A program made the position numbers and the translations under genes. A stretch of 64,000 bases of DNA. Origin: Escherichia phage 4MG. The notes below the pieces were generated by a model, which was given only the letters and a program-made list of their open reading frames with translations, was not told where the DNA came from and did not search any database. Within the stretch, counting starts at the first letter, position 1; each line of letters begins with the position of its first letter. The stretch is taken from the sequence record NC_022968.1; one strand, given 5' to 3'. Of the stretch, positions 1-64,000 are shown piece by piece.

Positions 1-213
1 CGAATTCGCGATTCGATAGATTTCGGCAGAGTTGTGGTCTGCGGAAACATACGTTAAGTATCATCACCTATATGATTAAGTTCGAGGCAGTTTAACCTCC
101 AGCCTCGGCAGAGGCAAGATGTTTCCAACTTCGCTAACCAAAAACAGCATTTAAAAACTTTATCAGTTAACAGTGGGAATTACAAGATGTTTTTCATAAT
201 TCCCAAAGTTATT

Positions 214-861
214 TTAGATTGATCCCTCAATCTCTACTTCAGTCTTCGCGTTAGACTCGGACAACACAAAGTCAACGTTGGATTTGAAGTCTTCGATCTC
301 TGTTTCCAGAGCGCGAATTTTGTCTACCAGACCCAGCGGGTCAACGATAGAAGGAGTCCCCATGCTACGAACTGGACCTTCTACAACCGCCAACTGTGCA
401 GCGTCAGGCGCTTTATCACGTTGGATGTATCCGGCGCGAGCTGCTTCAAGCTTCGCTTCGAATTCCTGCGTATCGCGGTTCAGGCGAACCTGAGCGCTGT
501 TATACTGAGACTTCAACTTGCCAAGCAGAAGCTCTTTGAAAACGATAGTACGTTTACGCTCAATTGCCTGAGCAACAGTCATGGACTGGCCTGCGATCTC
601 AACGGTTGTTACCGCGTTAGACTGAACAACTTTCGCCTTCAGGTCGTCGCGAACAGCCAGAAGATCCTGAACACCCTGGAAGTCTGCCTGAGCAGCTTTC
701 TCGAATTCCTCAACGCTCTGGATAGAGCCTGGGATCTGACGGTTTGCGTCAGTGCCTTTCGCGATGTGGATCGTGTTCAGCGCTTCGATACGCTTCTGAA
801 TCTTTTCCTCAACCTTAGTCAGGGTAGCCAGAGCGCGGGTTACAGACATCTTAGTAGTCAT
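214..861 (-). CDS. hypothetical coiled-coil protein (215 aa)
   Basis: Track ORF; GAGGAGA SD upstream of ATG; Ala/Glu/Lys/Gln-rich heptad-like sequence, no catalytic motif seen. Confidence 0.5.
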   Translation of the reverse strand: MTTKMSVTRALATLTKVEEKIQKRIEALNTIHIAKGTDANRQIPGSIQSVEEFEKAAQADFQGVQDLLAVRDDLKAKVVQSNAVTTVEIAGQSMTVAQAIERKRTIVFKELLLGKLKSQYNSAQVRLNRDTQEFEAKLEAARAGYIQRDKAPDAAQLAVVEGPVRSMGTPSIVDPLGLVDKIRALETEIEDFKSNVDFVLSESNAKTEVEIEGSI

Positions 862-936
862 AGAATTCTCCTCTCATGAAATTTAAAATTTAAGTTACTT
901 CAAATATTTGCCGACATCCGTGTCGGCACAGCGGTA

Positions 937-1548
937 TTAGTTTTTGCCAGTGTTGACAACAACGCCTTGGCGGTTTGCATCAGCTTTCGCGATTTCCAGA
1001 CGGGTTTCGCGTTCTGCTTTCAGATCTTCACGGGCAGCTTCAAGCTGTTCGGTCAGCATTGCGATACGATCTTTGTCTGCCTTGGTATTGGCATTCAGTT
1101 CAGCAATTGCAACCTTGTGAGATGCTTCCAGATTCGCCTTAACAGCGTTCAGTTCAGCATATACTTTCTGTTTTGCATCTGCAACAGCGGTGTTGATTGC
1201 ATCTTCGTTGCTGTCCTTAGCAACAGCCAGTTCGTTACGCAGACCATCAACGACACCCGGTTCGATAGCGACGAGGCCACGAGCCTTCAGCAGTGCGTTC
1301 AGAACGCCGTCTTCATTTTCCAGAACCTTGATCTTCAGCTTAGACTTTTCTTCAGCGAATTTCTCATCAAACTGAGCTTCAATCTGACCAAGCTCTTGCT
1401 GTTTAAACTGAATTTCCTGACTGATGCGCTCAGAACCATCTGCCAGAGATTGCAGGTCAGCGACGACCTTACTCAGACCAGAGGCAGCGGTTGCAACAGC
1501 TTTGGTAGCACGTTCAGTTACAGAAATTACAGTTTTAGAATCAGACAT
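937..1548 (-). CDS. hypothetical coiled-coil protein (203 aa)
   Basis: Track ORF; AAGGAGA SD upstream; composition similar to neighbour 214-861. Confidence 0.5.
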   Translation of the reverse strand: MSDSKTVISVTERATKAVATAASGLSKVVADLQSLADGSERISQEIQFKQQELGQIEAQFDEKFAEEKSKLKIKVLENEDGVLNALLKARGLVAIEPGVVDGLRNELAVAKDSNEDAINTAVADAKQKVYAELNAVKANLEASHKVAIAELNANTKADKDRIAMLTEQLEAAREDLKAERETRLEIAKADANRQGVVVNTGKN

Positions 1549-1588
1549 TAAGTTCTCCTTTGCATTAAATTGAGTTTAGATACTACAC

Positions 1589-1726
1589 TTACACGTTTTG
1601 TTTGTCAAGCGAATCTTTAATTATTTCTTCGGTTGTTGGATTGTTTTCAAACCACGACCAATAATACCAGGCAATAATCAAAGAACAAATCACCGACATA
1701 ACAACAAAAATTACACCACCGCTCAT
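1589..1726 (-). CDS. small hydrophobic peptide (45 aa), putative membrane protein
   Basis: Not in track (<60 aa); ATG overlaps stop of 1723-1911 (ATGA coupling); hydrophobic core VIFVVMSVICSLIIAWYYW. Confidence 0.35.
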   Translation of the reverse strand: MSGGVIFVVMSVICSLIIAWYYWSWFENNPTTEEIIKDSLDKQNV

Positions 1727-1911
1727 CGTACAACGTCCTTGATTGAATCACAGACTTCGCCAACAGCATCGGCAGTTGGAGATACGATCATCTCATCAGC
1801 AGCATTGATTGCTTCACCTGCAAGCTCCACAAATGGGGTAGCTACAGCGGCAGTCACTTCAACTGCGGTTCCAACAACATCACCAGCCATGCGTAACAGA
1901 GATCCGAACAT
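1723..1911 (-). CDS. hypothetical small protein (62 aa)
   Basis: Track ORF; AAGGAGA SD about 7 nt upstream of ATG. Confidence 0.4.
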   Translation of the reverse strand: MFGSLLRMAGDVVGTAVEVTAAVATPFVELAGEAINAADEMIVSPTADAVGEVCDSIKDVVR

Positions 1912-1927
1912 TTTGTTCTCCTTTTAA

Positions 1928-2011
1928 TGGTGGACGGAGGTAAGGATTCGAACCTTACGTGATGCGCCCCTAAGCTGGGGGTCCAGGGATTCCTCACCTG
2001 TAATTAAGCAT
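1928..2011 (-). other. tRNA-like element (pseudo-tRNA or unusual tRNA), isotype unresolved
   Basis: Minus-strand T-arm TAAGG-TTCGAAT-CCTTA and 3' terminal ACCA directly downstream of tRNA-Lys; no 5' acceptor strand complementary to the 3' strand found by hand. Confidence 0.3.
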
Positions 2012-2031
2012 TACTCCCAAAGTCCATTGTT

Positions 2032-2107
2032 TGGTGGGGCATGAAGGATTCGAACCTTCGACCTTCGGCTTAAGAGGCCGCTACTCTAACCGCTGAGTTA
2101 ATACCCC
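2032..2107 (-). tRNA. tRNA-Lys (anticodon CUU)
   Basis: Hand-folded 76-nt cloverleaf: acceptor GGGGUAU/AUGCCCC, D-stem ACUC/GAGU, anticodon loop CUCUUAA, T-arm GAAGG-UUCGAAU-CCUUC, encoded CCA. Confidence 0.8.
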
Positions 2108-2220
2108 GAAATTTGGCCAGTGTTTTTCAAGACGTTGCACGGAATCGTCACGGTTGCCGCAGCCCTTTATTTTAAGACGCATCGCCGCAGCCAGCTTCGT
2201 CTATCCCCATGCCGGAGGAA

Positions 2221-2550
2221 TTACTTCTTCTTACCTTTCGGCGCTACGGCTTCAACAACCTTAGCGTCTTTAGCTTTACCAGCGCGTTCACGCTTGGTCT
2301 TGCCAGTGCGAACACGGTGTGAGGCAGAAATCACCTGACCGCCTTCAACGCGGGAAACAGATTCCCATACGAATACAACGTTGCCGTCTTCATCACGACG
2401 CTTCTTGCGAATGGAAACGGTTTTTGTAACACCGCCCAGGCGAACATCGTGTGGTGCAGAGTGAGTCTGCGTTGACTTCGACTCAAACTGGAAAGGCTGT
2501 TTGATTGCGTCGATTGCAGAAACTTTCTTAGTTGCGTTTTTCTTAGCCAT
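2221..2550 (-). CDS. hypothetical basic protein (109 aa)
   Basis: Track ORF; AGGAGA SD upstream; Lys/Arg-rich termini, no motif recognised. Confidence 0.5.
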   Translation of the reverse strand: MAKKNATKKVSAIDAIKQPFQFESKSTQTHSAPHDVRLGGVTKTVSIRKKRRDEDGNVVFVWESVSRVEGGQVISASHRVRTGKTKRERAGKAKDAKVVEAVAPKGKKK

Positions 2551-2619
2551 GTTGTATTTCTCCTCTATTTGCTAATGCCTTGTTGACGTTGGTAATACTA
2601 AACTTTCGTACTTCCTTTG

Positions 2620-2787
2620 TCAATCGTTTTTTAAATCTTTTTTCGGTTCTTTGTGAAGGCCGCGTGAAATGTCGTAACGGTCATACACAGAGTTGCTGTT
2701 GCCTACAGATGTTACCTTTCTGGAATCCCAGTTGAAGAACATTCTGTTTGGTTTGCTCATTCCGAAAAACTCATAAATCTTGTTCAT
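2620..2787 (-). CDS. hypothetical small protein (55 aa)
   Basis: Not in track; GGAGAG SD then ATG immediately downstream of tRNA-Met on the same strand; low-complexity-free sequence. Confidence 0.3.
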   Translation of the reverse strand: MNKIYEFFGMSKPNRMFFNWDSRKVTSVGNSNSVYDRYDISRGLHKEPKKDLKND

Positions 2788-2801
2788 GGTCTCTCCTCGT
2801 T

Positions 2802-2878
2802 TGGTAGTTCTGGCAGGGATTGAACCTGCGACCTCTTCCTTATGAGGGAAGCGCTCTAACCAACTAAGCTACAGAACC
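2802..2878 (-). tRNA. tRNA-Met (anticodon CAU; elongator Met or lysidine-type Ile2 cannot be distinguished)
   Basis: Hand-folded 77-nt cloverleaf: acceptor GGUUCUG/CAGAACU (G1-U72 wobble), D-stem GCUU/GAGC, anticodon stem CUUCC/GGAAG with loop CUCAUAA, T-arm GCAGG-UUCAAUC-CCUGC, encoded CCA. Confidence 0.8.
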
Positions 2879-3083
2879 ATCTCGTCTTGTTGAGGTGAAT
2901 ACTACGCACTATCTTTTCTATTGTCAACGTCTTTTTCATTATTTTCGCAAATAAAACAAAACGTCGCTCTTTTAGGCCCTATGTACTCTTTACCGCACTG
3001 CTTGCAAGCCCTGTGGTGATACATTCCACGAAGGCTTTCATGGGGCCAATCCCTCTCTGAGAAAGCAATACACTGGTCCATCT

Positions 3084-3203
3084 TTAAACGCCCCAGTTTT
3101 CTTCAGAGGAAATACCCTCTCCGAAACCAACGAAAACATCTACGTCTTCAGCTTGGCGAATTCCTTCACCGTAACCAATAAAGCCGTCAAATTCGTCTTT
3201 CAT
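3084..3203 (-). CDS. hypothetical small acidic peptide (39 aa)
   Basis: Not in track; AAGGAG SD 7 nt upstream of ATG; weak support. Confidence 0.25.
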   Translation of the reverse strand: MKDEFDGFIGYGEGIRQAEDVDVFVGFGEGISSEENWGV

Positions 3204-3266
3204 CGTTTTGCTCCTTTTCGTTTTGAACGTGTAATCGCCGCTTCAGCACGGCGCTGTTTGCGGTTT

Positions 3267-3512
3267 TTAGACTGTCCGGAAGATTCGGAGAGCGTACTTG
3301 ATCGTGGAATCACCGTCAACGGGGTAGAAATAGTATAAGCCGCCTTCTTCTCCGAAGGATGCAACATATTTCCAGGTTTCAATGCCGTAGCCAGTCGTAG
3401 TAAAAGCGATATCATCAGCTTCTTCAGTCGCTTCGTCCAGGGTTGGGTGATGTGATTCGTGCTCAAGATACTCTCCATTATCAGATTTGTGTACAAGTTT
3501 AAGTTTAAACAT
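3267..3512 (-). CDS. hypothetical acidic protein (81 aa)
   Basis: Track ORF on the block strand; no motif recognised. Confidence 0.4.
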   Translation of the reverse strand: MFKLKLVHKSDNGEYLEHESHHPTLDEATEEADDIAFTTTGYGIETWKYVASFGEEGGLYYFYPVDGDSTIKYALRIFRTV

Positions 3513-3591
3513 AATGACCTACCGTTAGTTAATTAAGAAATCGAGTTGTTTCGATAACTTAGATCTTATCAGCGGTCACTATTTTTGTCAA

Positions 3592-3837
3592 TCAAACAAT
3601 GCCAGAGTCCTTGACACCCCGCGAATACTCTGCTATAGCCAGCTTTTGCTCTGGCGTTAGCTCTTCTTCATCCTCTTTCGGGTTCTCGATCTCAAGGAAA
3701 TGTTCCTCAAGTCCGTCAAGAACATCTGGTTCCCACGCTTTCTTCTGGTCTGTGTGTACAGAAGCACGATTAAAATCGTTTTTTGCAACGTAATTACGCA
3801 CTGAAATCAGACCCCTTAATCTGTTTTTCGGTTTCAA
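3592..3837 (-). CDS. hypothetical protein (81 aa)
   Basis: Track ORF on the block strand; overlaps end of 3794-4105. Confidence 0.4.
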   Translation of the reverse strand: MKPKNRLRGLISVRNYVAKNDFNRASVHTDQKKAWEPDVLDGLEEHFLEIENPKEDEEELTPEQKLAIAEYSRGVKDSGIV

Positions 3838-4105
3838 CGAGGTCTACATTCCCCGTTTTCGTGTTTACCCAGCGGGTTTCTGTCTTTGTTGCGTGCATTG
3901 TATGTCCACAACCAAAGGAAATGATGCAAACACCTGGGCCGTGGGCTTCAAGATCAGCTTCAAATTCCTGTTTACAGACTTTACACTCCATCATCACTGG
4001 TCCAAACATCTTAGGCTCCTTAATATAATATGGATTTGTTGGTGTGTTATTACACGTAAGGCAATCTCGTACTGGGACTTCATGCCACTTGCATGGATTT
4101 TCCAT
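3794..4105 (-). CDS. hypothetical Cys-rich protein, zinc-ribbon-like (103 aa; true start may be internal Met)
   Basis: Track ORF; CKVCKQ ... CGH cysteine pairs. Confidence 0.4.
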   Translation of the reverse strand: MENPCKWHEVPVRDCLTCNNTPTNPYYIKEPKMFGPVMMECKVCKQEFEADLEAHGPGVCIISFGCGHTMHATKTETRWVNTKTGNVDLVETEKQIKGSDFSA

Positions 4106-4144
4106 AGCCTACCTATCAGAAAAGCCCCCGAAGGGGCTTGTGGA

Positions 4145-5827
4145 TTACAGTTGAGCGGCTGCTCGTTCACGAATCGTTGTCAGGTCTTCATCGACAATCA
4201 GTTTGCCGTTGTAGAACACACGACGCAGTTCGTTATCGTCAGACTGTACATCTTCAAGCTGACAATTGTCAATCAGTTCTAGCTGACCAAACATATTGCG
4301 AACAACCTTCAGGAAACCTTTTGCAGACTTCTTACCGAGGTCAGTCTTAGGTTCTTTGACAACCATGATCTGCTGACCATCAATAACCGCACCAGTTGCC
4401 TTCACAGCCATACCCAGTGAATCGCGGGTTGTGTACTGGGTAGTAAAGGAACCAACACCGTACACGATATTGCTGGATGCAAAGCCTTTATCTTTCAGAC
4501 GTTCAAAGATGTCTTTTGCACGAGCAACAGTGATAGAGTCACCGTAGATCAGGCCAACATGACTATCCAGAACTTTGTAACCCTTGGAGTTAACTTCACC
4601 ACCAAAGATTTCCCACAGACACTGGATTGCACCTTTGACTTCATGGTCTTGCAGATCGGAAGGCTCAAGATCAAGGTAATCCGTATCTTCATCGAATTCG
4701 ATGTTGTAATACTTACCTTTGACTGATACAACTTCACCTTTCTCGCTTTCCCATGCTGCGTCTTTGGCTTCAGACAGCGTTTCGAAATCACCAATATAAC
4801 GATACCCCGCAATGATATGTTCCGGAATGCCTGAATCAGGACGGAACACAACACGACCGTCACGAGCCATGATTTCTTCTTTCAGAATCAGTGCTGCACG
4901 GGTAATAATCGCCCAGAAGTCATAGCTGTCTGCTACGTAGGAAACAAAACCTTTCGGGAAAATTTCCGTGATGTAGCGTTTCAGGAATTCAACTTCAGCC
5001 AGGAAACGCAGTTCATCCAGGGACAAATCAGGATTTTCAGTTTTCAGGCGACCGACGATAAAGCCAATGTTAGTTGTTGCAACACTGTGTTCTGATGCAG
5101 GAATAGAACCAGCAACGAACTTACCTTTCATGTTGTAATAACGGTTCGCATACAGAATCGCAGGAATGGTATCTGTACCCATTGAGTTGATCAGTTGACC
5201 AAACTCACTCTGTGCCGCGTCGTGAGTACCAGATTCACCGCGATAAGCGAAGCAGTGGTTCTGGAACGGAACATGCAGGTTGTTATCACAAGTTTCGGCA
5301 GCGTATGCTTCAGACAGTTTGCGATACTGCCAGAAGGTAGTTGCAGTTGTGATGGTTTTCCATGTCTCTGCGGAGATCACGCTTTCCAGGAAGTTCGGCA
5401 ACCAGTAAAAATCAGGGTGCGTGTTCTGAATGGTGAACAGCGGAACCTGTACCGGGGACAGAGTGCCTTCAGGAATCGAACGGATTTCCAGTGGCAGGTA
5501 ACCAAGGTCATGCAGCTTTTCAAAGCCCCAGGTTTCAACCATGTCCGGGCCGATGCTCAGTTCACAAATTTCTTTGTACTGTGCGATAGCCGCTTTCTTT
5601 TTCATTTTGAAAAAGTTTTCGTTGAACAGGTCGATCAGGAACCATTTGATGAAACCTTGCAAGCCAGCCATCATCACACGCTGATCGTTATCAGCGAAGT
5701 GAATGAAGTGCTTTGCATTGCGTGGTGTCATGTTGTCCTGAACAATTTCAGAACGTCGGTCATACATGGAGATGTGTGAAGGTTTGTAAAAGTCAGCGAA
5801 TACGAGTGGGCTTTCTTTATGCAGCAT
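4145..5827 (-). CDS. nicotinamide phosphoribosyltransferase (NAMPT) family protein; candidate nicotinamide ADP-ribose transferase of an NAD+ reconstitution pathway
   Basis: 560-aa track ORF with AAGGAGA SD; NAMPT motif set FADFYKPSH, PLEIRSIPEGT, FTIQNTHPDFYWLPNF, AYRGESG, ASEHSVATT, VADSYDFW, FRPDSGIP. Confidence 0.88.
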   Translation of the reverse strand: MLHKESPLVFADFYKPSHISMYDRRSEIVQDNMTPRNAKHFIHFADNDQRVMMAGLQGFIKWFLIDLFNENFFKMKKKAAIAQYKEICELSIGPDMVETWGFEKLHDLGYLPLEIRSIPEGTLSPVQVPLFTIQNTHPDFYWLPNFLESVISAETWKTITTATTFWQYRKLSEAYAAETCDNNLHVPFQNHCFAYRGESGTHDAAQSEFGQLINSMGTDTIPAILYANRYYNMKGKFVAGSIPASEHSVATTNIGFIVGRLKTENPDLSLDELRFLAEVEFLKRYITEIFPKGFVSYVADSYDFWAIITRAALILKEEIMARDGRVVFRPDSGIPEHIIAGYRYIGDFETLSEAKDAAWESEKGEVVSVKGKYYNIEFDEDTDYLDLEPSDLQDHEVKGAIQCLWEIFGGEVNSKGYKVLDSHVGLIYGDSITVARAKDIFERLKDKGFASSNIVYGVGSFTTQYTTRDSLGMAVKATGAVIDGQQIMVVKEPKTDLGKKSAKGFLKVVRNMFGQLELIDNCQLEDVQSDDNELRRVFYNGKLIVDEDLTTIRERAAAQL

Positions 5828-5880
5828 GTTTTGTTTCTCCTTTGTGTGTTTTGATGGGGTGATTCTACACCCCGTTTCGT

Positions 5881-6414
5881 TTAGATGTCAAGTGAAAAAT
5901 CTAAAGATTTAGATTCTTCTGTTACAACCGTTGTTTCTTTAACCAGACGACAGCCTTTCACCTTGATTTCTTTGGCTGGTGACCACTTAGTCGCACGGAT
6001 ATAGAATGTGTTTGCACGAATAACCATGAACCGGGCTACATCTTCAGGTGGTTCCTCGTTAATAAAAATCGCAACACTTTCGTATGCAGGCCACTTCATA
6101 GGGTTTTCATCGGTAACATCGGAATGTATACCATTACCGTTGTTAGTGCGACCCGGTGTAGGCCAGATAGTACAAGGTCGATAGCAGGCGTGGTCATCAG
6201 GAACCTGAATAACGTGATTTTCTAACCACGAGCAAATTTTTTCCAGGTCAAAATCATAATGGTCTTCTTTCAGGTCTTCAATATCTGTACGATATTCAGC
6301 CCCAACACCACACTCACCGATTTGCCCGGTAATATGAGCGCACATGTCACGCTCAAAGTTTCCTGCGTATGAGTCAGTATCGACAACAAAAATAAAACGA
6401 GTTGATTCAGTCAT
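5881..6414 (-). CDS. hypothetical protein (177 aa) embedded between the NAMPT-like and Prs-like genes
   Basis: Track ORF; stop/start abuts 6414-7214; no motif recognised (no Nudix box, no P-loop). Confidence 0.5.
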   Translation of the reverse strand: MTESTRFIFVVDTDSYAGNFERDMCAHITGQIGECGVGAEYRTDIEDLKEDHYDFDLEKICSWLENHVIQVPDDHACYRPCTIWPTPGRTNNGNGIHSDVTDENPMKWPAYESVAIFINEEPPEDVARFMVIRANTFYIRATKWSPAKEIKVKGCRLVKETTVVTEESKSLDFSLDI

Positions 6415-7214
6415 TAAAAATTCTCCGTCCAGTCATGGTATGCGTAGATTTCATCAACCCCGCCATCGAGGATGATTTGTTTCCCGAATGAGAAAATGCC
6501 GTGCGTAACGTAAAGGATAACACGTTTTGCACCATTCTCTTTCAGGGCTTTAGCCAGGGCGATGAAGGTACGACCACCATCACAGATATCATCGACGACA
6601 ACGCATTCGCGTCCTTCAACATCACCAAAGATTGCTGTCCCCGTAATTTCGTTTGTTTTCAGGTCACGAACCTTACCAGCTTCAACCAGAGGGAGTCGCA
6701 TACGGTCGGCAACCTTCTGTGCCTTCTTGCGAGCGCCTGCGTCTGGTGCAACAATGGTCACATCTTTCCCGGCAAGTTGATCATGGAATTCTGCAACAAG
6801 AATCTCTTGTCCACGAATCTGAACATTGTCCAGCAGTGCAGCAGAAACATCACTGTGTGGGTCATCAACAATCACTTTGTCGAAGCCAAGCGAGTTGACG
6901 AGGTTTGCAAAAACCTTGATAGATAGTGACTGTCCAGGTTGCATCACGCGATCCTGACGGGCATACGGGATGTATGGCAGGTGCAGGGTAAACTCAGCAT
7001 GGTTATGCAGCCCTTCAAGACGGGAACATGCATCCACCAACATAGCTAATGCCATGACATCGGTGGAGTTTTTGATTTTTGCAGTGATATCGACGAAACC
7101 AATACCGCCTTTTGGGGCATGTTTCAGATCAATCTCAACCTGTTCCTCACCACCCTTGAAGGTGAAGTGGTTAACAGGCACTTCCAGTTTGTTCAAGCGT
7201 AATTCAATACTCAT
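6414..7214 (-). CDS. ribose-phosphate pyrophosphokinase (Prs) family protein; candidate ADP-ribose pyrophosphokinase
   Basis: 266-aa track ORF, AGGAGA SD; Prs motifs PYIPYARQDR and VVDDICDGGRTF, GAKRV; shorter than cellular Prs. Confidence 0.88.
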   Translation of the reverse strand: MSIELRLNKLEVPVNHFTFKGGEEQVEIDLKHAPKGGIGFVDITAKIKNSTDVMALAMLVDACSRLEGLHNHAEFTLHLPYIPYARQDRVMQPGQSLSIKVFANLVNSLGFDKVIVDDPHSDVSAALLDNVQIRGQEILVAEFHDQLAGKDVTIVAPDAGARKKAQKVADRMRLPLVEAGKVRDLKTNEITGTAIFGDVEGRECVVVDDICDGGRTFIALAKALKENGAKRVILYVTHGIFSFGKQIILDGGVDEIYAYHDWTENF

Positions 7215-7215
7215 T

Positions 7216-7533
7216 TTATTTCTCCTCTATCCAATCGTGAATTTCGTAAACCGTTTTGTTGTGGCCCATATTGGTGCGTGTTGTATCCTTTGTCAACCAT
7301 TTTATTTTCTCAAGGTTACCCACACACCGGGCAACAGTCGCCCTCGATAATCCTGTGGCATCAGCGATACTATCAAGTGACTCATGGTAAGTTTTCCGGA
7401 GAGACTTGAAGTAATGATACTGATGACGCATGTAGAGGTACACAATCTTGTCGTTGGACGAGGCGCAGGTCACCGACAGCAACTTCAGTTCGAAGTTACC
7501 GTAGATGTGCTTACCTGACGCGATGTACCCCAT
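7216..7533 (-). CDS. helix-turn-helix DNA-binding protein, putative transcriptional regulator (105 aa)
   Basis: Track ORF, GGAGGAGAG SD; HTH-like segment SIADATGLSRATVARCVGNL; first gene of leftward block next to divergent control region. Confidence 0.5.
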   Translation of the reverse strand: MGYIASGKHIYGNFELKLLSVTCASSNDKIVYLYMRHQYHYFKSLRKTYHESLDSIADATGLSRATVARCVGNLEKIKWLTKDTTRTNMGHNKTVYEIHDWIEEK

Positions 7534-7757
7534 GTCTCTCCTCCATAGCCTATACTCAAATTGACACTAAGCCTAGTCTCAAATTGATAACAGAAATAAA
7601 TACTATATAAAATAAATAAAACAATACTCTTTTAAAAAACAATAAAACATAAGATCTAAAAACAAGATCTTTTAGTATGATCTATATATTCTACTATCAA
7701 AGAGTCGCTGACTCGATGGAACGCAGTATGAATGAACAAAAATGTGCTGTCAAGTGG

Positions 7758-7785
7758 TTGACTTGAGATTTTGTTCATGTAGAAT
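7758..7785 (+). promoter_or_regulatory. sigma70-like promoter TTGACT-N16-TAGAAT for rightward block
   Basis: Hexamers read directly; 26 nt upstream of first + gene; coordinates +/-2. Confidence 0.5.
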
Positions 7786-7811
7786 GCTCGTATTGTTAAA
7801 GGAGATTGTTA

Positions 7812-8135
7812 ATGTTGTCAAGTAAACAAACAAAAGATATTGGTGATATGGTATGTGGAAAACCTCGTCGTAAACCTGAACAGACTGACGAGGAGAAGTC
7901 AAGACTTATGTTAATTCGTGATGTTTTTCATGAAACAATGAAAGAACAAAATGTGTGTGTTGTGTTACCAGATGGTAAGTCCGAGCAGGAAGTGTTCGGA
8001 GATTACCTCACGTCATTGCGTGGTCGATTAAGACGTAGAAATGTGACTGTGGTGTGGTATAAAGACTTGACAGTGGAACACATCGAGAGTAATAATTGTG
8101 TGGTGGATCTCAGTGAGATTCGTATAACGCTCTAG
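7812..8135 (+). CDS. hypothetical protein (107 aa)
   Basis: Track ORF (ATG at 7812 after AAAGGAG SD); no motif. Confidence 0.5.
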   Translation: MLSSKQTKDIGDMVCGKPRRKPEQTDEEKSRLMLIRDVFHETMKEQNVCVVLPDGKSEQEVFGDYLTSLRGRLRRRNVTVVWYKDLTVEHIESNNCVVDLSEIRITL

Positions 8136-8252
8136 GAAGCGTTGTAAGACGTTTTTATTGTGTGGTAGTACACTTGGGTTACCAACACCTGTTTAATTCA
8201 ATACAGGGCCGCTCAGAGGCTCTGAGGGCTATTGTGGAGGGTTAATTTGGAT

Positions 8253-8522
8253 ATGAAAAGCATTAGCAGTGAAAACTCCATCTACAAAGATGCGTATGAC
8301 GCTTTGGTGGGGTTCATGAAAGCTGCTGAGAAGCGGTATGGTGTGAAACTATACCTTGACAGCAAGGTTGACTGGGGTAAGACATGGATGGACTCCAGTG
8401 TGTACATTCATGGTGATCGCCATGTGGTTAATTTGGTGTGCATGAAACTGATTGTGTGGCAACACCAACAGAAGATTCTGGACGGTATTCTGTACGCTTA
8501 CCCGGCATCGGAGATGAAATGA
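8253..8522 (+). CDS. hypothetical protein (89 aa)
   Basis: Track frame, ATG after GGAGGG SD. Confidence 0.45.
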   Translation: MKSISSENSIYKDAYDALVGFMKAAEKRYGVKLYLDSKVDWGKTWMDSSVYIHGDRHVVNLVCMKLIVWQHQQKILDGILYAYPASEMK

Positions 8523-8803
8523 AAAAGGATATCAAGAAACCAGTTCGTGAGAAGTTCGATACCGAGGCGTTTGTGTTCACAACCGATATTGGTGTGATCA
8601 AAGAGGCGCTTCAGCGACTACATGACCAGGAGGCAGATCCTGAAGCAGAACCACTGACCAAAGACCAGATCTACTGGATGGGTTGGTGGGAGCTTAACAT
8701 GCCGGAGGTTGATCGTCGTAAGATCGAAAAGGTACTCACCTGCGCTAAAGAGAATGCGGCCTTGGGCCTGTATAAGAAAACCACAAAGAGGAAGAAAAAA
8801 TGA
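8519..8803 (+). CDS. hypothetical protein (94 aa), Lys-rich C-terminus
   Basis: ATGA overlap with upstream stop; frame of track ORF 8438-8803. Confidence 0.45.
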   Translation: MKKDIKKPVREKFDTEAFVFTTDIGVIKEALQRLHDQEADPEAEPLTKDQIYWMGWWELNMPEVDRRKIEKVLTCAKENAALGLYKKTTKRKKK

Positions 8804-9039
8804 GCAGACTTTCAAAGCTTCACAGACGAAAGAACATGCTGAAAGAAAAGCAGAAAAATATCACCGCAACTTTCCAAGTGTGCCGTGAAGCTATGAAGGC
8901 AAATCTGATAACGCCTTCACAGAGGCAGATTATCCGTGATATACTCCGGCCTGTGCTGCACGACCTGGAGGGCGAGGTTCGTGATGTTTTATGCCACATT
9001 CAAGAAGAACTTGAAAAATTAAATCAGGAGAATACATGA
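8800..9039 (+). CDS. hypothetical protein (79 aa)
   Basis: Track ORF; coupled start. Confidence 0.45.
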   Translation: MSRLSKLHRRKNMLKEKQKNITATFQVCREAMKANLITPSQRQIIRDILRPVLHDLEGEVRDVLCHIQEELEKLNQENT

Positions 9040-9629
9040 TCGACCACGTTACATCAGACACGCATTGGTGGCACACCAATATTCTGGGTTTTCCCTCGTG
9101 TGATAAATTCCGGAAAAACCTGTACGGTCCAAAGGAAGTCCGTGAAAGTCTGTATGCCATGAATGCTGGCATGATTGAAATCTGGAATAAGCACGTCAAA
9201 CCAGATGATGTCGTAGCACACCTCGGTGATTTCGTGATTGCTTACGGACGCTACATGGAGCCTCGCGTTCGTGACATCTTGGAAAAGATCAACGGAAAGA
9301 TCATTCTGGTTGGTGGAAACCATGACAACCGAGATACGAAACGTATCTTCCGTGAGTTTGGTCACGAAGTTGTTGATTATAAAGAGATTAACTTCAGCAC
9401 TGGAAAAGAGAAGGTGCATGTGTGTATGTCTCACTATCCGTTTGCATCGTGGAATAAAGCTCACCACGGGTCAGTTATGCTGCACGGTCATAGCCACGGC
9501 TCCTATACAGCCCCTGGTGGACGTATTCTGGATGTGGGTTGGGATGTACATGGTCGTCCTCTGACGATGCGTGAAGCCGTCCTGATGTGCCTTGAAAAAC
9601 CAATTTACACTGCTGATCACGGAGAATAA
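9036..9629 (+). CDS. calcineurin-like metallophosphoesterase (candidate RNA/DNA-end phosphatase)
   Basis: Track ORF 197 aa; motifs HLGDFV, GGNHDNRD, HGHSHG typical of metallophosphatases. Confidence 0.7.
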   Translation: MIDHVTSDTHWWHTNILGFPSCDKFRKNLYGPKEVRESLYAMNAGMIEIWNKHVKPDDVVAHLGDFVIAYGRYMEPRVRDILEKINGKIILVGGNHDNRDTKRIFREFGHEVVDYKEINFSTGKEKVHVCMSHYPFASWNKAHHGSVMLHGHSHGSYTAPGGRILDVGWDVHGRPLTMREAVLMCLEKPIYTADHGE

Positions 9630-9630
9630 T

Positions 9631-9987
9631 ATGCACAACAAAGTACGTAATTTCTTACCTAAGAAAACATCTAAGTCTTTTTATGCTACGATACACATTG
9701 CTGGGGATCTGGAATCAGCAAGACCATTGCTCCGTCAATGGACTATGCGTGGTGCTTGTGTACAACTAGTCGGGTGTGATTACATCTACACTGGCGGCTC
9801 TGAACGGGGTATGACAGTTCGCATCATGCAGTATCCTCGTTTTGAACGACCGGAGCACGAGATCCTTGAAATGGCGGTTGAACTTGCTAACTTTTTAGCT
9901 CAGGAACTCTGCCAGATCAGTTTCAGCATTGAAACTCCTTACAATACAACGTATTACCAAGCAGAAGGTTACGAAAAGCGATCATGA
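9631..9987 (+). CDS. hypothetical protein (118 aa)
   Basis: ATG after GGAG SD; frame of track ORF. Confidence 0.4.
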   Translation: MHNKVRNFLPKKTSKSFYATIHIAGDLESARPLLRQWTMRGACVQLVGCDYIYTGGSERGMTVRIMQYPRFERPEHEILEMAVELANFLAQELCQISFSIETPYNTTYYQAEGYEKRS

Positions 9988-10187
9988 AAATTCACAACAT
10001 AACCAAGGACAGGATTCATTTCATAATGGATTCAGGGGCTTACGGTTCAATTTCAAAGGTGGATGCCATGAAGTTTCTGTATGCTTCAAATATTCCTCAG
10101 GCAAAGCTTGACTCCCGTTCAGGAGAGTGTATTATTGACTCTATTACGAATACACAAGAACTGTGGGAGATATATCATGAAATTTAA
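9984..10187 (+). CDS. hypothetical protein (67 aa)
   Basis: Track ORF; coupled start. Confidence 0.4.
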   Translation: MKIHNITKDRIHFIMDSGAYGSISKVDAMKFLYASNIPQAKLDSRSGECIIDSITNTQELWEIYHEI

Positions 10188-11097
10188 CGTAGATGATCTG
10201 GTTGCTAAAAAGCTGGTAACCAAAAAGACTTACACCGAAGGCCCGTTCGCGGGTCTGTCTGTACTGAAATATAAGAACAATGTGTTCTGGGATAACCTGT
10301 GGCACACAGATGCGCGTCTGCTTGAGTGCCGTGGCATGGTTGTTGATGCAGAGGACAACGTTGTTATCTGGCCTTTCACGAAGATTTTCAATCGCTTCGA
10401 GAACAACACTGATGTCCCACAGGACAAGTTGGTGTGCGTACCTCGTAAAGTCAATGGCTTTATGGCAGCAATGAGTGTTTACAATGGTGAAGTAATTGTG
10501 TCTACCACAGGAACACTTGATTCTGAGTTTGCACAAATGGCAAAAGATAAGATCACTGGTTCCATGCCTGAAGGGATGCTTGACTATTTCGTGAAGAATG
10601 CTGGACCTTGCACACTTATCTTTGAAATATGTGATGAGAGTGATCCCCACATTGTCGCAGAAGAAGCGGGTGCTTATCTGATTGGTTGCCGGGTCCACTT
10701 AAGTGGTGGTATGCTTCCAGAGTGGGACCTTGATAGAGTTGCAAATCGTTATGGTTGGAAACGTGCTGACTGGGACAACATGATCTTCAGCGATGTTGTT
10801 AAGGCTTCCAAGTCAGTTAATCATGAAGGTTTTGTTGTTCGTGATGTTGACACCAATGAGCTACTGCTGAAAATTAAGTCTCCACATTACCTGGCGAAGA
10901 AGTTCCTGATGCGTGGTAGCCAGAACAAGTGGGACCTGATTTGGGACAACCCGAAAGAAGCCAAAAAACGTATCGACGAAGAGTTCTACGAACTTCTTGA
11001 CTGGCTGCGCTGGGCTTACGAAAAAGATGAGTGGGCGGCTAAGGACTCTCAGTATCGTCGTATGATTATTGAAAAATATTTTGAGGATCGCAAATGA
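10177..11097 (+). CDS. RNA ligase-like nucleotidyltransferase (Rnl2-like)
   Basis: 306 aa; covalent nucleotidyltransferase motifs KVNG (motif I), NHEGFVVRD (motif IV), LKIKSPHY (motif V). Confidence 0.55.
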   Translation: MKFNVDDLVAKKLVTKKTYTEGPFAGLSVLKYKNNVFWDNLWHTDARLLECRGMVVDAEDNVVIWPFTKIFNRFENNTDVPQDKLVCVPRKVNGFMAAMSVYNGEVIVSTTGTLDSEFAQMAKDKITGSMPEGMLDYFVKNAGPCTLIFEICDESDPHIVAEEAGAYLIGCRVHLSGGMLPEWDLDRVANRYGWKRADWDNMIFSDVVKASKSVNHEGFVVRDVDTNELLLKIKSPHYLAKKFLMRGSQNKWDLIWDNPKEAKKRIDEEFYELLDWLRWAYEKDEWAAKDSQYRRMIIEKYFEDRK

Positions 11098-11330
11098 CAC
11101 TCATGTCAATCAAGAACAAACTTGACCGGGCTGTTTCCATAATTACCAGACTTATCATTGGGTTATCTGTGTTTATCTTCTTATTTGCACTGATAATCTT
11201 TGTGAATTGGGTTATCGAAACTCTGGGTGGTAAAGTAATATTCGGTGGAATTCTGCTCATCATTGCGGTGATTGGCTGTTATGGTGTTGGATGTTCCATC
11301 TACCCACACAAAGAAAAGGGTGAAAAATGA
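11094..11330 (+). CDS. small membrane protein (78 aa)
   Basis: Track ORF; two hydrophobic helices. Confidence 0.45.
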   Translation: MTLMSIKNKLDRAVSIITRLIIGLSVFIFLFALIIFVNWVIETLGGKVIFGGILLIIAVIGCYGVGCSIYPHKEKGEK

Positions 11331-11671
11331 TCATCTGGCTTGATGACTTGAGAGACCCAAAAGACTACGGGTATCCTGATGCCTTGTGGTTCAAGACCTC
11401 TCAGAAGTTTATGGATTTTCTTGATAATCGGTCAAAGTTCTATCGTTATGTCACAGAGTGGCATTTTGATAATGACCTAGGTGAAGATTCAGAAAAGGAG
11501 GGCTATGACTGCCTACTGGCCTTGGAAGAGAAGCTTGTGTATGGGAAACTTCCTGTGCATGATGCTAAACTCTATGTCCATACGTCTAACCCTTCTGCGG
11601 CACAAAAGTTCATGCTTGCAAAAGAGAGCTTCTTGAAGTATCGTATCACGATCTTAAGAAACAATTACTGA
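11327..11671 (+). CDS. hypothetical protein (114 aa)
   Basis: Track ORF; coupled start. Confidence 0.45.
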   Translation: MIIWLDDLRDPKDYGYPDALWFKTSQKFMDFLDNRSKFYRYVTEWHFDNDLGEDSEKEGYDCLLALEEKLVYGKLPVHDAKLYVHTSNPSAAQKFMLAKESFLKYRITILRNNY

Positions 11672-11680
11672 GGAGAAGAG

Positions 11681-12088
11681 ATGGAAAAGACTCTGATCAT
11701 CCTGCGTGGTGTGTCTGGTGCTGGTAAGTCTACAGTAGCAGATATGCTGGCAGAGGATTTGTGGCCTGTCTATGAAGCAGATAAATTCCACTACACAGAA
11801 GATGGCGTGTACGACTGGAAACCTGAAAACATGCAGGCTGCACACGCATGGTGTCAGTCAGAGGTCAAAGATATGATGGGGTGGAATATCAGCAGGATCA
11901 TCGTATCTAACACCTCTACCAGTGAAAAAGAACTGAAGCCGTATCTTGATCTCGCAGCGGAGAACGGGTATCGTGTCATCAGCTTGGTGGTAGAAAACCG
12001 TCATGGCAATGACTCCATTCACAGCGTTCCGCAGGAAACCCGCGATGCTCAAGAGCGTCGTCTGCGTAACTCATTGAAATTACAGTAA
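11681..12088 (+). CDS. P-loop kinase, polynucleotide 5'-kinase-like
   Basis: 135 aa; Walker A GVSGAGKST at N-terminus; sits between RNA ligase-like and Sir2-like genes. Confidence 0.55.
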   Translation: MEKTLIILRGVSGAGKSTVADMLAEDLWPVYEADKFHYTEDGVYDWKPENMQAAHAWCQSEVKDMMGWNISRIIVSNTSTSEKELKPYLDLAAENGYRVISLVVENRHGNDSIHSVPQETRDAQERRLRNSLKLQ

Positions 12089-12098
12089 GGGGAAACAA

Positions 12099-12875
12099 TT
12101 GAGGCGTTTAATTGTTATTAGTGGTGCAGGCTTCTCTGCTGAAAGCGGTGTTCGTACATTCCGTACTGATACAGACTCCGGAAAGGCTTTGTGGGATGAG
12201 TACGACCTTGAAGAGGTCTGTAATATCCATGCTTTCCGTGGTAATTTCTATCACAAAACGCACATGTTTTATAACAAGCGTCGTGTAGAACTGCAAACTG
12301 TGCATCCGAATGCTGCACATATGCGTGTTGCTGAGTGGTATAAAAACTACCCAAAACAGGTTGTTAATCTGACGACAAACGTAGATGACCTGCTGGAACG
12401 TGCTGGTGTTCCTAAGGAAGATACTCTGTATATCCACGGATATCTGAAAGAACTTCGGTATAAACTTCACGAAGATTCTGAAGAGCAGTTAGTTGACATT
12501 GGTTACAATGAAGTAGATCCTGATGAATTTCACTGGTGCAAACCAAATGTGGTCTTCTTTGGTGAGGCTGCTCCAGCATATAACGACCTATACTCAACCC
12601 TAGATAGCCTGACATCTGAAGACATGGTGATTGTTGTTGGATGCTCAAACACAGTTATCAACTTCAACTGGGAGCTTTTCCCAGCATCAAGGATGGGTAC
12701 TAAGATTGTTGTGGTTAACCCTAATGTTCGCTACGATGAACAGTTGATGTACGAAGACGCTGGTGTTGTTGTATACCGAACTGGTGCTGTAGATGCGTTC
12801 AGCAACCCTGGTCTCATCAAAATGGTTGAGGATCACCTTGAAGGTAAAACCTCATTGCAGAAGAAGGAGAAATAA
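12099..12875 (+). CDS. Sir2-family (sirtuin-like) NAD+-dependent protein
   Basis: 258 aa, TTG start after AAGGGG SD; GAGFSAESGVRTFR NAD-binding signature, YIHGYL, VVGCSNTV, VVVNPN; no Cys4 zinc module. Confidence 0.7.
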   Translation: MRRLIVISGAGFSAESGVRTFRTDTDSGKALWDEYDLEEVCNIHAFRGNFYHKTHMFYNKRRVELQTVHPNAAHMRVAEWYKNYPKQVVNLTTNVDDLLERAGVPKEDTLYIHGYLKELRYKLHEDSEEQLVDIGYNEVDPDEFHWCKPNVVFFGEAAPAYNDLYSTLDSLTSEDMVIVVGCSNTVINFNWELFPASRMGTKIVVVNPNVRYDEQLMYEDAGVVVYRTGAVDAFSNPGLIKMVEDHLEGKTSLQKKEK

Positions 12876-14179
12876 TGTCAATTAGTTTAGACACACCAAC
12901 ACTATACGCCATTAACAAGGACGGATCGTATCAAGTTTGGAATGTAACCACAGAAGGTGATGAGGTTGTCGTTTCTTTCGGTAAGGAAAATGGAAAGATT
13001 CAACAAAAGCGCACCAAGTGTGAAATGAAAAACATTGGTCGTTCCAATGAAACCACCGCTGAGTTCCAGGCCGTCCTGGAGGCCCGGTCTAAGTGGGAGA
13101 AACAGGTCCGTTTAGGTTATCGTGAGACCAAAGAGGAGTTACAGACGGAAGAGAACTTCTCTCCTATGCTGGCACACGATGCGATCAAACGGTCAAAGTC
13201 AATCGTCTATCCTGCGTATATTCAGCCAAAGCTCGATGGTGTTCGTGCTCTTGTGACGCTTGACAAGGACGGCATCCCGGTGTTTAATAGCCGTGGCAAC
13301 AAAACATACCCAGTACAGGGCGCTTTATTGCAGCAAGTTAAAGAACTTGCAGAGCACACAGGGTTTGACAAGTTCGATGGTGAACTGTATATTCATGGTC
13401 TAAGCCTTCAGAAGATTGTTGCTTTGGCTAAGAAGTGGCGCACCCCTGAACAGATTGAAGCTGAGATCGAGAAAGACTATCAGGCTGATATCAAGCGCTG
13501 TAATAAGGCGGTTGCCGATGGTGAGCATCTCTGGAAAGACTTTGATGGTAATGTGTGGGCTGTTTCCACGTATAAACCAGTAAAAGACGTTGACCGCTTC
13601 AGTGGTTATTCCAGTCTTGACCTAGAGTATCACATCTTTGACATTCCTGTGAATGCACAAAGCCCTTGGTACTCTTATGAGCATGATAAGACCAGACATC
13701 AAGATCTGTTGGTGGTTGCCGATGCTGTTGAATGTGAACTTAACGTACCTATGGTGAAAGTTATCCACGGGATCGTGGTATCTTCTGAAAGGGAAGTTAA
13801 ATGGTCCATCGGTAAATACATGGAGCAGGGATTTGAAGGTTCAATCATCCGAAACTTCAAAGGTGTCTACGAATTTGGTCAACGATCCTCTGATCTCCAA
13901 AAATGGAAACAGTTCCAGGATGGTGAGGCAAAAGTTCTTGATTCTGTAGAGGATAAGAACGGTGAGGGTGTCCTGCTCTGTGAAGAAAGAGATGGTACTC
14001 GATTCAACTGCAAAATGAAAGGCACTCACGCAGAGCGTTCTCAGGCGAAGATGCTATTGTTGGTTGGCGATTTCATCAACTTTACATTCCAGTCGCGTAC
14101 TGATGATGGTGTACCTCAGTTCCCGGTGGGGCAGAGTGTACGTGAACTTGATACATTAACATGGGAGCCAGTATACTAA
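12875..14179 (+). CDS. ATP-dependent DNA ligase
   Basis: 434 aa; motif I KLDGVR, motif IV-like FEGSIIR; size typical of phage ATP ligases. Confidence 0.8.
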   Translation: MSISLDTPTLYAINKDGSYQVWNVTTEGDEVVVSFGKENGKIQQKRTKCEMKNIGRSNETTAEFQAVLEARSKWEKQVRLGYRETKEELQTEENFSPMLAHDAIKRSKSIVYPAYIQPKLDGVRALVTLDKDGIPVFNSRGNKTYPVQGALLQQVKELAEHTGFDKFDGELYIHGLSLQKIVALAKKWRTPEQIEAEIEKDYQADIKRCNKAVADGEHLWKDFDGNVWAVSTYKPVKDVDRFSGYSSLDLEYHIFDIPVNAQSPWYSYEHDKTRHQDLLVVADAVECELNVPMVKVIHGIVVSSEREVKWSIGKYMEQGFEGSIIRNFKGVYEFGQRSSDLQKWKQFQDGEAKVLDSVEDKNGEGVLLCEERDGTRFNCKMKGTHAERSQAKMLLLVGDFINFTFQSRTDDGVPQFPVGQSVRELDTLTWEPVY

Positions 14180-14625
14180 TGGGATTCTATAAACGTAAAC
14201 CTCAGGAAGTTGAAGCACACGTATTCAACGGATCGAGCACAGGGGTTGGTCAGGTGACCAAGTGGATCGAGACCGGGGTCTGGAAAGACGCTGAGATCCA
14301 CACACGGGATATCCGAAATATGGACGTGAATGGCGTTCAGGCGTTTCCTGGTGATTACATAGTAAAAGTGGGTGACCAGTTCACAGCAATGTCCCCACAA
14401 GCGTTCAGCGACCTTTATGAGGCTGTTAGCGATGAAGATCGTCTTCCAGGGGACTACAAAGCAAAGAACGTAGTGATGGGTGACAAAGTTGAGATGTGGG
14501 GTAAAGACTACATCGTAAAAGGTCACAAAATCAGTGGTGACGATATTATCCTCACCCTTGATGACGGATCTAACATTCAGCTTCGCGGCGAAGCAACCGT
14601 GAAGGTAACAGAGGTACGTGCATAA
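14179..14625 (+). CDS. hypothetical protein (148 aa)
   Basis: ATG after GGGAG SD in frame of track ORF. Confidence 0.45.
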   Translation: MGFYKRKPQEVEAHVFNGSSTGVGQVTKWIETGVWKDAEIHTRDIRNMDVNGVQAFPGDYIVKVGDQFTAMSPQAFSDLYEAVSDEDRLPGDYKAKNVVMGDKVEMWGKDYIVKGHKISGDDIILTLDDGSNIQLRGEATVKVTEVRA

Positions 14626-14996
14626 TGATCTGGTACTGGCTGGCGCTCTTAGGCGCAACACTGGTCACAGGGGGCGGTATTTATACCGCTTTCCGTTTCC
14701 GGAAAGACAAGCTCGATGACTTTATCGACTGGATTCAGGGTAAAGTAAAACGACTGCTGTTGATTTGGGCTGTGGTGTTGGGCCTGGTAACGCTGGCCCT
14801 TACCAAACCGTTGTGGAACACCATGACCTGTCAGTTCGACGGCATGGCCTACAAGGTGAATACGTCTTATTCTTGGTATAAGAATGGGACATATGGCGAC
14901 AAATGCCTGTTCGTTGCTAAGAACGGTGCTCTTTTGCCATTACGAATTATCCGTGACCAACCGGAAGGTGATCACGCAACAGATGTAATTAATTAA
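14625..14996 (+). CDS. membrane protein (123 aa)
   Basis: Track ORF; two predicted TM helices. Confidence 0.45.
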   Translation: MIWYWLALLGATLVTGGGIYTAFRFRKDKLDDFIDWIQGKVKRLLLIWAVVLGLVTLALTKPLWNTMTCQFDGMAYKVNTSYSWYKNGTYGDKCLFVAKNGALLPLRIIRDQPEGDHATDVIN

Positions 14997-15005
14997 GGAG
15001 AATCA

Positions 15006-15695
15006 ATGAGTAAGGTTTACGAAACACTTTTAGCGATGACAAAACCAACAGATCTGTACGCATATGCGGAGCATGTTATCGAATGGAACCATGTTGCATA
15101 TCGTGCTCGCAATAATGTGGCAACACCATTCGATCTGCAATGGGGCTTTATTCGTGAAGAATTCAACGAACTCGTTGACGCACTCCGTGTTGGTGACCGT
15201 ATCGAAACTGTTGACGCTGCCTGTGATCTCTTTGTTGTAGCTTCATACGCTTGCCAGTTGAAGAGTCCTGAGTATCTTCGTGAAGCCTGTATTCCTTCAC
15301 CGACACTGACGTTCACTATTGGCGATCTTGAGCACAACCTGTATGGCAATATGCGAGACCCGGTTTATGTTCTTAAGCTGGTAACTGCATTATGTTATCG
15401 CCTTGATATTAATCTTGACTACAATATGCGACAGGTGTTACATTCAAACGATACCAAATACCCATATGTGCAAGATATCCTTGCCTTGTGGCCTGGTAAG
15501 GCGAAAGCCGAAGCTTTACGTCAAGAATGTAAGGCAATCGAAGATCGTTCCAATGGTCGTTATGAGGGTGTTGGTTTCCGCGAGGTAATTGATATCCGCA
15601 ACCCGGATGTTAAAGGTTCACGCCTTGTCTTCTTCGATAGAAACGGAAAAATCATGAAGCCAAGCACTTTCGAAAGTCCGAAAATTATTGCTTGA
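15006..15695 (+). CDS. mazG: MazG-like nucleoside triphosphate pyrophosphohydrolase
   Basis: 229 aa; EExxE-type motif REEFNELVDA followed by ETVDAACD. Confidence 0.55.
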   Translation: MSKVYETLLAMTKPTDLYAYAEHVIEWNHVAYRARNNVATPFDLQWGFIREEFNELVDALRVGDRIETVDAACDLFVVASYACQLKSPEYLREACIPSPTLTFTIGDLEHNLYGNMRDPVYVLKLVTALCYRLDINLDYNMRQVLHSNDTKYPYVQDILALWPGKAKAEALRQECKAIEDRSNGRYEGVGFREVIDIRNPDVKGSRLVFFDRNGKIMKPSTFESPKIIA

Positions 15696-15719
15696 CAATG
15701 GATAAGGGGTCTGTATAAT
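15692..15719 (+). promoter_or_regulatory. strong sigma70-like promoter TTGACA-N16-TATAAT
   Basis: Consensus hexamers read directly, 30 nt upstream of 15750 ORF; coordinates +/-2. Confidence 0.55.
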
Positions 15720-15749
15720 GGCCCCTATCAAGACAGAGAGGAGAAAGCA

Positions 15750-15971
15750 GTGGAAGAAATTATTGATTACCCAGAGATTATTGCGTTAGCTAATCGCCTC
15801 GGCATTACTATCGTCAGTCGTGGTCCAAATACACGTTATCTGATCCGCTTCACCATGAAACGTCGCTGGGGTGGCGCTAAGAAGTACGCTTACGAATGTA
15901 CGCTTGGCACACTGACAGCGTATGTTGACCAGATTGAGCGCTCTGGTGGAAAGATTGTCGGCATTGATTAA
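15750..15971 (+). CDS. hypothetical protein (73 aa)
   Basis: Track ORF. Confidence 0.45.
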   Translation: MEEIIDYPEIIALANRLGITIVSRGPNTRYLIRFTMKRRWGGAKKYAYECTLGTLTAYVDQIERSGGKIVGID

Positions 15972-15977
15972 AAGTGT

Positions 15978-16005
15978 TTGACAAAAAGAATTAAAAAGCT
16001 ATACT
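15978..16005 (+). promoter_or_regulatory. sigma70-like promoter TTGACA-N16-TATACT
   Basis: Hexamers read directly upstream of 16039 ORF; coordinates +/-2. Confidence 0.5.
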
Positions 16006-16038
16006 GAACAGACTAAATAAACAGAGGAGAAACAAAAC

Positions 16039-16401
16039 ATGGCACGTACCGCAAAAATCAAAGTAGCACTGATCACCTCCCTGCCTTCTGACCCGGCATC
16101 CCGCGAGCGTCTGAAGTCAACCGTTAACGAAATCGTTGATCTACAGCGTCAAATCGCTGACCTGAAAGACCAGATCAAGGACATTCGTGCTGTGGAAAAA
16201 GAAAACCACAACATCTCTCCTAAGTTCCTGAATTCTCTGGTAAAACGTGAGTACGATGTGCGTTATGAAGCAGAGAAGAAGACTGCTGCACTCGATGCAG
16301 AGCAAGAGATCTTCACCGAAGCGGATATCCTGTTCGGTCGCGGCAAGCCTGCAAATGTCGCACAAACCGAAGAAGATGACGGTGCTGAGGACGCTGAATA
16401 A
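16039..16401 (+). CDS. hypothetical protein with acidic C-terminal tail (120 aa)
   Basis: Track ORF, GAGGAGA SD; coiled-coil-like, tail EEDDGAEDAE. Confidence 0.5.
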   Translation: MARTAKIKVALITSLPSDPASRERLKSTVNEIVDLQRQIADLKDQIKDIRAVEKENHNISPKFLNSLVKREYDVRYEAEKKTAALDAEQEIFTEADILFGRGKPANVAQTEEDDGAEDAE

Positions 16402-16592
16402 TGAAACACTACCTTAACGCTGTTGGTATCTTCCTGTTTATCTGCATCACCTTTGGCGTCGGTGTTCCGACGCTGGTGTCAGCGAAAGATACCCTGATGC
16501 TGTGTGCTGGTTTTGCATGGATCATCGCAACACCTGCAATCGTGTGGTATTGGGCGAGAAAAGCGTTCTTCCCTAAAAAATCGGAGGCGTAA
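16401..16592 (+). CDS. small membrane protein (63 aa)
   Basis: Track ORF; two hydrophobic segments. Confidence 0.45.
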   Translation: MKHYLNAVGIFLFICITFGVGVPTLVSAKDTLMLCAGFAWIIATPAIVWYWARKAFFPKKSEA

Positions 16593-16756
16593 TGTTACTA
16601 AACCTGAAAGCGTCTACCTGGGAAAAGTTGCAGCACTTAGCGCGAGTTAAGAATAAGTCTGCTGCTGCCCTTGTAGCAAAAATTGTTGACGAACATGTTG
16701 ACGAGAAAGTAAAAACTACCTATAAAATTGAAGAGGAGAACCAAACCAATGCTTAA
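16592..16756 (+). CDS. ribbon-helix-helix-like small DNA-binding protein (54 aa)
   Basis: Not in track; TAATG coupling; N-terminal pattern LNLKASTWEKLQHLARVKNKSAAALVAKIV resembles Arc/CopG RHH fold. Confidence 0.4.
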   Translation: MLLNLKASTWEKLQHLARVKNKSAAALVAKIVDEHVDEKVKTTYKIEEENQTNA

Positions 16757-17639
16757 GAATATCAAACGTGTGATTTTTGCTGGCCTGATCGCTCTGGGTG
16801 CCGTTGGCCTGACTGGTTGTGAACGTGCAACTGTCCCGGCAGGTTATGTGGGTGTGAAGGTTGACCTGTATGGCGACGAAAAGGGTGTTCAGCAGCAGGA
16901 AGTGGGTGTTGGTAAATACTGGCTGACCTGGAACGAAGAAATCTATCAGTTCCCTACATTCAACCAGTTAAACAACTACGACCAACCGTTTAACTTCCAG
17001 ACCAAGGATTCTATGACGGTCTCTGCGAAGGTTGGTGTTGAGTATTACGTTGACCGCTCCAAGGTCACCAAGATCTTCCAGACCTACCGTAAAGGTGTTC
17101 AGGAAATCACTGATGTCAACATTCGTCAGAACATCTCTGATGCACTGATCAAAGAAGCGGGTACGATGGATATCGGTACGCTGGCTGGCGATGGTAAATC
17201 TCAGCTTCTGGATCGTGTGACGAAGACCCTGAAAGCGAAGCTTGACCCGATTGGTATCGTGATCGTGAAACTGTCTTACACTGATGATCTGCGTTATCCA
17301 CCACAGGTAACCGCATCCATCAACGCGAAGATCGAAGCGACTCAGAAAGCGCTGCTGCGTGAAAACGAAATCCAGCAGACCAAAGCTGAAGCTCAGAAAC
17401 AGATCGAAGCCGCTCGCGGTGAAGCTGAATCTAAGCGACTGCAAGCTCAGGGTGAGGCAGATGCTAAAGTAGCACTGGCAAAAGGTGAAGCAGAATCCAT
17501 CCAACTGCGTGGTGATTCTCTCCGCAAAAACCCAGAAATTATGCAACTGGAAGCGATCAACAAGTGGAACGGTGTGACCCCGGTCTATATGACCAGCGGT
17601 TCTCAGACCCCATTCGTTACCCTGCCAGCAGGTAAATAA
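16749..17639 (+). CDS. SPFH (band-7/prohibitin-like) domain lipoprotein
   Basis: 296 aa; lipobox LTGC after hydrophobic signal; SPFH-like core followed by long Ala/Glu/Gln coiled coil. Confidence 0.7.
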   Translation: MLKNIKRVIFAGLIALGAVGLTGCERATVPAGYVGVKVDLYGDEKGVQQQEVGVGKYWLTWNEEIYQFPTFNQLNNYDQPFNFQTKDSMTVSAKVGVEYYVDRSKVTKIFQTYRKGVQEITDVNIRQNISDALIKEAGTMDIGTLAGDGKSQLLDRVTKTLKAKLDPIGIVIVKLSYTDDLRYPPQVTASINAKIEATQKALLRENEIQQTKAEAQKQIEAARGEAESKRLQAQGEADAKVALAKGEAESIQLRGDSLRKNPEIMQLEAINKWNGVTPVYMTSGSQTPFVTLPAGK

Positions 17640-17702
17640 GAGTTGACAAAAGGCCCGGTGATAGATTATCATCGGGTCTCAACTTAACAAAGGAGATACA
17701 AA

Positions 17703-17897
17703 ATGATCCGCACAACAATTCTTTTAGCAGTAGCTCTGCTCTCTTCTCCGGCGTTCGCCACAGTTAATACACTCTCTTTGGTAGATGAATACACCGATGG
17801 GAGTTCTAAAGTATGCATCTACAGCGACGGTAACCGTACCGAAAGCGTTGTGAAAGAAGGTGCTGGCTCATGTCCGTCTAAAAAGACGTTCCACTAA
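17703..17897 (+). CDS. small secreted protein (64 aa)
   Basis: Track ORF; signal peptide ending AFA. Confidence 0.45.
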   Translation: MIRTTILLAVALLSSPAFATVNTLSLVDEYTDGSSKVCIYSDGNRTESVVKEGAGSCPSKKTFH

Positions 17898-17908
17898 GAG
17901 GATGAACC

Positions 17909-18415
17909 ATGAGAGTAACTGATCAGCATGTTTTCTTCTTCACTTATCGTGATATGTTCAGCAACCACTTTCGACAGATAATTCCTATTCGTTGTGGTGG
18001 CTATGAGTTCTTCACGGTGGAGCACTTTATGATGTTCCAAAAAGCAATGCTCTTTGATGACAAAGAGATTGCTGCACGTATTGCCACAGTTGATAATCCA
18101 AACGAGGCAAAAGCGCTGGGTCGTAAAGTCAGGGACTTTGACAACAGTGTTTGGGAAGAAAACAGAATGGACATTGTAACAAACGGTCTTGTTCTGAAAA
18201 TGAAGGCTAACCGCTCTATTCTGGAGTCTGCACTGACTCACAGAGATGCTGGGCGGCGATTTGTAGAGGCATCCCCGTATGATGCAATCTGGGGTGTAAA
18301 ACTGAATGAATATGATCCACGCATTGATGATCCTGCTAACTGGCAAGGTCTTAATCTTCTCGGTGAGTGCTGGGAAAGAGCAATTGATGTTGTGATCGCA
18401 GCTTCGTGGAGGTGA
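17909..18415 (+). CDS. NADAR-domain (YbiA-like) protein
   Basis: 168 aa; motifs MFSNHF, TVEHFMMFQKA, DAIWGV, GLNLLGECWERA matching the YbiA/NADAR pattern. Confidence 0.75.
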   Translation: MRVTDQHVFFFTYRDMFSNHFRQIIPIRCGGYEFFTVEHFMMFQKAMLFDDKEIAARIATVDNPNEAKALGRKVRDFDNSVWEENRMDIVTNGLVLKMKANRSILESALTHRDAGRRFVEASPYDAIWGVKLNEYDPRIDDPANWQGLNLLGECWERAIDVVIAASWR

Positions 18416-18416
18416 G

Positions 18417-18854
18417 TTGAAATTAGAGATTGAACTTGTTCCAAAAACAGCTTGGTTTACTAACTTACGCTCTCACCTCACTAAATCCCAATGGGATGTC
18501 GTAAGAAAGAAATGCTATGCCAAAGCCAATTACAGATGTGAGATTTGTGGTGGTAAAGGGAATAAGCACCCTGTTGAGTGTCACGAAATCTGGGACTTTG
18601 GTAATGGTAAGATCACGCTGAAAGGTCTTATCGCGCTCTGCCCGTCATGTCACGAAGTAAAACATATCGGCCTTGCTGGTATTCGTGGAAGAGGAGAGAT
18701 TGCCCTTCGTCACTTCATGAGGGTCAACAATGTCTCCCGACAGGTTGCAGAGAAATACGTGAGCGAGGCATTTGCCTTGTATCATGAACGGAGTAAGCGA
18801 GAGAAATGGGAACTGGATGTCCGGTATTTGGACGAGTATTTGAGTAACGATTGA
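18417..18854 (+). CDS. HNH endonuclease (homing-endonuclease-like)
   Basis: 145 aa; CEICGG ... HPVECHEIWDF ... CPSCHEVKH HNH/zinc motifs. Confidence 0.7.
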   Translation: MKLEIELVPKTAWFTNLRSHLTKSQWDVVRKKCYAKANYRCEICGGKGNKHPVECHEIWDFGNGKITLKGLIALCPSCHEVKHIGLAGIRGRGEIALRHFMRVNNVSRQVAEKYVSEAFALYHERSKREKWELDVRYLDEYLSND

Positions 18855-18862
18855 GAGGGCTA

Positions 18863-19984
18863 GTGGGATATCCGTATGATAAAGATTGGAAAAATAAAGT
18901 CACGAATGACTGTGTGATCGCTTTAGACCTTGACCAGACTTGCTTTGTGTCTGCTGCTGGCGCTGAGAAGCGCACAATTAAGGCAACACACATCGCCTCT
19001 GGCAGGGAAAAGATCTTCAAAAACAGAACAGAATTCTGGGGTTCCACCAAAAGGGTGGTGGGCGGTTGGCTAAAAGACCAAAACGCCAATATGGAAATTA
19101 AGGCAAAATCCGAGGGTCGTGAATTCACACCTTGGGGACGCGATGACTTCCTGATTGAGGATATTCAGACTCCGGAACCTGTTGAAAACTGTCTGCACAT
19201 CCTGAAAACAAAGATCAACGCGATCTTTGAGCACTTAGAGATGGACAGCCAGTATGGTATGGGCGTGTTGGGTGGGGAAAATAACTTCCGTCTACTACTG
19301 CCTGCACCAGAACGCTATAAGGGTAACCGTGAGGACACCCTACGTCCTAAACTGTTACAGGAAACGCGTGATTACGTCAAGAAGAAGTACAAGGCAAAGG
19401 TAATTGACGGAGTAGAGGCAGATGATTATCTTTCTGTCCTGATGAATACCGGGTGGGAGTTCTACCAGGCGACTGGCAAGTTCAACTACATGGTTGCATC
19501 CTTCGACAAAGACCAGAAAGGAACGCCGGGGCTTCTGTTCGACACCATGCGGGACAGTGAAGAGAGATCATGGAAACATCCTATCCCTATGGTCATTGAT
19601 GACTCTATGGGTGAGATTTGGATGGAAGGTAATAAGGTTAAGGGTTGGGGACGTAAGTTCTTCGGCTACCAGATGCTCTGTGGCGATAGCTCAGATAACA
19701 TCAAGCCTTATCAGTGCTTTGACATCTCCGGACGATTTGGTGATACCGCCGCATTCAACCTAATCGGTCATTTACAGACTGAAAAGGATATGTGGACAGC
19801 TATTGTTGACCAGTATAAGACCTGGTTCCCTCAGGGTGTGGAGTTTACATCGTGGGATGGAACACAGCGTAAAATGAGTGCTGGTCAGTGGGCTTCGATC
19901 ATCTTCCAGATGGTATACATGAAGCGCACAGCCAACGATCCAACAACTCTGGCAACAGAACTGCGTCGTGTGGGGGTTTTATGA
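18863..19984 (+). CDS. 5'-3' exonuclease / flap endonuclease (RNase H-like)
   Basis: About 373 aa; N-terminal CVIALDLDQT, catalytic GVEADDYLSVL and helix-3-turn-helix CGDSSDNIKP motifs; GTG start after GAGAGGG SD. Confidence 0.8.
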   Translation: MGYPYDKDWKNKVTNDCVIALDLDQTCFVSAAGAEKRTIKATHIASGREKIFKNRTEFWGSTKRVVGGWLKDQNANMEIKAKSEGREFTPWGRDDFLIEDIQTPEPVENCLHILKTKINAIFEHLEMDSQYGMGVLGGENNFRLLLPAPERYKGNREDTLRPKLLQETRDYVKKKYKAKVIDGVEADDYLSVLMNTGWEFYQATGKFNYMVASFDKDQKGTPGLLFDTMRDSEERSWKHPIPMVIDDSMGEIWMEGNKVKGWGRKFFGYQMLCGDSSDNIKPYQCFDISGRFGDTAAFNLIGHLQTEKDMWTAIVDQYKTWFPQGVEFTSWDGTQRKMSAGQWASIIFQMVYMKRTANDPTTLATELRRVGVL

Positions 19985-20286
19985 TTGATGGGATGATCAT
20001 GGAAGCAGTAATGAGGGACTCCAAGGCCCTCGCTGTTTCTTCTCTGAAGCCTAAGTTCATAGTTGGAACAGGTATTTGGCGTATGCTTGAGACAGACCAC
20101 GGTGACTACGTGGTCTTCACAGATGACTTTATTGACCCGGATAAGGCCTTCACGGTACTTCTTCTTGAAGATTGTGAGCTTGTTGAAGGTGAGAAGTTGC
20201 TGTTGTTGACAAGCGTTGCCTATGGAGACCTTGAATGCTCCCTTGTTCTTTTCCGTGAAAATGCTGTGGATGGGAATGATGAGTGA
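19981..20286 (+). CDS. hypothetical protein (101 aa)
   Basis: ATGA overlap with upstream stop; frame of track ORF 19888-20286. Confidence 0.4.
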   Translation: MIDGMIMEAVMRDSKALAVSSLKPKFIVGTGIWRMLETDHGDYVVFTDDFIDPDKAFTVLLLEDCELVEGEKLLLLTSVAYGDLECSLVLFRENAVDGNDE

Positions 20287-20914
20287 TTTCCCATATGTAC
20301 TGATGTCTGTTGACCAGTCGCTATCCCATTGTGCTGTTGTTATCTGGCGCGATGGGGTGCCAATCTACAGGGAGATGATCAGGACAGGGTCTACAAAGAG
20401 TAAAGGGAAGCAAAGCCCGGATGTCTACTACTTTGACACTGTTTATGAGCAGATAGAGCACATCTGTAAGCGCATAAATGAACTCTGTGAAGAGTATTCA
20501 CCCGATGACTATGTGATGGAAGCACTAAGTCTTGGATCGATTGGTAGCGCAACAAGGGACCTTGCTGGACTGTTTTATTGTATTGCTCTCAGTCTGGATG
20601 ATTGCGGTAATCATTTTATTGAATACTTCAATATCCACACTGTTGCACCAACTTCTGTTAAGTCTTTTGCCCGTAGTCTGCTCCCGGAAGATGAGCAATG
20701 GGAAGTTAAGGAAAAGCTTGACAAAAAGAAGAATAAAATGGTATCATCCAAGTCCAAAGTTAAGATGGACAAAGCCATGATGGTTAAGGCTGTCAATTAC
20801 GACTGCCCTGGCTGGTTGGATGGTGTTACTCTTGCAGCAGGAAAGGCTGACTATGCAGATGCATATTTGATTGGGAAAAAGTTCTTGGAGGACCTATCCG
20901 CAGGAAAAGAGTAA
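20276..20914 (+). CDS. hypothetical protein, possible RuvC-like resolvase fold
   Basis: Frame of track ORF; acidic residues in LMSVDQS, VMEALS, ADYADAYLIG resemble RNase H-like resolvase layout; weak. Confidence 0.4.
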   Translation: MMSDFPYVLMSVDQSLSHCAVVIWRDGVPIYREMIRTGSTKSKGKQSPDVYYFDTVYEQIEHICKRINELCEEYSPDDYVMEALSLGSIGSATRDLAGLFYCIALSLDDCGNHFIEYFNIHTVAPTSVKSFARSLLPEDEQWEVKEKLDKKKNKMVSSKSKVKMDKAMMVKAVNYDCPGWLDGVTLAAGKADYADAYLIGKKFLEDLSAGKE

Positions 20915-20955
20915 AGAGTCCTGCATCTAAACCCAAGGCAAGGAAGAAACCTGTC

Positions 20956-21444
20956 GTGGTGCCATTGACGGCAGAACTTTGGGTTAAGGATGCAAGACAG
21001 ATAGCAGCATTCAGGGAGAAGTTAATTCTGGAACAAGGCGGTCTTGATCCTGTACTTGGTGAGCCACTTCGCAAACCATGTCTCGATCATGATCACTTCG
21101 ACGGAAAGTGTCGAGGAGTCCTTAGCCAGTGTGTGAATACGTTTGAAGGATATGTCCTGAAGGCTTGGATGAAGTACGTTTCTGCTTACACAGAGACCTC
21201 GTTGTCCACAGCGCTTAGAAATCTTGCTGACTACTTGGAACAAGATTTCAGTGGGTATCCTATTCATGCTGGCTACAAGGACGACATGCTGAAGTTTTTG
21301 AGAAGATGTACCAATGAGAAGATCATTGAAAGGGCTGAGTCGGATCTCGGCCTCATCATTCCGAAAGGAACTCAGAAGCATGACAGCATCACACTTTACC
21401 TTACGGAGTTTGTCAGACAGACGGAGGAAAGATTTGCTGAATAA
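20956..21444 (+). CDS. endonuclease VII-like Holliday junction resolvase
   Basis: 162 aa; PCLDHDHFDGKCRGVLSQCVN matches the T4 endonuclease VII H-N-H/zinc core. Confidence 0.7.
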   Translation: MVPLTAELWVKDARQIAAFREKLILEQGGLDPVLGEPLRKPCLDHDHFDGKCRGVLSQCVNTFEGYVLKAWMKYVSAYTETSLSTALRNLADYLEQDFSGYPIHAGYKDDMLKFLRRCTNEKIIERAESDLGLIIPKGTQKHDSITLYLTEFVRQTEERFAE

Positions 21445-21646
21445 TTTGAGTAAGCCCCTGAAGTTCTATTACAAGAACTGGCGCGGGGAATACGGTTACC
21501 GTACCGTGGTGGACCCGGTGATGTGGTATGGGTCTACAGAGTTTCACAAAAAGCCTCAATGGATGATCAAGGCATATGATGTCGAGAAAGATGCCGTGCG
21601 AGACTTTGCTGTGAATGATATCGTTGAATTTATCCGAGAGGTGTAA
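21380..21646 (+). CDS. hypothetical protein (about 88 aa)
   Basis: Frame of track ORF 21314-21646; ATG with AAAGGA SD; overlaps end of 20956-21444. Confidence 0.35.
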   Translation: MTASHFTLRSLSDRRRKDLLNNLSKPLKFYYKNWRGEYGYRTVVDPVMWYGSTEFHKKPQWMIKAYDVEKDAVRDFAVNDIVEFIREV

Positions 21647-22620
21647 TGCTGAGTGCAGAAGAAATCCTTGATTTAAAAGCTAAAGGCCTGAGTAACCGTG
21701 AAATTGCTCGTCGTTATCTGGGAAAAGAAAGCAAGGAATCCCACATCCGTCTTATTCTTAAGGCGCATGAGTATAACAAGGAAGCTGAGAGAGTGATCAG
21801 TGATGTTATTGAGCAGCATCCCGGTGCTAAGATCTTCCTCGGTGACGTAGAAGTATCACCAACACTGGCTTGGGTCTTTAACCGATTCAAGGCGTTTGTA
21901 ACACCTTCCCACGTAGAGCATGAACCTTACATGTACACATGGGCTGGTAAGTGGTTACATAACCCTGCGATCATCAGTCGCAAACTTCCTGACTACGAAA
22001 CGTTCAAAACAGATATCCACGACGACCGTGAACTGGTTGAAGAACTGTGGCATATTTTGGATGAGTGTGATATCTTCATCGCACACAACGCTCGCTTCGA
22101 CAAAGGTTGGGCTAACCAGCGTTTCGCGTTCCACGGAATGAAACCGCCATCTCCGTACATCGTGATCGATACGCTTGCAGAACTCAAGTCAGCATTCTCC
22201 TTGCCTTCTAACGCTCTGGAAGCTGCGTGTAATTACTTCCAACTGGACGCTCGTAAGCGCCACCACGAAGGTATCACGCTGTGGATTCGTTGTTTCCACG
22301 GAGAGATTGAAGCATTCGAAGAAATGGAATACTACAACATCGGGGATATCCCGACACTTGAAGGTATCTACTTGAAAGTCCGTCCTTTCATGAAGAAACA
22401 CCCTAACGTGACCCTGTACAATGATGAAGACGAAAACACGGTCCTGCGCTGTGTCCGTTGTAACTCTGATCAGGTTGTTGAGATGCCGGGTAAGGTCGGT
22501 ACTACGTACCTGTCTAAGTTCCAGGCATACCGTTGTGAGTGCTGCGGTTCTGTGATGCGTGACCGCCGTAACATCCGTACTAAGGAAGAAATGGCTAACA
22601 CGCTTGTGAATATCATTTAA
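21646..22620 (+). CDS. DEDD-family 3'-5' exonuclease with C-terminal zinc ribbon
   Basis: 324 aa; Exo I LGDVEV, Exo II IAHNARFD, C-terminal CVRC ... CECC. Confidence 0.55.
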   Translation: MLSAEEILDLKAKGLSNREIARRYLGKESKESHIRLILKAHEYNKEAERVISDVIEQHPGAKIFLGDVEVSPTLAWVFNRFKAFVTPSHVEHEPYMYTWAGKWLHNPAIISRKLPDYETFKTDIHDDRELVEELWHILDECDIFIAHNARFDKGWANQRFAFHGMKPPSPYIVIDTLAELKSAFSLPSNALEAACNYFQLDARKRHHEGITLWIRCFHGEIEAFEEMEYYNIGDIPTLEGIYLKVRPFMKKHPNVTLYNDEDENTVLRCVRCNSDQVVEMPGKVGTTYLSKFQAYRCECCGSVMRDRRNIRTKEEMANTLVNII

Positions 22621-22637
22621 GGGCTTCGGCCCTTTTG
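22621..22637 (+). terminator. intrinsic terminator (GGGCTTCGGCCC + TTTT)
   Basis: UUCG tetraloop hairpin and T-run immediately after stop at 22620. Confidence 0.6.
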
Positions 22638-22651
22638 CAAAGGAGAGAAGA

Positions 22652-23257
22652 TTGGATATTATTGTTCTTAACGCCCCGCCACAAAGCGGTAAAGATGAGA
22701 TCTCTGCGTATCTGTGCAAAGGTAATCCCAACATCAACCACGAAGAGGTAAAGGAACTCCTGTTTGAGGTTGCTATTCGTTCAGCGGGGATTTCCCGTGA
22801 GTTGTGGGATGCAATGTATACTCGTCGGTATAAAGAGATCCCAAGCCCATATCTGATGATTGATGGTGTGAATGTATCTCCACGTCAGTGGATGATCCAT
22901 TGCTCTGAGAAGGTTATCAAGCCGTTGTTTGGTAAGTCTGCATTTGGTAAGGCCGCTGTAGAGCACCTGAAAAAGACCTATGCGAATGATGAAGTCATTG
23001 TGTATTCTGATGGTGGTTTCAGGGAAGAAATCAAAGAGTTATCCGATTACGCATATTCAACTGGTGGTGAATTCTTCCTTGCACGTATCCACCGAAAAGG
23101 TTATGATTGGGGTAATGACAGTCGTAACTGGTTGTACCTTGATGGTATCAGAGGCCACGAACGTGACTTTGACAACAAAGAGGGCGGCATGATAGACTGT
23201 GCTGAAGAGGTTCTCGAATGGGCGAGAACTATTAGCTACGGAGAAGAGAATGCGTAA
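22652..23257 (+). CDS. P-loop protein, deoxynucleoside monophosphate kinase-like
   Basis: Track ORF (TTG start); N-terminal LNAPPQSGKDE resembles T4 dNMP kinase P-loop. Confidence 0.45.
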   Translation: MDIIVLNAPPQSGKDEISAYLCKGNPNINHEEVKELLFEVAIRSAGISRELWDAMYTRRYKEIPSPYLMIDGVNVSPRQWMIHCSEKVIKPLFGKSAFGKAAVEHLKKTYANDEVIVYSDGGFREEIKELSDYAYSTGGEFFLARIHRKGYDWGNDSRNWLYLDGIRGHERDFDNKEGGMIDCAEEVLEWARTISYGEENA

Positions 23258-23852
23258 ACCGCTAAATATCGGTATTGATGTTGACCTGACTTTTGTCGAT
23301 TCAGGGTCCCCTTGGATTCTATGGATGGAACAGGTGTATGGTGTGAGTGCTGACTACAAGCTTCCACCACCAAACCCACAAGGGAAACTCTACTACAACG
23401 TTTCCAAGTATTTTCCACCTGCAAAGGTAAATCAGGTTCCACCATACGAGTTCTGGGAAGACCCATACCTCTATGACAAACTGAAGCCTCTGCCTGGTGC
23501 AGTTGAAGCAGTAGCGGCTTGGGCCGAAGCTGGACACTTCAACCAGTTTGTGTCTTACTGTAAGAAAGGCCACTTCTCGTCTAAGGTGCGATTCCTGAAA
23601 CGTGAAACGGAAGAGTTTTTCAGTATCGAGCCAGGCTCAGGCCACGGGTTCTATGCAACGAAAAACAAAGCTGGTATCAAACTCGATGTCATCATTGATG
23701 ACCGCAACGAGTTCCTGAATCAGTTCGGTCCTGAAGTGATCAAGATTAAGTTCAAGACACCTTACGATCAGTCCGAAGAACTTCGTGTCTCGATTGACCT
23801 TGAGACCGATAACTGGGACGACATCCGGAAGTTTGTTCTGGACATTGCATAA
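23250..23852 (+). CDS. HAD-family phosphatase, 5'(3')-deoxyribonucleotidase-like
   Basis: ATG after GGAGAAGAG SD; HAD motif I GIDVDLT and motif IV VIIDDR. Confidence 0.55.
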   Translation: MRKPLNIGIDVDLTFVDSGSPWILWMEQVYGVSADYKLPPPNPQGKLYYNVSKYFPPAKVNQVPPYEFWEDPYLYDKLKPLPGAVEAVAAWAEAGHFNQFVSYCKKGHFSSKVRFLKRETEEFFSIEPGSGHGFYATKNKAGIKLDVIIDDRNEFLNQFGPEVIKIKFKTPYDQSEELRVSIDLETDNWDDIRKFVLDIA

Positions 23853-24046
23853 TGAAGAGATGCCCCACAGGAGACTTCGTTGTCCACTATGGGGATTGGG
23901 TGGAGGTTTTCACCGAGGACGGAACCTTCCTCATATCCTTCAAAGCAACAAGCGACATGTGTCAGGACATCCTGACACGTTATCTGGTGTTTAAAGCAGG
24001 AATGAACCCTGAGACACCATATCGAATCAAAAGGAGAGGCAAATGA
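23852..24046 (+). CDS. hypothetical protein (64 aa)
   Basis: Track ORF; coupled start. Confidence 0.4.
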   Translation: MKRCPTGDFVVHYGDWVEVFTEDGTFLISFKATSDMCQDILTRYLVFKAGMNPETPYRIKRRGK

Positions 24047-24366
24047 CATTAAAACAAGAATCTTTCGACATCCTGAAAAATGAATTGCAACGCCGTGTGG
24101 ATAAGGTTCCACAGGTTATGGGGTTTGATGCCTATGGTATCACCGCCGCAGATATGGGTCTCGATGCCGATTTCATTAACCGACTGATCACTGAAGCCTA
24201 CCTTGGTATCTTCACTGCCGAAGAAGCTGAAGAAATGATCGCATTCCAGCAACGCTTTGCTGATCGCACCGCGATCCTTGAAAAGGTTGTGGAAGAAGCT
24301 GTTGGAAAGGTAATGGAAGCCAACAAAGAAAACATCCTGAAAAAACTGCAAGAAGGGGTTAAGTAA
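24043..24366 (+). CDS. hypothetical protein (107 aa)
   Basis: Track ORF; coupled start. Confidence 0.45.
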   Translation: MTLKQESFDILKNELQRRVDKVPQVMGFDAYGITAADMGLDADFINRLITEAYLGIFTAEEAEEMIAFQQRFADRTAILEKVVEEAVGKVMEANKENILKKLQEGVK

Positions 24367-25331
24367 TGACAGAAGCTGTAATCGCTCGCGTAGTAGCGGA
24401 TAGTGTTTCTCCGCAGGGACAACGTATTACAACTTTTGAGCTTGAATACCCGCGTATCATCCACAGTGAGTTGATGACGCACCGACTATTCAGTCGTAAT
24501 GCTATGAGTAGCCGTGCAATTCCGATCAAGAAGATGATCGAGCAGGTTCAGCAAAATCCAGCAATGCCTGTTAAGTTCGGGAAGAACCAGCCCGGTATGC
24601 AAGATGCAGGTGACCATAACCAGTTGATCGATGCGGGTTATGAACCCGCAACTTGGTGGGGACTAGCAGGGCTGAGTGCAGCACGATTTGCTGAGGCATT
24701 TGCAGAAGCTGGGTATCATAAGCAGATTGCAAACCGCCTTCTGGAGCCATTCCAGCGTATGAAGACGGTCCTGACTGCTACCGACTTCGAGAACTTCTGG
24801 TGGTTGCGTGTGGATAAGGATGCAGATCCTACCATCTTCGCACTGGCTGAAGCCATGAAGAAGGCCTTTGATGAGTCCTTACCAGAACTTCTGGAACCGG
24901 GACAGTGGCATACGCCGTATGTTGATCACGTCTACGAATACGAAGACATTGACGACAAAGAATGTGTTGTGTTTGTTGGGTATTGTGTTCTTGACGAGAA
25001 CGACAAGCCTGTTATGCTTACCGTTGAGGAAGCAAAGGCAATATCTGCCTCGTGTTGTGCTCAGGTCTCTTACCGTGTCCTGAACAACACAAAAGATAAG
25101 GCGCTGGACATTTATGGGAAACTTTTGAGCGGTAATAAGGTTCATGCTTCTCCGTTCGAACACCAGGCTACGCCACTTGTTCATGCTTCCTGTGATGAAC
25201 TGGAGAATGGGGCATTCGCTTGGGAAGAGGGCGTTACCCACGTTGACCGGAATGGGATGTTCTGGAGTGGTAATTTCCGTGGTTGGTCACAACACCGCCA
25301 GTTAGTTCCCAACAACGTAGTTTCAGGTTGA
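24366..25331 (+). CDS. thyX: flavin-dependent thymidylate synthase (ThyX)-like
   Basis: 321 aa; signature MTHRLFSRNAMSSR fits the ThyX RHR-x2-S-x-N-x3-S-x-R pattern with Thr in place of first Arg. Confidence 0.65.
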   Translation: MTEAVIARVVADSVSPQGQRITTFELEYPRIIHSELMTHRLFSRNAMSSRAIPIKKMIEQVQQNPAMPVKFGKNQPGMQDAGDHNQLIDAGYEPATWWGLAGLSAARFAEAFAEAGYHKQIANRLLEPFQRMKTVLTATDFENFWWLRVDKDADPTIFALAEAMKKAFDESLPELLEPGQWHTPYVDHVYEYEDIDDKECVVFVGYCVLDENDKPVMLTVEEAKAISASCCAQVSYRVLNNTKDKALDIYGKLLSGNKVHASPFEHQATPLVHASCDELENGAFAWEEGVTHVDRNGMFWSGNFRGWSQHRQLVPNNVVSG

Positions 25332-25357
25332 CAAAGGTTCCAGTAATCCGTATCTTG
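25329..25357 (+). promoter_or_regulatory. sigma70-like promoter TTGACA-N17-TATCTT
   Basis: Hexamers read directly between thyX-like stop and next ORF; coordinates +/-2. Confidence 0.4.
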
Positions 25358-25412
25358 GTTGTATGAATTGCGGGGAGAGTTTCTCCCCGATTATAGGCAG
25401 AATGGAGAATAC

Positions 25413-25889
25413 ATGAGTAAAACAAAACGCAAACCTACCCAACACATTTCGGTCACTTTGGACTTCCTGAGAACCGTTCCTGGATTCGATGTGACACAAG
25501 AAAGTGGACTCCGCGCTGCCCTTTATGCAGTAGGATTCCAAGTCTCCGACAGTGAGGGTAATCCTAAGCAAGTAACTATGCTTAACAACAAAAATGTACG
25601 ATGTGCTAATTTGCCATATTTGTACCGTAAGACCACGATCTTTGTCGGTGACATGCGTCCGGACTATCCGTATGCAAAAATTTATAACGGCGTTGACATC
25701 CTTGATGTCGGTGTGTATTCAGAGCGCGACATGGAGTTCGTTATCGACTTGCCTTATGACATCCCGGTAAACGAAAAAGTCAACACCCGTAAGTACACAA
25801 AACGCGGTGACCGCCCAGACTCGTTCGATATTACGTTCAATAGTGAAGATGAAGCACGTCTGAGTGACGCATTTGGTCTGGGGGACTAA
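25413..25889 (+). CDS. hypothetical protein (158 aa)
   Basis: ATG after GGAG SD in frame of track ORF. Confidence 0.45.
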   Translation: MSKTKRKPTQHISVTLDFLRTVPGFDVTQESGLRAALYAVGFQVSDSEGNPKQVTMLNNKNVRCANLPYLYRKTTIFVGDMRPDYPYAKIYNGVDILDVGVYSERDMEFVIDLPYDIPVNEKVNTRKYTKRGDRPDSFDITFNSEDEARLSDAFGLGD

Positions 25890-26119
25890 TGAGTAAAGAG
25901 AAGACCAAGTGGAAAGACCGTGGCTTTGATGATAAGCATCACTACGCCGGGTGGCTCTACTTCAATGATTTGACCGATGACAGTAAGATGTACGATGATG
26001 TTTACTATGATCAATATTCTGGTAAAATAATCAATGTCACTGCTCCGTCTGAAGAAACACCTCAAGACGAGGAAGTTGACGAAGCCGATAAATATCTTGC
26101 TCAATTCGAAGAGAAATAA
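25889..26119 (+). CDS. hypothetical acidic protein (76 aa)
   Basis: Track ORF; coupled start. Confidence 0.4.
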   Translation: MSKEKTKWKDRGFDDKHHYAGWLYFNDLTDDSKMYDDVYYDQYSGKIINVTAPSEETPQDEEVDEADKYLAQFEEK

Positions 26120-26128
26120 GGAGAAAGT

Positions 26129-28444
26129 TTGATCAATACAGTTGTAAAGAGTGATGGAACAGAAGTTGTGTTCGAGCCGGAACGTCTTAACAAAGCAGCA
26201 ATCTTTGGTGATGACGGCAATGGCAACTGGTCACATATCTCAATGGACGCTTACAAGCGTCTGTATGACGGTTGCACCACTCGTGAAGTAAACCAGGCAT
26301 TGATCGACGCTTGTGTAAGTCGTAAAGATGAAGCTCACTCCCGCATGGCTGGACGTGTTCTCATCGGGCAGATCTACAAAGAGGCGTATGGTGGTTTTAC
26401 AAAGATCCCTACGCTGTTTAACTTCTACCACTACATGACCAATATCGGCTACTGGGAAGATATGGGTTATGACTCTTTCGACCTGATTAAGCTGGAAGAA
26501 GCTATTGATCACTCGAAAGACCTGAGTTATGGTTATGCGGTTCTGAAACAGTTCCGCGATAAGTACGGTATCAAGGACAACATCAACGATGTTCTGTTTG
26601 AATCTCCGCAGATGATGTTCATGGGTATCGCAATGGCAGTAATGAAACGTATGCCGAAGGAACGCCGTATCAATGACGTTATCCAACTGTACACGTACCT
26701 GTCTGATCTGAAGATCAATGCTCCAACGCCGTACCTGAATGGTCTGCGTACTGGTCGCACTGGCTATGCGTCATGTTGCATCATCAAAGCAGACGACACA
26801 GCTAAGAGCATCGGTGTTGCTCGTGAAGTTGCGTACACAATGACGGTTGCACAGGCCGGGATTGGGTATTACCTGTCCTCCCGTTCAATCGGTGATGGTG
26901 TCCGTGGCAATACGATCAAACACATGGGTAAAATCCCATATTACCGTGGGATTGACTCTGGTGTGAAAGAGAACCGTCAGTCAACTCGTGGTGGCTCTGC
27001 AACAGTTTCGTTCTTGGCTATCGACCCACAAGTCGAAGACCTGATGAAGCTGAAGAACCCGCTCACAGTGACCTCTAAACGCCTGAACACAATGGATTAC
27101 TCCATCGGTATTAACCAGTCGTTCATGAACCGTGTGGCTAAGAACCTTGACTGGATGCTGGTCTCTTACAAGGATGCACCTCAGTTACACGAGGGTATGT
27201 TTAAGATGACCATGCAGGAGTTCGATGCGGAAGTTGCTCGTATCGCAGCGGATAAGAAGATCCCTAAGACTTGGGTTAAAGCCCGTGACTTAGCTCTGGA
27301 GATCATCACACAACGAGCAGAAACAGGTCGCCTGTACGTGTACTGGCCTGATGAGATGAACCGACACACGCCGTTCCTGGAGACAATTTACTCCTCTAAC
27401 CTGTGTCAGGAAATCTGTCTGCCGACCAAGGGCTACAAAGATATGCGTAATATCTTCAACCCTGTTGCAGACGATGGTGAGGTTGCGCTATGCTTCCTGT
27501 CCTCTTTGGTTGCTGGTCGTGTTACTCCTGAAGAGTACGAGGATGTTGCTTACTACACCGTCCTGATGATCGATAACGTTATGGATATCATGGAATATCC
27601 GTATGAGAACATGAAGCACACAGCCGAATCTCGTCGTTCGATTGGTGTTGGCCTGACTAACCTTGCTCACTACATCGCGAAACACAAAGTCGCGTATGGT
27701 TCTCCGGAAAGCAAGCAGTTGGTTCACGATCTGGCAGAACTGCACAGCTACAGCCTGCACAAGGCAAGCTTGCGACTGGCGAAAGAGCGTGGTGTGGCAC
27801 CGTGGATGCATAAGACCAAATACCCTCAGGGTTGGTTGCCTATCGACACCTATAACAAGGCAGTTGATAGTGTTGTGAAGAATCCGAGTCTGAAGCAGGA
27901 CTGGGAAACTCTGCGACAGGAAATCATCAAGAATGGTGGTATTCGTAACAGTGTTCTGGAAGCGTATATGCCGAACGAAAGTTCCTCATTGGCTACCAAC
28001 ACAACCAACGGTCTGTATCCGGTACGTGATCATGTGATCTTCAAGAAATCGCCTCAAGGCTCTGTGCTGTTTATTGTGCCTGAGTATGAAGAACTGAAGG
28101 ATTACTACACCTCTGCGTGGGATATCAACACAAACGACCTGATTGACATTTACGCCATCATTCAGAAGTTCGCAGGCCAGGCAATCAGTGCTGACCTCTA
28201 CATCGACTACACCCAGTTGAAAGACGGGAAGATTTCGATGAAAGACCAGATTGGTTATCTGATCCGTGCGACGAAGATGGGGATGAAGACCTGGTACTAC
28301 CTGAACTCGAAGGTTGGTGCTGGCGACTCCCTCACCGCAGAACTTCAGGCGAAGAAAGAAGCAGAAGAGGCCACCCGCAAGGATTATCCTCTGATCGCTG
28401 ACAACTCTGTCGAAGATCCGTACTGTGAAGGTTGTGCATTGTAA
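26129..28444 (+). CDS. nrdA: ribonucleotide reductase large subunit (class I, NrdA)
   Basis: 771 aa; TTG start after AAGGAGAAAG; active-site region SNLCQEICLP and overall class I alpha layout. Confidence 0.88.
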   Translation: MINTVVKSDGTEVVFEPERLNKAAIFGDDGNGNWSHISMDAYKRLYDGCTTREVNQALIDACVSRKDEAHSRMAGRVLIGQIYKEAYGGFTKIPTLFNFYHYMTNIGYWEDMGYDSFDLIKLEEAIDHSKDLSYGYAVLKQFRDKYGIKDNINDVLFESPQMMFMGIAMAVMKRMPKERRINDVIQLYTYLSDLKINAPTPYLNGLRTGRTGYASCCIIKADDTAKSIGVAREVAYTMTVAQAGIGYYLSSRSIGDGVRGNTIKHMGKIPYYRGIDSGVKENRQSTRGGSATVSFLAIDPQVEDLMKLKNPLTVTSKRLNTMDYSIGINQSFMNRVAKNLDWMLVSYKDAPQLHEGMFKMTMQEFDAEVARIAADKKIPKTWVKARDLALEIITQRAETGRLYVYWPDEMNRHTPFLETIYSSNLCQEICLPTKGYKDMRNIFNPVADDGEVALCFLSSLVAGRVTPEEYEDVAYYTVLMIDNVMDIMEYPYENMKHTAESRRSIGVGLTNLAHYIAKHKVAYGSPESKQLVHDLAELHSYSLHKASLRLAKERGVAPWMHKTKYPQGWLPIDTYNKAVDSVVKNPSLKQDWETLRQEIIKNGGIRNSVLEAYMPNESSSLATNTTNGLYPVRDHVIFKKSPQGSVLFIVPEYEELKDYYTSAWDINTNDLIDIYAIIQKFAGQAISADLYIDYTQLKDGKISMKDQIGYLIRATKMGMKTWYYLNSKVGAGDSLTAELQAKKEAEEATRKDYPLIADNSVEDPYCEGCAL

Positions 28445-28451
28445 TTCTTAT

Positions 28452-28470
28452 GGGGCTTCGGCCCCGTTTT
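28452..28470 (+). terminator. intrinsic terminator-like hairpin (GGGGCTTCGGCCCC + GTTTT) between nrdA and nrdB
   Basis: UUCG tetraloop stem-loop followed by T-run, 12 nt before nrdB start. Confidence 0.5.
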
Positions 28471-28481
28471 AGAGGGGAATA

Positions 28482-29570
28482 ATGGCTGTATTTAACGTTG
28501 AGAACACCGCTCATAAAACTGGTGACTATCCGCTGTTCTTAGGGCAGCAAATGGGGATGTATGACTCCATCAACAAAAAGTACCCGCAACTGTTCGACCT
28601 GTACAAAAAGCAGAAAGAGCAGGACTGGTCTGAAGATGAAGTTGAACTGAACCAATCCATTACCGATTTCGCGACCTGTAGCAAATCAACCTACGATGTC
28701 ATGGTCCAGACGATCATGTGGCAGTGGGAAGCCGACAGCGTTGCAGCACAGGCGATTATTTGTCTGTTCGCACCATTCATCACCAATAGTGAACTGTTTG
28801 CTATGATGATGAAGCAATCTGAGATTGAAGTTCTTCATGCTTTAACGTATTCTGATATTGTCCGTCAGTGTCTGCCAAACTCACGACAGATCATTGAAGA
28901 CATTCAGAATAACCAAGCTGTTCTCGAACGCTCTGGTGTAATCGTGAAGTATATGCGTGAACTGGAAGTTCTCGGTGCAAAATACCGTATCGATCCTGAG
29001 TCCGTGGACAAAGAAGAGATTCGCCGTGGTATTCTGCGAGCGCTGTTCTCTCTGCTTGGTCTTGAAGGTATCGAGTTCATCTCCAGCTTTGCATGTACCT
29101 TTGCACTGGCAGAACAGGGTGTGTTCGTTCAGGTCGGTCAGCTTGTCCAGAAAATCATGCTGGATGAAATGCTGCACACCAAGATGGACTTCGGTGTTAT
29201 TGACATTCTCCTGAAAGACCCTGTGTGGAAAGATAGTTTCTACGCTATCAAGTCAGAACTGAAGGCGATCCTCGATGAGGTACGTACAAACGAGTATGCA
29301 TGGGGTGATTACCTGTTCAGTGAAGGCCGTGCGATCATCGGGCTTAACGCTCCATTACTGAAGGACTGGACAGACTGGAACTGCGCCCCGATCTACGATT
29401 ACTACGGTATCGAACGTGACTTCGAAGCACCAAAACGCGATCCTCTTCCGTTCATGGACACTTGGATGAACCCAAGCAAACAGCAGAATGCGAATCAGGA
29501 ACAAACCAACACCGATTATCGTGTCAACGCGGCAATTGATGACACTGAAGGCGAAACCTGGGATTTCTAA
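28482..29570 (+). CDS. nrdB: ribonucleotide reductase small subunit (NrdB)
   Basis: 362 aa; di-iron/radical region IEVLHALTYSDIV, ferritin-like layout; directly follows nrdA. Confidence 0.85.
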   Translation: MAVFNVENTAHKTGDYPLFLGQQMGMYDSINKKYPQLFDLYKKQKEQDWSEDEVELNQSITDFATCSKSTYDVMVQTIMWQWEADSVAAQAIICLFAPFITNSELFAMMMKQSEIEVLHALTYSDIVRQCLPNSRQIIEDIQNNQAVLERSGVIVKYMRELEVLGAKYRIDPESVDKEEIRRGILRALFSLLGLEGIEFISSFACTFALAEQGVFVQVGQLVQKIMLDEMLHTKMDFGVIDILLKDPVWKDSFYAIKSELKAILDEVRTNEYAWGDYLFSEGRAIIGLNAPLLKDWTDWNCAPIYDYYGIERDFEAPKRDPLPFMDTWMNPSKQQNANQEQTNTDYRVNAAIDDTEGETWDF

Positions 29571-29580
29571 GGAGAAAAAT

Positions 29581-29937
29581 ATGACAGTGCAAGACAACGT
29601 TCCACTTAAACCGCTACGCTTAGTGGCTTACGACCCACAGAAACTCCATCTTTTCCTTGGTGGCGAACGGGTTAGTGGATTCATGCCATACCGTAAGATT
29701 TCCTTGCGCCGTGGTCTGAACGGCACGTTTGAAATGGAAATTTTCCTAAGTGGGGTGTCTTCTTGGGTCCCTAAGTTGCGTCAACTTTTAGGTTATGAAA
29801 TGGCTATCAGTGTTCAGTATCCAAATGAATTTGCTGATAATCTTGGTTTTGAGGATGTTGGTGTCCTCTCCGGATTCGACCTGCACTTCACCAACGAAGT
29901 TCCGGAAATTGTGTTCTACTTTAAAAATAAGGATTGA
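29581..29937 (+). CDS. hypothetical protein (118 aa)
   Basis: ATG after AAGGAGAAAAAT; frame of track ORF. Confidence 0.45.
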   Translation: MTVQDNVPLKPLRLVAYDPQKLHLFLGGERVSGFMPYRKISLRRGLNGTFEMEIFLSGVSSWVPKLRQLLGYEMAISVQYPNEFADNLGFEDVGVLSGFDLHFTNEVPEIVFYFKNKD

Positions 29938-29938
29938 T

Positions 29939-30205
29939 ATGAGTATCAAAGACAATACCTTCGTGATCTATGGCAAAGATAGCTGCCCTCACTGTGTTCG
30001 TGCGAAAGAATTCGCAAAGTCAAAAGGTCTTGACTTCCTGTACATGACCCTTGACAAGAACTATACAAAGGAAGAACTGGTTGCCAAATGTGCTCCAGTG
30101 ATCCCGACAACCGTCCCACGCGTATTTATGGAAGTAGACGGTACTGAGCGTTATGTAGGGACCGCAGATGAGTTTATCGCATTTGTGAAATCTCATAACA
30201 TCTGA
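29939..30205 (+). CDS. glutaredoxin/NrdH-like redoxin
   Basis: 88 aa; CPHC active site in thioredoxin-fold context, adjacent to nrdAB. Confidence 0.7.
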   Translation: MSIKDNTFVIYGKDSCPHCVRAKEFAKSKGLDFLYMTLDKNYTKEELVAKCAPVIPTTVPRVFMEVDGTERYVGTADEFIAFVKSHNI

Positions 30206-30234
30206 TTGACAGTCGTCTAAAAACCATATAAGAT
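30206..30234 (+). promoter_or_regulatory. sigma70-like promoter TTGACA-N17-TAAGAT
   Basis: Hexamers read directly after redoxin stop; coordinates +/-2. Confidence 0.4.
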
Positions 30235-30282
30235 TAACTAAGCCCATCCTCATGTTGTTGGTGGGCCACAAAGGAGAAAAGA

Positions 30283-30423
30283 ATGAGCAAACGTACTCTG
30301 CGTAAGGCATATCAAAAGGAACTGGCACTGGAACTGCGTGGTAAAAAGCGTAAGACTAAACGTGCCACTGAAGACGAACTCCTGCAACTGGTAGCTGACG
30401 CTGCTGCCCGTAGCACATACTGA
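30283..30423 (+). CDS. small basic protein (46 aa)
   Basis: Not in track; AAAGGAGAAAAGA SD then ATG; Lys/Arg-rich. Confidence 0.35.
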   Translation: MSKRTLRKAYQKELALELRGKKRKTKRATEDELLQLVADAAARSTY

Positions 30424-30431
30424 GGTAACCC

Positions 30432-30857
30432 ATGACTGACGTTATCAATGATGAAGGACAAACATTCGTCCCAATGCCACAATCAGAGCTTGACACTATT
30501 CTGTTTGGTGACCACGAGCAACTGGCCCGTGACTTTGTTGGTCTTGTATTCCCACGACTGATTAATCAGTTCAGTGAACAGACTCAATACCAGATCGAGG
30601 CAATGCGCCAGATGAAGTCTAGTTCAAAAGACCCGGCTTTCGAAAAGGAACTGAATGCCGCTCAGGTTCGCCTGAAAAAGGCTCTTTCCGAAGAGGTTAT
30701 GCAAAAAGTTATGGATAAGATGGTCTATCTCCTGAAAGAAGAGCTTGCGCCACATGAGCTGGCCTATGCTATCTACCAGGAACGTATTACCATCAAGATC
30801 TCTGGGATTGCCGCCCAACTTGAAACGGCTTTTGAAGAGGCGCTAGGAGAGGGTTAA
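30432..30857 (+). CDS. hypothetical protein (141 aa)
   Basis: Track ORF. Confidence 0.45.
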   Translation: MTDVINDEGQTFVPMPQSELDTILFGDHEQLARDFVGLVFPRLINQFSEQTQYQIEAMRQMKSSSKDPAFEKELNAAQVRLKKALSEEVMQKVMDKMVYLLKEELAPHELAYAIYQERITIKISGIAAQLETAFEEALGEG

Positions 30858-30876
30858 TCCGTAAGGAGGTCTTCTT

Positions 30877-31431
30877 TTGAAACTAACGCTTGAACAACTC
30901 AACAAGATTTTTCCAGTAGGTGCATCCGCTGGGCGTAACGCAAAGTTCATTGATGCACTGAACGACTTGTTTGAGAAGGGTGGTATTAATACTGTCAACC
31001 GTATCGCCGGATTCCTCTCCCAAATTGGTGTGGAGTCTGCCGAGTTCCGTTACGTCAAGGAGCTTGGGAAGGATTCGTACTTTGATAAGTATGATACTGG
31101 CTCTATCGCAAAGCGTCTTGGTAACACCCCAGAGAAGGATGGGGATGGGGCCAAGTACAAGGGGAGAGGCCTGATTCAGGTAACCGGACTTGCAAACTAC
31201 AAAGCTTGCGGTAAGGCACTTGGTCTGGACCTCGTTAACCACCCAGAATTGCTTGAACAGCCTAAGTATGCAGTTGCCAGCGCTGGTTGGTATTGGAACA
31301 TGAGAAACATCAACGCCGCTTGCGATGCTGATGATATCGTTAAGATTACCAAGCTGGTAAACGGTGGTACAAACCACCTGGCCGAGCGCACAGCCTATTA
31401 CAAAAAGGCAAAATCTGTTCTAACCTCGTAA
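30877..31431 (+). CDS. endolysin, glycoside hydrolase family 19 (chitinase-like) fold
   Basis: 184 aa, TTG start after AAGGAGG; GRGLIQVTGLANY and ASAGWYWNM resemble GH19 catalytic signatures. Confidence 0.6.
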   Translation: MKLTLEQLNKIFPVGASAGRNAKFIDALNDLFEKGGINTVNRIAGFLSQIGVESAEFRYVKELGKDSYFDKYDTGSIAKRLGNTPEKDGDGAKYKGRGLIQVTGLANYKACGKALGLDLVNHPELLEQPKYAVASAGWYWNMRNINAACDADDIVKITKLVNGGTNHLAERTAYYKKAKSVLTS

Positions 31432-31442
31432 GGAGAACCAAT

Positions 31443-32243
31443 ATGGGAAGAAGCAAAGAGGCTCGTGCAACAAAACTGAGCGCCCGTCAACAGCAACGTG
31501 CTGAACGTCAGGCCGCTAGTCAGGCAAAGCACCACCCGAAATTCGATGAGGAACGAAAAAGCGCACCACCGCTAGTTGCTCTGAATGAAAAGCAGCAGGA
31601 TTACCTTCACAAGTTGCAGACATGCAACATTATCATCGCGAAGGGGATCTTCGGAACAGGTAAAACCTACCTTGCATCCGCTCATGCTGCCGACTTGCTG
31701 CGTAGAAACGAACTCGACAAGATCATTGTCGCTCGTCCATACGTGCAGACGGGTAAAACCTCCGGCTTCAAACCGGGTACTTCACTGGAAAAGCTGTTCC
31801 CTTACGTCCGAAATATGCTGGATACCATCCGTAAGCGTATGGGTGATGGGGCTTACTACAATGCCCTGAAGGACGGCTTGAATGGGCGTATCGAAGTTCA
31901 GGAACTGGAAAGCATCCGTGGTCGTTCATTCGACGAAAAGAGCTTCCTGCTGATCGACGAAGCGCAGCAGAGCACCCCGGAAGAAATGCTGAGTATCATC
32001 ACTCGTATTTCTGATAACTGTACGCTCGTAGTCATGGGTGATGCAAGTCAGAAAGATATTCATGGTCAGTCAGGCCTTGAATGGTTGATCGAGTTCACTC
32101 AGCGTCACAATCTTGCAGGCGTGGGATCTGTTTCCTTTGATGACCCGAATGAGGATATCGTTCGTGGTGGTATGGTTCGCGACATCGCTCTTGGCCTCAT
32201 GGCTGACCGCGAAGAGAAGCGCTATACCCCGATGGCTTCTTAA
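31443..32243 (+). CDS. phoH: PhoH-like ATPase
   Basis: 266 aa; Walker A GIFGTGKTY and PhoH-like layout. Confidence 0.7.
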   Translation: MGRSKEARATKLSARQQQRAERQAASQAKHHPKFDEERKSAPPLVALNEKQQDYLHKLQTCNIIIAKGIFGTGKTYLASAHAADLLRRNELDKIIVARPYVQTGKTSGFKPGTSLEKLFPYVRNMLDTIRKRMGDGAYYNALKDGLNGRIEVQELESIRGRSFDEKSFLLIDEAQQSTPEEMLSIITRISDNCTLVVMGDASQKDIHGQSGLEWLIEFTQRHNLAGVGSVSFDDPNEDIVRGGMVRDIALGLMADREEKRYTPMAS

Positions 32244-32253
32244 CAGGAGGATT

Positions 32254-32886
32254 ATGGCATATTACACTGGGGTAGGATCTCGCGAAACACCCCCAGAGGT
32301 TATCAGCGTCATGGAAGACGCTGCTTTCCGATTAGCAAGACTTGGATTCACACTGCGAAGTGGAAAAGCCGGGGGTGCTGATGAGGCATTTCAGGTAGGA
32401 ATGCAAAAATATTACGAATCTCTTGACAATGGAAAACAAGAAGAGTATCGTACACGCTTGGCAGAGATTTACATACCGTGGGACGGGTTTGCAGCAGATA
32501 ATGACAAGCTCTGGGATTATTGGGATTATCCTTTGAGTTATGTCGATTACCTAATGCCGGAGCAAAAAGTGGTCAGGGACTCACTGGTCGAGGAAATTCA
32601 TCCTAATTTCGAGGCACTTAAGAAGAAGCGTGGTGCTTTTGCACTTCACTCTCGCAACGTGCATCAGGTTTTGGGTGCAAATATTCTTGAGCCGCGCCCC
32701 TCTGCGTTTTGCCTGTACTATGCATCCGAGGATAAGCATGGTAATCCGAAAGGTGGTACGGCTACTGCGGTAAATCTTGCCAAAAAATATGGCGTGAGAA
32801 CGCTTAATCTAAACACTCCGGAGCGCTTGGCCTTACTTGAGCAGTTCCTGACCAATCTTGAGAGGAAAAGAGGTGTCCAGGTTTAG
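32254..32886 (+). CDS. DprA/Smf-like Rossmann (SLOG) domain protein
   Basis: About 210 aa; GVGSRETP ... RSGKAGGADEAFQVG matches DprA Rossmann-domain motifs; lacks DprA flanking domains. Confidence 0.45.
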   Translation: MAYYTGVGSRETPPEVISVMEDAAFRLARLGFTLRSGKAGGADEAFQVGMQKYYESLDNGKQEEYRTRLAEIYIPWDGFAADNDKLWDYWDYPLSYVDYLMPEQKVVRDSLVEEIHPNFEALKKKRGAFALHSRNVHQVLGANILEPRPSAFCLYYASEDKHGNPKGGTATAVNLAKKYGVRTLNLNTPERLALLEQFLTNLERKRGVQV

Positions 32887-33181
32887 AGATAAGCTGAATC
32901 AGTCCTATTGTCTCGTGAAATATGACAAAAAGGGCTGGGTTCTGGCTAAAAAGACAGGAAAACGGATTTATGTCACTGAAAGTAATGGTGAAATCCGCTA
33001 TATCTGCACCACAGATGATACTGACCAGTTCAAACATCTTACCGAGTCCTTGGAATATGAGTCAAGGAAGACCCTTGTAGTGGGTGATGTGGTGAGATTG
33101 GACAATTTTGGGCCATATCATGTGGTTGATTCCGGTTACCGTGGGGATGACGGTGAAGTGAAATATCTGATAGCTCGATAG
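32873..33181 (+). CDS. hypothetical protein (about 102 aa)
   Basis: GTG after GAGAGGAAAAGAG in frame of track ORF. Confidence 0.4.
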   Translation: MSRFRDKLNQSYCLVKYDKKGWVLAKKTGKRIYVTESNGEIRYICTTDDTDQFKHLTESLEYESRKTLVVGDVVRLDNFGPYHVVDSGYRGDDGEVKYLIAR

Positions 33182-33188
33182 GAGGAGT

Positions 33189-33671
33189 ATGACAGTTAGT
33201 ATTCATGGGGTTATCTCCCATCGAAAACTGATGGAGTTGAAGAATTGTGGGGTTGTTTCTCCGGGGCTGTTTGATGCTGAAGCGGAAAGCCTCTTCAATT
33301 TTTATCGTAAGGTTGTGGCTCAGTCTCTGTATGAGATGAACGATGGGTTCTTTACCCGAATGATTTATAACACTGCCGCAGCAGAACGCGATGCACGGTG
33401 GATGTTCCCGGATCGTCGTGATTTGCTGAATCACCTGATCTACCTGGATGGTAAATCCAAGTATGTGACTGTCGAAAAGGAAGAACTTGACAAGTTCACA
33501 ATGCTGCACACCGCAGCCGTAGCCTCTGAAAGGGCGAGAAAAGTTCTCGTGACATTCAAGTACAGCGACCAGGTACTTGTCGATGACGAAACAGGGTATT
33601 ACATCGACTGGCTGATGAAGAATGCATACATTCTGAAAGGCTATATTGCAAACGCTCGTGAGGAGGATTAA
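33189..33671 (+). CDS. hypothetical protein (160 aa)
   Basis: Track ORF. Confidence 0.45.
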   Translation: MTVSIHGVISHRKLMELKNCGVVSPGLFDAEAESLFNFYRKVVAQSLYEMNDGFFTRMIYNTAAAERDARWMFPDRRDLLNHLIYLDGKSKYVTVEKEELDKFTMLHTAAVASERARKVLVTFKYSDQVLVDDETGYYIDWLMKNAYILKGYIANAREED

Positions 33672-33672
33672 T

Positions 33673-34596
33673 ATGGAACAGAACAAGAACTTTTTCGGAA
33701 TGCCGGGATTCAGTGGCAACGTGTACAGCTACCCTGTCCACTCTCACGATCATGTTATCTACATTGATGACCTGTCATGGTTAGAAGATCATCAGGACCG
33801 CTTGCAGGTAATTCGCCAGGCATCTCCTGATGATACCATTCGTGTGGTAATTAACAGTCCTGGTGGGGTTGTTTCTATCGCAATGGCTTATGTAAGTGCT
33901 ATTCGTGAAAGCCAGGCGTCGATTGTTACCCACGCAGAAGGTAACGTGTGTTCTGCTGGTACTGTTCTGTGGCTTGCCTGTAAGGATCGCACGGTCTCTC
34001 CCCTGACTATGTTCATGTTCCACAACTACCAGGGCGGTACGTATGGTGACGGTGCAAACATGTACAGCCAGATTGCCTTTGAAAAGCACTACTTTGATCG
34101 CCTGATGGATACCTTCTACACCGGGGTTCTGACAGAGACTGAAATTGCTACGATCAAAGGTGGTGGTCAGGTGTGGATGGATGAAGTTGAGATCCTGAAG
34201 CGCACCCCAGCGGTTCTGCTCGATGAACGAAACATTAAGCGTATGCAAGAGGGGCAGCGTCCGATCATCTCCGGTGAGAAGCCGAAAGAAAAGACCGTGG
34301 TCGAGAATGTTGATCTGAATAACCTCCCTGAAGACGGCGTGCCAGAAAGCATTTTCCTGAGAATTGAAGTTGAGGGTGAGACCTTTAAGTTCGACGTATC
34401 GACTCTCCAGGCAAAAGACTTTGATCCTTTCAACGTTGCTGAACTGCAAACCATCTACTCTCAGATTGGTGCAATCGCCTCAGGGTCAGAGGAAGCCTTG
34501 ATTGTGAATACTCGAAACCGTCAGGACCTGATCGATGCGATTCTCGCCGCTTCTGAAGAGATTATGGCTGATGTGCTGGAGAAAATGGGGAAATAA
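33673..34596 (+). CDS. ClpP-like (S14 family) serine peptidase
   Basis: About 307 aa; VVINSPGGVVSIAMAYVSAI and CSAG nucleophile-like motif; C-terminal extension. Confidence 0.55.
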   Translation: MEQNKNFFGMPGFSGNVYSYPVHSHDHVIYIDDLSWLEDHQDRLQVIRQASPDDTIRVVINSPGGVVSIAMAYVSAIRESQASIVTHAEGNVCSAGTVLWLACKDRTVSPLTMFMFHNYQGGTYGDGANMYSQIAFEKHYFDRLMDTFYTGVLTETEIATIKGGGQVWMDEVEILKRTPAVLLDERNIKRMQEGQRPIISGEKPKEKTVVENVDLNNLPEDGVPESIFLRIEVEGETFKFDVSTLQAKDFDPFNVAELQTIYSQIGAIASGSEEALIVNTRNRQDLIDAILAASEEIMADVLEKMGK

Positions 34597-35276
34597 TGTC
34601 TGCGCCTTTGAAGAAGAAGGGGGAACGTAGGGATTATGACGTGTATGAGACACCAGAATGGGCTGTCACGGCCCTTTTGGATGTTATCCCTATCAACCCA
34701 CACTGGAAATATTTAGAGCCGTGTAGAGCGTCTGGGAGATTCTACAACCACATGCCAATAGGTTCAGCCTGGGGTGAAATCCGTCATGGTGTGGATTATC
34801 TCAACACAGAGTACAAGCATGTGGATTGTATCATCACAAACCCGCCTTATTCTTTGGCTCAGGAGTTCGTTACAAAGGCCCTTGAAGATGCGGATGTGGT
34901 AATTATGCTCCTCAGGTTAGGATTCCTTGAAAGCCAGATCCGGAACAAGTGGTGGCAGGACAATAAACCGTCCAGCCTGATGGTCTTATCACAAAGGCCT
35001 TCATTCACCGAAGACGGTAAGACTGATGGTTCTGGGTACGCTTACTTTGTGTGGGATAAGAAGAACCGCCTTAACCTTGAACCATTCTATTTCTTGGAGG
35101 GTCAAAGCGATGAGTGTCGCAAACAAGATGCGAGAGATCGCAAACAACGCAGAAAAGCAAACGCCAGCAGAAATGAAGGACATCTTCGAACAGATAGTGA
35201 GCGGGATAGCTCAGTGTGCGAGGAAGGGGATGTACGGGATGGGACTCTCAATGGACTTCCCGGTGGAGATGAGTGA
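34596..35276 (+). CDS. DNA methyltransferase (N6-adenine/N4-cytosine type)
   Basis: 226 aa; catalytic IITNPPY motif; C-terminal 55 aa look non-globular. Confidence 0.7.
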   Translation: MSAPLKKKGERRDYDVYETPEWAVTALLDVIPINPHWKYLEPCRASGRFYNHMPIGSAWGEIRHGVDYLNTEYKHVDCIITNPPYSLAQEFVTKALEDADVVIMLLRLGFLESQIRNKWWQDNKPSSLMVLSQRPSFTEDGKTDGSGYAYFVWDKKNRLNLEPFYFLEGQSDECRKQDARDRKQRRKANASRNEGHLRTDSERDSSVCEEGDVRDGTLNGLPGGDE

Positions 35277-35388
35277 TTACCTGCCTCATATTGTTGGGGA
35301 TCTTCGTAATGGAGGTTTCACAGTTGACATCATCGGATACCAGCCGACAATGCAAGGCACTTCGATAAACTTCTTTGTTACCTGGTAA
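35110..35388 (+). CDS. hypothetical protein (92 aa) overlapping 3' end of methyltransferase ORF
   Basis: ATG after GGAGGG SD; different frame from 34596-35276. Confidence 0.4.
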   Translation: MSVANKMREIANNAEKQTPAEMKDIFEQIVSGIAQCARKGMYGMGLSMDFPVEMSDYLPHIVGDLRNGGFTVDIIGYQPTMQGTSINFFVTW

Positions 35389-35393
35389 ATTAA

Positions 35394-35413
35394 CCCGCTT
35401 CGGCGGGTTTTTT
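35394..35413 (+). terminator. intrinsic terminator (CCCGCTTCGGCGGG + TTTTTT)
   Basis: UUCG tetraloop hairpin plus T-run right after stop at 35388. Confidence 0.6.
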
Positions 35414-35424
35414 CGTTTTTGTGC

Positions 35425-35453
35425 TTGACATCAATTTTACCGAGGATTATTAT
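35425..35453 (+). promoter_or_regulatory. sigma70-like promoter TTGACA-N17-TATTAT
   Basis: Hexamers read directly, just downstream of terminator; coordinates +/-2. Confidence 0.5.
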
Positions 35454-35474
35454 CTACCCAACAAAGGAGAACAC

Positions 35475-35747
35475 ATGAAATTTTTCATCTATTACCGACC
35501 ACTGGAAACGATTCGATTCAAAGAGTACATGGGTGACTTGATCCATCTCTCCACTGAAGAGAAAGAATATTCCCCGGATGGGAAAGTTTGGAAAATTAGA
35601 CGTTGCAATCGTCCACAGAGTGTGTATACTCGTTTAGTAAAGATGCTGGCACATGGTGGGATGGAGAGTGACATGGTTTACCCTCTTGACGGCAAACGGT
35701 CAGTAAGAGATCTTGTTAACTACATGAATAAATGGGAGAACAAATAA
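35475..35747 (+). CDS. hypothetical protein (90 aa)
   Basis: ATG after AAAGGAGAAC; frame of track ORF. Confidence 0.45.
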   Translation: MKFFIYYRPLETIRFKEYMGDLIHLSTEEKEYSPDGKVWKIRRCNRPQSVYTRLVKMLAHGGMESDMVYPLDGKRSVRDLVNYMNKWENK

Positions 35748-35965
35748 TGTCAAAACGCCTTACGAAAGAGCAAGCGATTATCATCACCGGGTTTACAGGG
35801 CGCACAGCTTGTGGTTTTAGCCTTTTTCACGAGGATGTTGAAAAGCGTCTTGGGCGTCCTGTTTGGACGCATGAGTTTGCCAACAAACAATTCTCTGAAG
35901 AGCTTCGCGATCTCTATCGTGAAGATTACCTGGCGATCTGTTACAGTGAGGAGGAAGCAGAATGA
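35747..35965 (+). CDS. hypothetical protein (72 aa)
   Basis: Coupled ATG in frame of track ORF. Confidence 0.4.
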   Translation: MSKRLTKEQAIIITGFTGRTACGFSLFHEDVEKRLGRPVWTHEFANKQFSEELRDLYREDYLAICYSEEEAE

Positions 35966-36351
35966 GCGAACTGAATGCTCGTGAAAAGCTGTTAGCCATT
36001 GCTGACTGGTTGGGTTGGCAGAATGAAGATCTATCTTTCGGCCTGAAGTCTCCTGAAGATGCAGTCAAGCTGTACAACTACTGGCAGGAACGTGCCGACA
36101 CCCTACCTGAAATGGCAGACGAGGTAGAGGACGACGAAGGTCGTTATGTGTTCATGTTCCGTAAACATGCCTTGGGCTATGACCCGCTTGGACAGGATGT
36201 TGAGATCCTTGCAAGCCTTGCACGGGACAAGTATGAAGAGAACAACGAAACACCGTGCTGTGATTTCAATGGACTCCGTAAACACGTTCGTACAATGTAC
36301 ATGAACGATGCCGAGTGGAAACTGCAAAAGGAGTATGGCCTTGTTCGATGA
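35962..36351 (+). CDS. hypothetical acidic protein (129 aa)
   Basis: Track ORF. Confidence 0.45.
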   Translation: MSELNAREKLLAIADWLGWQNEDLSFGLKSPEDAVKLYNYWQERADTLPEMADEVEDDEGRYVFMFRKHALGYDPLGQDVEILASLARDKYEENNETPCCDFNGLRKHVRTMYMNDAEWKLQKEYGLVR

Positions 36352-36493
36352 AAAATTTGAAGCGTGGTTCAATGAGAACTACCCTCATGTGACCGATCCA
36401 ATCACTCGTGCCATTGCTCACTGTGCGTGGGATGCCCGGTGGGAGCTTCTGGTTGAAGAATTCCGTGAAGTTCACGGGGAGAAACAAAAATGA
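36335..36493 (+). CDS. hypothetical small protein (52 aa)
   Basis: ATG after AAAAGGAG in frame of track ORF. Confidence 0.35.
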   Translation: MALFDEKFEAWFNENYPHVTDPITRAIAHCAWDARWELLVEEFREVHGEKQK

Positions 36494-36741
36494 ACGGGGT
36501 CTCCATCAAGTATCGAGCATACTGGGGTGGGACTCGAAAACAACCGCTCGCAGGGTTCTCTGTAGGCAACAAACCCTGGGTGACTGTTCGCGAGAACTAC
36601 GAAAAGCCTCTGCTTGTTCTCTGCACATGTGGGGCAAACGACTGGACCGATAACGGTCGCACAATGAATGAATACGAATGTGGCTGTTGTGGCGAATTCG
36701 TACTAACAGAACCTAAACAGGAGAAACACAATGACCAATAA
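36490..36741 (+). CDS. hypothetical Cys-rich protein (83 aa)
   Basis: Track ORF; CTCG ... CGCCGEF cysteine cluster. Confidence 0.4.
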   Translation: MNGVSIKYRAYWGGTRKQPLAGFSVGNKPWVTVRENYEKPLLVLCTCGANDWTDNGRTMNEYECGCCGEFVLTEPKQEKHNDQ

Positions 36742-37042
36742 AACGTACACCGTTGTAAAAGACCAGTGCCATGAAAACATGGGTACTCCGTCTACCGTGG
36801 GTCAGTCAGTGACCACAATTGTGGCAGTTCCTTCTGGAACACAGATCGTGATAGTAGACCAAAACGGAGCCAAAGGCTTTTCACGGGTTCGTCGTGATGT
36901 TTATCTTACTCTTGGCGGTACATCACGAATTGCAGACAGATTCGGAAATGTTTCAGATTGTACATTCTCTGTGTACATTGGTGGGGTCGCCTATAATGGT
37001 AACGATGTGTACACCGCAGAGGAACTGGGGATCACCGAATGA
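36731..37042 (+). CDS. hypothetical protein (103 aa)
   Basis: Track ORF. Confidence 0.4.
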   Translation: MTNKTYTVVKDQCHENMGTPSTVGQSVTTIVAVPSGTQIVIVDQNGAKGFSRVRRDVYLTLGGTSRIADRFGNVSDCTFSVYIGGVAYNGNDVYTAEELGITE

Positions 37043-37305
37043 AAGTAACCGCGTTTTTAAAGTACGATTTATACCCGTACTACATTGTTCTTGAAGGGGA
37101 ACTCCAAGAGAACTTTGATGTGAAAACCAGTTGTGGAACCTATTCCCACACAAAAGTTCTGCGTGTTAAGCCTTTCTCTGAGTACGATTTACACTCTAAA
37201 ATACACAGAGATATCAAACAACAGCATGATCGTTGTCTTCGTAAATTAAAAGTTGACTTGTTGAAGCAAAATGGTATAGACTTCATCAACACAGAAAATT
37301 TCTAA
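37039..37305 (+). CDS. hypothetical protein (88 aa)
   Basis: Track ORF. Confidence 0.4.
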   Translation: MKVTAFLKYDLYPYYIVLEGELQENFDVKTSCGTYSHTKVLRVKPFSEYDLHSKIHRDIKQQHDRCLRKLKVDLLKQNGIDFINTENF

Positions 37306-37314
37306 GGAGAAAAG

Positions 37315-38568
37315 ATGAAAGTATATCTGGTAGGTGGCGCAGTACGTGACGGTTTGCTTGGTCGTGAAGTTCATGACCGTGACTACGTGGTTGTGGGTGC
37401 AACGCACGAAGAAATGATCAATAAAGGTTTCACCCAGGTTGGCGCTGCTTTTCCAGTATACCTGCATCCTGAAACCAACGAAGAGTATGCTTTGGCCCGT
37501 ACCGAGCGCAAGACGGGCAACGGTCATACAGACTTCGAAACATTCTTCAGCCCGGACGTGACTTTGGTTGAGGATTTGTCTCGTAGAGACCTGACGATCA
37601 ACGCTATGGCTAAAGATTTGGAAACAGGAGAGATCATCGACCCGTTTGGTGGTCAGTATGATATCGAAAAGAAAATTCTGCGTCATACAACGCTGGCATT
37701 CCTTGACGATCCTCTCCGCATCCTGCGTGTGTACCGATTCAAAGCACAACTGGGCAAAGACTGGGAAATCCATGCCGACACTAAAGCTCTGTGCTTTAAT
37801 AACCGTTATGGGCTGTCCCACATCAGCGGTGAGCGTAAGTGGAAAGAGATGGAGAAAGCCCTTGGTTCTGACAACTTCCGGGCATATGCTGAAGCAATGG
37901 CAGAGCTTGGTGAGTTGCCAGAACTGGATGCCCTGCGTGGAGTAGCACAACCACCAGAACACCACCCGGAAGGTGATGCTTTCGTTCATACACTGCTGTG
38001 TTTGGATGTGGCTGACCTTTACGAGGCTAACCCGTATACCAAATTTGCAGTGCTGTGCCATGACTTCGGTAAGGCGATCACTTTCCGTAAATACGGCAAT
38101 CTGATCGGGCATGAAGAGGCAGGTCTGGAACCAGTACGTACATTGTGTGAGCGTATCCGTGTGCCTAACGACTTCCGTGATGTTGCACTGTACGTAACAG
38201 AGCACCACACCCGTGTTCACTGTATCGCCCCTCGTGGCGGCAATAAGGGTGCAAAGCCACGGTCACTGATGAAACTGTTTGAGGCAGCAGGTAATGTGGC
38301 GAGCGCCAAAACAGCGATGAAGGTTGGTTCTTTGGCAGATGCGTGTTTCTGCGATGCAAAAGGTCGTGGTCCAACAAAAATTGCAGAGCCGTATCCGCAG
38401 GGTTATGTTCTGATGGATGCTTTCCGTTGCATGAAGGCTGTTGACACTAAGGTGATCTCTGCTGAGTGCCTTGCAAAAGGTAAGAGCGGTATCGAGATTG
38501 GTGAAGCTATTCGTGTTGCACGTATTGATGCTATCCGTAGCATCACCCAGCGTGAAATTAAGTGGTAG
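37315..38568 (+). CDS. tRNA nucleotidyltransferase (CCA-adding enzyme) with HD domain
   Basis: 417 aa; class II head MKVYLVGGAVRDGLLGREVHDRDYVVVG, RRDLTINAMA, and HD-type CHDFGK motif. Confidence 0.85.
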   Translation: MKVYLVGGAVRDGLLGREVHDRDYVVVGATHEEMINKGFTQVGAAFPVYLHPETNEEYALARTERKTGNGHTDFETFFSPDVTLVEDLSRRDLTINAMAKDLETGEIIDPFGGQYDIEKKILRHTTLAFLDDPLRILRVYRFKAQLGKDWEIHADTKALCFNNRYGLSHISGERKWKEMEKALGSDNFRAYAEAMAELGELPELDALRGVAQPPEHHPEGDAFVHTLLCLDVADLYEANPYTKFAVLCHDFGKAITFRKYGNLIGHEEAGLEPVRTLCERIRVPNDFRDVALYVTEHHTRVHCIAPRGGNKGAKPRSLMKLFEAAGNVASAKTAMKVGSLADACFCDAKGRGPTKIAEPYPQGYVLMDAFRCMKAVDTKVISAECLAKGKSGIEIGEAIRVARIDAIRSITQREIKW

Positions 38569-38576
38569 GAGAGACT

Positions 38577-39038
38577 ATGACCCTATTTGATTTTCCAAAA
38601 CCGAATGGCAAGACGGTGCAGGAGAAGTACGAATATGCCAAGTTCCTAGTGTTGTGCAAGGAGCCTACACTGGAACTTCTGCGATTCCTTGAAAGGGAGA
38701 AAGATAATTTTACGTACCGTCATCTTATGGTTGGTGGTTACACGTTTAGCTATGACCTTGTGTGGAGCAAAGGACTGCTCTTTGATAATCTTTCCCGGCA
38801 GGATACTACCTATCCACACTACGGTGTGGGCGGGTATGTAAGCAATGTCACCAGCAGGTACTATGGTTTTTCGTGGGCGAACCCTTATGAGGCATCTTTG
38901 TTGGAAAAGGCTGTTGACAACCTTATATTGTGGTCGGAAGAGCGTACAAGACTGGCAGAGATCCAGAGGGAAAAGGATATTCAAAATGCTCACCGAACTC
39001 GTGTCAAAGAATGGTTGAATACCCATGAAGAAAGCTGA
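38577..39038 (+). CDS. hypothetical protein (153 aa)
   Basis: ATG after AGGAGAG in frame of track ORF. Confidence 0.45.
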   Translation: MTLFDFPKPNGKTVQEKYEYAKFLVLCKEPTLELLRFLEREKDNFTYRHLMVGGYTFSYDLVWSKGLLFDNLSRQDTTYPHYGVGGYVSNVTSRYYGFSWANPYEASLLEKAVDNLILWSEERTRLAEIQREKDIQNAHRTRVKEWLNTHEES

Positions 39039-39231
39039 CAAGGAAGAGTACACATACGAGAAACACCATTTCTACGCAGACAAACATGCAGGGAAGCAGG
39101 TCTGCGCCTGGTGCGGCCTTGTAGCCTTGAGAAACAAGGCAAGTGACTGGTGCGTTGACAAGGGGTGCAACTACAAACTGCACCCGTCTTATCGCAGCGC
39201 CATGTACAAATTTACGCAATTCTTCAAATAG
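39025..39231 (+). CDS. hypothetical Cys-containing small protein (68 aa)
   Basis: Track ORF; CAWCG ... C ... C pattern. Confidence 0.4.
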   Translation: MKKADKEEYTYEKHHFYADKHAGKQVCAWCGLVALRNKASDWCVDKGCNYKLHPSYRSAMYKFTQFFK

Positions 39232-39239
39232 GAGAGCAT

Positions 39240-39560
39240 ATGTTCTGGTGGATTGATAATGTTGTAGGGCCATATATGTTCTTCGTGAACGAGTGGTTTG
39301 AGTGGCTGACGCTTGGTGTACTGATCGTGTCTTCTGCATTGATAGGTAAATTCTTCCATCCAAGAAGTTTTGATAGCTGGGAGGACTATTTCTGGCCCGT
39401 GTTGTTTATCACGGTGGCGACAGTGCTTATTCCAACTGCATCGGTACTGATAATGTTTATACTTCCGATAATCGCCGTTGTCCTCTTGATCGCAGCGGTA
39501 GGTGGTGGAATATTCTGGGCTGTGCAGAATAACTTCTGGATAAAAAGGGGAAAACAATGA
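39240..39560 (+). CDS. membrane protein (106 aa)
   Basis: ATG after AGGAGAG; three hydrophobic segments. Confidence 0.45.
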   Translation: MFWWIDNVVGPYMFFVNEWFEWLTLGVLIVSSALIGKFFHPRSFDSWEDYFWPVLFITVATVLIPTASVLIMFILPIIAVVLLIAAVGGGIFWAVQNNFWIKRGKQ

Positions 39561-39775
39561 CTATTGAACTTGTAATTTACCTGTGCATCGGTATACTGTG
39601 CATGGTCGCTGTAATAGCTGCTGATTGGTTCTTGGCAGATAGATTATCTGGACAAGGAATTGGTATTGGGCTGCTGGCTGTTGTGTTCTGGCCTTTATTT
39701 GGGATTTGCCTTATTGGTGGCCTGATAGCTGCCCTGTTTGAAGAAGATTTTGTAATCGCAAGGAGAAAGAGATGA
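39557..39775 (+). CDS. membrane protein (72 aa)
   Basis: Track ORF; two hydrophobic helices. Confidence 0.45.
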   Translation: MTIELVIYLCIGILCMVAVIAADWFLADRLSGQGIGIGLLAVVFWPLFGICLIGGLIAALFEEDFVIARRKR

Positions 39776-40260
39776 AGACACGCATGTACTGCGTAGTAAA
39801 CCAATATATTGCTGGCATCCATGCCGGGATTCAGTCGGCACACGCGATGTCGGAGATGTTCCTTGATTACTCTCAGCGCCGTAACAATGCCGGAAACCTG
39901 TTGTGGGACTGGGCTGATCGCGACAAGACCGTAATCGTGCTCAACGGTGGCTACCAGTCTTCATTGCAGGAACTATGTGAGAAACTGAAGCCTCTGAGCG
40001 GCACTTACCCTTGGGCTTCCTTCTGTGAGGAACAGGATGCCCTGAACGGTGCGATGACCGCAGTTGCTGTTGTGCTGCCTGAGTATATGTACTCACCGCA
40101 ATACGCAGAAGTTGTTGACTTGGTGAAATTACCAGGTTACAATCCACCACAAGTTGCTAATCAGTATCGTGACGAGATGGGAAATACCATCCACAACTAT
40201 ACGCAACCTGAAAAAGACCTGATCACAATGATCAAATCATTCCGACTGAAAGGAGAATAA
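39772..40260 (+). CDS. hypothetical protein (162 aa)
   Basis: Track ORF; no motif recognised. Confidence 0.45.
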   Translation: MKTRMYCVVNQYIAGIHAGIQSAHAMSEMFLDYSQRRNNAGNLLWDWADRDKTVIVLNGGYQSSLQELCEKLKPLSGTYPWASFCEEQDALNGAMTAVAVVLPEYMYSPQYAEVVDLVKLPGYNPPQVANQYRDEMGNTIHNYTQPEKDLITMIKSFRLKGE

Positions 40261-40262
40261 AT

Positions 40263-40598
40263 ATGATCTACACTATCTTTTTACTCTGGACCCTCTTTGG
40301 CCTTGGCATCTGTACATATTCTTGGCTGAAAGGCGAAGATACCGTTGCCGACCCGAAATCGTTTGGTGTATTCGTTGTTCTGGCAATGGTCGAGGGGCTG
40401 ATGTTGGTAACAACCCTGATCCCACCAAGCGCGGGTCTGTTTGCAGGGTGCTTGTTTGGTTTCTGGCTGTTCCGTCACCTGGTGGCAGCAAAAGCAATTC
40501 TCACCGGGAAGACCTGCAAAAACAAGAATATGGGTTATGGCATTCTTGTTAACGCCGTGTTCCTTGGCCTTGTGACCATCTCTTACTTCGGAGGGTAA
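40263..40598 (+). CDS. membrane protein (111 aa)
   Basis: Track ORF; multiple hydrophobic helices. Confidence 0.45.
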   Translation: MIYTIFLLWTLFGLGICTYSWLKGEDTVADPKSFGVFVVLAMVEGLMLVTTLIPPSAGLFAGCLFGFWLFRHLVAAKAILTGKTCKNKNMGYGILVNAVFLGLVTISYFGG

Positions 40599-40599
40599 T

Positions 40600-40776
40600 A
40601 TGAAAGTTGAAGAACTGAACCCGGAAATCCTTGTAGCCATGATAAATGCAGCGAGCAACATCGCCGCTGCTAAAATCAGGACAATTGGTGACGAATTCAA
40701 CCGTGACCACAACTTTTTTAGCCGGGAATTTGGACGTGTTATCGAAGGCGTAATGAAAGAGGTCAACAAAGAATGA
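40600..40776 (+). CDS. hypothetical small protein (58 aa)
   Basis: Not in track; fills gap with coupled start and ATGA overlap with next gene. Confidence 0.35.
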   Translation: MKVEELNPEILVAMINAASNIAAAKIRTIGDEFNRDHNFFSREFGRVIEGVMKEVNKE

Positions 40777-41114
40777 AAGACGTTCGTGGTGAAACCCTGA
40801 ATGTTGGTGATGAGGTTTATATCTACTGGGGGTATAACCAATTGCGCCCAGCCGTGGTAAAGCAGATCACTAAAAACAAGGCCAAAGTGTTTTGTGACGG
40901 GTCACTCTCCAAATGGAAGTCAGGTGAGTGCATGATCAAGGCAGAAGAACCAACAGGCTACTACCCTGACGAGGTGATCATGCTTCTTGAAGAGATTCGT
41001 CGTATTCGGGATGAGGCTCCGATGAATAAAGAGGGTCTTCCAACAAAACAACTGTGCCAGGGGCTTCTGAATTTTTGGGATATGAAGCGCCCAATGAAAC
41101 TGGTTACCTCTTAA
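40773..41114 (+). CDS. hypothetical protein (113 aa)
   Basis: Track ORF. Confidence 0.45.
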   Translation: MKDVRGETLNVGDEVYIYWGYNQLRPAVVKQITKNKAKVFCDGSLSKWKSGECMIKAEEPTGYYPDEVIMLLEEIRRIRDEAPMNKEGLPTKQLCQGLLNFWDMKRPMKLVTS

Positions 41115-41122
41115 GGAGAGAT

Positions 41123-42196
41123 ATGAAAACTTTTGATATGATGCGATGCTACTCAGGTAGCCTCGCGTATGGGACTAATCTCCCAACATCGGATGTTGAT
41201 ATCCGTGGTCTGTTCTGTGCGGAACCTAAGTTCATCCGTACTCCATTCTTCAATATCAAAGAGCAGACGCTCGCTGATGAAGAGGATGGTAAGATCTACG
41301 AACTGACAAACTTCATGAAGTTGTTTGTGGAGATGAACCCCAACATCATCGAACTGATGTTTGTTGATGAAAAAGATATCATTTCCAGTTCAGACGCTTA
41401 CGCATACCTGCGTACAATGGCACCTGAGCTTATGTCAAGTAAGGTTGCATTTAGCTTCTCTGGTTATGCTATGGCACAGCTTAAGCGTATCCGTGGTCAT
41501 GATAAGTGGATCACCAATCCGCAACCGGAGGAAAAGCCAACGCAAAAGGACTTCTTCCGTTTAGTCCACAACTACAGTGAGCACCCTTTCCTTGCTGGTG
41601 TAATTAAGCACGAACGCTTCATGGAGGCCATGACAAATCTGAACGATATGTGCGTCCTCGTTCCTTATGGCAACGACATCTATGGTGTGATGGAGAACTT
41701 CAGTAGCTCAGGTATGTTCAACGCAGATGGTTCTATTCGTCATGTTGACTACCAGCAACTGTCTGATACAGACAAGCGCCGGAAACCTGTGTTCATTGTA
41801 AAGTATCTGGCAGAAGAGCACAAACAGGCAAAGGAGAAGCACCGTAACTACTGGGCCTGGAAGCAGAACCGTAACGAAGTGCGTCATCAGCTTGAAGTGA
41901 ACTTTGGGTACGACACCAAACACGCCATGCATCTTGTACGTCTGATGCGCATGGCTGAAGAGATCCTGACTGATGGAAAGGTTCTGGTGAAGCGTCCTGA
42001 CGCTCAAGAACTCTTAGATATCCGTGGTGGCAAGTGGACTCTTGACGAGCTTCTTAAATGGGCTGATGAAAAAGATCATTACATTCGCGAAGTTCTGTAC
42101 AAAAAGACAGACCTGCCGAAGTACACCGATCTTGAGTTAGCTTCTCGTGTTCTCATGACAGCGCAGGATATCTGCTGGGCGAGTATGGATGTTTGA
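41123..42196 (+). CDS. polymerase-beta superfamily nucleotidyltransferase of unknown specificity
   Basis: About 357 aa; GSLAYGTNLPTSDVDIRGL fits the G[SG]-x(9-13)-D-h-[DE] nucleotidyltransferase signature; helical C-terminal domain. Confidence 0.6.
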   Translation: MKTFDMMRCYSGSLAYGTNLPTSDVDIRGLFCAEPKFIRTPFFNIKEQTLADEEDGKIYELTNFMKLFVEMNPNIIELMFVDEKDIISSSDAYAYLRTMAPELMSSKVAFSFSGYAMAQLKRIRGHDKWITNPQPEEKPTQKDFFRLVHNYSEHPFLAGVIKHERFMEAMTNLNDMCVLVPYGNDIYGVMENFSSSGMFNADGSIRHVDYQQLSDTDKRRKPVFIVKYLAEEHKQAKEKHRNYWAWKQNRNEVRHQLEVNFGYDTKHAMHLVRLMRMAEEILTDGKVLVKRPDAQELLDIRGGKWTLDELLKWADEKDHYIREVLYKKTDLPKYTDLELASRVLMTAQDICWASMDV

Positions 42197-42401
42197 GGCA
42201 ATCGTAGGCATAATTGGGGTTGCATATGCTGTGATTGCTGTGGTATACTCCGTGAAGATGGAGAACGATAAGGTTCTTAAGCAGGTATATAAAGCAAAGT
42301 CAGATCATGACTGGTCAGAAATATGCTTTGCGGTCGGGTTCGCCTGGCCGCTGGCTACTTTGCTCCACTATGTTATGAGGAGAAGAAATGCGTCAGCTTG
42401 A
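42189..42401 (+). CDS. small membrane protein (70 aa)
   Basis: Track ORF; hydrophobic N-terminus. Confidence 0.4.
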   Translation: MFEAIVGIIGVAYAVIAVVYSVKMENDKVLKQVYKAKSDHDWSEICFAVGFAWPLATLLHYVMRRRNASA

Positions 42402-42564
42402 ATTTTCAGGAAAAATGCTTGAGCTTGTTGCTGAGTGGATGGATGACTATAAACGTCAACGTAGCTTCAGCGACGAGCCTGAGAACTGGCCTTATGAGCG
42501 CACCCAAGAAGACTGGATGAGTGACTTCTTTGTGTGGCTCCAGTGTAAGGGGTATCCGGTATGA
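42388..42564 (+). CDS. hypothetical small protein (58 aa)
   Basis: Not in track; coupled to neighbours. Confidence 0.35.
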   Translation: MRQLEFSGKMLELVAEWMDDYKRQRSFSDEPENWPYERTQEDWMSDFFVWLQCKGYPV

Positions 42565-42791
42565 GCTTCGGGACACTAACAGCAGAGCAGGCACAGATCC
42601 TGCAAGACCGTTATAAAGAACAGCAAGGTATTGAGAAGGTCGTATGGCCCTCACCAGGTAACTCCGGTGTTATCAAATGCCTGCATGACCAATGTCCTAA
42701 TTGCGGGGGAACAGGTGTTCGCAAAGACGGCTTAGGACTGTGCTTCCACGGGATAGCCTGTCCTTGCCCTAAATGCAGTTTTACTTGCTGA
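42561..42791 (+). CDS. zinc-ribbon-like Cys-rich protein (76 aa)
   Basis: Track ORF; CPNCGG ... CPCPKC. Confidence 0.4.
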   Translation: MSFGTLTAEQAQILQDRYKEQQGIEKVVWPSPGNSGVIKCLHDQCPNCGGTGVRKDGLGLCFHGIACPCPKCSFTC

Positions 42792-42798
42792 GGTATTA

Positions 42799-43449
42799 AT
42801 GGAAGAGATGCTATTGGTTGGTGGTGGAAAATCACCTGGGGTCACTGTCCTTGATATTGACCCATCAAAACAAACCCTTGGACAAACAAACCTTGTAGAT
42901 GTCTACGGGCATCCGTTTACAAAGGTTGGGGCTGGCAATGCCATAATTCAGGATGTCTCTGGTCAAGGAAGGGTCATGTCCTTCCCAGGATCAGCATACT
43001 TCGAGACACCAATGACGGCAGACATAAGCATGGCAGTAGGTAAATTTGAAGTTCGTTCTGAGTTTTATCTCAACAATACCGCAACTATGGCAGTATGGGG
43101 TACAGGGGATTATGTCTCTACAGGAAATATTGTTGGTGGGGTATTGCAGGTGGCGAACCTGTCTGGAGGTTCTCAGTATTTTGTTACAGACAATATTGGA
43201 AACTTTGTGAGGGCATTCTTCAGTCCGGCTGCTCCGGGGTGGAATGATTTCTCAATGATTTGGGACTCAACAACCAAAGTTATGAAAGTAGTGAATAACA
43301 ACAATCCTTTAGCGACACAACAATACATAATTCCATATGGCTTTGGAAACGGGACAAAGTTGAGTGTCGGGGGAAGCTATCCACGAGGAGTCGGTTCTTA
43401 TACCCTACAGGGATACCTGAAGCGGTTGCGGATCATTAAGTTATCATGA
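42799..43449 (+). CDS. LamG/concanavalin-like beta-sandwich protein (paralogue of 47782-48435)
   Basis: 216 aa; beta-rich, Gly/Thr-rich; shares N-terminal M-x-E-M-L ... GKS-P and C-terminal Y-L-K-R-L-R-I pattern with 47782 ORF. Confidence 0.35.
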   Translation: MEEMLLVGGGKSPGVTVLDIDPSKQTLGQTNLVDVYGHPFTKVGAGNAIIQDVSGQGRVMSFPGSAYFETPMTADISMAVGKFEVRSEFYLNNTATMAVWGTGDYVSTGNIVGGVLQVANLSGGSQYFVTDNIGNFVRAFFSPAAPGWNDFSMIWDSTTKVMKVVNNNNPLATQQYIIPYGFGNGTKLSVGGSYPRGVGSYTLQGYLKRLRIIKLS

Positions 43450-43522
43450 TTCATCCTGTCTCCTATATAATATCTTGACTAACCATGATAAAATGGAGGT
43501 TAATAATATGATAGGAGGTAGT

Positions 43523-44011
43523 ATGTTTCAGAAATTAGTTCGTGAACACCCTACCCTACAAGAACACTGGCAGACCCTGCTGGAAAAGGGGTTCATAGAG
43601 AACTCTAAGGGTTGCATCGCGCTTGTACGCAAGTACGCCGCTGATGAAAGAGTGCTTATTATCAGGGATGCTAAAAACAGTATCCTTTATACCATTCGTG
43701 TAGGGCGATTGGAAGTTACTCGTGGCGTAGACACACAAAACCCGGTGACGTATACATTCCGTGTGGGTGATATGGGGAAGCTCGACCCAGAGCATCTGGA
43801 AGAGGCATTTGACCAATATGAGGGTTTTGAGACTTCCATCCGTGATCTCTATCGTACAATCGACAGGATCATTAACGAGTATAAGAAGTCTCTTGGATGG
43901 GGATACAGAATCAAAGATTGGTTCAGAAACCCGCCGAACAAGGTGTTCTTTGCTGTATTCGTTATCTATGCAATAATTAGCATGGTTGTGTATTTCTATC
44001 CACTTTTCTGA
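43523..44011 (+). CDS. hypothetical protein with C-terminal transmembrane anchor
   Basis: ATG after AGGAGG; hydrophobic C-terminus VFFAVFVIYAIISMVVYFYPLF. Confidence 0.45.
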   Translation: MFQKLVREHPTLQEHWQTLLEKGFIENSKGCIALVRKYAADERVLIIRDAKNSILYTIRVGRLEVTRGVDTQNPVTYTFRVGDMGKLDPEHLEEAFDQYEGFETSIRDLYRTIDRIINEYKKSLGWGYRIKDWFRNPPNKVFFAVFVIYAIISMVVYFYPLF

Positions 44012-44016
44012 GGAGA

Positions 44017-44418
44017 TTGTCTATGAGGGACAGAGGAGATTATTACCGTAAGTACGCCGAGCGGAGGCGAATGATAGACCGTGAGCGTCGTTCTACGCCA
44101 GAAGGAAAGGCAAGGCAGTTACAGATCAGGCTTGAGCGTATCGAGGCTGAGAAACGTGCAACCATGCACAGTGAGTGGGACATCTTTGTAAGAGAAGAGG
44201 CCAACCATCTTTGCAACGTGAGGATGTGTGAAACTGGCATCCGTTGGGAGCCAGACCACATGCTGCCCCTCCGGGCAAAGATTGTCTCCGGCCTTAACTG
44301 TGGTGATAATATCCAGGTAATCCCTGCAAAGATGAATCGTAGCAAAAAGAACCACATGATTTATACCAACCGCTTTGAGTGGATTAAGGATTTGGAGACC
44401 GTATGCAGGATGAAATGA
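44017..44418 (+). CDS. HNH endonuclease
   Basis: 133 aa; HLCNVRMCE ... EPDHMLP ... NCGDNIQVIPAKMNRSKKNH HNH-type motifs. Confidence 0.6.
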   Translation: MSMRDRGDYYRKYAERRRMIDRERRSTPEGKARQLQIRLERIEAEKRATMHSEWDIFVREEANHLCNVRMCETGIRWEPDHMLPLRAKIVSGLNCGDNIQVIPAKMNRSKKNHMIYTNRFEWIKDLETVCRMK

Positions 44419-44897
44419 TTAGACTGTTTGTAAAAGACACCAGCCACGAGGTGATAAGCAAACTCCCCGGAATATCTAGTGCTGTTGCACAGGTAAAGTC
44501 CGGGGTTTGTGGGGCAATTGTTTTTGTCGTGAAGTCAAAACACAACATTGATTCTGAAGGCATACTCAATCCAAGATTGGTTATCACAAAGAGTGCTGGT
44601 AAGAATGAGCAGATATTTATGATAGCCACGAGTAAGGATGAGAAGATTTGGATTCATCCGGACGAAGTTTTCATTGGTAACACCCAGGTCTACAACCGGG
44701 ACATGTTCTTTGATGCTTCTGCTCCAACTGAGGAAGAAGTCCAAATGCTGAGAATGGCTAAAGGTGCGGATTTGGATGCCCTTATGAAGGCATTTGGGAA
44801 AGTCCCCGGAAGGATTATGGAAAGGATAATGTCCGGGACTTTTGTGGAAGAGTACACAGCGGTAACCAAAGAAAAGGTAATCGTTTTAATGGGATAA
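44403..44897 (+). CDS. hypothetical protein (164 aa)
   Basis: Track ORF. Confidence 0.45.
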   Translation: MQDEMIRLFVKDTSHEVISKLPGISSAVAQVKSGVCGAIVFVVKSKHNIDSEGILNPRLVITKSAGKNEQIFMIATSKDEKIWIHPDEVFIGNTQVYNRDMFFDASAPTEEEVQMLRMAKGADLDALMKAFGKVPGRIMERIMSGTFVEEYTAVTKEKVIVLMG

Positions 44898-44923
44898 CCC
44901 GCCTTGAGCGGGTTTTCTTTTAT
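44896..44923. terminator. bidirectional intrinsic terminator (AACCCGCCTTGAGCGGGTT flanked by A-run and T-run)
   Basis: Hairpin sits between convergent genes 44403-44897 (+) and 44920-45234 (-). Confidence 0.5.
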
Positions 44924-45234
44924 CTGTCTTTTGACATTTTCTCAATAACGAGCCTGTCAGAATCATCCAACAGCATGAGGTGCTCTAAAGGAATGTCAAT
45001 TGTTACTGGCATACCCCTAACGTGACATTCAAACCAGATGTCGTCTGGTGGGTATGGGATACGATCAGGTCCAAACTTTGATCGTTGGATCACAAAGCAT
45101 TCACGACCATTAAGTTGCCCGGTAAGAGGGTTTTTAGGGCTGAATCCGTACAGAAGGCAAATGGTGTCCTCGCGTACACGGTTATCTGGTTCATTGCGGT
45201 CTGGACGACCACCCTTATCTTCGAGTAATTGCAT
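44920..45234 (-). CDS. hypothetical protein (104 aa)
   Basis: Track ORF on minus strand inside the + block. Confidence 0.45.
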   Translation of the reverse strand: MQLLEDKGGRPDRNEPDNRVREDTICLLYGFSPKNPLTGQLNGRECFVIQRSKFGPDRIPYPPDDIWFECHVRGMPVTIDIPLEHLMLLDDSDRLVIEKMSKDR

Positions 45235-45539
45235 TATTTGACTCCAAAGTTGAGTTTGCCATTGAGCTTCTGCACACGATGCGGCAGTATTTCTTCATAC
45301 CACCAATCTTTCTCATGAAGACGGTATGATACGTGGGTCCCATAAGTATCTTCCTGACCGTTCTCACCCTTGATGCGGTAAGTCCTGGTGAAGATGTCAC
45401 GGATTGTTGCTTCAAACTGACCATCGATCAAGACGATCTCATTGTATTTGTACTTATCTTGTTCTAAGATTTCTTGAGACATTATGTTTCTCCTTTGTGT
45501 TGGTAAGGTAAGATTATCAGTGAAATTATTTTTAGTCAA
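45234..45539 (-). CDS. hypothetical protein (101 aa)
   Basis: Track ORF; AAGGAGAAACA SD; coupled to 44920-45234. Confidence 0.45.
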   Translation of the reverse strand: MTKNNFTDNLTLPTQRRNIMSQEILEQDKYKYNEIVLIDGQFEATIRDIFTRTYRIKGENGQEDTYGTHVSYRLHEKDWWYEEILPHRVQKLNGKLNFGVK

Positions 45540-45543
45540 TAGT

Positions 45544-45572
45544 TGACATCATCTTTATTCCTGCCATAATGG
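45544..45572 (+). promoter_or_regulatory. sigma70-like promoter TTGACA-N16-CATAAT
   Basis: Hexamers read directly in divergent gap before 45602 ORF; coordinates +/-2. Confidence 0.45.
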
Positions 45573-45601
45573 TTGAACACAAACCGTTTCAAGGAGAAAC
45601 C

Positions 45602-46750
45602 ATGAAAAGCATTAAACTGAGCATTGCACCAACCTACGTAGCCCATTGGTCATGGTGGGAGGGCGTTCGTGAACTCATTCAGAACGCCATTGACGCTGGT
45701 GACCACGAAGTTGTGTTCATTAAGGACACCATTTCAATTGCATCCTACGGTGGTAAGCTGCCTATCCAATCCCTCCTGATGGGTAAGACCACTAAGGAAG
45801 ATGATGATACCAAGATCGGTAAGTTTGGCGAGGGGATGAAGGTAGGTTTCCTGTGCCTGTTACGTGAAGGTGCAGACATTACCATGTACAACGGTCGAGA
45901 TCTGTGGAAACCAGAGCTTGCGATGGATGATGTGTTCGACGAGAAGGTTCTCTCTGTCAATATCGAGGAGGGGCGTTTCCCTAATCGCTCTGAGGATTGT
46001 GTTACCATCCATATCAAGAATGTTCCTGAACACGCCATACGTGAAATAAAGAACAACTATGCCCCGGAACGTGCTAATCTTGAGGTGGTGTTTGAAGCAG
46101 AGGGCTATGGTAAGGCCTACGCGAAAAAGAACGAGCGTGATTACAAGGATTGCCGTCTATACGTTAATGGCCTGTACGTAACCACCGTTGAGGGTAAGTA
46201 CAAGTTCGATTATGACTTCCCGGCAGACCGATTCACTCTGGATCGTGACCGTAACCAGGCAAGTGAGTTCGAAGTTCGCTGGAATGCAACCCGTCTTCTG
46301 TCACAATCTGACGATGTGCTTATGCTGGCAGACCTGGGTGTTGGTCAGTACGATGACCTTGAGCACTTCGATAGTCAGAACGAGTCAAGCTATTATGTTC
46401 GTGGTTATGAACAGGACACTCTCGAAGAACGGGCGGTATCCATCTTCCGTGAACAAAATGGTTGGAAGGCATTCCCTATCAATGCCAATTGGTCTGATAG
46501 TCGTAAACGATTAGTTACTGAAATGGCGATCAGCCACGGCAAAACTCCGGTGACAGTCAAGAAAGCAGCCTACCAGATGCTGAAACACGAGTTTTCTGTG
46601 CCTGAGGAGATCAACGAAATGGTTGAATTCAAGGCTCTTAGCTACCTTGAGAAATTCCTTGCAAAACACGGTCGAAAACTGTACAGTAAGCCGCGTAAGG
46701 ACCTGGAAAAAACAATCCATATGCTAAAAGTGGCTAAAGGGGAAGCATGA
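45602..46750 (+). CDS. GHKL-type (histidine kinase/MutL/Hsp90-like) ATPase-fold protein
   Basis: About 382 aa; N-box ELIQNAIDAG and G2-box-like GKFGEGMKVGF; the D-x-G-x-G box is not evident. Confidence 0.45.
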   Translation: MKSIKLSIAPTYVAHWSWWEGVRELIQNAIDAGDHEVVFIKDTISIASYGGKLPIQSLLMGKTTKEDDDTKIGKFGEGMKVGFLCLLREGADITMYNGRDLWKPELAMDDVFDEKVLSVNIEEGRFPNRSEDCVTIHIKNVPEHAIREIKNNYAPERANLEVVFEAEGYGKAYAKKNERDYKDCRLYVNGLYVTTVEGKYKFDYDFPADRFTLDRDRNQASEFEVRWNATRLLSQSDDVLMLADLGVGQYDDLEHFDSQNESSYYVRGYEQDTLEERAVSIFREQNGWKAFPINANWSDSRKRLVTEMAISHGKTPVTVKKAAYQMLKHEFSVPEEINEMVEFKALSYLEKFLAKHGRKLYSKPRKDLEKTIHMLKVAKGEA

Positions 46751-46908
46751 CATACTCGATCTACGGCAGAATGTCAAAAGACTCGGCCTCCCGCGAGGGG
46801 GCCTGGTACTGTTTGAAAACTAAGGTTTCTGTTGACAATGTTCAGCAGGTTATGGAATACTACGCTAAGACATGGCGATATGTGGAGAAAAGAAATGAAA
46901 TTGAGTGA
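46747..46908 (+). CDS. hypothetical small protein (53 aa)
   Basis: Not in track; ATGA overlap with upstream stop. Confidence 0.3.
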   Translation: MTYSIYGRMSKDSASREGAWYCLKTKVSVDNVQQVMEYYAKTWRYVEKRNEIE

Positions 46909-47143
46909 AATCAAAAAGGTCCTTGAGCAGTCCCGCTCTAATGGTATTTATTTTCACGATAAGGGTTGGAATCAGGACCCAGGAAGTGTTCGTGGACTGG
47001 CCTACCTCTCTAAGGATGGTCATTTGTTCATGACCTACTTACACCCACTTAAAAATAGGCGTGTGGTACGTCCATTCACGCCGGACATGGAAAACATGCT
47101 CAGACCGTCAGAGGGCCTTGTCATCTGGGAGGGTTCTGTATGA
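46895..47143 (+). CDS. hypothetical protein (82 aa)
   Basis: ATG in frame of track ORF 46832-47143. Confidence 0.4.
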   Translation: MKLSEIKKVLEQSRSNGIYFHDKGWNQDPGSVRGLAYLSKDGHLFMTYLHPLKNRRVVRPFTPDMENMLRPSEGLVIWEGSV

Positions 47144-47334
47144 AAATTTCAAGCAATATGAAGAACTTCCTCATCGGCTTTCCGGTAGTGATTTTCGTTC
47201 TGGTAACTCTCGGCTTCCTGATCTCAACTTTCGGCCCAGGCTCCCTATTAATCCTTGGATTTTTGGCATTTTTCGGGATGATCGGGATTGTTGTTGGGGA
47301 TTTTATTCGTGATAAGTTCGGGGTCTGGAAATGA
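47140..47334 (+). CDS. small membrane protein (64 aa)
   Basis: Track ORF; two hydrophobic helices. Confidence 0.45.
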   Translation: MKISSNMKNFLIGFPVVIFVLVTLGFLISTFGPGSLLILGFLAFFGMIGIVVGDFIRDKFGVWK

Positions 47335-47507
47335 CAGAACAAGAACTACGTGTGCAACAGGCAGGTGACCTGTTGCATTACATTGAGAAAACGCTGCTGT
47401 TTGAGGCGGTTTTTAATTACTGGGAAGACCGTTGTCGGGTTGCAGACAAGATTAAAGAGCTTCACGAAATGGCTGTAGAGCCACGGGAGCCGTATGCAAA
47501 GTCGTGA
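47331..47507 (+). CDS. hypothetical small protein (58 aa)
   Basis: Not in track; ATGA overlap with upstream stop. Confidence 0.3.
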   Translation: MTEQELRVQQAGDLLHYIEKTLLFEAVFNYWEDRCRVADKIKELHEMAVEPREPYAKS

Positions 47508-47742
47508 TTATCGTGAGCTACTGAAAGAGATCCACGGGGATTCTATTGATAACTGGTATCTCCCAGAAGAAGAGTGGGGAAAGGAGAACGCTATGGGCGG
47601 TGAAAATATTCTGGAGTTCATTAACCACGAGGTGTGGAAAGACACCGACACAGGGCAATGGCGATTCAAGGACAAGCTTTTCAAGCGAGAGGGTCAGGCC
47701 CGTAAAGCGGCACGTCTGTACTTTCGCAAGAAATTCTCCTGA
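47494..47742 (+). CDS. hypothetical protein (82 aa)
   Basis: Track ORF. Confidence 0.4.
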   Translation: MQSRDYRELLKEIHGDSIDNWYLPEEEWGKENAMGGENILEFINHEVWKDTDTGQWRFKDKLFKREGQARKAARLYFRKKFS

Positions 47743-47781
47743 TTTTGTGATAAAATAAAGGTTTACAAATAGGAGGAAATA

Positions 47782-48435
47782 ATGTTAGAAGCGATGTTAA
47801 CAGCGGGTAAGAGTGCCCCAGTTGTGGGTAATAAGACTCTTCTTCTGCTACAGGCAGATAAAGGCGGTGTCGATCAGGCAAAAAGTGACAGGGTGTTCTC
47901 TAAAGTGGCGACAGTTAGTACCACAACCACAGCAAAGTTCAACAACAAGCAGTTTGATTGCCTGTCTGCGGCAAGTTATTTTGAAATAATGGCGGCAAAC
48001 AAAACAGACCTTGTTTTTGGGTCAACAGATGACTACACTATCGAATTCTGGTGTAAGAACTCCAGTGTTGCATCCTCGTGGTGGTTGTATTTTGGAACCG
48101 GAACACAAAGTTGCTTGAAGGTATATCAGAGCGTTGTCTACTTACAGGATCAACTGAGGTATCTAAGTTTTAACTCAAACTTCTGGCCTTTATCAACATG
48201 GGCGCATATAGCAATTGTTAACAAGGACGGTATAACAAAGCTTTATATCAACGGGTCAACCGCTGTGACTGGGGCTGGTTTTGCTTCTGGGGGTTGGAGT
48301 CTCCCATCTGTCTATGCGCGAATTGGGTATGGTGAGGCTACAGCGTTTGCATACATGGACCAAATCAGGATCAGTAAGGTTGCCAGGTATAGCGGTAACT
48401 TCTCTGTTCCAACAGCACCCTTTATTCTTGATTAA
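47782..48435 (+). CDS. LamG/concanavalin-like beta-sandwich protein (paralogue of 42799-43449)
   Basis: 217 aa; beta-rich; AGGAGGAAATA SD. Confidence 0.35.
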   Translation: MLEAMLTAGKSAPVVGNKTLLLLQADKGGVDQAKSDRVFSKVATVSTTTTAKFNNKQFDCLSAASYFEIMAANKTDLVFGSTDDYTIEFWCKNSSVASSWWLYFGTGTQSCLKVYQSVVYLQDQLRYLSFNSNFWPLSTWAHIAIVNKDGITKLYINGSTAVTGAGFASGGWSLPSVYARIGYGEATAFAYMDQIRISKVARYSGNFSVPTAPFILD

Positions 48436-48456
48436 GGCCCTTAGGGGCCTTTTTTG
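48435..48456 (+). terminator. intrinsic terminator (AGGCCC-TTAG-GGGCCT + TTTTT)
   Basis: Hairpin and T-run immediately after stop at 48435. Confidence 0.6.
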
Positions 48457-48459
48457 TTG

Positions 48460-48488
48460 TTGACATCCAGAAAAATAGCTGGTACGCT
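48460..48488 (+). promoter_or_regulatory. sigma70-like promoter TTGACA-N17-TACGCT
   Basis: Hexamers read directly after terminator; coordinates +/-2. Confidence 0.4.
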
Positions 48489-48515
48489 CTTGGTAGATAA
48501 CTAACAGGAGAAACT

Positions 48516-48632
48516 ATGGACACTATTTTAACAATCATCTTCCTTCTTGTGATGGTAGGTGTTGGTTTACGAGGACTGCCCTTCTGGGCCTGGGTTGTTT
48601 TGGCACACGAATCTAAAAGGAGGGATCGATGA
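48516..48632 (+). CDS. tiny membrane peptide (38 aa)
   Basis: Not in track; AGGAG SD; hydrophobic ILTIIFLLVMVGVGL. Confidence 0.3.
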   Translation: MDTILTIIFLLVMVGVGLRGLPFWAWVVLAHESKRRDR

Positions 48633-48823
48633 AGCGAAGATACCGAGTTGTTACAGCAATTTCAGAGGGCGGCACTGAAATGTTTGTGCTACAGACCCGG
48701 AATATCTTCTGGCCCTTCTGGGCTGATGTGAGTCGGCATATGTACGAGGAATATGCTACAAGGGCCTTAGAGACAGAGAAGAAAAAAGATGCCTACAAGG
48801 GACGTGTCGTTCGCTTAGGCTGA
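48629..48823 (+). CDS. hypothetical protein (64 aa)
   Basis: Track ORF; coupled start. Confidence 0.4.
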   Translation: MKRRYRVVTAISEGGTEMFVLQTRNIFWPFWADVSRHMYEEYATRALETEKKKDAYKGRVVRLG

Positions 48824-48871
48824 TATTTGCTGCCGTCAGGCAGCGCCGCAAAAATCCAATAGGAGATTTTC

Positions 48872-49039
48872 GTGAAAAGAGGTGTAACTTTTGAGAAAGC
48901 GGTAGCCCTCGTTGAGGACACGCTTTCCAAAACAGGGGCCGGAAAATACATTAACGAGTACGTGGTGAAAATTATGGAGATCACGTATGATATGGGCTTC
49001 AAAGCCGGGGCAAAGACCTTAGAGAAGGAGAGGAAATGA
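48872..49039 (+). CDS. hypothetical small protein (55 aa)
   Basis: Not in track; GTG after AGGAG SD; ATGA overlap with next gene. Confidence 0.3.
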   Translation: MKRGVTFEKAVALVEDTLSKTGAGKYINEYVVKIMEITYDMGFKAGAKTLEKERK

Positions 49040-49281
49040 ACATTTTTATTGACGAGCGTCGTGGAACGCCGATCACCCAGGAAGAGCGCGAGTGGATCGA
49101 GAAAGAGATCCGTGAACTCGAAGCGTACCGTGTAGATGAGGATGCGCTAGCCGCTGAAGCGCAGTCTATGAGGGAGGAAGGCATGTCTGCTTTTGATCGT
49201 GACGTGATCATTATGTGTATTGATGCTGATATCTACGGAATGAAACGAACCCTCGAACAGGGTCGTGTTATTTTGTGGTAA
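49036..49281 (+). CDS. hypothetical acidic protein (81 aa)
   Basis: Track ORF. Confidence 0.45.
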   Translation: MNIFIDERRGTPITQEEREWIEKEIRELEAYRVDEDALAAEAQSMREEGMSAFDRDVIIMCIDADIYGMKRTLEQGRVILW

Positions 49282-49286
49282 TTCGC

Positions 49287-49315
49287 TTGACAGCCAGTTA
49301 ATGCTGGCTTAAAAT
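49287..49315 (+). promoter_or_regulatory. sigma70-like promoter TTGACA-N17-TAAAAT
   Basis: Hexamers read directly upstream of membrane-peptide cluster; coordinates +/-2. Confidence 0.5.
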
Positions 49316-49354
49316 CACTGCATACAAAACAAATCCATAAAGGAGAAATAAAAC

Positions 49355-49522
49355 ATGCTGTCATTAACCACTATCGCTTTTACCCTGAACCTTATCGCGG
49401 CGGTACTAAATACCTACATCGGTTTCCAGGGAAAGTCTACGTTCAATCTCGGCCTTGCGATGTTTAACTGGCTCCTGACAGGGGCATTTCTGGCTGCGTT
49501 GGCACACGAGACAGGGTTATAA
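49355..49522 (+). CDS. tiny membrane peptide (55 aa)
   Basis: Not in track; AAGGAGAAATA SD; hydrophobic; coordinates +/-1. Confidence 0.35.
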   Translation: MLSLTTIAFTLNLIAAVLNTYIGFQGKSTFNLGLAMFNWLLTGAFLAALAHETGL

Positions 49523-49662
49523 TGAAAGCTCATCGCTGGAACGTACCAAAAACGAAAAAGATGACAGACATTCAGTACCTGTTCGGCGTTGCCGGGGTGC
49601 TTATGTGTGTGGTAGCATTCATTGGTTTTTGGTTGCTCATCCTTGCGGCGCTGCTGTCATGA
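49522..49662 (+). CDS. tiny membrane peptide (46 aa)
   Basis: Not in track; coupled start; hydrophobic C-terminal half; coordinates +/-1. Confidence 0.3.
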   Translation: MKAHRWNVPKTKKMTDIQYLFGVAGVLMCVVAFIGFWLLILAALLS

Positions 49663-49760
49663 AGCCGATGAGCGAGTACCTGCTGTGCTTCCTGTACTTC
49701 GTTATGGTCTTTGCCATTGGAAGCGTTGTCTGGGGCATGTTTATTTTCCTTACCAACTGA
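49659..49760 (+). CDS. tiny hydrophobic peptide (about 33 aa)
   Basis: Not in track; coupled start; my reading of this stretch was ambiguous by one nucleotide. Confidence 0.2.
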   Translation: MKPMSEYLLCFLYFVMVFAIGSVVWGMFIFLTN

Positions 49761-49769
49761 GGATAAAAG

Positions 49770-49952
49770 ATGACACATGAAGATTATGTAAAAGATATGG
49801 ATGACAAATCCCTGCGACAGCATGTTGAGCATGGAAGACAATTCCTCATTGACCACCCTGAGCCGGAGGCCCTGAAAGGTCGTAGTCAGGTCCGTAAGTG
49901 GGTTGAGTGTGCAGAGCGTGAACTGAAACGGCGATTCCCTGATGAATCGTAG
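49770..49952 (+). CDS. hypothetical protein (60 aa)
   Basis: Track ORF. Confidence 0.4.
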   Translation: MTHEDYVKDMDDKSLRQHVEHGRQFLIDHPEPEALKGRSQVRKWVECAERELKRRFPDES

Positions 49953-50250
49953 CATCACCTATGCCGATATCAGCGCGTTGACCAGAGACCTTCTTCAAAG
50001 AACCTATCCTAAAGGGAAGGCTCTTTGCATTCGTGCTGACTCTGACTTCTTCCGTGTTGGGGAGTCTTACGATATCGTCCGTATCGATCACTGGGAAGAT
50101 ACAGTCCACATAGCCACCGGGAATTATTTTGACGATGTTCTGGTCTGCGGAAGAACAATGTACGAAGGCATTGTTGCGGCTAAGGTCGAGAACGAAGAAA
50201 ATGTTTACGTGTTTGATATTTGTGAGAGGAGACAAAAACGTGAAAGTTAA
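49942..50250 (+). CDS. hypothetical protein (102 aa)
   Basis: Track ORF. Confidence 0.45.
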   Translation: MNRSITYADISALTRDLLQRTYPKGKALCIRADSDFFRVGESYDIVRIDHWEDTVHIATGNYFDDVLVCGRTMYEGIVAAKVENEENVYVFDICERRQKRES

Positions 50251-50470
50251 TGTAACACAGAAGAACAAAGCCAGAGCGATCATTGGTGAACTGGAGGCTG
50301 GCGACGGATTCCTTTTTGACGGGTATCCATATATGGTTTGTGAGAACGGCTTGCTGGTGAACTATAAAGGCTACGTGCCTGCGGTTTGCCTTCGTAATGC
50401 AAGAATTGTGACCATCCGATTTGAAACGGAGGTCCAGTTAACGCAGATCGATGTGGAGTACACCGTATGA
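50238..50470 (+). CDS. hypothetical protein (77 aa)
   Basis: GTG start in frame of track ORF 50129-50470. Confidence 0.35.
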
Positions 50471-50859
50471 GTGAAATGCGAATAACCGATGACCCTATCA
50501 AGGCCATTGAGGGGACAGTTGGTGATATTACCATCACAGGGACTGGGGTTTACTACCCAGCACACAGAACGATCAGCATCAGCCAACCGAATGCAAATCG
50601 GCCAGACGACGAAGATTTTGTCCTGATGTGCGACGTTTCAGATTTGCCTAAACTGATCGCTGCCCTGAAAGAAATCCAGAAAGCATATGAGGGGCCGATC
50701 TCCTATAGTGGAGAACGATCTGCACACTACGCTAGTGGCTGGGATGATTGCATGAGACATCACAGAGGCCCACAACTACCAGACGGTTACCGTGGACCCT
50801 TGGGTGTTGTAAATAGCGAATATGATGAAGGCTGGAATGATGCCTGGGATTTCTTATAG
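50467..50859 (+). CDS. hypothetical protein (130 aa)
   Basis: Track ORF; coupled start. Confidence 0.45.
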   Translation: MSEMRITDDPIKAIEGTVGDITITGTGVYYPAHRTISISQPNANRPDDEDFVLMCDVSDLPKLIAALKEIQKAYEGPISYSGERSAHYASGWDDCMRHHRGPQLPDGYRGPLGVVNSEYDEGWNDAWDFL

Positions 50860-50867
50860 GAGATGCC

Positions 50868-51287
50868 ATGATTGATTATGATATGCTGAATGAGTATTTC
50901 CTCCATGAACGCCATGAGCGGTTGATGGTTGTTTACAAAGAGGGCAGTGTTTCACAGGCAGAGCTATATCGCAGACAAAAGTACCTGAAGGCTTACTACT
51001 TCGTCAGTGATAAGCGAGAACTGCGGATGATGATCTGCGGAATCCGGTTCAGTGGTGTCATCATTGAGCCTGGTGCAGACCTGACCTACGAGAATTTCCG
51101 TTACTCGATGAGCCGTATGCGGTCAGAAGATGATGACCTGTTATTTGTGATGGACGATAAACATAAGGAACGTCTGGACGATATCATGGAAGAGTTCTGG
51201 GAAAGTTCCAGCAACAAAGAACTCATGGATAAATTCAAGGAGCGGATCAAGTTTGTAAAAATGGAGGATACGAAATGTCAGCATTAA
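50868..51287 (+). CDS. hypothetical protein (139 aa)
   Basis: Track ORF. Confidence 0.45.
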   Translation: MIDYDMLNEYFLHERHERLMVVYKEGSVSQAELYRRQKYLKAYYFVSDKRELRMMICGIRFSGVIIEPGADLTYENFRYSMSRMRSEDDDLLFVMDDKHKERLDDIMEEFWESSSNKELMDKFKERIKFVKMEDTKCQH

Positions 51288-51466
51288 TGGTTGTGCTCTG
51301 GGTATTGTGGTTTGTGATCGCCGTGCGACTGAACTTCGAATTCGTTGGAATGCGGAGCATGGTTCAGTTCTTCCCGGAAGGCTGGCGTTGGTGGATGTTG
51401 CCAGTACAACTGTTGACACTCTTCAACTTCGCCATGTGTGTACTCTTCAATCCGTTTTCGGGGTGA
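51275..51466 (+). CDS. small membrane protein (63 aa)
   Basis: Track ORF; hydrophobic helices. Confidence 0.45.
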   Translation: MSALMVVLWVLWFVIAVRLNFEFVGMRSMVQFFPEGWRWWMLPVQLLTLFNFAMCVLFNPFSG

Positions 51467-51470
51467 TACC

Positions 51471-51899
51471 ATGATAAAACATTGCCACAATTGCAGTGCC
51501 TGTTGTGAAGTTATCGCTATAGACAACATCACACACGAAGACTTCCACGAAAAGATCAGGACCGGAAGAATATCCGCTATCCACGGGGAGATGATGAAAC
51601 CAATCTCCAGGGATGAGGCCTACAAACGGAATCCTCTTGTTGTTACAGGTCGTGAGGAAGTTGGTAAAGGAACAAAACACTTCACCAGCTACTTTACCTG
51701 CACAAAGCTGAAAGACAACAAGTGCTCAATGTACGAGGATCGCCCGTACATGTGCAGCGGGTATCCGTTCTATGACCGGGAGCCTGTTGACACACAATCC
51801 CACGCTTCTCTGTGCAAGACACAGCTACGCAGGAAGGACACCCCGTACTCACCAACATGTACGTATGTCCCAACACTAATCGCGGTCAGAAATATCTAA
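51471..51899 (+). CDS. Cys-rich protein, putative metal-binding (CxxCxxCC)
   Basis: ATG in frame of track ORF; CHNCSACCEV plus later Cys pairs. Confidence 0.4.
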   Translation: MIKHCHNCSACCEVIAIDNITHEDFHEKIRTGRISAIHGEMMKPISRDEAYKRNPLVVTGREEVGKGTKHFTSYFTCTKLKDNKCSMYEDRPYMCSGYPFYDREPVDTQSHASLCKTQLRRKDTPYSPTCTYVPTLIAVRNI

Positions 51900-51923
51900 C
51901 CCACACAATAATGGAGCTTAAAG

Positions 51924-52481
51924 GTGACTAAGAAAAGAACAGAACTCAAGTTGTATAGACTAGTTTTCATGCTGGACCATATCAAAGAGTGCGATGTTGA
52001 TGAGACTGGGTATTTGATATATCCAACAACAGACAATAAGTTGTACGACATATACATACTTGCTGAAAATAAAGAAAGTGTCATATTCAGGGCGGGAAGC
52101 TCCATAGCGGATCGCCAATCCTATTTTGGGATTGGTAATTTTTGGGGTGATGTAGAGGTCCTGAAAGTGGAAGAGATCCCCAGTGAAGACTATAAGGAAT
52201 ATATCATCACCGACACCCCTTTTGAAGGGGGTGGATTAAAGGTCTGGTGTTCAGGACCTGGTTATGAAAAGAGTAAATGGGAAGAGCTATGCGATGTCAA
52301 AGAAGGTACTAATATGCTCCGTGTATCAGACCTCAATGCTCACGCCGGGTGTGGTGCAGTACCTGCCAAAACGATAGAGGCTGCGCTTGAGAGATACAGG
52401 CTAGAAAGGGCAGAGCAAGAGCGCAGACACAAGGAGCGGGAGGAACGGAAGCTCAAGAGGCAGGCAAAGAAAGTAAAGTAA
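51924..52481 (+). CDS. hypothetical protein with basic coiled-coil C-terminus (185 aa)
   Basis: Track ORF. Confidence 0.45.
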   Translation: MTKKRTELKLYRLVFMLDHIKECDVDETGYLIYPTTDNKLYDIYILAENKESVIFRAGSSIADRQSYFGIGNFWGDVEVLKVEEIPSEDYKEYIITDTPFEGGGLKVWCSGPGYEKSKWEELCDVKEGTNMLRVSDLNAHAGCGAVPAKTIEAALERYRLERAEQERRHKEREERKLKRQAKKVK

Positions 52482-52491
52482 CACACAACAA

Positions 52492-52519
52492 GGGAGCCTG
52501 AAGAGGCTCCTTTTCTTTT
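52492..52519 (+). terminator. intrinsic terminator (GGAGCC-loop-GGCTCC + TTTTCTTTT)
   Basis: Hairpin and T-run right after stop at 52481. Confidence 0.55.
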
Positions 52520-52603
52520 ATCTAAAGTGGCACATCAATTTCCCTTGACCTGAAGTGTCCCGTCGATTATACTCCATCTATCAATTACACGAGGAGAAAT
52601 TTT

Positions 52604-52717
52604 ATGACTGGACTTGAATTTTTAGTGCTAAGTGCGTGGGTGTGCTTCATGCTGTTCGGAAGCATTGGCCTGCTTCTGTGGGTATCTGTTGGTCCAGTGG
52701 CTAAGAAGGACGAATGA
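52604..52717 (+). CDS. tiny membrane peptide (37 aa)
   Basis: Not in track; GAGGAGAAATTTT SD; hydrophobic. Confidence 0.3.
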   Translation: MTGLEFLVLSAWVCFMLFGSIGLLLWVSVGPVAKKDE

Positions 52718-52893
52718 TGGAACTGATTATCTTGTGGGGACTGCTGATCCTCTGTGTTGTCCTGATAGTGCTTGCTATCTGCGCCATCTTCAGCGATGAC
52801 GATGACGACACGCCTTCCTCCGGCTCAGGCACTGTTGATACCGCTATGCTGATCACCACACAACAGGCTATGGTTGTCACCATGATTTTATAA
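52714..52893 (+). CDS. small membrane protein with acidic tail (59 aa)
   Basis: Not in track; coupled start; hydrophobic N-terminus then DDDDD. Confidence 0.3.
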   Translation: MMELIILWGLLILCVVLIVLAICAIFSDDDDDTPSSGSGTVDTAMLITTQQAMVVTMIL

Positions 52894-52905
52894 GGAGAAC
52901 ACAAC

Positions 52906-53133
52906 ATGTTTATATTCAGCAAAGAAGTGGTCAACACCCTTCTGAAAGAGGCCCACCAGGAATTAACAAGGGTTGAGGATGCCCTGCTTGCACTTCACGA
53001 CAGGGGGTACGGAATGTGCTCTGAAGAGTTCGTTTCCCTGATGGAGTATCGCAGACTGACAAAGAATTCCATTGAAGATCTGGAGAAGAAGTTCAAAAGA
53101 CTTGGGCTGATTGAGGAGATCCTGAAGAAATGA
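52906..53133 (+). CDS. hypothetical protein (75 aa)
   Basis: Track ORF; AAGGAGAACACAAC SD. Confidence 0.45.
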   Translation: MFIFSKEVVNTLLKEAHQELTRVEDALLALHDRGYGMCSEEFVSLMEYRRLTKNSIEDLEKKFKRLGLIEEILKK

Positions 53134-53369
53134 AAGAGCACGAGTTCAAAATACGTTTCGACAAAGCCACAGGTGAGTGGCGTGTATGGGTGAAGGTTCC
53201 GTTCCTGTTCTTCTGGACCTGCTGGCAGGTTGTTTTCAAAACCCAGAATGGCATATACGGAAATCCGTTCTTTGATAGCGAAAGAGACTGCGAGAAAGGC
53301 ATCGAGAAGTGGAAGCTGGAAAACGCACCGGACTATGAGCGTTACAACACAACCCACCGCAAACTCTAA
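53130..53369 (+). CDS. hypothetical protein (79 aa)
   Basis: Track ORF; coupled start. Confidence 0.45.
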   Translation: MKEHEFKIRFDKATGEWRVWVKVPFLFFWTCWQVVFKTQNGIYGNPFFDSERDCEKGIEKWKLENAPDYERYNTTHRKL

Positions 53370-53378
53370 GGAGAACAC

Positions 53379-53666
53379 ATGGCTTTCCACAAGGTTGTAA
53401 AAGCGCCTGCGAAACGGGCGCATATAAAGAATTACCCACACAAGAAGTCTGAAGCGAGAGACCGAAGAGTGAAGTGGTTATGGGACTATACAAAATCACT
53501 TCTTGGGGTTATCCTCGTAAACAGCGGCTATCATAAGTTTCACTTCTACGAACAATGGAGTGCTGTGAAAAAAGAGCTTAAAGAACTCGATGCTTACGAT
53601 GAGCGAAACACCTGGCTCATTATCTCAGATGTTAAGTGGGAGCACAACAGATTTTATCGGTGGTGA
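53379..53666 (+). CDS. hypothetical basic protein (95 aa)
   Basis: Track ORF; AAGGAGAACAC SD; last gene of rightward block. Confidence 0.45.
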   Translation: MAFHKVVKAPAKRAHIKNYPHKKSEARDRRVKWLWDYTKSLLGVILVNSGYHKFHFYEQWSAVKKELKELDAYDERNTWLIISDVKWEHNRFYRW

Positions 53667-53679
53667 CCACACAAAAGGG

Positions 53680-53708
53680 TTGACGTAAACTGTCAGCCCT
53701 GTTATAGT
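53680..53708 (+). promoter_or_regulatory. sigma70-like promoter TTGACG-N17-TATAGT firing into the ORF-free island
   Basis: Hexamers read directly 14 nt after last + gene; no ORF with SD follows; coordinates +/-2. Confidence 0.45.
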
Positions 53709-54433
53709 CATTATACGCCACATCTCCTGAAGCGGGAGGATACAATCACCAGACCTGCGTGAAAGGTTGTACACCCTGTTAACATTCTGTCATGTCGATA
53801 AAACACCATTTCATAAACATATACCCCACAACATGTCGATGCTATAAACATGTCTGAAGTGACCCAGCAAATTAGCCGGGGACTAATCGCCTTGCGATAT
53901 ACCCACCCCTCCCCCGCCCGGAGGGAAACGTAAACAGGCCCCTCTCTTTGTGTTTTCTGGCACGAAAATATCCTGAAGAGGCAGGGCCTCGAAGACAGGT
54001 GTTTCTGGGCGCAATCTCTATGTCTGATGTGTTAGACGGACAATCACAGCCCCTCCGGGTTGTCAAGGATCTTTACAAAATATCTGAGAGGTCTGACCAC
54101 GAGACCCTATCGAGTTTTTGGCACGATGATTGCATGATGATTACGTGGCGCAACTAATGATTACAAGTGCAACTATTAGCAATGTGACAGTTTACACCTG
54201 TTACAGCACGATTTGCTCTTGACTTGCTTATATTTGTGTGAATGAGCCTATTTAACATAATACACGTTATGCGAACCACAGATCACCGGGAGACAGGCCA
54301 TATAGTCACATATGTTATCATTGCATCAGTGAACCATACCACAAGGCAACCAATAGCCTGCTACATGTTACCACCACGACAGTTTCACGCTGTTATTATT
54401 CATTTTGTGGGGTGTTTTGTCGATGAGAATACA

Positions 54434-54446
54434 AATGATAATCATT
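54434..54446. promoter_or_regulatory. Fur-box-like palindromic 13-mer AATGATAATCATT
   Basis: Identical to the central 13 nt of the E. coli Fur consensus GATAATGATAATCATTATC; second identical copy at 54584-54596. Confidence 0.4.
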
Positions 54447-54583
54447 CTGAATACGATTTCGATTTCAGTTTCGAAATGAAAACCATTCTCAAATGGAAAA
54501 TATTTTGTAAATCTGCCATAAAAAGCTTGACACAGAGGGAAAAATGTGTTTAGCATTTAAGCCTATCTTGAGCATCCAACCGC

Positions 54584-54596
54584 AATGATAATCATT
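54584..54596. promoter_or_regulatory. Fur-box-like palindromic 13-mer AATGATAATCATT (second copy)
   Basis: Exact repeat of 54434-54446, 150 bp away. Confidence 0.4.
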
Positions 54597-54782
54597 AACG
54601 TTAAGCCTTGCTACGCCTGGCTTTAATAGACTTTTCCTATCAATAAAAAGCTTGACAGTTTACACCTTTTCATGCTCAAGAAAACCGCTTTTCATCGGGC
54701 ATCTAGCCCGGTTTACAACATGATTAATCATGATTTGTCAATCATTAAACATGATTAAACCGCTTTTGATCTTCATAACCTG

Positions 54783-54802
54783 GCGACACAATAACACGAG
54801 GG
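54783..54802. repeat. left arm of perfect 20-bp inverted repeat GCGACACAATAACACGAGGG
   Basis: Exact reverse complement of 54976-54995; arms 173 bp apart with nested 11-bp inverted repeat. Confidence 0.7.
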
Positions 54803-54975
54803 CGATCATGCGATAGCGTGATCGGTGTTATCGTGGCGAGGTTATAAAATACTTCAACTATGCAATAGTTGCATTATGAATTATTCATTGTTCTAGTCAT
54901 CTTGTCTGTTAACGCTTAGGCGCTAACGAGCCACGATAACGCGAACGAAAACGATATTTATTATCGTTTGAGTTA

Positions 54976-54995
54976 CCCTCGTGTTATTGTGTCGC
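54976..54995. repeat. right arm of perfect 20-bp inverted repeat CCCTCGTGTTATTGTGTCGC
   Basis: Exact reverse complement of 54783-54802. Confidence 0.7.
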
Positions 54996-55131
54996 TCGCT
55001 CCGCTCGCGCCACTCACCCCGATAACGCGAACGATATTTTTATTTGACAAAAGATGATTACTATGCTCAAAAAAGACAGTTCACACAAAGGGTTAGATGA
55101 GAAAAGTTATCATTTCAGGGCTTTTGCTTCG

Positions 55132-55327
55132 TATTCACTCAATTTGCATAAAAACACGGTGTTTATTCACTTGATAACCTGCGTTATCATTTTTGGGGTG
55201 TGAGTGAGTCAAAGGCGGGTAATGATACACGATTAAACGCAATATAACGCGTTTTGAGAGGGTTTATCTGTTAGGCTTGCCGTTGTATGGCTTCAAAGAG
55301 ATCTCTTTAAATTCACTTTTTTGCATA
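55132..55327 (-). promoter_or_regulatory. regulatory cassette C: two conserved boxes (ATTCACT-N-TTGCATA type) about 179 bp apart, with AAAGAGATCTCTTT palindrome
   Basis: Boxes at about 55132-55150 and 55311-55327; paralogous to cassettes at 56538-56732 and 61218-61414. Confidence 0.5.
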
Positions 55328-55376
55328 AAGACGGGTAAAGATTTAGTGTTTTGTTTGGGGTGTTGGTATGATATGC

Positions 55377-55400
55377 AAAAAGCCGGGGATTATCCCGGCC
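55377..55400 (-). terminator. intrinsic terminator of leftward block (GCCGGGGA-UUA-UCCCGGC + UUUUU on minus strand)
   Basis: Hairpin and U-run immediately downstream of last minus gene (stop at 55420). Confidence 0.6.
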
Positions 55401-55419
55401 TTACTTGGTGTGACTTTGA

Positions 55420-55635
55420 TCAGATAAACATTGCAGCATAATGATCGTAAAGGTCTTGCGCTTGTCTGGCAGGCCAGCGGCTTTCATCCACCGGGACACG
55501 TAGATCAATCGGGCGGCGATCTTTCAATCCGTTAACATGAAAAAATGTTTCACCTGTAAGCTGTACGATCTCCAGTTTAACGAGGTTGTCAGAATCTTTT
55601 ACGGTCTGCTGAATGAGAATAGTAGTCATTTGCAA
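55420..55635 (-). CDS. hypothetical protein (71 aa)
   Basis: Track ORF; coupled to upstream gene. Confidence 0.45.
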   Translation of the reverse strand: MQMTTILIQQTVKDSDNLVKLEIVQLTGETFFHVNGLKDRRPIDLRVPVDESRWPARQAQDLYDHYAAMFI

Positions 55636-56001
55636 TTACTCCACAATTGTGATGGTTTGACCTGGTAACAGGAAATTCCCGGTTTTATCGTCAAAAATTC
55701 CGGTTGCACTTGTTACGGTGACCGTTTCGCCTGATGTCACGATCATAACTTGGGATTCAGTTGGATAATCAAAGGTGTAAAGGCGAGGTGTTAACGGCTT
55801 GCCGCTTTCTTTCGAATAGTTAACATCATAATCATAAACGGCTTGACATTTGATCGCTACCGTTTCGGCCTTGTAATAGTGGTTATCATAGCCATAGCCA
55901 CGCATAAACGGCGCGGATATTTCCAGGACTTCACACAGCGAACCACGAAACAACATATCGCCTTTTTTCAGGTCTAAAAGGTTGATTTTCTTAAGATCCA
56001 T
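55636..56001 (-). CDS. hypothetical protein (121 aa)
   Basis: Track ORF; GAGAGG SD after stem-loop. Confidence 0.45.
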   Translation of the reverse strand: MDLKKINLLDLKKGDMLFRGSLCEVLEISAPFMRGYGYDNHYYKAETVAIKCQAVYDYDVNYSKESGKPLTPRLYTFDYPTESQVMIVTSGETVTVTSATGIFDDKTGNFLLPGQTITIVE

Positions 56002-56024
56002 TTTGTTTACCTCTCAAAGTGTAA

Positions 56025-56043
56025 CGGGGCGACTAGCGCCCCC
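56025..56043 (-). repeat. intergenic GC-rich stem-loop (CGGGGCG-ACUAG-CGCCCCG)
   Basis: Lies between stop of 56052-56429 and SD of 55636-56001. Confidence 0.5.
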
Positions 56044-56051
56044 GATGATTA

Positions 56052-56429
56052 TTACTGATAAGCGGGATCGTTGGTGATGTCGATCCAATGAGTTAAATCA
56101 ATTTTGCCTTTTTCTTTCATTTTCTCGATCAGGCGGTCGGCTAATGTCTCAGAACGAACATAAACATTCTCGCTAAAATCCTGGCCTGTTTCATCGTCGA
56201 TCATTTCGCAATATTCGATTTTACCGATGAAAGCATGATTCAAGGCGTAAGTTTTACCAGTAAACCAGTTGTGTAAATGAATCTCGCATTTATAATCATC
56301 GCTACGGCCTTCAGTAGTCATAACGTCGATCAGATCACCTTTGAAAACTGAAAGATTCCACATGAGATCTTTAGTTTTACCGCCAAAATCTTTAGTTTCT
56401 ACGGTTGAAGCCAGGTTAATGATCGACAT
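56052..56429 (-). CDS. hypothetical protein (125 aa)
   Basis: Track ORF; AAGAGG SD; first gene after cassette D. Confidence 0.45.
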   Translation of the reverse strand: MSIINLASTVETKDFGGKTKDLMWNLSVFKGDLIDVMTTEGRSDDYKCEIHLHNWFTGKTYALNHAFIGKIEYCEMIDDETGQDFSENVYVRSETLADRLIEKMKEKGKIDLTHWIDITNDPAYQ

Positions 56430-56485
56430 TTGATTTACCTCTTAGTCTGTTTTGTTTGATTTCGTTTGTTTGCCCTACGAGATAA

Positions 56486-56514
56486 ATATTACTATAGGGG
56501 GATCAGCACGTCAA
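56486..56514 (-). promoter_or_regulatory. sigma70-like promoter on minus strand, TTGACG-N17-TAATAT
   Basis: Read on reverse complement; about 50 nt upstream of ATG at 56429 and about 25 nt downstream of conserved box. Confidence 0.5.
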
Positions 56515-56537
56515 TAGCTCTTTACATAACTTTACAC

Positions 56538-56732
56538 TATTCACTGTTTGCATCTTTATGCATCGCTATGCAATTCATTTCATGGTGAAATTACTTTTTA
56601 GGCGTTTTTCCGTGTCAAGCTATTTTTATATAGCCTTTAAACGTCCTGTAACGCGTTTTAAGCGGTTTTGCGTCCAGGCTGTACCCTAGCCCGTTTTAAC
56701 GGAGATCTCCCCATATTCACTATTTTGCATAG
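56538..56732 (-). promoter_or_regulatory. regulatory cassette D: two conserved boxes about 175 bp apart, with GGAGATCTCC palindrome and Fur-box-like motifs nearby
   Basis: Boxes at about 56538-56553 and 56713-56732; internal segment shares AACGCGTTTTAAGCGG-like motif with cassettes C and E. Confidence 0.5.
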
Positions 56733-56884
56733 GATTTGAGGGTGTAGTGATAATCATTCTCATCGCCCAGCGATTAGCCCCCGGCTAACTATCTAAATGA
56801 TAGTGATTCTCATTACCGGAATAACAGGCACCTCCGGTGGCTTTCCTCCGGTGTCCATCGTTGCCGCTTCCACAAAAGAATAAC

Positions 56885-56912
56885 AAAAACCGGGACAGAA
56901 AACAAGCCCCGG
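56885..56912 (-). terminator. candidate intrinsic terminator on minus strand (CCGGGG...CCCGG hairpin + UUUUU)
   Basis: Immediately downstream of stop of 56926-57243; loop is long (about 13 nt), so weaker call. Confidence 0.35.
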
Positions 56913-56925
56913 AATTGTAAAGATT

Positions 56926-57243
56926 TTAGCGGATATTTATCCCGGCGGGTAGCCAGTAGCCAGAATAATGATCATGAGGTGTGAACCCGTGGGACGGCTT
57001 TATATATGTAACTGATAACCATTCTCGATCATCCAGATAAAGCGCCTCATCTATTGCCACCACAAAACACAATTCACCTTCACGATCTTTAACGGTTGCG
57101 ATAGCGTGTTTTTCTATCGCCTTTTCAAGTGCAGCCAGGCCGCGCCGGAATTGTTCCGGGCGTGTGCGGTAACCTAAGTTATCCTCAGGGCAAAGTCTGT
57201 TTAAGGTAGCCCAGCTAACCGCAATCATTTTTTGAAGTGTCAT
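56926..57243 (-). CDS. hypothetical protein (105 aa)
   Basis: Internal ATG of track ORF with AAGAGG SD; abuts stop of upstream gene. Confidence 0.4.
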   Translation of the reverse strand: MTLQKMIAVSWATLNRLCPEDNLGYRTRPEQFRRGLAALEKAIEKHAIATVKDREGELCFVVAIDEALYLDDREWLSVTYIKPSHGFTPHDHYSGYWLPAGINIR

Positions 57244-57253
57244 TGTCTGCCTC

Positions 57254-57730
57254 TTATCTGTAACGGTGCATTGATTCACGATAGACCGATCCGCCGTCGA
57301 ACTTCTCCGCACTTCTCAGGGCGTCCACTAGCTCGCACATTTTGCGGAGTACATACGAACAATGATCATTAAAGTCAATGGCTTTTTTAATCATTTCCTC
57401 TTTACTCTCCCCATCAATAAAGACAAGTTGATCAAGGGCGTTATAGTGATCAAGCCAGGCGCGGATCGCGTCATGCTCCAGGGGGCGATCTGTCTGGCTA
57501 AAACTTGACAGGCCGAAAGATTCAAAAGTGTTTACATTGTCCATTAATTCATCATAAGCGGTTTCCCAGCTACTAGCCCAGAACTCAACCGCATCAGATT
57601 GAAAATCAGGATCATCAGGGTCAATAAAACAGATTGAAAAAAGTTGCAGGCCTTCACGCTTTGTTAAGGTATAGCGAGCACTATCAAGGGCGCGTGTTTT
57701 GGTGTCTTCTGGGGTGATTTCATATTTCAT
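57254..57730 (-). CDS. hypothetical acidic protein (about 158 aa)
   Basis: Frame of track ORF; start chosen at MKYEITPED; start uncertain. Confidence 0.4.
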   Translation of the reverse strand: MKYEITPEDTKTRALDSARYTLTKREGLQLFSICFIDPDDPDFQSDAVEFWASSWETAYDELMDNVNTFESFGLSSFSQTDRPLEHDAIRAWLDHYNALDQLVFIDGESKEEMIKKAIDFNDHCSYVLRKMCELVDALRSAEKFDGGSVYRESMHRYR

Positions 57731-57872
57731 TCTTTGATACCTATAAACGGAAAATGTGAGAGATCTGCGGGGCGTAAGTGTTGACTTTGAACCCATTCAC
57801 CAGACATCAGAGCCAGGACACGGGAACCGCGCCAGCGGTAGCGATTCCCATTCAAAAGGTTAACGTAAATGA

Positions 57873-58100
57873 TCATGCGCCGTAAAGACCATCACTATTA
57901 AAATCATCCTCAAAAGAGGCCAAGTATTCGAAAAATTCAAACTCCATCGCGACAACATGTTTAACCAAATCAGCATTTTTGTATTCAGCCGGGGACAGGC
58001 GGATCGGCGCGTCACTATATAGATCCGTAAGTTCGATGTATTCCCCGACCTTTTGAGCGGTTACCGTGTTTTTCTTGTTGTCGAAAATTACTTGTTTCAT
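57873..58100 (-). CDS. hypothetical protein (75 aa)
   Basis: Track ORF. Confidence 0.45.
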   Translation of the reverse strand: MKQVIFDNKKNTVTAQKVGEYIELTDLYSDAPIRLSPAEYKNADLVKHVVAMEFEFFEYLASFEDDFNSDGLYGA

Positions 58101-58321
58101 GATATACGCTCAATAATAATGATTGCTTGCGGGATAGAATCAGGAGTAACGATCAGGGCTTTTGATTGACGAATTTTAAAGCCTAGTTTCGCTTTGCACA
58201 CCGTGGCGGTCATTTTCCGCATTTCAGGATCTACGTTTGCACCTTCACAGAACCATACAGCCTTTTCACCTGCGATAAGGTTGCGTAAAAATTCAGTTTG
58301 CCCGGTTTGATTCTTTAACAT
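58097..58321 (-). CDS. hypothetical protein (74 aa)
   Basis: Track ORF; AAAGGTAAAC SD after stem-loop. Confidence 0.45.
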   Translation of the reverse strand: MLKNQTGQTEFLRNLIAGEKAVWFCEGANVDPEMRKMTATVCKAKLGFKIRQSKALIVTPDSIPQAIIIIERIS

Positions 58322-58342
58322 TTCGTTTACCTTTCAAAGTAT

Positions 58343-58361
58343 GCCGGGGACGTTCCCCGGC
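58343..58361 (-). repeat. intergenic stem-loop GCCGGGGA-CGU-UCCCCGGC
   Basis: Perfect 8-bp stem, about 20 nt upstream of ATG at 58321. Confidence 0.55.
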
Positions 58362-58368
58362 TTGCTGA

Positions 58369-58629
58369 TTAGATTGATTTTTCGATATCGGCTAAAATCT
58401 CTTTTGCAAGAGTATAGTTTACATTCAGATCCCGCGCTATGTCTTCGGCTAACAGTTTACGACCTACGTTACCGAAACTTAACATTCTTTTAACTTCTGG
58501 TAACCCTTTGCCCCAATAGTTATAGCAGGAATCACCGATATATTTTGAGTAAAACGCGTTATCGTTGCGAACTCCACCTAAAACAGCGACATTAACAGAG
58601 ATAACGTGTTTAAAATTGTGCTTTTCCAT
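58369..58629 (-). CDS. hypothetical protein (86 aa)
   Basis: Track ORF; AAAGGTAAAC SD after stem-loop. Confidence 0.45.
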   Translation of the reverse strand: MEKHNFKHVISVNVAVLGGVRNDNAFYSKYIGDSCYNYWGKGLPEVKRMLSFGNVGRKLLAEDIARDLNVNYTLAKEILADIEKSI

Positions 58630-58649
58630 TTTGTTTACCTTTTCGGCTT

Positions 58650-58670
58650 GCCGGGGAGGTATTCCCCGGC
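58650..58670 (-). repeat. intergenic stem-loop GCCGGGGA-GGUAU-UCCCCGGC
   Basis: Perfect 8-bp stem, about 20 nt upstream of ATG at 58629. Confidence 0.55.
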
Positions 58671-58714
58671 CTCAAAAAGATATTAACCGATCCGCGCCTT
58701 GCTTGCAAGCGTTT

Positions 58715-59059
58715 TTATTCATCTTCCCCGTAATCATCGCCAATGTTGAAAATGTCCAGCATATCACCAGCAGCGATCCACAGCAGGTACATTTCCAGGG
58801 TATGGCGATCCATATTATCGATCCCGTCTACCCCTTCACGCTCGATCCCGGTTTCAGCCAGATAATCCCGGATCATTTGATCGGTGTAGGCGCTAAACTG
58901 TAAACCGTCCCGGAAATAGGGCAGGGCTTCAACGGTGGAGGCTTCACAATCCCCAGAGTGGGCGATCTCTTCTACCTGGTCACGGTCACGGAAAATCAGA
59001 CACAACCGACCACAGGAGGAAGACCAATAAACGTTTTTCTTTTTCATGATTAAGCCCAC
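58715..59059 (-). CDS. hypothetical acidic protein (114 aa)
   Basis: Track ORF. Confidence 0.45.
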   Translation of the reverse strand: MGLIMKKKNVYWSSSCGRLCLIFRDRDQVEEIAHSGDCEASTVEALPYFRDGLQFSAYTDQMIRDYLAETGIEREGVDGIDNMDRHTLEMYLLWIAAGDMLDIFNIGDDYGEDE

Positions 59060-59283
59060 ACTTTAGCATAAGAGAAGAGATCGGAAATATAGCCACGATA
59101 CCCGCCGCGCTTGTGATTGCTTGCGTTATTCTTCCAGGCAACAACCACAGATCCCGAACGTTTTACACCACAGAAGATCCCGCGATCCCCACCTTTTCCG
59201 GCTTCTACCCATTGCCCCGGCTGCAATTTTGCAACGTTGGTTTGAGCGTCCCAGATATCCACGGTTTTAGTGTATCGTGCCAT
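59050..59283 (-). CDS. hypothetical protein (77 aa)
   Basis: Track ORF; AAAGGTAAAT SD after stem-loop. Confidence 0.45.
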   Translation of the reverse strand: MARYTKTVDIWDAQTNVAKLQPGQWVEAGKGGDRGIFCGVKRSGSVVVAWKNNASNHKRGGYRGYISDLFSYAKVWA

Positions 59284-59303
59284 AATATTTACCTTTCATT
59301 ATG

Positions 59304-59323
59304 ACCGGGGACAATCCCCGGCC
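59304..59323 (-). repeat. intergenic stem-loop CCGGGGA-CAA-UCCCCGG
   Basis: About 20 nt upstream of ATG at 59283; followed on minus strand by CATAAT. Confidence 0.55.
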
Positions 59324-59335
59324 TGTTAGAATACT

Positions 59336-59677
59336 TTAGCCGATCTGGTTTTCAGAGTCAACCGGGAAAACATCATTTACAATCTCAACAACTACCGCGA
59401 AAACATCCAGAGCATCACGGATCGGCAGGCTATCCGCTTGCTTTACATAGCCTTTCACGCTTTCAAGCTGATAAGAGATGTAATGAGCTTTGCAGGGTTT
59501 TTGTGTGCCGTGATCAATGCTGTTTTCCGTGCGGATCATGATATCCAGGCGATCCCCGTTCACAGCGTCATTGATATGACAAAAACGCAATAACGTTTTA
59601 TCATCGAAACGACGAAAATCACATTTTGCTTTGTCAGTAACGCCAGCCAGGAAGAAAAATTTATTTGCCAGTTCCAT
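59336..59677 (-). CDS. hypothetical protein (113 aa)
   Basis: Track ORF; GAGG SD. Confidence 0.45.
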   Translation of the reverse strand: MELANKFFFLAGVTDKAKCDFRRFDDKTLLRFCHINDAVNGDRLDIMIRTENSIDHGTQKPCKAHYISYQLESVKGYVKQADSLPIRDALDVFAVVVEIVNDVFPVDSENQIG

Positions 59678-59692
59678 TTTTAAAACCTCGTT

Positions 59693-59809
59693 TTAGAATA
59701 AAGATAATAACAGCAGGAAGATCACGAAAGACCACACCAGACGACACATGATCCGCGCCTCAGTGTAAACCGGGTTTTCGGTAGTGTATTCTACTTTGTA
59801 ACCTTTCAT
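59693..59809 (-). CDS. tiny membrane peptide (38 aa)
   Basis: Not in track; GAGGTG SD; hydrophobic C-terminus LVWSFVIFLLLLSLF. Confidence 0.3.
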   Translation of the reverse strand: MKGYKVEYTTENPVYTEARIMCRLVWSFVIFLLLLSLF

Positions 59810-59826
59810 GATTCACCTCACCAGGT

Positions 59827-59847
59827 GACCGGGAACCGCTCCCGGCC
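59827..59847 (-). repeat. intergenic stem-loop CCGGGA-ACCGC-UCCCGG
   Basis: Between 59889-60185 and the 59693-59809 peptide ORF. Confidence 0.5.
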
Positions 59848-59888
59848 TTGTCTGATAATTATTGATCAACCGTTCCCCGTTGTCAAAT

Positions 59889-60185
59889 TTATTTTTTGGC
59901 CTCTTGTGTGGCGTACATTTCAACCAAACTTTGAGCGCTCAAATTATCCACAAAAAAGGATGTCACGGCAACCGCCGGATCACCTTCCACGGCTTCACCT
60001 TCCGGCATTGGTTCGACTTCCGGCGATGGTATGCAAGCCGGATTAATCCAGCGGCGATCCTCGGAATAGCCACGCGCTACAATGTAGCAGGTTAGCGGAT
60101 CGTCGTATGATTCAACAATAAAATCATCACACTGTTTAAGCGCAAGGGCGCTATAAAAACACATTCCGGCGAATACTTCAAACAT
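59889..60185 (-). CDS. hypothetical protein (98 aa)
   Basis: Track ORF. Confidence 0.45.
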   Translation of the reverse strand: MFEVFAGMCFYSALALKQCDDFIVESYDDPLTCYIVARGYSEDRRWINPACIPSPEVEPMPEGEAVEGDPAVAVTSFFVDNLSAQSLVEMYATQEAKK

Positions 60186-60194
60186 GATCTTTAC

Positions 60195-60413
60195 CTACTT
60201 TTTGAGGGTGAGGATAGGGCGTTTATCGCCTTCTTTAACTCCGGGATCTAGCTCATCACAGATCCCGATCTGCTCGCCTTTGCCTAACGTGTATTCGTTT
60301 TCGTACACGTTGCAAGCCTGCTCGGTGGGGAATGTTTTTTTAACATCCCAGCTACATTCTAACTTCATTGAAGTTAGCGAGATATGGCAGGCCATAACGA
60401 TAAACCCGAACAT
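60195..60413 (-). CDS. hypothetical protein (72 aa)
   Basis: Track ORF. Confidence 0.45.
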   Translation of the reverse strand: MFGFIVMACHISLTSMKLECSWDVKKTFPTEQACNVYENEYTLGKGEQIGICDELDPGVKEGDKRPILTLKK

Positions 60414-60649
60414 TACGCCACCTCTTCAAAAGTCGATTCCCAGGCCCCGTGATAATCAACGCCGTTTTCGGTGTCCTCATCACAAGAGTGGATATTATCA
60501 AAAAGTTCGCCGGATGTATAGCCCTCATTCAACATTTCGAAAATTCTTTCTTGTGCTGATTCTTCTAAAAAATCCGCGTGGCGGTCTAATACTTCACCGT
60601 TATTATCTGACTTTTTCCACCAATAAGAGATTTTGATTTCGCGTTTCAT
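60413..60649 (-). CDS. hypothetical acidic protein (78 aa)
   Basis: Internal ATG (MKREIKISYWW) of track ORF with GGAG SD. Confidence 0.4.
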   Translation of the reverse strand: MKREIKISYWWKKSDNNGEVLDRHADFLEESAQERIFEMLNEGYTSGELFDNIHSCDEDTENGVDYHGAWESTFEEVA

Positions 60650-60756
60650 TTTTCGGACTCCAGAATGATATGGATAGCGACAACAGAGCAAGCCGCTACG
60701 ATGAAAGATACCAGCGCCGCCACACACCAAAGGTTTGTATAATCTAACATTTTCAT
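60646..60756 (-). CDS. tiny membrane peptide (36 aa)
   Basis: Not in track; AGAGAGG SD; ATGA overlap with downstream gene. Confidence 0.35.
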   Translation of the reverse strand: MKMLDYTNLWCVAALVSFIVAACSVVAIHIILESEK

Positions 60757-60826
60757 TACCTCTCTTTAAGTGGTGGCATTATTGCCGCCTATGAATAAAG
60801 ATACCATAAGCGGCGCAGATTGCAAG

Positions 60827-61117
60827 TTATTTTTTGATCTGGTTTGTGCGGTTATAGTCCTCATACCGTACACGGGACACGGTGACCGATTGAGGGAGGA
60901 GGCAACGCACACGATCCGCGCGGTTGTCATATTTCTGGATATGTGCCGGGGTATTGTTGCGGGTAAACTTCACGCGTAAACGTAATTTTGTTGGATCACG
61001 GTCATCGATCCCGGTGACCACACCGAACCCAATTTGACCATAATTATGATAAACCATTTTGCCCAAGTATTTGTTTTCAAGAGCATTTTTAGTCAGAGCA
61101 TTCATTACTTTACACAT
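60827..61117 (-). CDS. hypothetical protein (96 aa)
   Basis: Track ORF; AAAAGGTAAAT SD; first gene after cassette E. Confidence 0.45.
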   Translation of the reverse strand: MCKVMNALTKNALENKYLGKMVYHNYGQIGFGVVTGIDDRDPTKLRLRVKFTRNNTPAHIQKYDNRADRVRCLLPQSVTVSRVRYEDYNRTNQIKK

Positions 61118-61168
61118 GATATTTACCTTTTGGTTGTGTGGGCTTCACTATGTCGCCCTACGTGTTAA

Positions 61169-61196
61169 ATATTAACAGATTCACGCCAGGACGCAA
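61169..61196 (-). promoter_or_regulatory. sigma70-like promoter on minus strand, TTGCGT-N16-TAATAT
   Basis: Read on reverse complement; about 50 nt upstream of ATG at 61117, downstream of conserved box. Confidence 0.45.
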
Positions 61197-61217
61197 GAAA
61201 ATTATTAAATCTTTACA

Positions 61218-61414
61218 ATATTCACTGTTTTGCATAAGTATTCAATGATATGCAAATAGTTTCACGTTGTTACTAAATTTAAGCCCTTTTGAGCGTGGCG
61301 CGGTTTCGTGATACCGCTTTAAAGCTCCTGTAAGCCTCTCTAAGCGCTTCAACGTCGAACCCTGGCAAGTGCATCACCTCGCGGAGAAGTCCCCAAATTC
61401 ACTTTTTTGCATAG
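61218..61414 (-). promoter_or_regulatory. regulatory cassette E: two conserved boxes about 177 bp apart
   Basis: Boxes at about 61218-61236 and 61395-61414; paralogous to cassettes C and D. Confidence 0.5.
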
Positions 61415-61440
61415 AAAAAAGGCCGGGGATCGTCCCGGCC
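61415..61440 (-). terminator. intrinsic terminator on minus strand (GGCCGGGACGAUCCCCGGCC + UUUUUU)
   Basis: Hairpin and U-run immediately downstream of stop at 61446. Confidence 0.6.
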
Positions 61441-61445
61441 TCTTG

Positions 61446-61649
61446 TTAGTCAGTTTGTACGGCTTGCCACTGTAAAGCACGTTTGCGATCCGCCAACCGT
61501 TTATTGAGATTTGGATCATAACGGTCTGGCGTCCAGGTTTTGGCAACGCGTTCCGGCTTGTGTAATTTGTCGTTACGTTGGCGGCGCTCGTTTACTTCAC
61601 CATAAGCCAGGCGATCACGCTTGCTTGTCATCTTCTCAATATTTCGCAT
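61446..61649 (-). CDS. hypothetical basic protein (67 aa)
   Basis: Track ORF. Confidence 0.45.
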   Translation of the reverse strand: MRNIEKMTSKRDRLAYGEVNERRQRNDKLHKPERVAKTWTPDRYDPNLNKRLADRKRALQWQAVQTD

Positions 61650-61663
61650 TCTAAACCCTCGTT

Positions 61664-62011
61664 TTATTTTCGTTTGTTGTATACATGTTCAATGATCCGG
61701 CCTTGCTGTTCTGCTAGCTCATTAGCTCGCCATTCTATGATCTCGGTTATCTGCTCTTTTGTGCCTTCTTTGTGATACGTGATAAACCCGCCACGCTTTT
61801 TCACTTCACACAATAGCCCGTTACCCTCAAGATCATTTAATGCCCCAGATCGCCGGGTGTGGTAGTGCTTACCGTGGAACCTATATTCAATATAATGATA
61901 CACTTTCCCGATCCTGTATTCGTAGTAAATCCAGAGCACTCCCCGCCATAGCCTGGCGGGGATCTTCCAGTAAATAGCAGCAGCAGCTACCAAAAACAGG
62001 ATTTTAAACAC
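61664..62011 (-). CDS. hypothetical protein with N-terminal hydrophobic segment (115 aa)
   Basis: Track ORF. Confidence 0.45.
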   Translation of the reverse strand: MFKILFLVAAAAIYWKIPARLWRGVLWIYYEYRIGKVYHYIEYRFHGKHYHTRRSGALNDLEGNGLLCEVKKRGGFITYHKEGTKEQITEIIEWRANELAEQQGRIIEHVYNKRK

Positions 62012-62013
62012 TG

Positions 62014-62580
62014 TTAATAATCCTCTAACATTTCGCGCAGGGCTTCCAGTTCCTCACCTGTAAAGATCTTGCGGAGTTCCTCGCCTGTTTTCTGGCAAGC
62101 AAGATAAATCTCTAAACCTTTGCGGCTATCCTCATCATAACCCATGTTAGCGCAAAAATCAGCATGAGTTTCTGATCCACAATCAGCATCAGCTAGCAGG
62201 CAGTAAAGCACGTTTGCGGCGCAAGGTGTCGCAACATATACACGGTAACCGAAAGACATTGCTTTATTATTGTTGCGTTTGTAATCGTCGCGTGTCCAGT
62301 TTTTCTGATCCACTTGTGCAACTTTCGCGCCAACTTTCGCAAGCTCTCGCGCATCAGTCGGAGTTACGCCACCGTTACGGCCTACACGGTGCCCGGTTCC
62401 CGTTTTAAATTCAGTGCGGTAAACGTTAGCGCCCTTTTCGAAACTCACAAAAAACAGATCCGCTTCCCACTTAGGATCATTGTTAACGCCGCCATATTGA
62501 GCATTAAAAGTAATGCCCTTTTCTTTCAGGAAGTTAGAAACGGCTACGTCTTGATCGTTGAAAGTGATTTTGTTATTCAT
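62014..62580 (-). CDS. hypothetical protein (188 aa)
   Basis: Track ORF; largest gene of the right block; no motif recognised. Confidence 0.5.
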   Translation of the reverse strand: MNNKITFNDQDVAVSNFLKEKGITFNAQYGGVNNDPKWEADLFFVSFEKGANVYRTEFKTGTGHRVGRNGGVTPTDARELAKVGAKVAQVDQKNWTRDDYKRNNNKAMSFGYRVYVATPCAANVLYCLLADADCGSETHADFCANMGYDEDSRKGLEIYLACQKTGEELRKIFTGEELEALREMLEDY

Positions 62581-62675
62581 GATATTTTACCTTTTGTTTG
62601 GTTTGGCATTATTGCCGGGTTATTTCTCTTACTTGGTGGAGCTATCTTAAAGCCCCACCTATTAAGAGTCAACAA

Positions 62676-62861
62676 CTATTTAATAATTTCTTTGCCGAAA
62701 GAATCAAAAGAGGCGATCACTTTTAGATTATCATCTAACAGCTTGCCGGGGATCTTTAGATTGTTGATCCGTTGGCTAGCCTCTTGTTTAACGTCCTCAA
62801 TAGTGCGGCTTGCCGAATTGAAGATCGTTAAAACTTGCCCGTTATCCATGCTTACAACCAT
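62676..62861 (-). CDS. hypothetical protein (61 aa)
   Basis: Track ORF. Confidence 0.4.
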   Translation of the reverse strand: MVVSMDNGQVLTIFNSASRTIEDVKQEASQRINNLKIPGKLLDDNLKVIASFDSFGKEIIK

Positions 62862-62862
62862 T

Positions 62863-63258
62863 TCACACCGCCTTTAAATAATTGTTAGTTACTCGGTAAA
62901 CGTGGCGATAAGCTTGTTTTTTGGTGTGCGGCGCATAGGTCATAGACTGATAAGCCAGATCATAACCGATTTTTTCAAGCCAGTAAAGCGCGGCGCTTTG
63001 CCCTTCATTGTGTGATTGTTCCCGGCGGCGTGGCGATTCCAGGACGGTGACGCCGAACCCGGTATAACCATTTTGCACGGACAGAAGATCCCCACGGTGA
63101 AGCGTGGCGCGGTATTTGTTGATCGTGTTACCGTTGACATCTCGCCCAAAATCAAAGGAATCAATGACCACGAAAAAATCCCCGGTTGTCTGGCGTGAAA
63201 CTTCTTTCAGGCGGTTAACAGCGTCATACAGATTGATTGAGGTTTTAAACTTTGCCAT
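62863..63258 (-). CDS. hypothetical protein (131 aa)
   Basis: Track ORF; AAAGGTAAAG SD after stem-loop. Confidence 0.45.
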   Translation of the reverse strand: MAKFKTSINLYDAVNRLKEVSRQTTGDFFVVIDSFDFGRDVNGNTINKYRATLHRGDLLSVQNGYTGFGVTVLESPRRREQSHNEGQSAALYWLEKIGYDLAYQSMTYAPHTKKQAYRHVYRVTNNYLKAV

Positions 63259-63288
63259 TTTCTTTACCTTTAGTCAGTGCCGGGAACC

Positions 63289-63306
63289 GTCCCGGCTTGA
63301 GTAGAA
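63289..63306 (-). repeat. intergenic stem-loop GCCGGGA-ACCG-UCCCGGC
   Basis: About 25 nt upstream of ATG at 63258. Confidence 0.5.
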
Positions 63307-63337
63307 TTATCGGCTTTTCTTGCCGGGGTGTCAATAC

Positions 63338-63631
63338 TTACAGAAGATTTTTTAATTCTTCGTAAGTGGCGGCGCTAATCTCGGTTACAGATTTAACACG
63401 TACAACATGAGCGCCACAATCAGACCAATAACCGCTTTCGTTCACTTCGTCGATATCATCGAAAGAATAATGGGCGGCGGCGCAACGGTTTTCCGCTTCG
63501 TTGGTTGCATCTTCCAGGGAGTGATCAACAATAAGATCCACGGTCGGGAATTCTTTCCCATCATACATGCAATAGATACGGGCAAGGAAAAATTTTGCTG
63601 GGGCGGTAGTGGTTTTGTTTGTAGTAGTCAT
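63338..63631 (-). CDS. hypothetical acidic protein (97 aa)
   Basis: Track ORF; AAAAAAGGTAATAC SD after stem-loop. Confidence 0.45.
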   Translation of the reverse strand: MTTTNKTTTAPAKFFLARIYCMYDGKEFPTVDLIVDHSLEDATNEAENRCAAAHYSFDDIDEVNESGYWSDCGAHVVRVKSVTEISAATYEELKNLL

Positions 63632-63652
63632 TTTGTATTACCTTTTTTGTGT

Positions 63653-63671
63653 GGCGGGAACTATTCCCGCC
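63653..63671 (-). repeat. intergenic stem-loop GGCGGGA-ACUAU-UCCCGCC
   Basis: About 20 nt upstream of ATG at 63631. Confidence 0.5.
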
Positions 63672-63711
63672 TTGATTTGTAATATAATCGATCTAGCTTA
63701 GGATTGCAAAT

Positions 63712-63909
63712 TTATTTTGCAACATAATCCGGGTTAGGTGTACGGCGTTCAATGATCCGGGCTTCGTACCCGTTGCGGCGATAATCTTTCTTTGTTGCTC
63801 TCGCATCAGACCAATTTGCCTCGGCGCAGGAATCCTCCCAGCCGTTGCAGGTTCTTTCCTGTACGATGATTTCATAAAGCCATTTATTAACACGCGGAGC
63901 CTTTGCCAT
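63712..63909 (-). CDS. hypothetical protein (65 aa)
   Basis: Track ORF; GAGGTAAAC SD. Confidence 0.45.
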   Translation of the reverse strand: MAKAPRVNKWLYEIIVQERTCNGWEDSCAEANWSDARATKKDYRRNGYEARIIERRTPNPDYVAK

Positions 63910-63940
63910 TTCGTTTACCTCGTTTTGTTTCGGTTTTGGT

Positions 63941-63970
63941 ATTATGCGCCGGATTCCCGGCGCTTGTCAA
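63941..63970 (-). promoter_or_regulatory. candidate sigma70-like promoter on minus strand (TTGACA-N18-CATAAT) with stem-loop GCGCCGGGAAUCCGGCGC in the spacer
   Basis: Read on reverse complement at right edge of window, about 30 nt upstream of ATG at 63909. Confidence 0.4.
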
Positions 63971-64000
63971 ATTTATTTTCTTGCCATATGAGCAGCAAGC

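Follow-up and report, generated by a model that had tools for sequence, protein, structure and literature searches.

Structures that act in cis or as RNA are known from the ends of phage genomes. The pRNA of phi29 is a structured molecule with a long end-closing helix and a multi-helix junction, and it is encoded near the left end of a linear genome. The ssi, or primosome-assembly, signals (the G4 origin, the pas of ColE1) are multi-hairpin folds of 100 to 300 nt on one DNA strand that are active only when exposed; to our knowledge, no signal of this type is known in a large virulent double-stranded DNA phage. At lambda cosB and SPP1 pacL-pacR, oppositely oriented or flanking boxes for the small terminase subunit lie near the cut, within approximately 100 to 250 bp, and such sites are recognized as duplex DNA, without selection for intrastrand pairing. 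The T7 concatemer junction has self-complementary DNA a few hundred base pairs from a short direct terminal repeat, and there the ability to pair should be all that matters.

The element described here, from the Vequintavirinae, belongs to this known general kind but is itself new and well supported. We found no description of it in the literature, and the record of phage Murica carries a "terminator" annotation under it. With T7 it shares a genome with short direct terminal repeats (packaging was classed as T7-type in KPP-1, and rV5 is annotated with a T7-like DNA polymerase) and self-complementary DNA near the repeat; if only pairing ability matters, as in T7, compensatory evolution is predicted. 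The analogy is loose, since the right end of T7, on inspection, bears just weak, imperfect repeats of 10 to 12 nt, whereas the element is perfect over 17 to 22 bp. It also encloses a conserved four-helix fold with invariant boxes, and its position is within the left end, at the opposite side of the repeat from that in T7. In common with phi29 pRNA, it has a length within approximately 120 to 210 nt, a helix closing the 5' and 3' ends, a position a few hundred base pairs from the left end, and a structure that is kept while the sequence diverges. In contrast to pRNA, it resembles no Rfam family in sequence or by covariance model, its phage is not a protein-primed podovirus but a large myovirus that has terminal repeats and a terminase, and phage FV3 lives without it. 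Like ssi and pas signals, it appears to be a strand-specific multi-hairpin fold that could be exposed by unwinding from a nearby start, but it also carries repeated boxes of the duplex type. Like cosB and pac, it is probably a cis site just inside a packaged end, with boxes that are opposed or flanking; unlike in those sites, pairing is what is conserved.

RESULTS

A perfect inverted repeat and its predicted fold

The window (the whole 64-kb stretch of DNA that was analyzed) comes from a Vequintavirinae (rV5-like) myovirus whose closest relatives are Cronobacter phage GAP31, Enterobacter phage EC152, and Escherichia phage LNA4. A scan of the entire window (12-nt seed, arms no more than 600 nt apart) returned a single inverted repeat of at least 16 nt. 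It is perfect over 20 bp, exactly as the initial annotation had it: positions 54783 to 54802 read GCGACACAATAACACGAGGG, positions 54976 to 54995 are the exact reverse complement, and 173 nt separate the two. Searched with up to three mismatches, the arm sequence matches solely at the two arm sites and not once in 100 shuffles, so the repeat is beyond chance. An 11-nt inverted repeat is nested inside (GTTATCGTGGC, 54827 to 54837; GCCACGATAAC, 54930 to 54940); the annotation had placed its first arm correctly and its second, given as about 54921, 9 nt away from where it lies. Both short hairpins that had been seen between the outer arms are present (CGATCATGCGATAGCGTGATCG, 54803 to 54824; CAACTATGCAATAGTTG, 54856 to 54872). 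The sequences outside the arms are ...AACCTG on the left and TCGCTCC... on the right, and no duplication abutting the arms was found, in agreement with the earlier observation that a target-site duplication is missing.

The 213-nt segment is strongly structured relative to shuffled sequences, with folding energies of -101.6 kcal/mol for RNA of the + strand (z, -11.0), -88.3 kcal/mol for RNA of the - strand (z, -10.5), and -60.5 kcal/mol for DNA (z, -11.5). The predicted fold is a four-way junction formed by the closing stem P1, the hairpins H1 and H3, and the invariant stem P2. Its parts are as follows.

54783 to 54802, + strand: 5' arm of P1 (outer inverted repeat), at which homology among relatives begins
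54803 to 54824, + strand: H1 hairpin, CGATCAUGC-GAUA-GCGUGAUCG, stacked directly on P1
54825 to 54837, + strand: 5' arm of P2, GTGTTATCGTGGC, invariant in sequence in 25 of 25 distinct homologues
54838 to 54929, + strand: interior of P2, variable and A+T-rich, with lineage-specific hairpins including CAACTATGCAATAGTTG; insertions are tolerated
54930 to 54942, + strand: 3' arm of P2, GCCACGATAACGC, first copy of the direct repeat CCACGATAACGCGAACGA
54944 to 54974, + strand: H3 hairpin, AAACGATA-TTTAT-TATCGTTT, and the invariant linker TTGAGTTA ahead of the 3' arm
54976 to 54995, + strand: 3' arm of P1
54989 to 55013, + strand: alternative hairpin H4, GTGTCGC (outer 7 nt of the 3' arm) with GCGCCAC, conserved loop TCGCTCCGCTC

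In the window, H1 contains two GATC sites and one internal U.G wobble; among relatives, its upper stem covaries or varies freely, with a C-G base pair replaced by U-A. P2 comprises 13 bp. The second of these is U.G in 23 sequences and C-G in 2, and the other 12 are constant. The downstream partner in H4 lies 11 nt beyond the 3' arm. Its pairing is held in three lineage states, namely, GTGTCGC/GCGCCAC, AGGTGGC/GCCACCT (Henunavirus), and ATGTCGC/GCGCCAT (Vequintavirus). Because H4 can form, two partners compete for the outer part of P1.

Conservation among relatives

The element is found at the same place in genomes of Seunavirus, Mydovirus, Henunavirus, and Vequintavirus, approximately 180 records in total. 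The first three genera contribute 62 records, in most of which detectable homology starts exactly at the left arm (window positions 54783 to 54785; query positions 24 to 26). A version of the rV5 type occurs in 118 of 120 Vequintavirus records, and homology often begins at the left arm there too. Because the adjacent genes are mosaic, flanking-gene homology could not place the region in rV5, and the gap was located from the rV5 annotation. It holds an element of the same design, with a perfect 18-bp inverted repeat (GACATAATATAAAAGCAG and CTGCTTTTATATTATGTC, 149 nt apart) and the order 5' arm, hairpin directly after it, second hairpin with GTTAC, 3' arm, and then a GC box. Scans of viral and metagenomic contigs with GCCACGATAACGCGAAC gave mostly chance 17-mer matches and a few true homologues, all of them Vequintavirinae, and a scan for the rV5 box gave one further homologue; no copies were found at other loci or in unrelated genomes in the viral and metagenome scans.

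The outer inverted repeat is perfect over 17 to 22 bp in each of approximately 30 homologues, though the sequence of the arms changes. An A-T pair of P1 has become T-A at one position in the PVP-SE1-like phages, a G-C pair has become T-A in AV124 and KNP2, and two positions near the inner end show A-T to G-C and G-C to A-T. Wholly different arms are found in the Erwinia phages pEp_SNUABM_01 and Hena1 (GCCACCTATAAAAGCAAGTAG and AGCCACCTATAAACGCTGATAG) and also in rV5. A few non-standard pairs occur at the inner end of P1, among them an A.C in VIK251, and across 25 distinct sequences there are almost no G.U intermediates in this stem despite the several changes.

RNAalifold, applied to the 25 distinct sequences, independently recovered P1, H1, P2, and H3, with compensatory changes at 12 pairs. 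A direct count on the named 48-pair structure in the same number of sequences found 98% of cells paired and two-sided changes at 10 pairs (50 cells), values reached in none of 500 shuffles; when partners were slid by 1 to 3 columns as a control, pairing fell to 22 to 48%. Within H3, compensatory changes affect five pairs. Insertions of approximately 50 nt are confined to loops, namely, the apical loop of H3 (Mydo, SalP219, and NDO71) and the interior of P2 (LNA4), and the interior has the same orientation in all of the approximately 30 homologues. The Vequintavirus homologues, when aligned, added no covariation because the element is nearly invariant within that genus.

The initial annotation had set comparison with relatives as the test of its proposal. 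The outcome is compensatory conservation and not free divergence, in that the arms differ between lineages yet stay complementary. The structure suggested from the window, single-stranded nucleic acid folded into a long stem or a large stem-loop, thereby gains strong support from relatives. From these alignments we conclude that the element, which almost all Vequintavirinae examined have kept through compensating mutations, is a functional noncoding element and not a mobile one, and that pairing, rather than arm sequence, is its conserved property.

The strand that folds

Nearly all pairs that are not Watson-Crick are G.U (G.T) when read on the + strand. The outermost pair of H3 is G.U in six sequences, and another G.U occurs in H3 of pEp_SNUABM_01. 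Of 25 homologues, 24 have a more stable RNA fold on the + strand than on the - strand, with a mean difference of 11 kcal/mol, and rV5 and EdH4 show the same preference. With moderate confidence, we take the + strand to be the folding strand; the support is held to that level because base composition could add to the stability gap. Compensatory evolution over four or five helices implies self-folding of a single strand, apparently the + strand. A cruciform is not expected to be extruded from an intact duplex when its arms are 173 bp apart, and for this reason a classical cruciform in duplex DNA is unlikely. If there is no folding in the intact duplex, the folded molecule would be either an exposed + strand of DNA (at a nick or a rightward fork) or a rightward transcript.

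A putative terminal repeat beside the element

The genes of the window run rightward over approximately 8 kb to 54.5 kb and leftward from 55.4 kb, and the element lies in the open reading frame (ORF)-poor gap between these converging blocks. The same gap measures 2.2 kb in PVP-SE1 and 2.6 kb in rV5. The following features were identified around the element.

54036 to 54552, no strand: putative direct terminal repeat (DTR) of approximately 517 bp, from boundary homology with KPP-1/KP12, Hena1, and EdH4
54527 to 54556, + strand: predicted sigma-70-like promoter match, TTGACA-N18-TAGCAT, scoring 10/12
54643 to 54690, + strand: repeated box ATAAAAAGCTTGACAGTTTACAC...CATGCTCAA with the iteron-like motif GTTTACAC, approximately 130 nt upstream of the element
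55017 to 55034, + strand: box CCCCGATAACGCGAACGA, a second direct copy that lies beyond the fold
55035 to 55075, + strand: A+T-rich stretch with the third box, TTGACA...TATGCTCAA, conserved in Seunavirus and Mydovirus relatives
55381 to 55405, - strand: intrinsic terminator hairpin GGCCGGGATAATCCCCGGC followed by TTTTT, as read from the sequence

According to three independent sources, relatives have short direct terminal repeats in this gap. KPP-1 has a 514-bp DTR at 116,316 to 116,829, determined by coverage and PhageTerm, and its packaging was classed as T7-type (PMC9862379); its element is at 117,139. The KP12 record begins on the same base as the KPP-1 DTR (GACGGACAG...). In the Hena1 record, an annotated 519-bp DTR starts with GACGGACAACC and ends with ...CTTGACAGGAAGATAGAAAAGTGTT/TAGCAC (slashes mark boundaries), and the left arm lies 260 nt further in. 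EdH4 and HdK5 have terminal redundancies of 458 bp (Korf et al.; PMC6563267); the first 458 nt of the EdH4 record are repeated at its right end, and the left arm starts at nt 659. Both boundary sequences of the mapped relatives align to the window, the outer one as tgtgtta/GACGGACAAT at 54036 and the inner one as ...GCTTGACACAGAGGGAAAAATGTGTT/TAGCAT at 54552/54553, and on this basis we infer a DTR of approximately 517 bp at 54036 to 54552 for the window phage. The element would then lie approximately 230 bp inside the DTR and approximately 750 bp from the physical left end. It is 200 to 310 nt inside the DTR in all four genera (the relatives' DTRs measure 458 to 519 bp), and several other records start 600 to 1,170 nt to the left of the element. 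Conflicting reports exist: PhageTerm called one rV5-like phage circularly permuted (PMC8407724), and the PVP-SE1 genome was reported to combine terminal redundancy with circular permutation (Santos 2011, as cited in PMC3475682). The inner DTR boundary, TGTGTT/, resembles the outer end of the 3' arm, TGTGTC/, a likeness too short to weigh. An origin of replication and a packaging site had both been listed as candidates for the repeat; each is plausible, and the proximity of the element to the putative DTR, approximately 230 bp, makes them more pointed.

The promoter-like match straddles the inner DTR boundary, which falls between spacer and -10, and points to the element, approximately 230 nt downstream. 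Its -35 is kept in KPP-1 and Hena1, with weaker -10 sequences (TAGCAA and TAGCAC, respectively); the remaining promoter-like matches have spacers of 12 to 14 nt. Between the DTR and the element, the window has boxes with TTGACAGTTTACAC, and the repeated box also precedes the element in KPP-1 and Hena1. Boxes of the GTTTACAC type are few in the window, and the corresponding stretch of rV5, EdH4, and FV3 has at least eight direct NTGTTYACR units. On the other side, the 3' arm of P1 is followed by a conserved GC box, the second direct copy of CGATAACGCGAACGA, and the A+T-rich stretch with TTGACA...TATGCTCAA; in all, CGATAACGCGAACGA is present in two direct copies and one inverted copy, with the A+T-rich stretch afterwards. 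Because P2 and a third box, outside the fold, are both invariant in sequence, recognition of DNA by a protein is suggested. Cumulative GC skew reaches its maximum at the element, which does not discriminate among readings because the gene orientation switches at the same spot.

The strong terminator hairpin at 55381 to 55405 ends the leftward gene block and forms the right edge of the noncoding terminal region. A rho-independent terminator is annotated at this site in PVP-SE1 and Mydo, and the site is conserved in all relatives aligned; the consensus terminator scan did not flag it. Since terminators close both flanking gene blocks ahead of the region, it may be little transcribed from outside. 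The element itself was considered and rejected as an intrinsic terminator: no U-tract is present, TCGCTCCGCTC follows the arm, and the consensus scan found no terminator-like site in 53500 to 56200. The interval from 54553 to 55054 contains no start of an ORF of at least 40 amino acids, and the sequence after it has no long ORF. A retron msr-msd was likewise rejected, as no reverse transcriptase gene lies downstream and no ORF of that size starts in this interval. A 25-amino-acid ORF at 55097, considered as a toxin-like peptide, is not conserved, with a stop after six codons in PVP-SE1. In two adjacent ORFs of the window and in a conserved 87-amino-acid neighbor gene of three relatives, Pfam and PHROGs searches found no DNA-binding or recombinase domain and assigned no function.

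Loss in FV3 and the insertion-free gap of Bas54

The whole element is missing from FV3, a viable Vequintavirus, so it is not strictly essential. In rV5, two 20-nt direct repeats (GCCATGCCATTCGTTTGCAT) flank 75 nt, the element, and the GC box; where rV5 carries two copies, FV3 has one copy of GCCATGACATTCGTTTGCAT, with nothing between. The direct repeats of rV5 do not abut the arms, sitting approximately 75 nt and approximately 5 nt from them, and in the window one copy is inside the fold. For these reasons, the state of FV3 is better read as a deletion between direct repeats. Among the 120 Vequintavirus records, FV3 alone is without the element, and its site reads as a deletion. In a recent transposon screen of the relative Bas54, no insertions were recovered in a gap of approximately 2 kb between opposed gene blocks, which the screen marked as important, for a cause left unexplained (bioRxiv 10.1101/2025.11.20.689424). 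This gap appears to be the region in which the element lies; the screen speaks to the gap as a whole, and the lack of insertions may mean that the transposon must be expressed, not that the region is essential.

DISCUSSION

We tentatively favor, at somewhat less than an even chance, an explanation in which a single strand of DNA folds to form the element and is put to use in replication near the end or in processing of the terminal repeat. The folded molecule would be DNA, with a role in replication or in duplication of the repeat. Rightward unwinding, synthesis, or nicking beside the terminal repeat would free the + strand; a nick or fork is needed, since arms 173 bp apart are not expected to extrude from the duplex. 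The inner helices would then draw the two arms of P1 together, and during copying of the terminal region the folded strand could act in priming, fold-back, or protein loading. The junction might itself be a fold-back primer, or the primase-helicase or terminase of the phage might be loaded there, and the invariant GCCACGATAACGCGAACGA boxes may be bound by a sequence-specific phage protein. DNA is slightly favored because the element has a fixed place beside the terminal repeat in all four genera, because iteron-like arrays and an A+T-rich stretch flank it, because the sequence boxes that make up its best-conserved parts also occur beyond the fold, and because both gene blocks are terminated ahead of the region. 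It is also favored because phages with terminal repeats must copy the repeat in concatemer processing, for which there is a precedent: according to the summary in PMC4281155, a DNA hairpin was reported during duplication of the T7 terminal repeat (Chung and Hinkle 1990). Against DNA, the conserved internal U.G of P2, the covarying helices, and the placement of insertions in loops are at least as typical of RNAs, and the promoter-like sequences upstream point into the element.

These last observations lead to a close rival that the initial annotation had not set against the DNA readings, possible though doubtful as it stands, in which the element is the core of a structured noncoding RNA transcribed rightward from terminal promoters (54527 to 54556 or the box at 54652). 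P1, as an RNase III processing stem, could release a stable RNA of approximately 200 nt, which might be an early regulatory or anti-defense RNA or a cofactor or primer in packaging or replication. Covariation, the junction of several helices, and the restriction of insertions to loops fit such an RNA, as do wobbles that fall on the + strand only, including that of P2, and the greater stability of the + strand fold (approximately 11 kcal/mol in 24 of 25 homologues). The upstream promoter-like site aims into the element, H4 suggests a conformational switch, and an intergenic locus of the related phage PhiTE yields a functional noncoding RNA (PMC3475682). The conserved wobble, the possible switch, and the viability of FV3, where an accessory RNA could readily be lost, are explained more easily by RNA than by DNA. 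However, the -10 of the best promoter degrades to TAGCAA and TAGCAC in relatives and the other matches have 12- to 14-nt spacers, the scan found no terminator after the element, P1 is nearly free of G.U intermediates, and a second, direct copy of an invariant box is found beyond the fold, an arrangement more often seen at DNA-binding sites. A search of the window against Rfam 15, a release that should cover the phage pRNA, brought only two tRNAs to gathering score and gave no match on the element at E values up to 10, and our literature search found no transcriptome or mapped origin for this subfamily. We consider it improbable that such a structured RNA encoded at the genome end acts in trans in packaging, replication priming, or defense evasion, in a logic like that of phi29 pRNA or viral decoy RNAs; it would be among the first or last products of the phage.

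Proteins that bind the duplex offer another explanation, which we regard as unlikely. The arms and the GATAAC boxes would be oppositely oriented sites for a single oligomeric protein of the phage (a regulator, for instance, or the small terminase subunit) that loops or wraps approximately 200 bp beside the cleavage site, so that the symmetry would reflect protein recognition. The element is near the putative terminase cut sites, the arms of P2 and the third box are invariant, homology blocks begin at the arm, and lambda cosB and SPP1 pac provide precedents near a cut. Yet recognition alone leaves unexplained why every variable arm position stays complementary and why H1, H3, and H4 covary in otherwise free stems, and the arms differ completely between genera while the architecture is kept. 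It is very unlikely that the element is a transcriptional insulator or RNA-processing site that halts or destabilizes rightward transcripts before they run antisense into the leftward early genes. Its position between rightward promoter-like boxes and convergent genes would suit that role, and a perfect 20-bp duplex would be a substrate of RNase III, but no U-tract follows the stem, the scan shows no terminator-like site, a further rightward promoter-like box lies downstream at 55047, and a conserved four-helix fold with invariant sequences exceeds what the role needs. A selfish or mobile origin is also a very poor fit, whether as the miniature inverted-repeat element that the initial annotation had among its candidates or as a small integrated element whose borders are the 20-nt direct repeats of rV5. 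Such an origin would account for the terminal inverted repeats, the homology breakpoints at the left arm, and the resemblance of FV3 to an empty site, with one copy of GCCATGACATTCGTTTGCAT against two flanking copies in rV5. Against it, the element is present once per genome at a fixed locus in approximately 180 related records from four genera, no target duplication abuts the arms, and the internal helices are under structural selection. Least credible of all is an invertible switch, in which a recombinase acting on the 20-bp repeats would flip the 173-bp segment. Its geometry is similar, but all of the approximately 30 homologues share one interior orientation, no recombinase domain was found in the two adjacent window ORFs or the 87-amino-acid neighbor gene of relatives, and inversion does not explain covariation in H1 and H3.

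The Vequintavirinae are widely used as therapeutic and biocontrol phages, and their gene-free gap of approximately 2 kb is now anchored to the physical ends of the genome. The element and the terminal repeat account for the breaking of several assemblies at this place. A precisely bounded element, an alternative hairpin, and invariant boxes are direct targets for mutagenesis, and for genome engineers they are a guide to the bases best left untouched. If the folded molecule is DNA, as we tentatively prefer, the element would process ends or prime synthesis with a structure more elaborate than is usual for a phage with terminal repeats. If it is RNA, it would represent a new phage RNA family, and an end-encoded RNA acting in trans, if true, would be the first of its kind in a large enterobacterial myovirus.

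Hairpin cassettes and neighboring genes

The noncoding terminal region of the relatives contains cassettes of two to three consecutive short hairpins (~30-52 nt) that are present or absent at differing points depending on the phage. One example reads GCCCGTTTACGGG-TTCAATGTGTAACATTGAA-TCGCTATGCGA. The stems covary from copy to copy, and the cassettes resemble miniature insertions that belong to one family. A search of the window for such cassettes found none.

Sites of hairpin cassettes in relatives (L numbers are our handles for their records)
Within the interior of the inner stem, P2: LNA4 (L005)
In the loop of hairpin H3: Mydo (L003), SalP219 (L012), and NDO71 (L034)
Downstream, near the position equivalent to window ~55330: L002, LNA4, L030, and L008
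Upstream of the rV5-type element: rV5 (L088), L108, and L109

Several public records are interrupted at the element itself. The end of the SalP219 GenBank record falls exactly at the left arm of the closing stem, and two oversized records, those of NINP13076 (L036) and GE_vB_MG, have a break within it. Faulty assembly caused by the inverted repeat is the probable explanation.

Most relatives encode, beside or near the terminal noncoding region, an 87-aa protein assigned to PHROGs of unknown function (phrog_17242 / phrog_11701), and its 264-nt coding sequence adjoins the gap in most of them. The window has different, unclassified small open reading frames at this place.

Genes and open reading frames
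L004 3619-3882, rV5 19185-19448, L110 637-900: gene for the 87-aa protein
Window 55420-55635 and 55636-56001: small open reading frames
Window 2032-2107, minus strand: tRNA-Lys (CTT)
Window 2802-2878, minus strand: tRNA-Met (CAT)

Repeated motifs and a promoter-like sequence at the putative terminal repeat

In Vequintavirus, dense arrays (at least eight copies) of the iteron-like direct repeat NTGTTYACR occupy the stretch that separates the terminal repeat from the element. The window has only four copies, set in AAAAAGCTTGACAGTTTACAC boxes, with two of them 468 bp apart. Two identical copies of a 13-nt palindrome, AATGATAATCATT, are separated by 150 bp, one within the inferred terminal repeat and the other just outside it; they match the core of the Escherichia coli Fur-box consensus. 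Another motif, CCTGAAGAG, recurs just beyond the outer edge of the terminal repeat, with its closest copy ~60 to 75 bp from that edge in the window and rV5 alike, and is a candidate terminase recognition signal.

Repeated motifs
NTGTTYACR: window 54186, 54378, 54654, and 55075; arrays in rV5 17484-17677, EdH4 (L089) ~520-620, and FV3 (L107) ~1110-1190
AATGATAATCATT: window 54434-54446 and 54584-54596
CCTGAAGAG: window 53973 (variant at 53722); rV5 16366, 16780, 16815, and 16898; FV3, four copies

Also in the window, TCTTGAGCAT (54566-54575) pairs with ATGCTCAAGA, 96 nt further downstream (54672-54681), a pairing that is retained in KPP-1 through a compensating change. With a third sequence, ATGCTCAA, located after the element (55063-55075), this set may represent one more case of pairing over a long range in the terminal region, or one more protein site that is repeated there.

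A promoter-like sequence, TTGACA-N18-TAGCAT (window 54527-54556), straddles the inner boundary of the inferred terminal repeat. The boundary lies precisely where the 18-nt spacer meets the -10 hexamer, and the layout is the same in KPP-1 and Hena1. Because the boundary splits this sequence, the complete promoter would be present in virion DNA only on the left copy of the repeat.

Follow-up and report, generated by a model that had tools for sequence, protein, structure and literature searches.

T4-type phages carry promoter-early stem-loop (PeSL) cassettes, ~100-bp units that consist of a promoter and a stem-loop themselves and number ~50 per genome (Arbiol et al. 2010, PMC2839356; Comeau et al. 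2014, PMC4122927). The locus described here, found in a 64-kb stretch of DNA (the window) from a Seunavirus similar to Cronobacter phage GAP31, is comparable in that repeated intergenic regulatory cassettes lie in the plastic early region of a large lytic myovirus, with terminator stem-loops, sigma-70 early promoters, small flanking genes lacking annotated function, and apparent gain, loss and exchange of modules. The likeness is one of architecture, and no sequence similarity is expected. In this report, we describe three related non-coding spacers of ~196 bp each that separate the early operons near one genome end, a modest feature not previously described for the GAP31-like phage group, and we consider what role they may have.

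Results

The genes around the spacers, hereafter cassettes C, D and E, are leftward early genes.

55132-55328, no strand assigned: cassette C, 197 bp, without promoter or gene downstream and closest to the terminal repeat (nhmmer E value 1e-40, alignment)
56538-56732, no strand assigned: cassette D, 195 bp (nhmmer)
61219-61414, no strand assigned: cassette E, 196 bp (nhmmer; orthologues in 59 phage records)

An earlier note on this DNA had claimed three paralogous cassettes, and these are real; alignment and nhmmer place the homology along the whole length and not in the boxes alone. The alignment of C, D and E extends beyond the boxes with a mean column identity of 73% (pairwise 58-66%), and the only nhmmer matches within the window were C, D and E (E values 1e-51 to 1e-56). 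Despite ~60% identity between paralogues, cassette length is 195-197 bp in 34 of the 38 distinct copies.

The box pairs at fixed spacing that had also been claimed were confirmed, with box-to-box distances of 178 (C), 175 (D) and 177 bp (E). The exact pattern ATTCACTNTTTTGCATA occurs at 55311, 56715, 61220 and 61397, where 0.07 occurrences are expected in shuffles; in the proximal boxes of C and D the pattern is altered by indels, and a mismatch-only search therefore missed them.

55133-55150, plus strand: C proximal box, variant ATTCACTCAATTTGCATA (sequence reading)
55311-55327, plus strand: C distal box ATTCACTTTTTTGCATA (exact pattern search)
56540-56555, plus strand: D proximal box, variant ATTCACTGTTTGCATC (sequence reading)
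56715-56731, plus strand: D distal box ATTCACTATTTTGCATA (exact pattern search)
61220-61236, plus strand: E proximal box ATTCACTGTTTTGCATA (exact pattern search)
61397-61413, plus strand: E distal box ATTCACTTTTTTGCATA (exact pattern search)

Each box comprises two TWTKCA hexamers 10 bp apart; rather than a simple single operator, as first supposed, it is a phased hexamer pair, and the 196-bp element around it is conserved and periodic over its whole length. Other internal motifs are three decamers of the type YTNTAAGC/TAAAACGC and a GAGATCTC palindrome, together with the inverted repeat here termed hairpin 1 and an AGATCT-centred palindrome whose flanks covary between A/T and G/C pairs.

61220-61266, plus strand: five TWTKCA-type hexamers at 10-bp spacing in E (TATTCA, TTTGCA, TATTCA, TATGCA, GTTTCA; sequence reading, lag-10 self-similarity)
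~56539-56584: equivalent hexamer array in D (TRF, period-10 array at 56549-56572)
55172-55189, no strand assigned: hairpin 1 in C (TGATAAC-CTGC-GTTATCA)
56577-56592: hairpin 1 equivalent in D
61257-61275: hairpin 1 equivalent in E
55295-55308, no strand assigned: AGATCT-centred palindrome AAAGAGATCTCTTT in C
56701-56710: AGATCT-centred palindrome GGAGATCTCC in D
61383-61392: degenerate palindrome counterpart GGAGAAGTCC in E

Two motifs had been ascribed to every cassette. The AGATCT palindrome is present in C and D but not in E of this window (GGAGAAGTCC), although E orthologues have it, and the AACGCGTTTT-AAGCGG segment is kept only loosely in E (AAGCCTCTCTAAGCGC). In variant copies, the box position is taken by the perfect no-loop palindrome GAGATCTC or by a second palindrome, TGAKAnnnnnTCTCA, and this swapping of motifs at one position resembles the way operators would behave.

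At lag 10, the cassettes have a self-identity of 0.363 (shuffles, 0.265; z = 12), and lags 20 and 30 show echoes; when 3190 segments of 200 bp from the 64-kb sequence were ranked by this measure, E and D were the top two. For AA/TT power at 10-11 bp, the window maximum lay in the C region, and D and E reached the 99.6th and 87th percentiles, respectively. Phased A/T tracts lie upstream of the -35 element, as in a curved-DNA or activator region. The end boxes are ~17 helical turns apart and therefore occupy the same helix face.

The cassettes are flanked by the following promoters and terminators.

56486-56514, minus strand: promoter P_D, TTGACG-17-TAATAT (consensus scan)
61169-61196, minus strand: promoter P_E, TTGCGT-16-TAATAT (sequence reading; -35 element and spacer conserved in GAP31, KB57 and PVP-SE1)
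55372-55404, minus strand: intrinsic terminator of the last early gene, upstream of C (-16 kcal/mol, then U5, z = -3.5)
56885-56912, minus strand: intrinsic terminator upstream of D, ~150 bp off the distal box (-14.5 kcal/mol, then U5, z = -4.2)
61414-61444, minus strand: intrinsic terminator upstream of E, abutting the distal box (-20.1 kcal/mol, then U6, z = -4.9)

The terminator upstream of E fits the terminator pattern on the plus strand too. Both minus-strand promoters near the proximal boxes of D and E are present as the earlier note described (56514-56486; 61196-61169), and its repeated promoter architecture is borne out by conserved cassettes that directly precede two leftward sigma-70 promoters and follow terminators. 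Its placement of the distal box directly after the upstream terminator holds for E but not for D, with its gap of ~150 bp, and in C the gap is ~50 bp. The proposal that the cassettes delimit three leftward operons did not survive, because at 63970, 63334 and 59886 the proposed operons contain promoters that match the consensus better and have no cassette. Within the cassettes, the consensus scan gave a single 9/12 promoter match, in E only (61273-61245, minus strand), for which reading of the D sequence revealed no counterpart, and no conserved promoter was found inside the cassettes or directly feeding them. The box-to-promoter distance at D differs by a 10-bp indel between BIS47 and GAP31 on the one hand and the window and KB57 on the other, keeping helical phase. 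The spacing of E from its -35 element varies among genera by 17 bp, a difference that does not keep helical phase and that disfavours a rigid activator geometry.

Members of the family occupy syntenic sites in Seunavirus, Mydovirus, Henunavirus and one Stephanstirmvirinae phage (FBKp34), with 1-4 copies per genome and three in the window. The order of terminator, cassette and sigma-70 promoter and the orientation relative to the genes are constant, with the exception of C, which has no promoter; in FBKp34, a promoter was independently annotated by the depositors directly beside the proximal box. No cassette homologue was found in E. coli genomes, and a search of ~185,000 bacterial genomes returned a single match, taken as chance. 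The genes between the cassettes vary among genera, and PVP-SE1 is without both D and the three-gene module between C and D. Cassette D shares 92.3% identity with its counterpart in Klebsiella phage KB57, whereas the adjacent gene shares 67.4%; this cross-genus identity of 92% could reflect recent recombination instead of selection. The right end of the KB57 E cassette carries a D-type box, whereas that of BIS47 does not, and gene conversion is therefore indicated.

Cassette C lies ~580 bp inward of the direct terminal repeat (DTR), with no gene downstream.

54134-54550, no strand assigned: region homologous to the DTR of related phages (KPP-1 DTR alignment)

The KPP-1 DTR (PMC9862379) aligns to this region, and the annotated Hena1 DTR matches 54035-54279 of the window. 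C had been described as lacking a gene target and pointing into an island; the first part stands, but because C is close to the DTR, the "island" is the terminal non-coding region of the genome, so that C faces this region and the DTR of a linear genome. Orthologues of C occur in GAP31, PVP-SE1, KB57, KPP-1 and Hena1, and this copy is kept in all genera despite having no promoter or gene downstream. At the DTR edge, a promoter-like site (54527-54556, plus strand) is directed toward C.

Discussion

A protein-binding role at the DNA level is the best fit to cassettes that are phased at 10 bp, fixed in length and without an RNA consensus fold, and to the independent promoter annotation at the same place in FBKp34. 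We tentatively propose that the cassettes are helically phased DNA scaffolds for a putative binding protein, acting upstream of early promoters, a possibility that we take seriously without holding it to be probable. Each cassette would be a scaffold built from phased short repeats and palindromes and constrained to 195-197 bp, filling the spacer from the terminator of one early operon to the sigma-70 promoter of the next. We infer that a protein, phage-encoded or host, may bind cooperatively on one side of the helix and perhaps bend or wrap the DNA, and that once bound it would modulate the adjacent early promoter by activating it, repressing it or insulating it from the operon upstream. The similarity of the copies also makes the cassettes apparent sites of homologous recombination and gene conversion between early-gene modules. 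This scaffold model is supported by the paralogy, syntenic distribution, length and periodicity of the cassettes, the phase-preserving indel at D, the lack of an RNA signal, the interchangeable motifs and the absence of a convincing promoter of their own.

Several observations argue against it. C is retained in all genera without a downstream promoter or gene, the 17-bp difference in the distance from E to the -35 element is not an integral number of turns, and the 92% identity of D could stem from recent recombination and not from selection. Neighbouring proteins are functionally unrecognised except for the products of a T7 gp1.1-like and a T4 gp30.8-like gene, and no recognisable DNA-binding domain was found in the neighbouring early proteins; a strict-consensus regular-expression search for IHF, Fis and CRP sites in 38 copies gave zero matches, a result that also speaks against the host CRP/Fis-type box binder suggested previously. 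Furthermore, single-sequence folds are somewhat more stable than shuffles, and compensatory changes such as those in hairpin 1 usually signal nucleic-acid structure and not a fixed protein half-site.

These last two points bear on the alternative that the cassette is transcribed, by read-through from the upstream operon or in antisense, and acts through its hairpins as an RNA or transcription-boundary element: a reserve terminator or insulator working in both directions, a site of processing, or a leader acting in cis. Across 22 copies, 85% pairing is kept in hairpin 1, four of whose seven pairs show compensatory changes; a T5 run follows the hairpin on the plus strand of C- and D-type copies. 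On the minus strand, the central module approximates a hairpin with a U-tract. A copy of this module standing alone in FBKp34 bears a terminator annotation, and in GAP31 and Hena1 the module makes up both the 5' leader and the ribosome-binding region for a gene of ~275 aa. Mean z values of single-sequence folds relative to shuffles are -1.5 (plus strand) and -2.0 (minus strand), and the promoter-like site at the DTR edge (54527-54556) is aimed at C. However, the RNA stems of hairpin 1 are weak (-1.6 to -5.6 kcal/mol, and only -1.6 to -1.8 in D and E), and RNAalifold on 22 copies yielded zero consensus pairs (a separate alifold run gave only -14.7 kcal/mol for 200 nt). Columns with Watson-Crick-compatible covariation are scattered and not stacked; among the 22 copies, a single short hairpin covaries and no conserved, covariation-backed structure was found. 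No Rfam family matches the cassettes; at the gathering threshold, the covariance models found only two tRNAs elsewhere in the window, with nothing below E 0.98 in 53900-62000. RNA structure also leaves the 10-nt periodicity and the perfect no-loop palindromes unexplained, and each cassette is already preceded by a strong terminator; an RNA-level role is thus unlikely. Alternatively, the cassettes could be mainly PeSL-like recombination linkers, whose similarity is kept by, and serves, homologous exchange and gene conversion that move early-gene modules between co-infecting phages, with no biochemical function needed beyond the adjoining terminator and promoter. The loss of D with the C-D module in PVP-SE1, the variable gene content between cassettes, the copy number of 1-4, gene conversion in KB57 E, the confinement of the 92% identity of D to the cassette (67% in the next gene) and the PeSL precedent (PMC2839356, PMC4122927) all favour such linkers. 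Yet recombination alone does not explain a length held to ±1 bp, the 10-bp periodicity or motif conservation across subfamilies, and the copy number, 2-4 per genome, is low against ~50 PeSLs per genome. We regard a mainly recombinational role as improbable; it is compatible with the scaffold model and not exclusive of it.

The cassettes might also be iteron-type origins or sites of another DNA transaction (gyrase or primosome), with an initiator on the phased repeats and extrusion of the palindromes. T4 has multiple replication origins per genome. Direct repeats, both hexamers and decamers, are helically spaced at 10 bp as iterons are, and palindromes, a conserved GATC, a short AT tract, the location near a genome end and the T7 gp1.1-like gene beside E would suit an origin. 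Against this, no cassette has an exact match to the DnaA-box consensus TTATNCACA, an extended AT-rich unwinding region is absent (the only AT tract is 6-12 bp long), no recognisable initiator gene lies near the cassettes, and the repeats are 6-10 bp long as opposed to the 17-22 bp typical of iterons; we therefore consider this explanation very unlikely. A miniature transposable element was rejected, since the ends are direct repeats, copies occur at syntenic early-region sites only and E. coli genomes lack them. Returning to the scaffold model, a bolder form of it, which we put forward as doubtful, is that the cassettes are dedicated phage boundary elements, length-locked phased 196-bp scaffolds for a wrapped nucleoprotein particle. 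If so, an early phage protein or a recruited host complex (such as RNA polymerase, gyrase or an Lrp-like wrapper) would assemble the particle, which would insulate consecutive early operons and set their timing, close to the entering end of the genome. The promoter-less C would serve the terminal repeat region in like manner, with ejection, protection of the end and replication as conceivable examples.

Among known systems, the enterobacterial extragenic repeats BIME/REP, tied to termination and to architectural-protein or gyrase binding, are likewise repeated composite elements with palindromes after operon ends, but the cassettes differ in their motifs, are phage-specific and have no homology to E. 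coli DNA. The C1 operators of phage P1 are asymmetric, 17 bp long, dispersed in the genome and able to pair by looping; similarly, the boxes are asymmetric, ~17 bp long, paired and present at several promoters, but they show no sequence relation to C1 operators and are embedded in a longer conserved element of a strictly lytic phage for which no repressor is known. Lambda ori and T4 oriE are iteron-containing replication origins, with which the cassettes share helically phased direct repeats and palindromes in non-coding DNA; the cassette repeats, however, are much shorter and lack an AT-rich unwinding element, an exact-consensus DnaA box and an adjacent recognisable initiator gene. Upstream activating or curved-DNA regions are exemplified by rrnB P1, with Fis sites and an UP element, and by the early promoters of Bacillus phage SP82, with upstream A-tract bends. 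The cassettes resemble these in their phased A/T tracts and in placing several sites on the same side of the helix, over the interval from ~-60 to -250 that precedes strong sigma-70 promoters, and differ in being a fixed-length paralogous family without Fis, IHF or CRP consensus and with one promoter-less copy. As with PeSLs, a stable stem-loop terminator accompanies the unit, strong terminators lying 0-150 bp upstream. Unlike PeSLs, which hold the promoter within the repeated unit and occur in dozens of copies concentrated in hyperplastic regions, the D and E promoters lie outside the 196-bp unit and C has none, and there are three copies in the window, 1-4 per genome, at 1-3 places in each whole related genome; the conserved unit here is a separate 196-bp spacer between terminator and promoter, distinguished by its end boxes, strict length and 10-bp periodicity.

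A family of three paralogous cassettes

Three non-coding spacers of ~196 bp in the Escherichia phage 4MG window proved to be paralogous:

55132-55328: cassette C
56538-56732: cassette D
61219-61414: cassette E

The conserved box that an earlier, sequence-only note had described at the proximal and distal ends of each spacer was recovered, with the exact form ATTCACTNTTTTGCATA found four times against 0.07 expected and the proximal boxes of C and D being indel variants of it. Box-to-box spacing is 178 (C), 175 (D) and 177 bp (E). The similarity extends beyond the boxes, since the cassettes can be aligned end to end (mean column identity 73%), and a profile built from them matched at these three places only in the 64 kb (E 1e-51 to 1e-56).

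Elements of the cassette, in plus-strand order
Element 1: TATTCA-N4-TTTGCA, the 'box'; further TWTKCA-like hexamers follow at 10-bp steps, five in D and E
Element 2: inverted pair TGCATA-N12-TATGCA
Element 3: hairpin 1, a short inverted repeat whose sequence varies among paralogues
Element 4: A/T tract
Element 5: second, weaker inverted repeat
Element 6: three decamers of the type CTNTAAGC/TAAAACGC
Element 7: variable stretch of ~35 bp
Element 8: palindrome (G/A)GAGATCTC(C/T)
Element 9: distal box

Cassette length is 195-197 bp in 34 of 38 distinct copies, although paralogue identity is just 58-66%. Self-identity at lag 10 is 0.363 versus 0.265 in shuffles (z = 12), with further peaks at lags 20 and 30, and when the 64 kb were divided into 3190 overlapping 200-bp windows, the two with the strongest 10-bp periodicity were E (first) and D (second). 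For AA/TT periodicity at 10-11 bp, C is at the top of the window, D at the 99.6th percentile and E at the 87th. The end boxes are ~17 helical turns apart, which places both on one helical face.

Promoters, terminators and gene neighbourhood

By megablast, 55000-61500 is 93% identical to Cronobacter phage GAP31, followed by Enterobacter, Escherichia, Salmonella (PVP-SE1) and Klebsiella Vequintavirinae phages, a ranking that on sequence grounds assigns the window to a Seunavirus-type lytic myovirus of ~148 kb. The genes around the cassettes are small, early and leftward (minus strand), and almost all fall in PHROG families of unknown function. When 20 early proteins from this neighbourhood were scanned with PHROGs and Pfam, no DNA-binding domain emerged; the scans returned such families plus the two matches listed here:

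61446-61649, minus strand: T7 gp1.1-like gene (Pfam Phage_1_1), just upstream of cassette E
56052-56429, minus strand: T4 gp30.8-like gene, first gene downstream of cassette D

The window also carries two minus-strand phage tRNA genes, Lys-CTT and Met-CAT, at 2032-2107 and 2802-2878.

The leftward promoters proposed beside D and E were confirmed at 56514-56486 (promoter scan) and 61196-61169 (read by eye), and each cassette has an intrinsic terminator upstream (-14.5 to -20.1 kcal/mol, U5-U6 tails). The proposal that the distal box abuts this terminator holds for E and fails for C and D. The cassettes had also been taken to define three leftward operons; strong consensus promoters without a cassette occur at 63970, 63334 and 59886, and therefore the cassettes alone do not set the operon map. 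On inspection, the spacings were unsuitable for reading the box itself as a sigma-70, MotA-type middle or T4-type late promoter. Within the cassettes, a consensus promoter scan found a single 9/12 site, in E only (61273-61245, minus strand), and reading of the D sequence by eye found no counterpart.

Distribution among related phages

Orthologous copies of C, D and E occupy syntenic positions in GAP31 and in the Mydovirus Klebsiella phages KB57, KPP-1, KNP2 and BIS47, and several IMG/VR and metagenome contigs of ~145 kb carry such copies as well. PVP-SE1 has C and E only. In Erwinia phage Hena1 (Henunavirus), one copy is D-like and another, divergent one is C-like; the Hena1 site syntenic to E holds no cassette, only a hairpin resembling the central module. 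Klebsiella phage FBKp34 (Stephanstirmvirinae) carries one complete and two diverged copies, and its depositors annotated a promoter that directly adjoins the proximal box; their annotation shows the diverged copies lying in terminator-to-promoter gaps. Cassette orientation relative to flanking genes is constant in all copies. A 35-nt probe (palindrome plus distal box) matched at 1-3 places per genome, these copy figures being BLAST place counts. Every match fell in these enterobacterial phages except for two, weak and partial, in Helicobacter phage records, which were taken as chance. No cassette match was found in complete E. coli genomes, and the single match in ~185,000 bacterial species genomes was likewise attributed to chance. 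A scan of IMG/VR with the bare box gave mostly chance matches, the relevant ones being ~145-kb contigs only. Some deposited genomes annotate a 'hypothetical protein' or structural-protein names over D or E, for example GAP31_069 (13774-13896 of related-phage record L001); these look like artefacts on non-coding DNA.

The central module also occurs on its own (TTTAAAGCTCCTGTAAGC..TTCTAAGCGG) in related-phage records:

L001, 24659-24725
L032, 1816-1882
L034, 4528-4634, 5703-5784 and 10864-10905

In GAP31 and Hena1 a ~275-aa gene has this solitary module as its 5' leader and ribosome-binding region.

Cassette C and the genome end

Cassette C had been thought to point into an island. The direct terminal repeat (DTR) of KPP-1, published as 514 bp (PMC9862379), aligns to 54134-54550, and the annotated Hena1 DTR matches 54035-54279; therefore the region left of C is not an inserted island and consists instead of the linear genome's terminal repeat and ~580 bp of conserved non-coding DNA. 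Homology to these two DTRs makes 54035-54550 the probable location of the physical genome ends, and C is the innermost element of the terminal non-coding block, with no gene to drive. The 103-aa ORF spanning 54242-54553 is probably spurious, as are the small genes that annotations of relatives place there. The block contains further repeated elements, some of which recur beyond it:

54519-54556 and 54645-54660: conserved ATAAAAAGCTTGACA, also at L001 11528, L002 15463 and L033 5805 (related-phage records)
54436-54450, 54585-54600, 55098-55112, 56748-56762 and 56798-56812: palindromes TGATAATCATTCTCA / AATGATAATCATTA
54717-54760: tandem AACATGATTA, 10-bp period, 4.3 copies
54121-54142: ATGATT repeats inside the terminal repeat
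54931-54959 and 55017-55045: direct repeat CC(A/C)CGATAACGCGAACGA, in the conserved non-coding DNA between terminal repeat and C

With TAGCAT or TAGCAA 18 bp downstream, ATAAAAAGCTTGACA forms a promoter-like site on the plus strand facing C. In KPP-1 the published edge of the DTR lies precisely where the spacer of this site meets its -10-like hexamer, and ATAAAAAGCTTGACA may therefore mark a terminase cut or repeat boundary, instead of or besides a promoter. The TGATAATCATTCTCA / AATGATAATCATTA palindromes are grouped in the 2.6 kb nearest the genome end, and in other phages the motif substitutes for the cassette box or stands between box and promoter. Two of them match, by hand count, 15 of 19 positions of the E. 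coli Fur-box consensus. The segment 54561-54800 is near the top of the window in the 10-bp periodicity ranking. GATAAC/GTTATC words are also present between the terminal repeat and C, and the half-site TGATAAC is shared with hairpin 1 of C.

Discussion

Our data confirm the repeated architecture on which the earlier note had based its upstream regulatory cassettes; its regulatory interpretation is partly supported, and the mechanism is one that we infer. The 10-base periodicity, loopless perfect palindromes and strict length favour a cassette that would serve as a DNA-level scaffold, with protein binding on one face, bending or wrapping, a mechanism that we put forward tentatively, as a possibility short of probable. 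Strict consensus searches found no IHF, Fis or CRP site, and no cassette contained an exact-consensus DnaA box. The distance from D to its promoter varies among phages by exactly 10 bp, so that helical phase is kept, and that from E varies by 17 bp owing to insertion of a further palindrome (TGAGAACNGTTCTCA); these differences do not support a rigid class-I-type geometry.

The main rival to a DNA scaffold is a role at the RNA level or as a termination boundary; RNA structure would not predict the periodicity, the loopless palindromes or the strict length. Rfam gave nothing relevant at gathering or relaxed thresholds, and RNAalifold predicted zero pairs on the minus strand of 22 copies and very weak structure on the plus strand (-14.7 kcal/mol over 200 nt). 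Single-sequence fold z-scores (means of -1.5 on the plus and -2.0 on the minus strand) are mild and not decisive, and the palindromes account for most of the signal. When every column was compared with every other for Watson-Crick covariation, the pairs obtained were scattered; hairpin 1 and the flanks of the palindrome were the only ones to stand out. By direct count, hairpin 1 is 85% paired, with both sides changed in four of seven pairs, the sole convincing compensatory change; as RNA it reaches just -1.6 to -5.6 kcal/mol. We retain the rival because hairpin 1 covaries, because in C and D hairpin 1 followed by T5 resembles a weak plus-strand terminator, and because solitary copies of the central module make up a gene leader in GAP31 and Hena1 and bear a terminator annotation in FBKp34.

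Vequintavirinae and Stephanstirmvirinae phages (PVP-SE1, GAP31, Klebsiella Mydoviruses) are widely used candidates for therapy and biocontrol. To our knowledge, the regulatory logic of their early regions, made up almost wholly of small genes that lack annotation, has never been described; literature searches returned no relevant transcriptome and no earlier description of such repeats in rV5-like phages. Length-locked, 10-bp-periodic cassettes at operon boundaries offer a DNA pull-down handle for the regulator of host take-over genes and natural recombination joints for engineering early-gene modules, and their recognition corrects spurious ORF annotations. We consider the cassette family to be of moderate significance; no established concept is overturned. 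Early regions of phages were already known to carry repeated cassettes with a regulatory or linker role.

Between this phage and KB57, cassette D is 92.3% identical versus 67.4% for the adjacent gp30.8-like gene; E (73%) and C (64%) have diverged about as much as their coding flanks. In PVP-SE1, D is absent together with the three genes between C and D, and inter-cassette gene content varies among genera. The E copy of KB57, not that of BIS47, carries a D-type distal end, which we read as a gene-conversion patch. Thus, the cassettes behave as linkers, as do the promoter-early stem-loops (PeSLs) of T4-type phages (PMC2839356, PMC4122927), although they are unlike PeSLs in size, copy number and composition.
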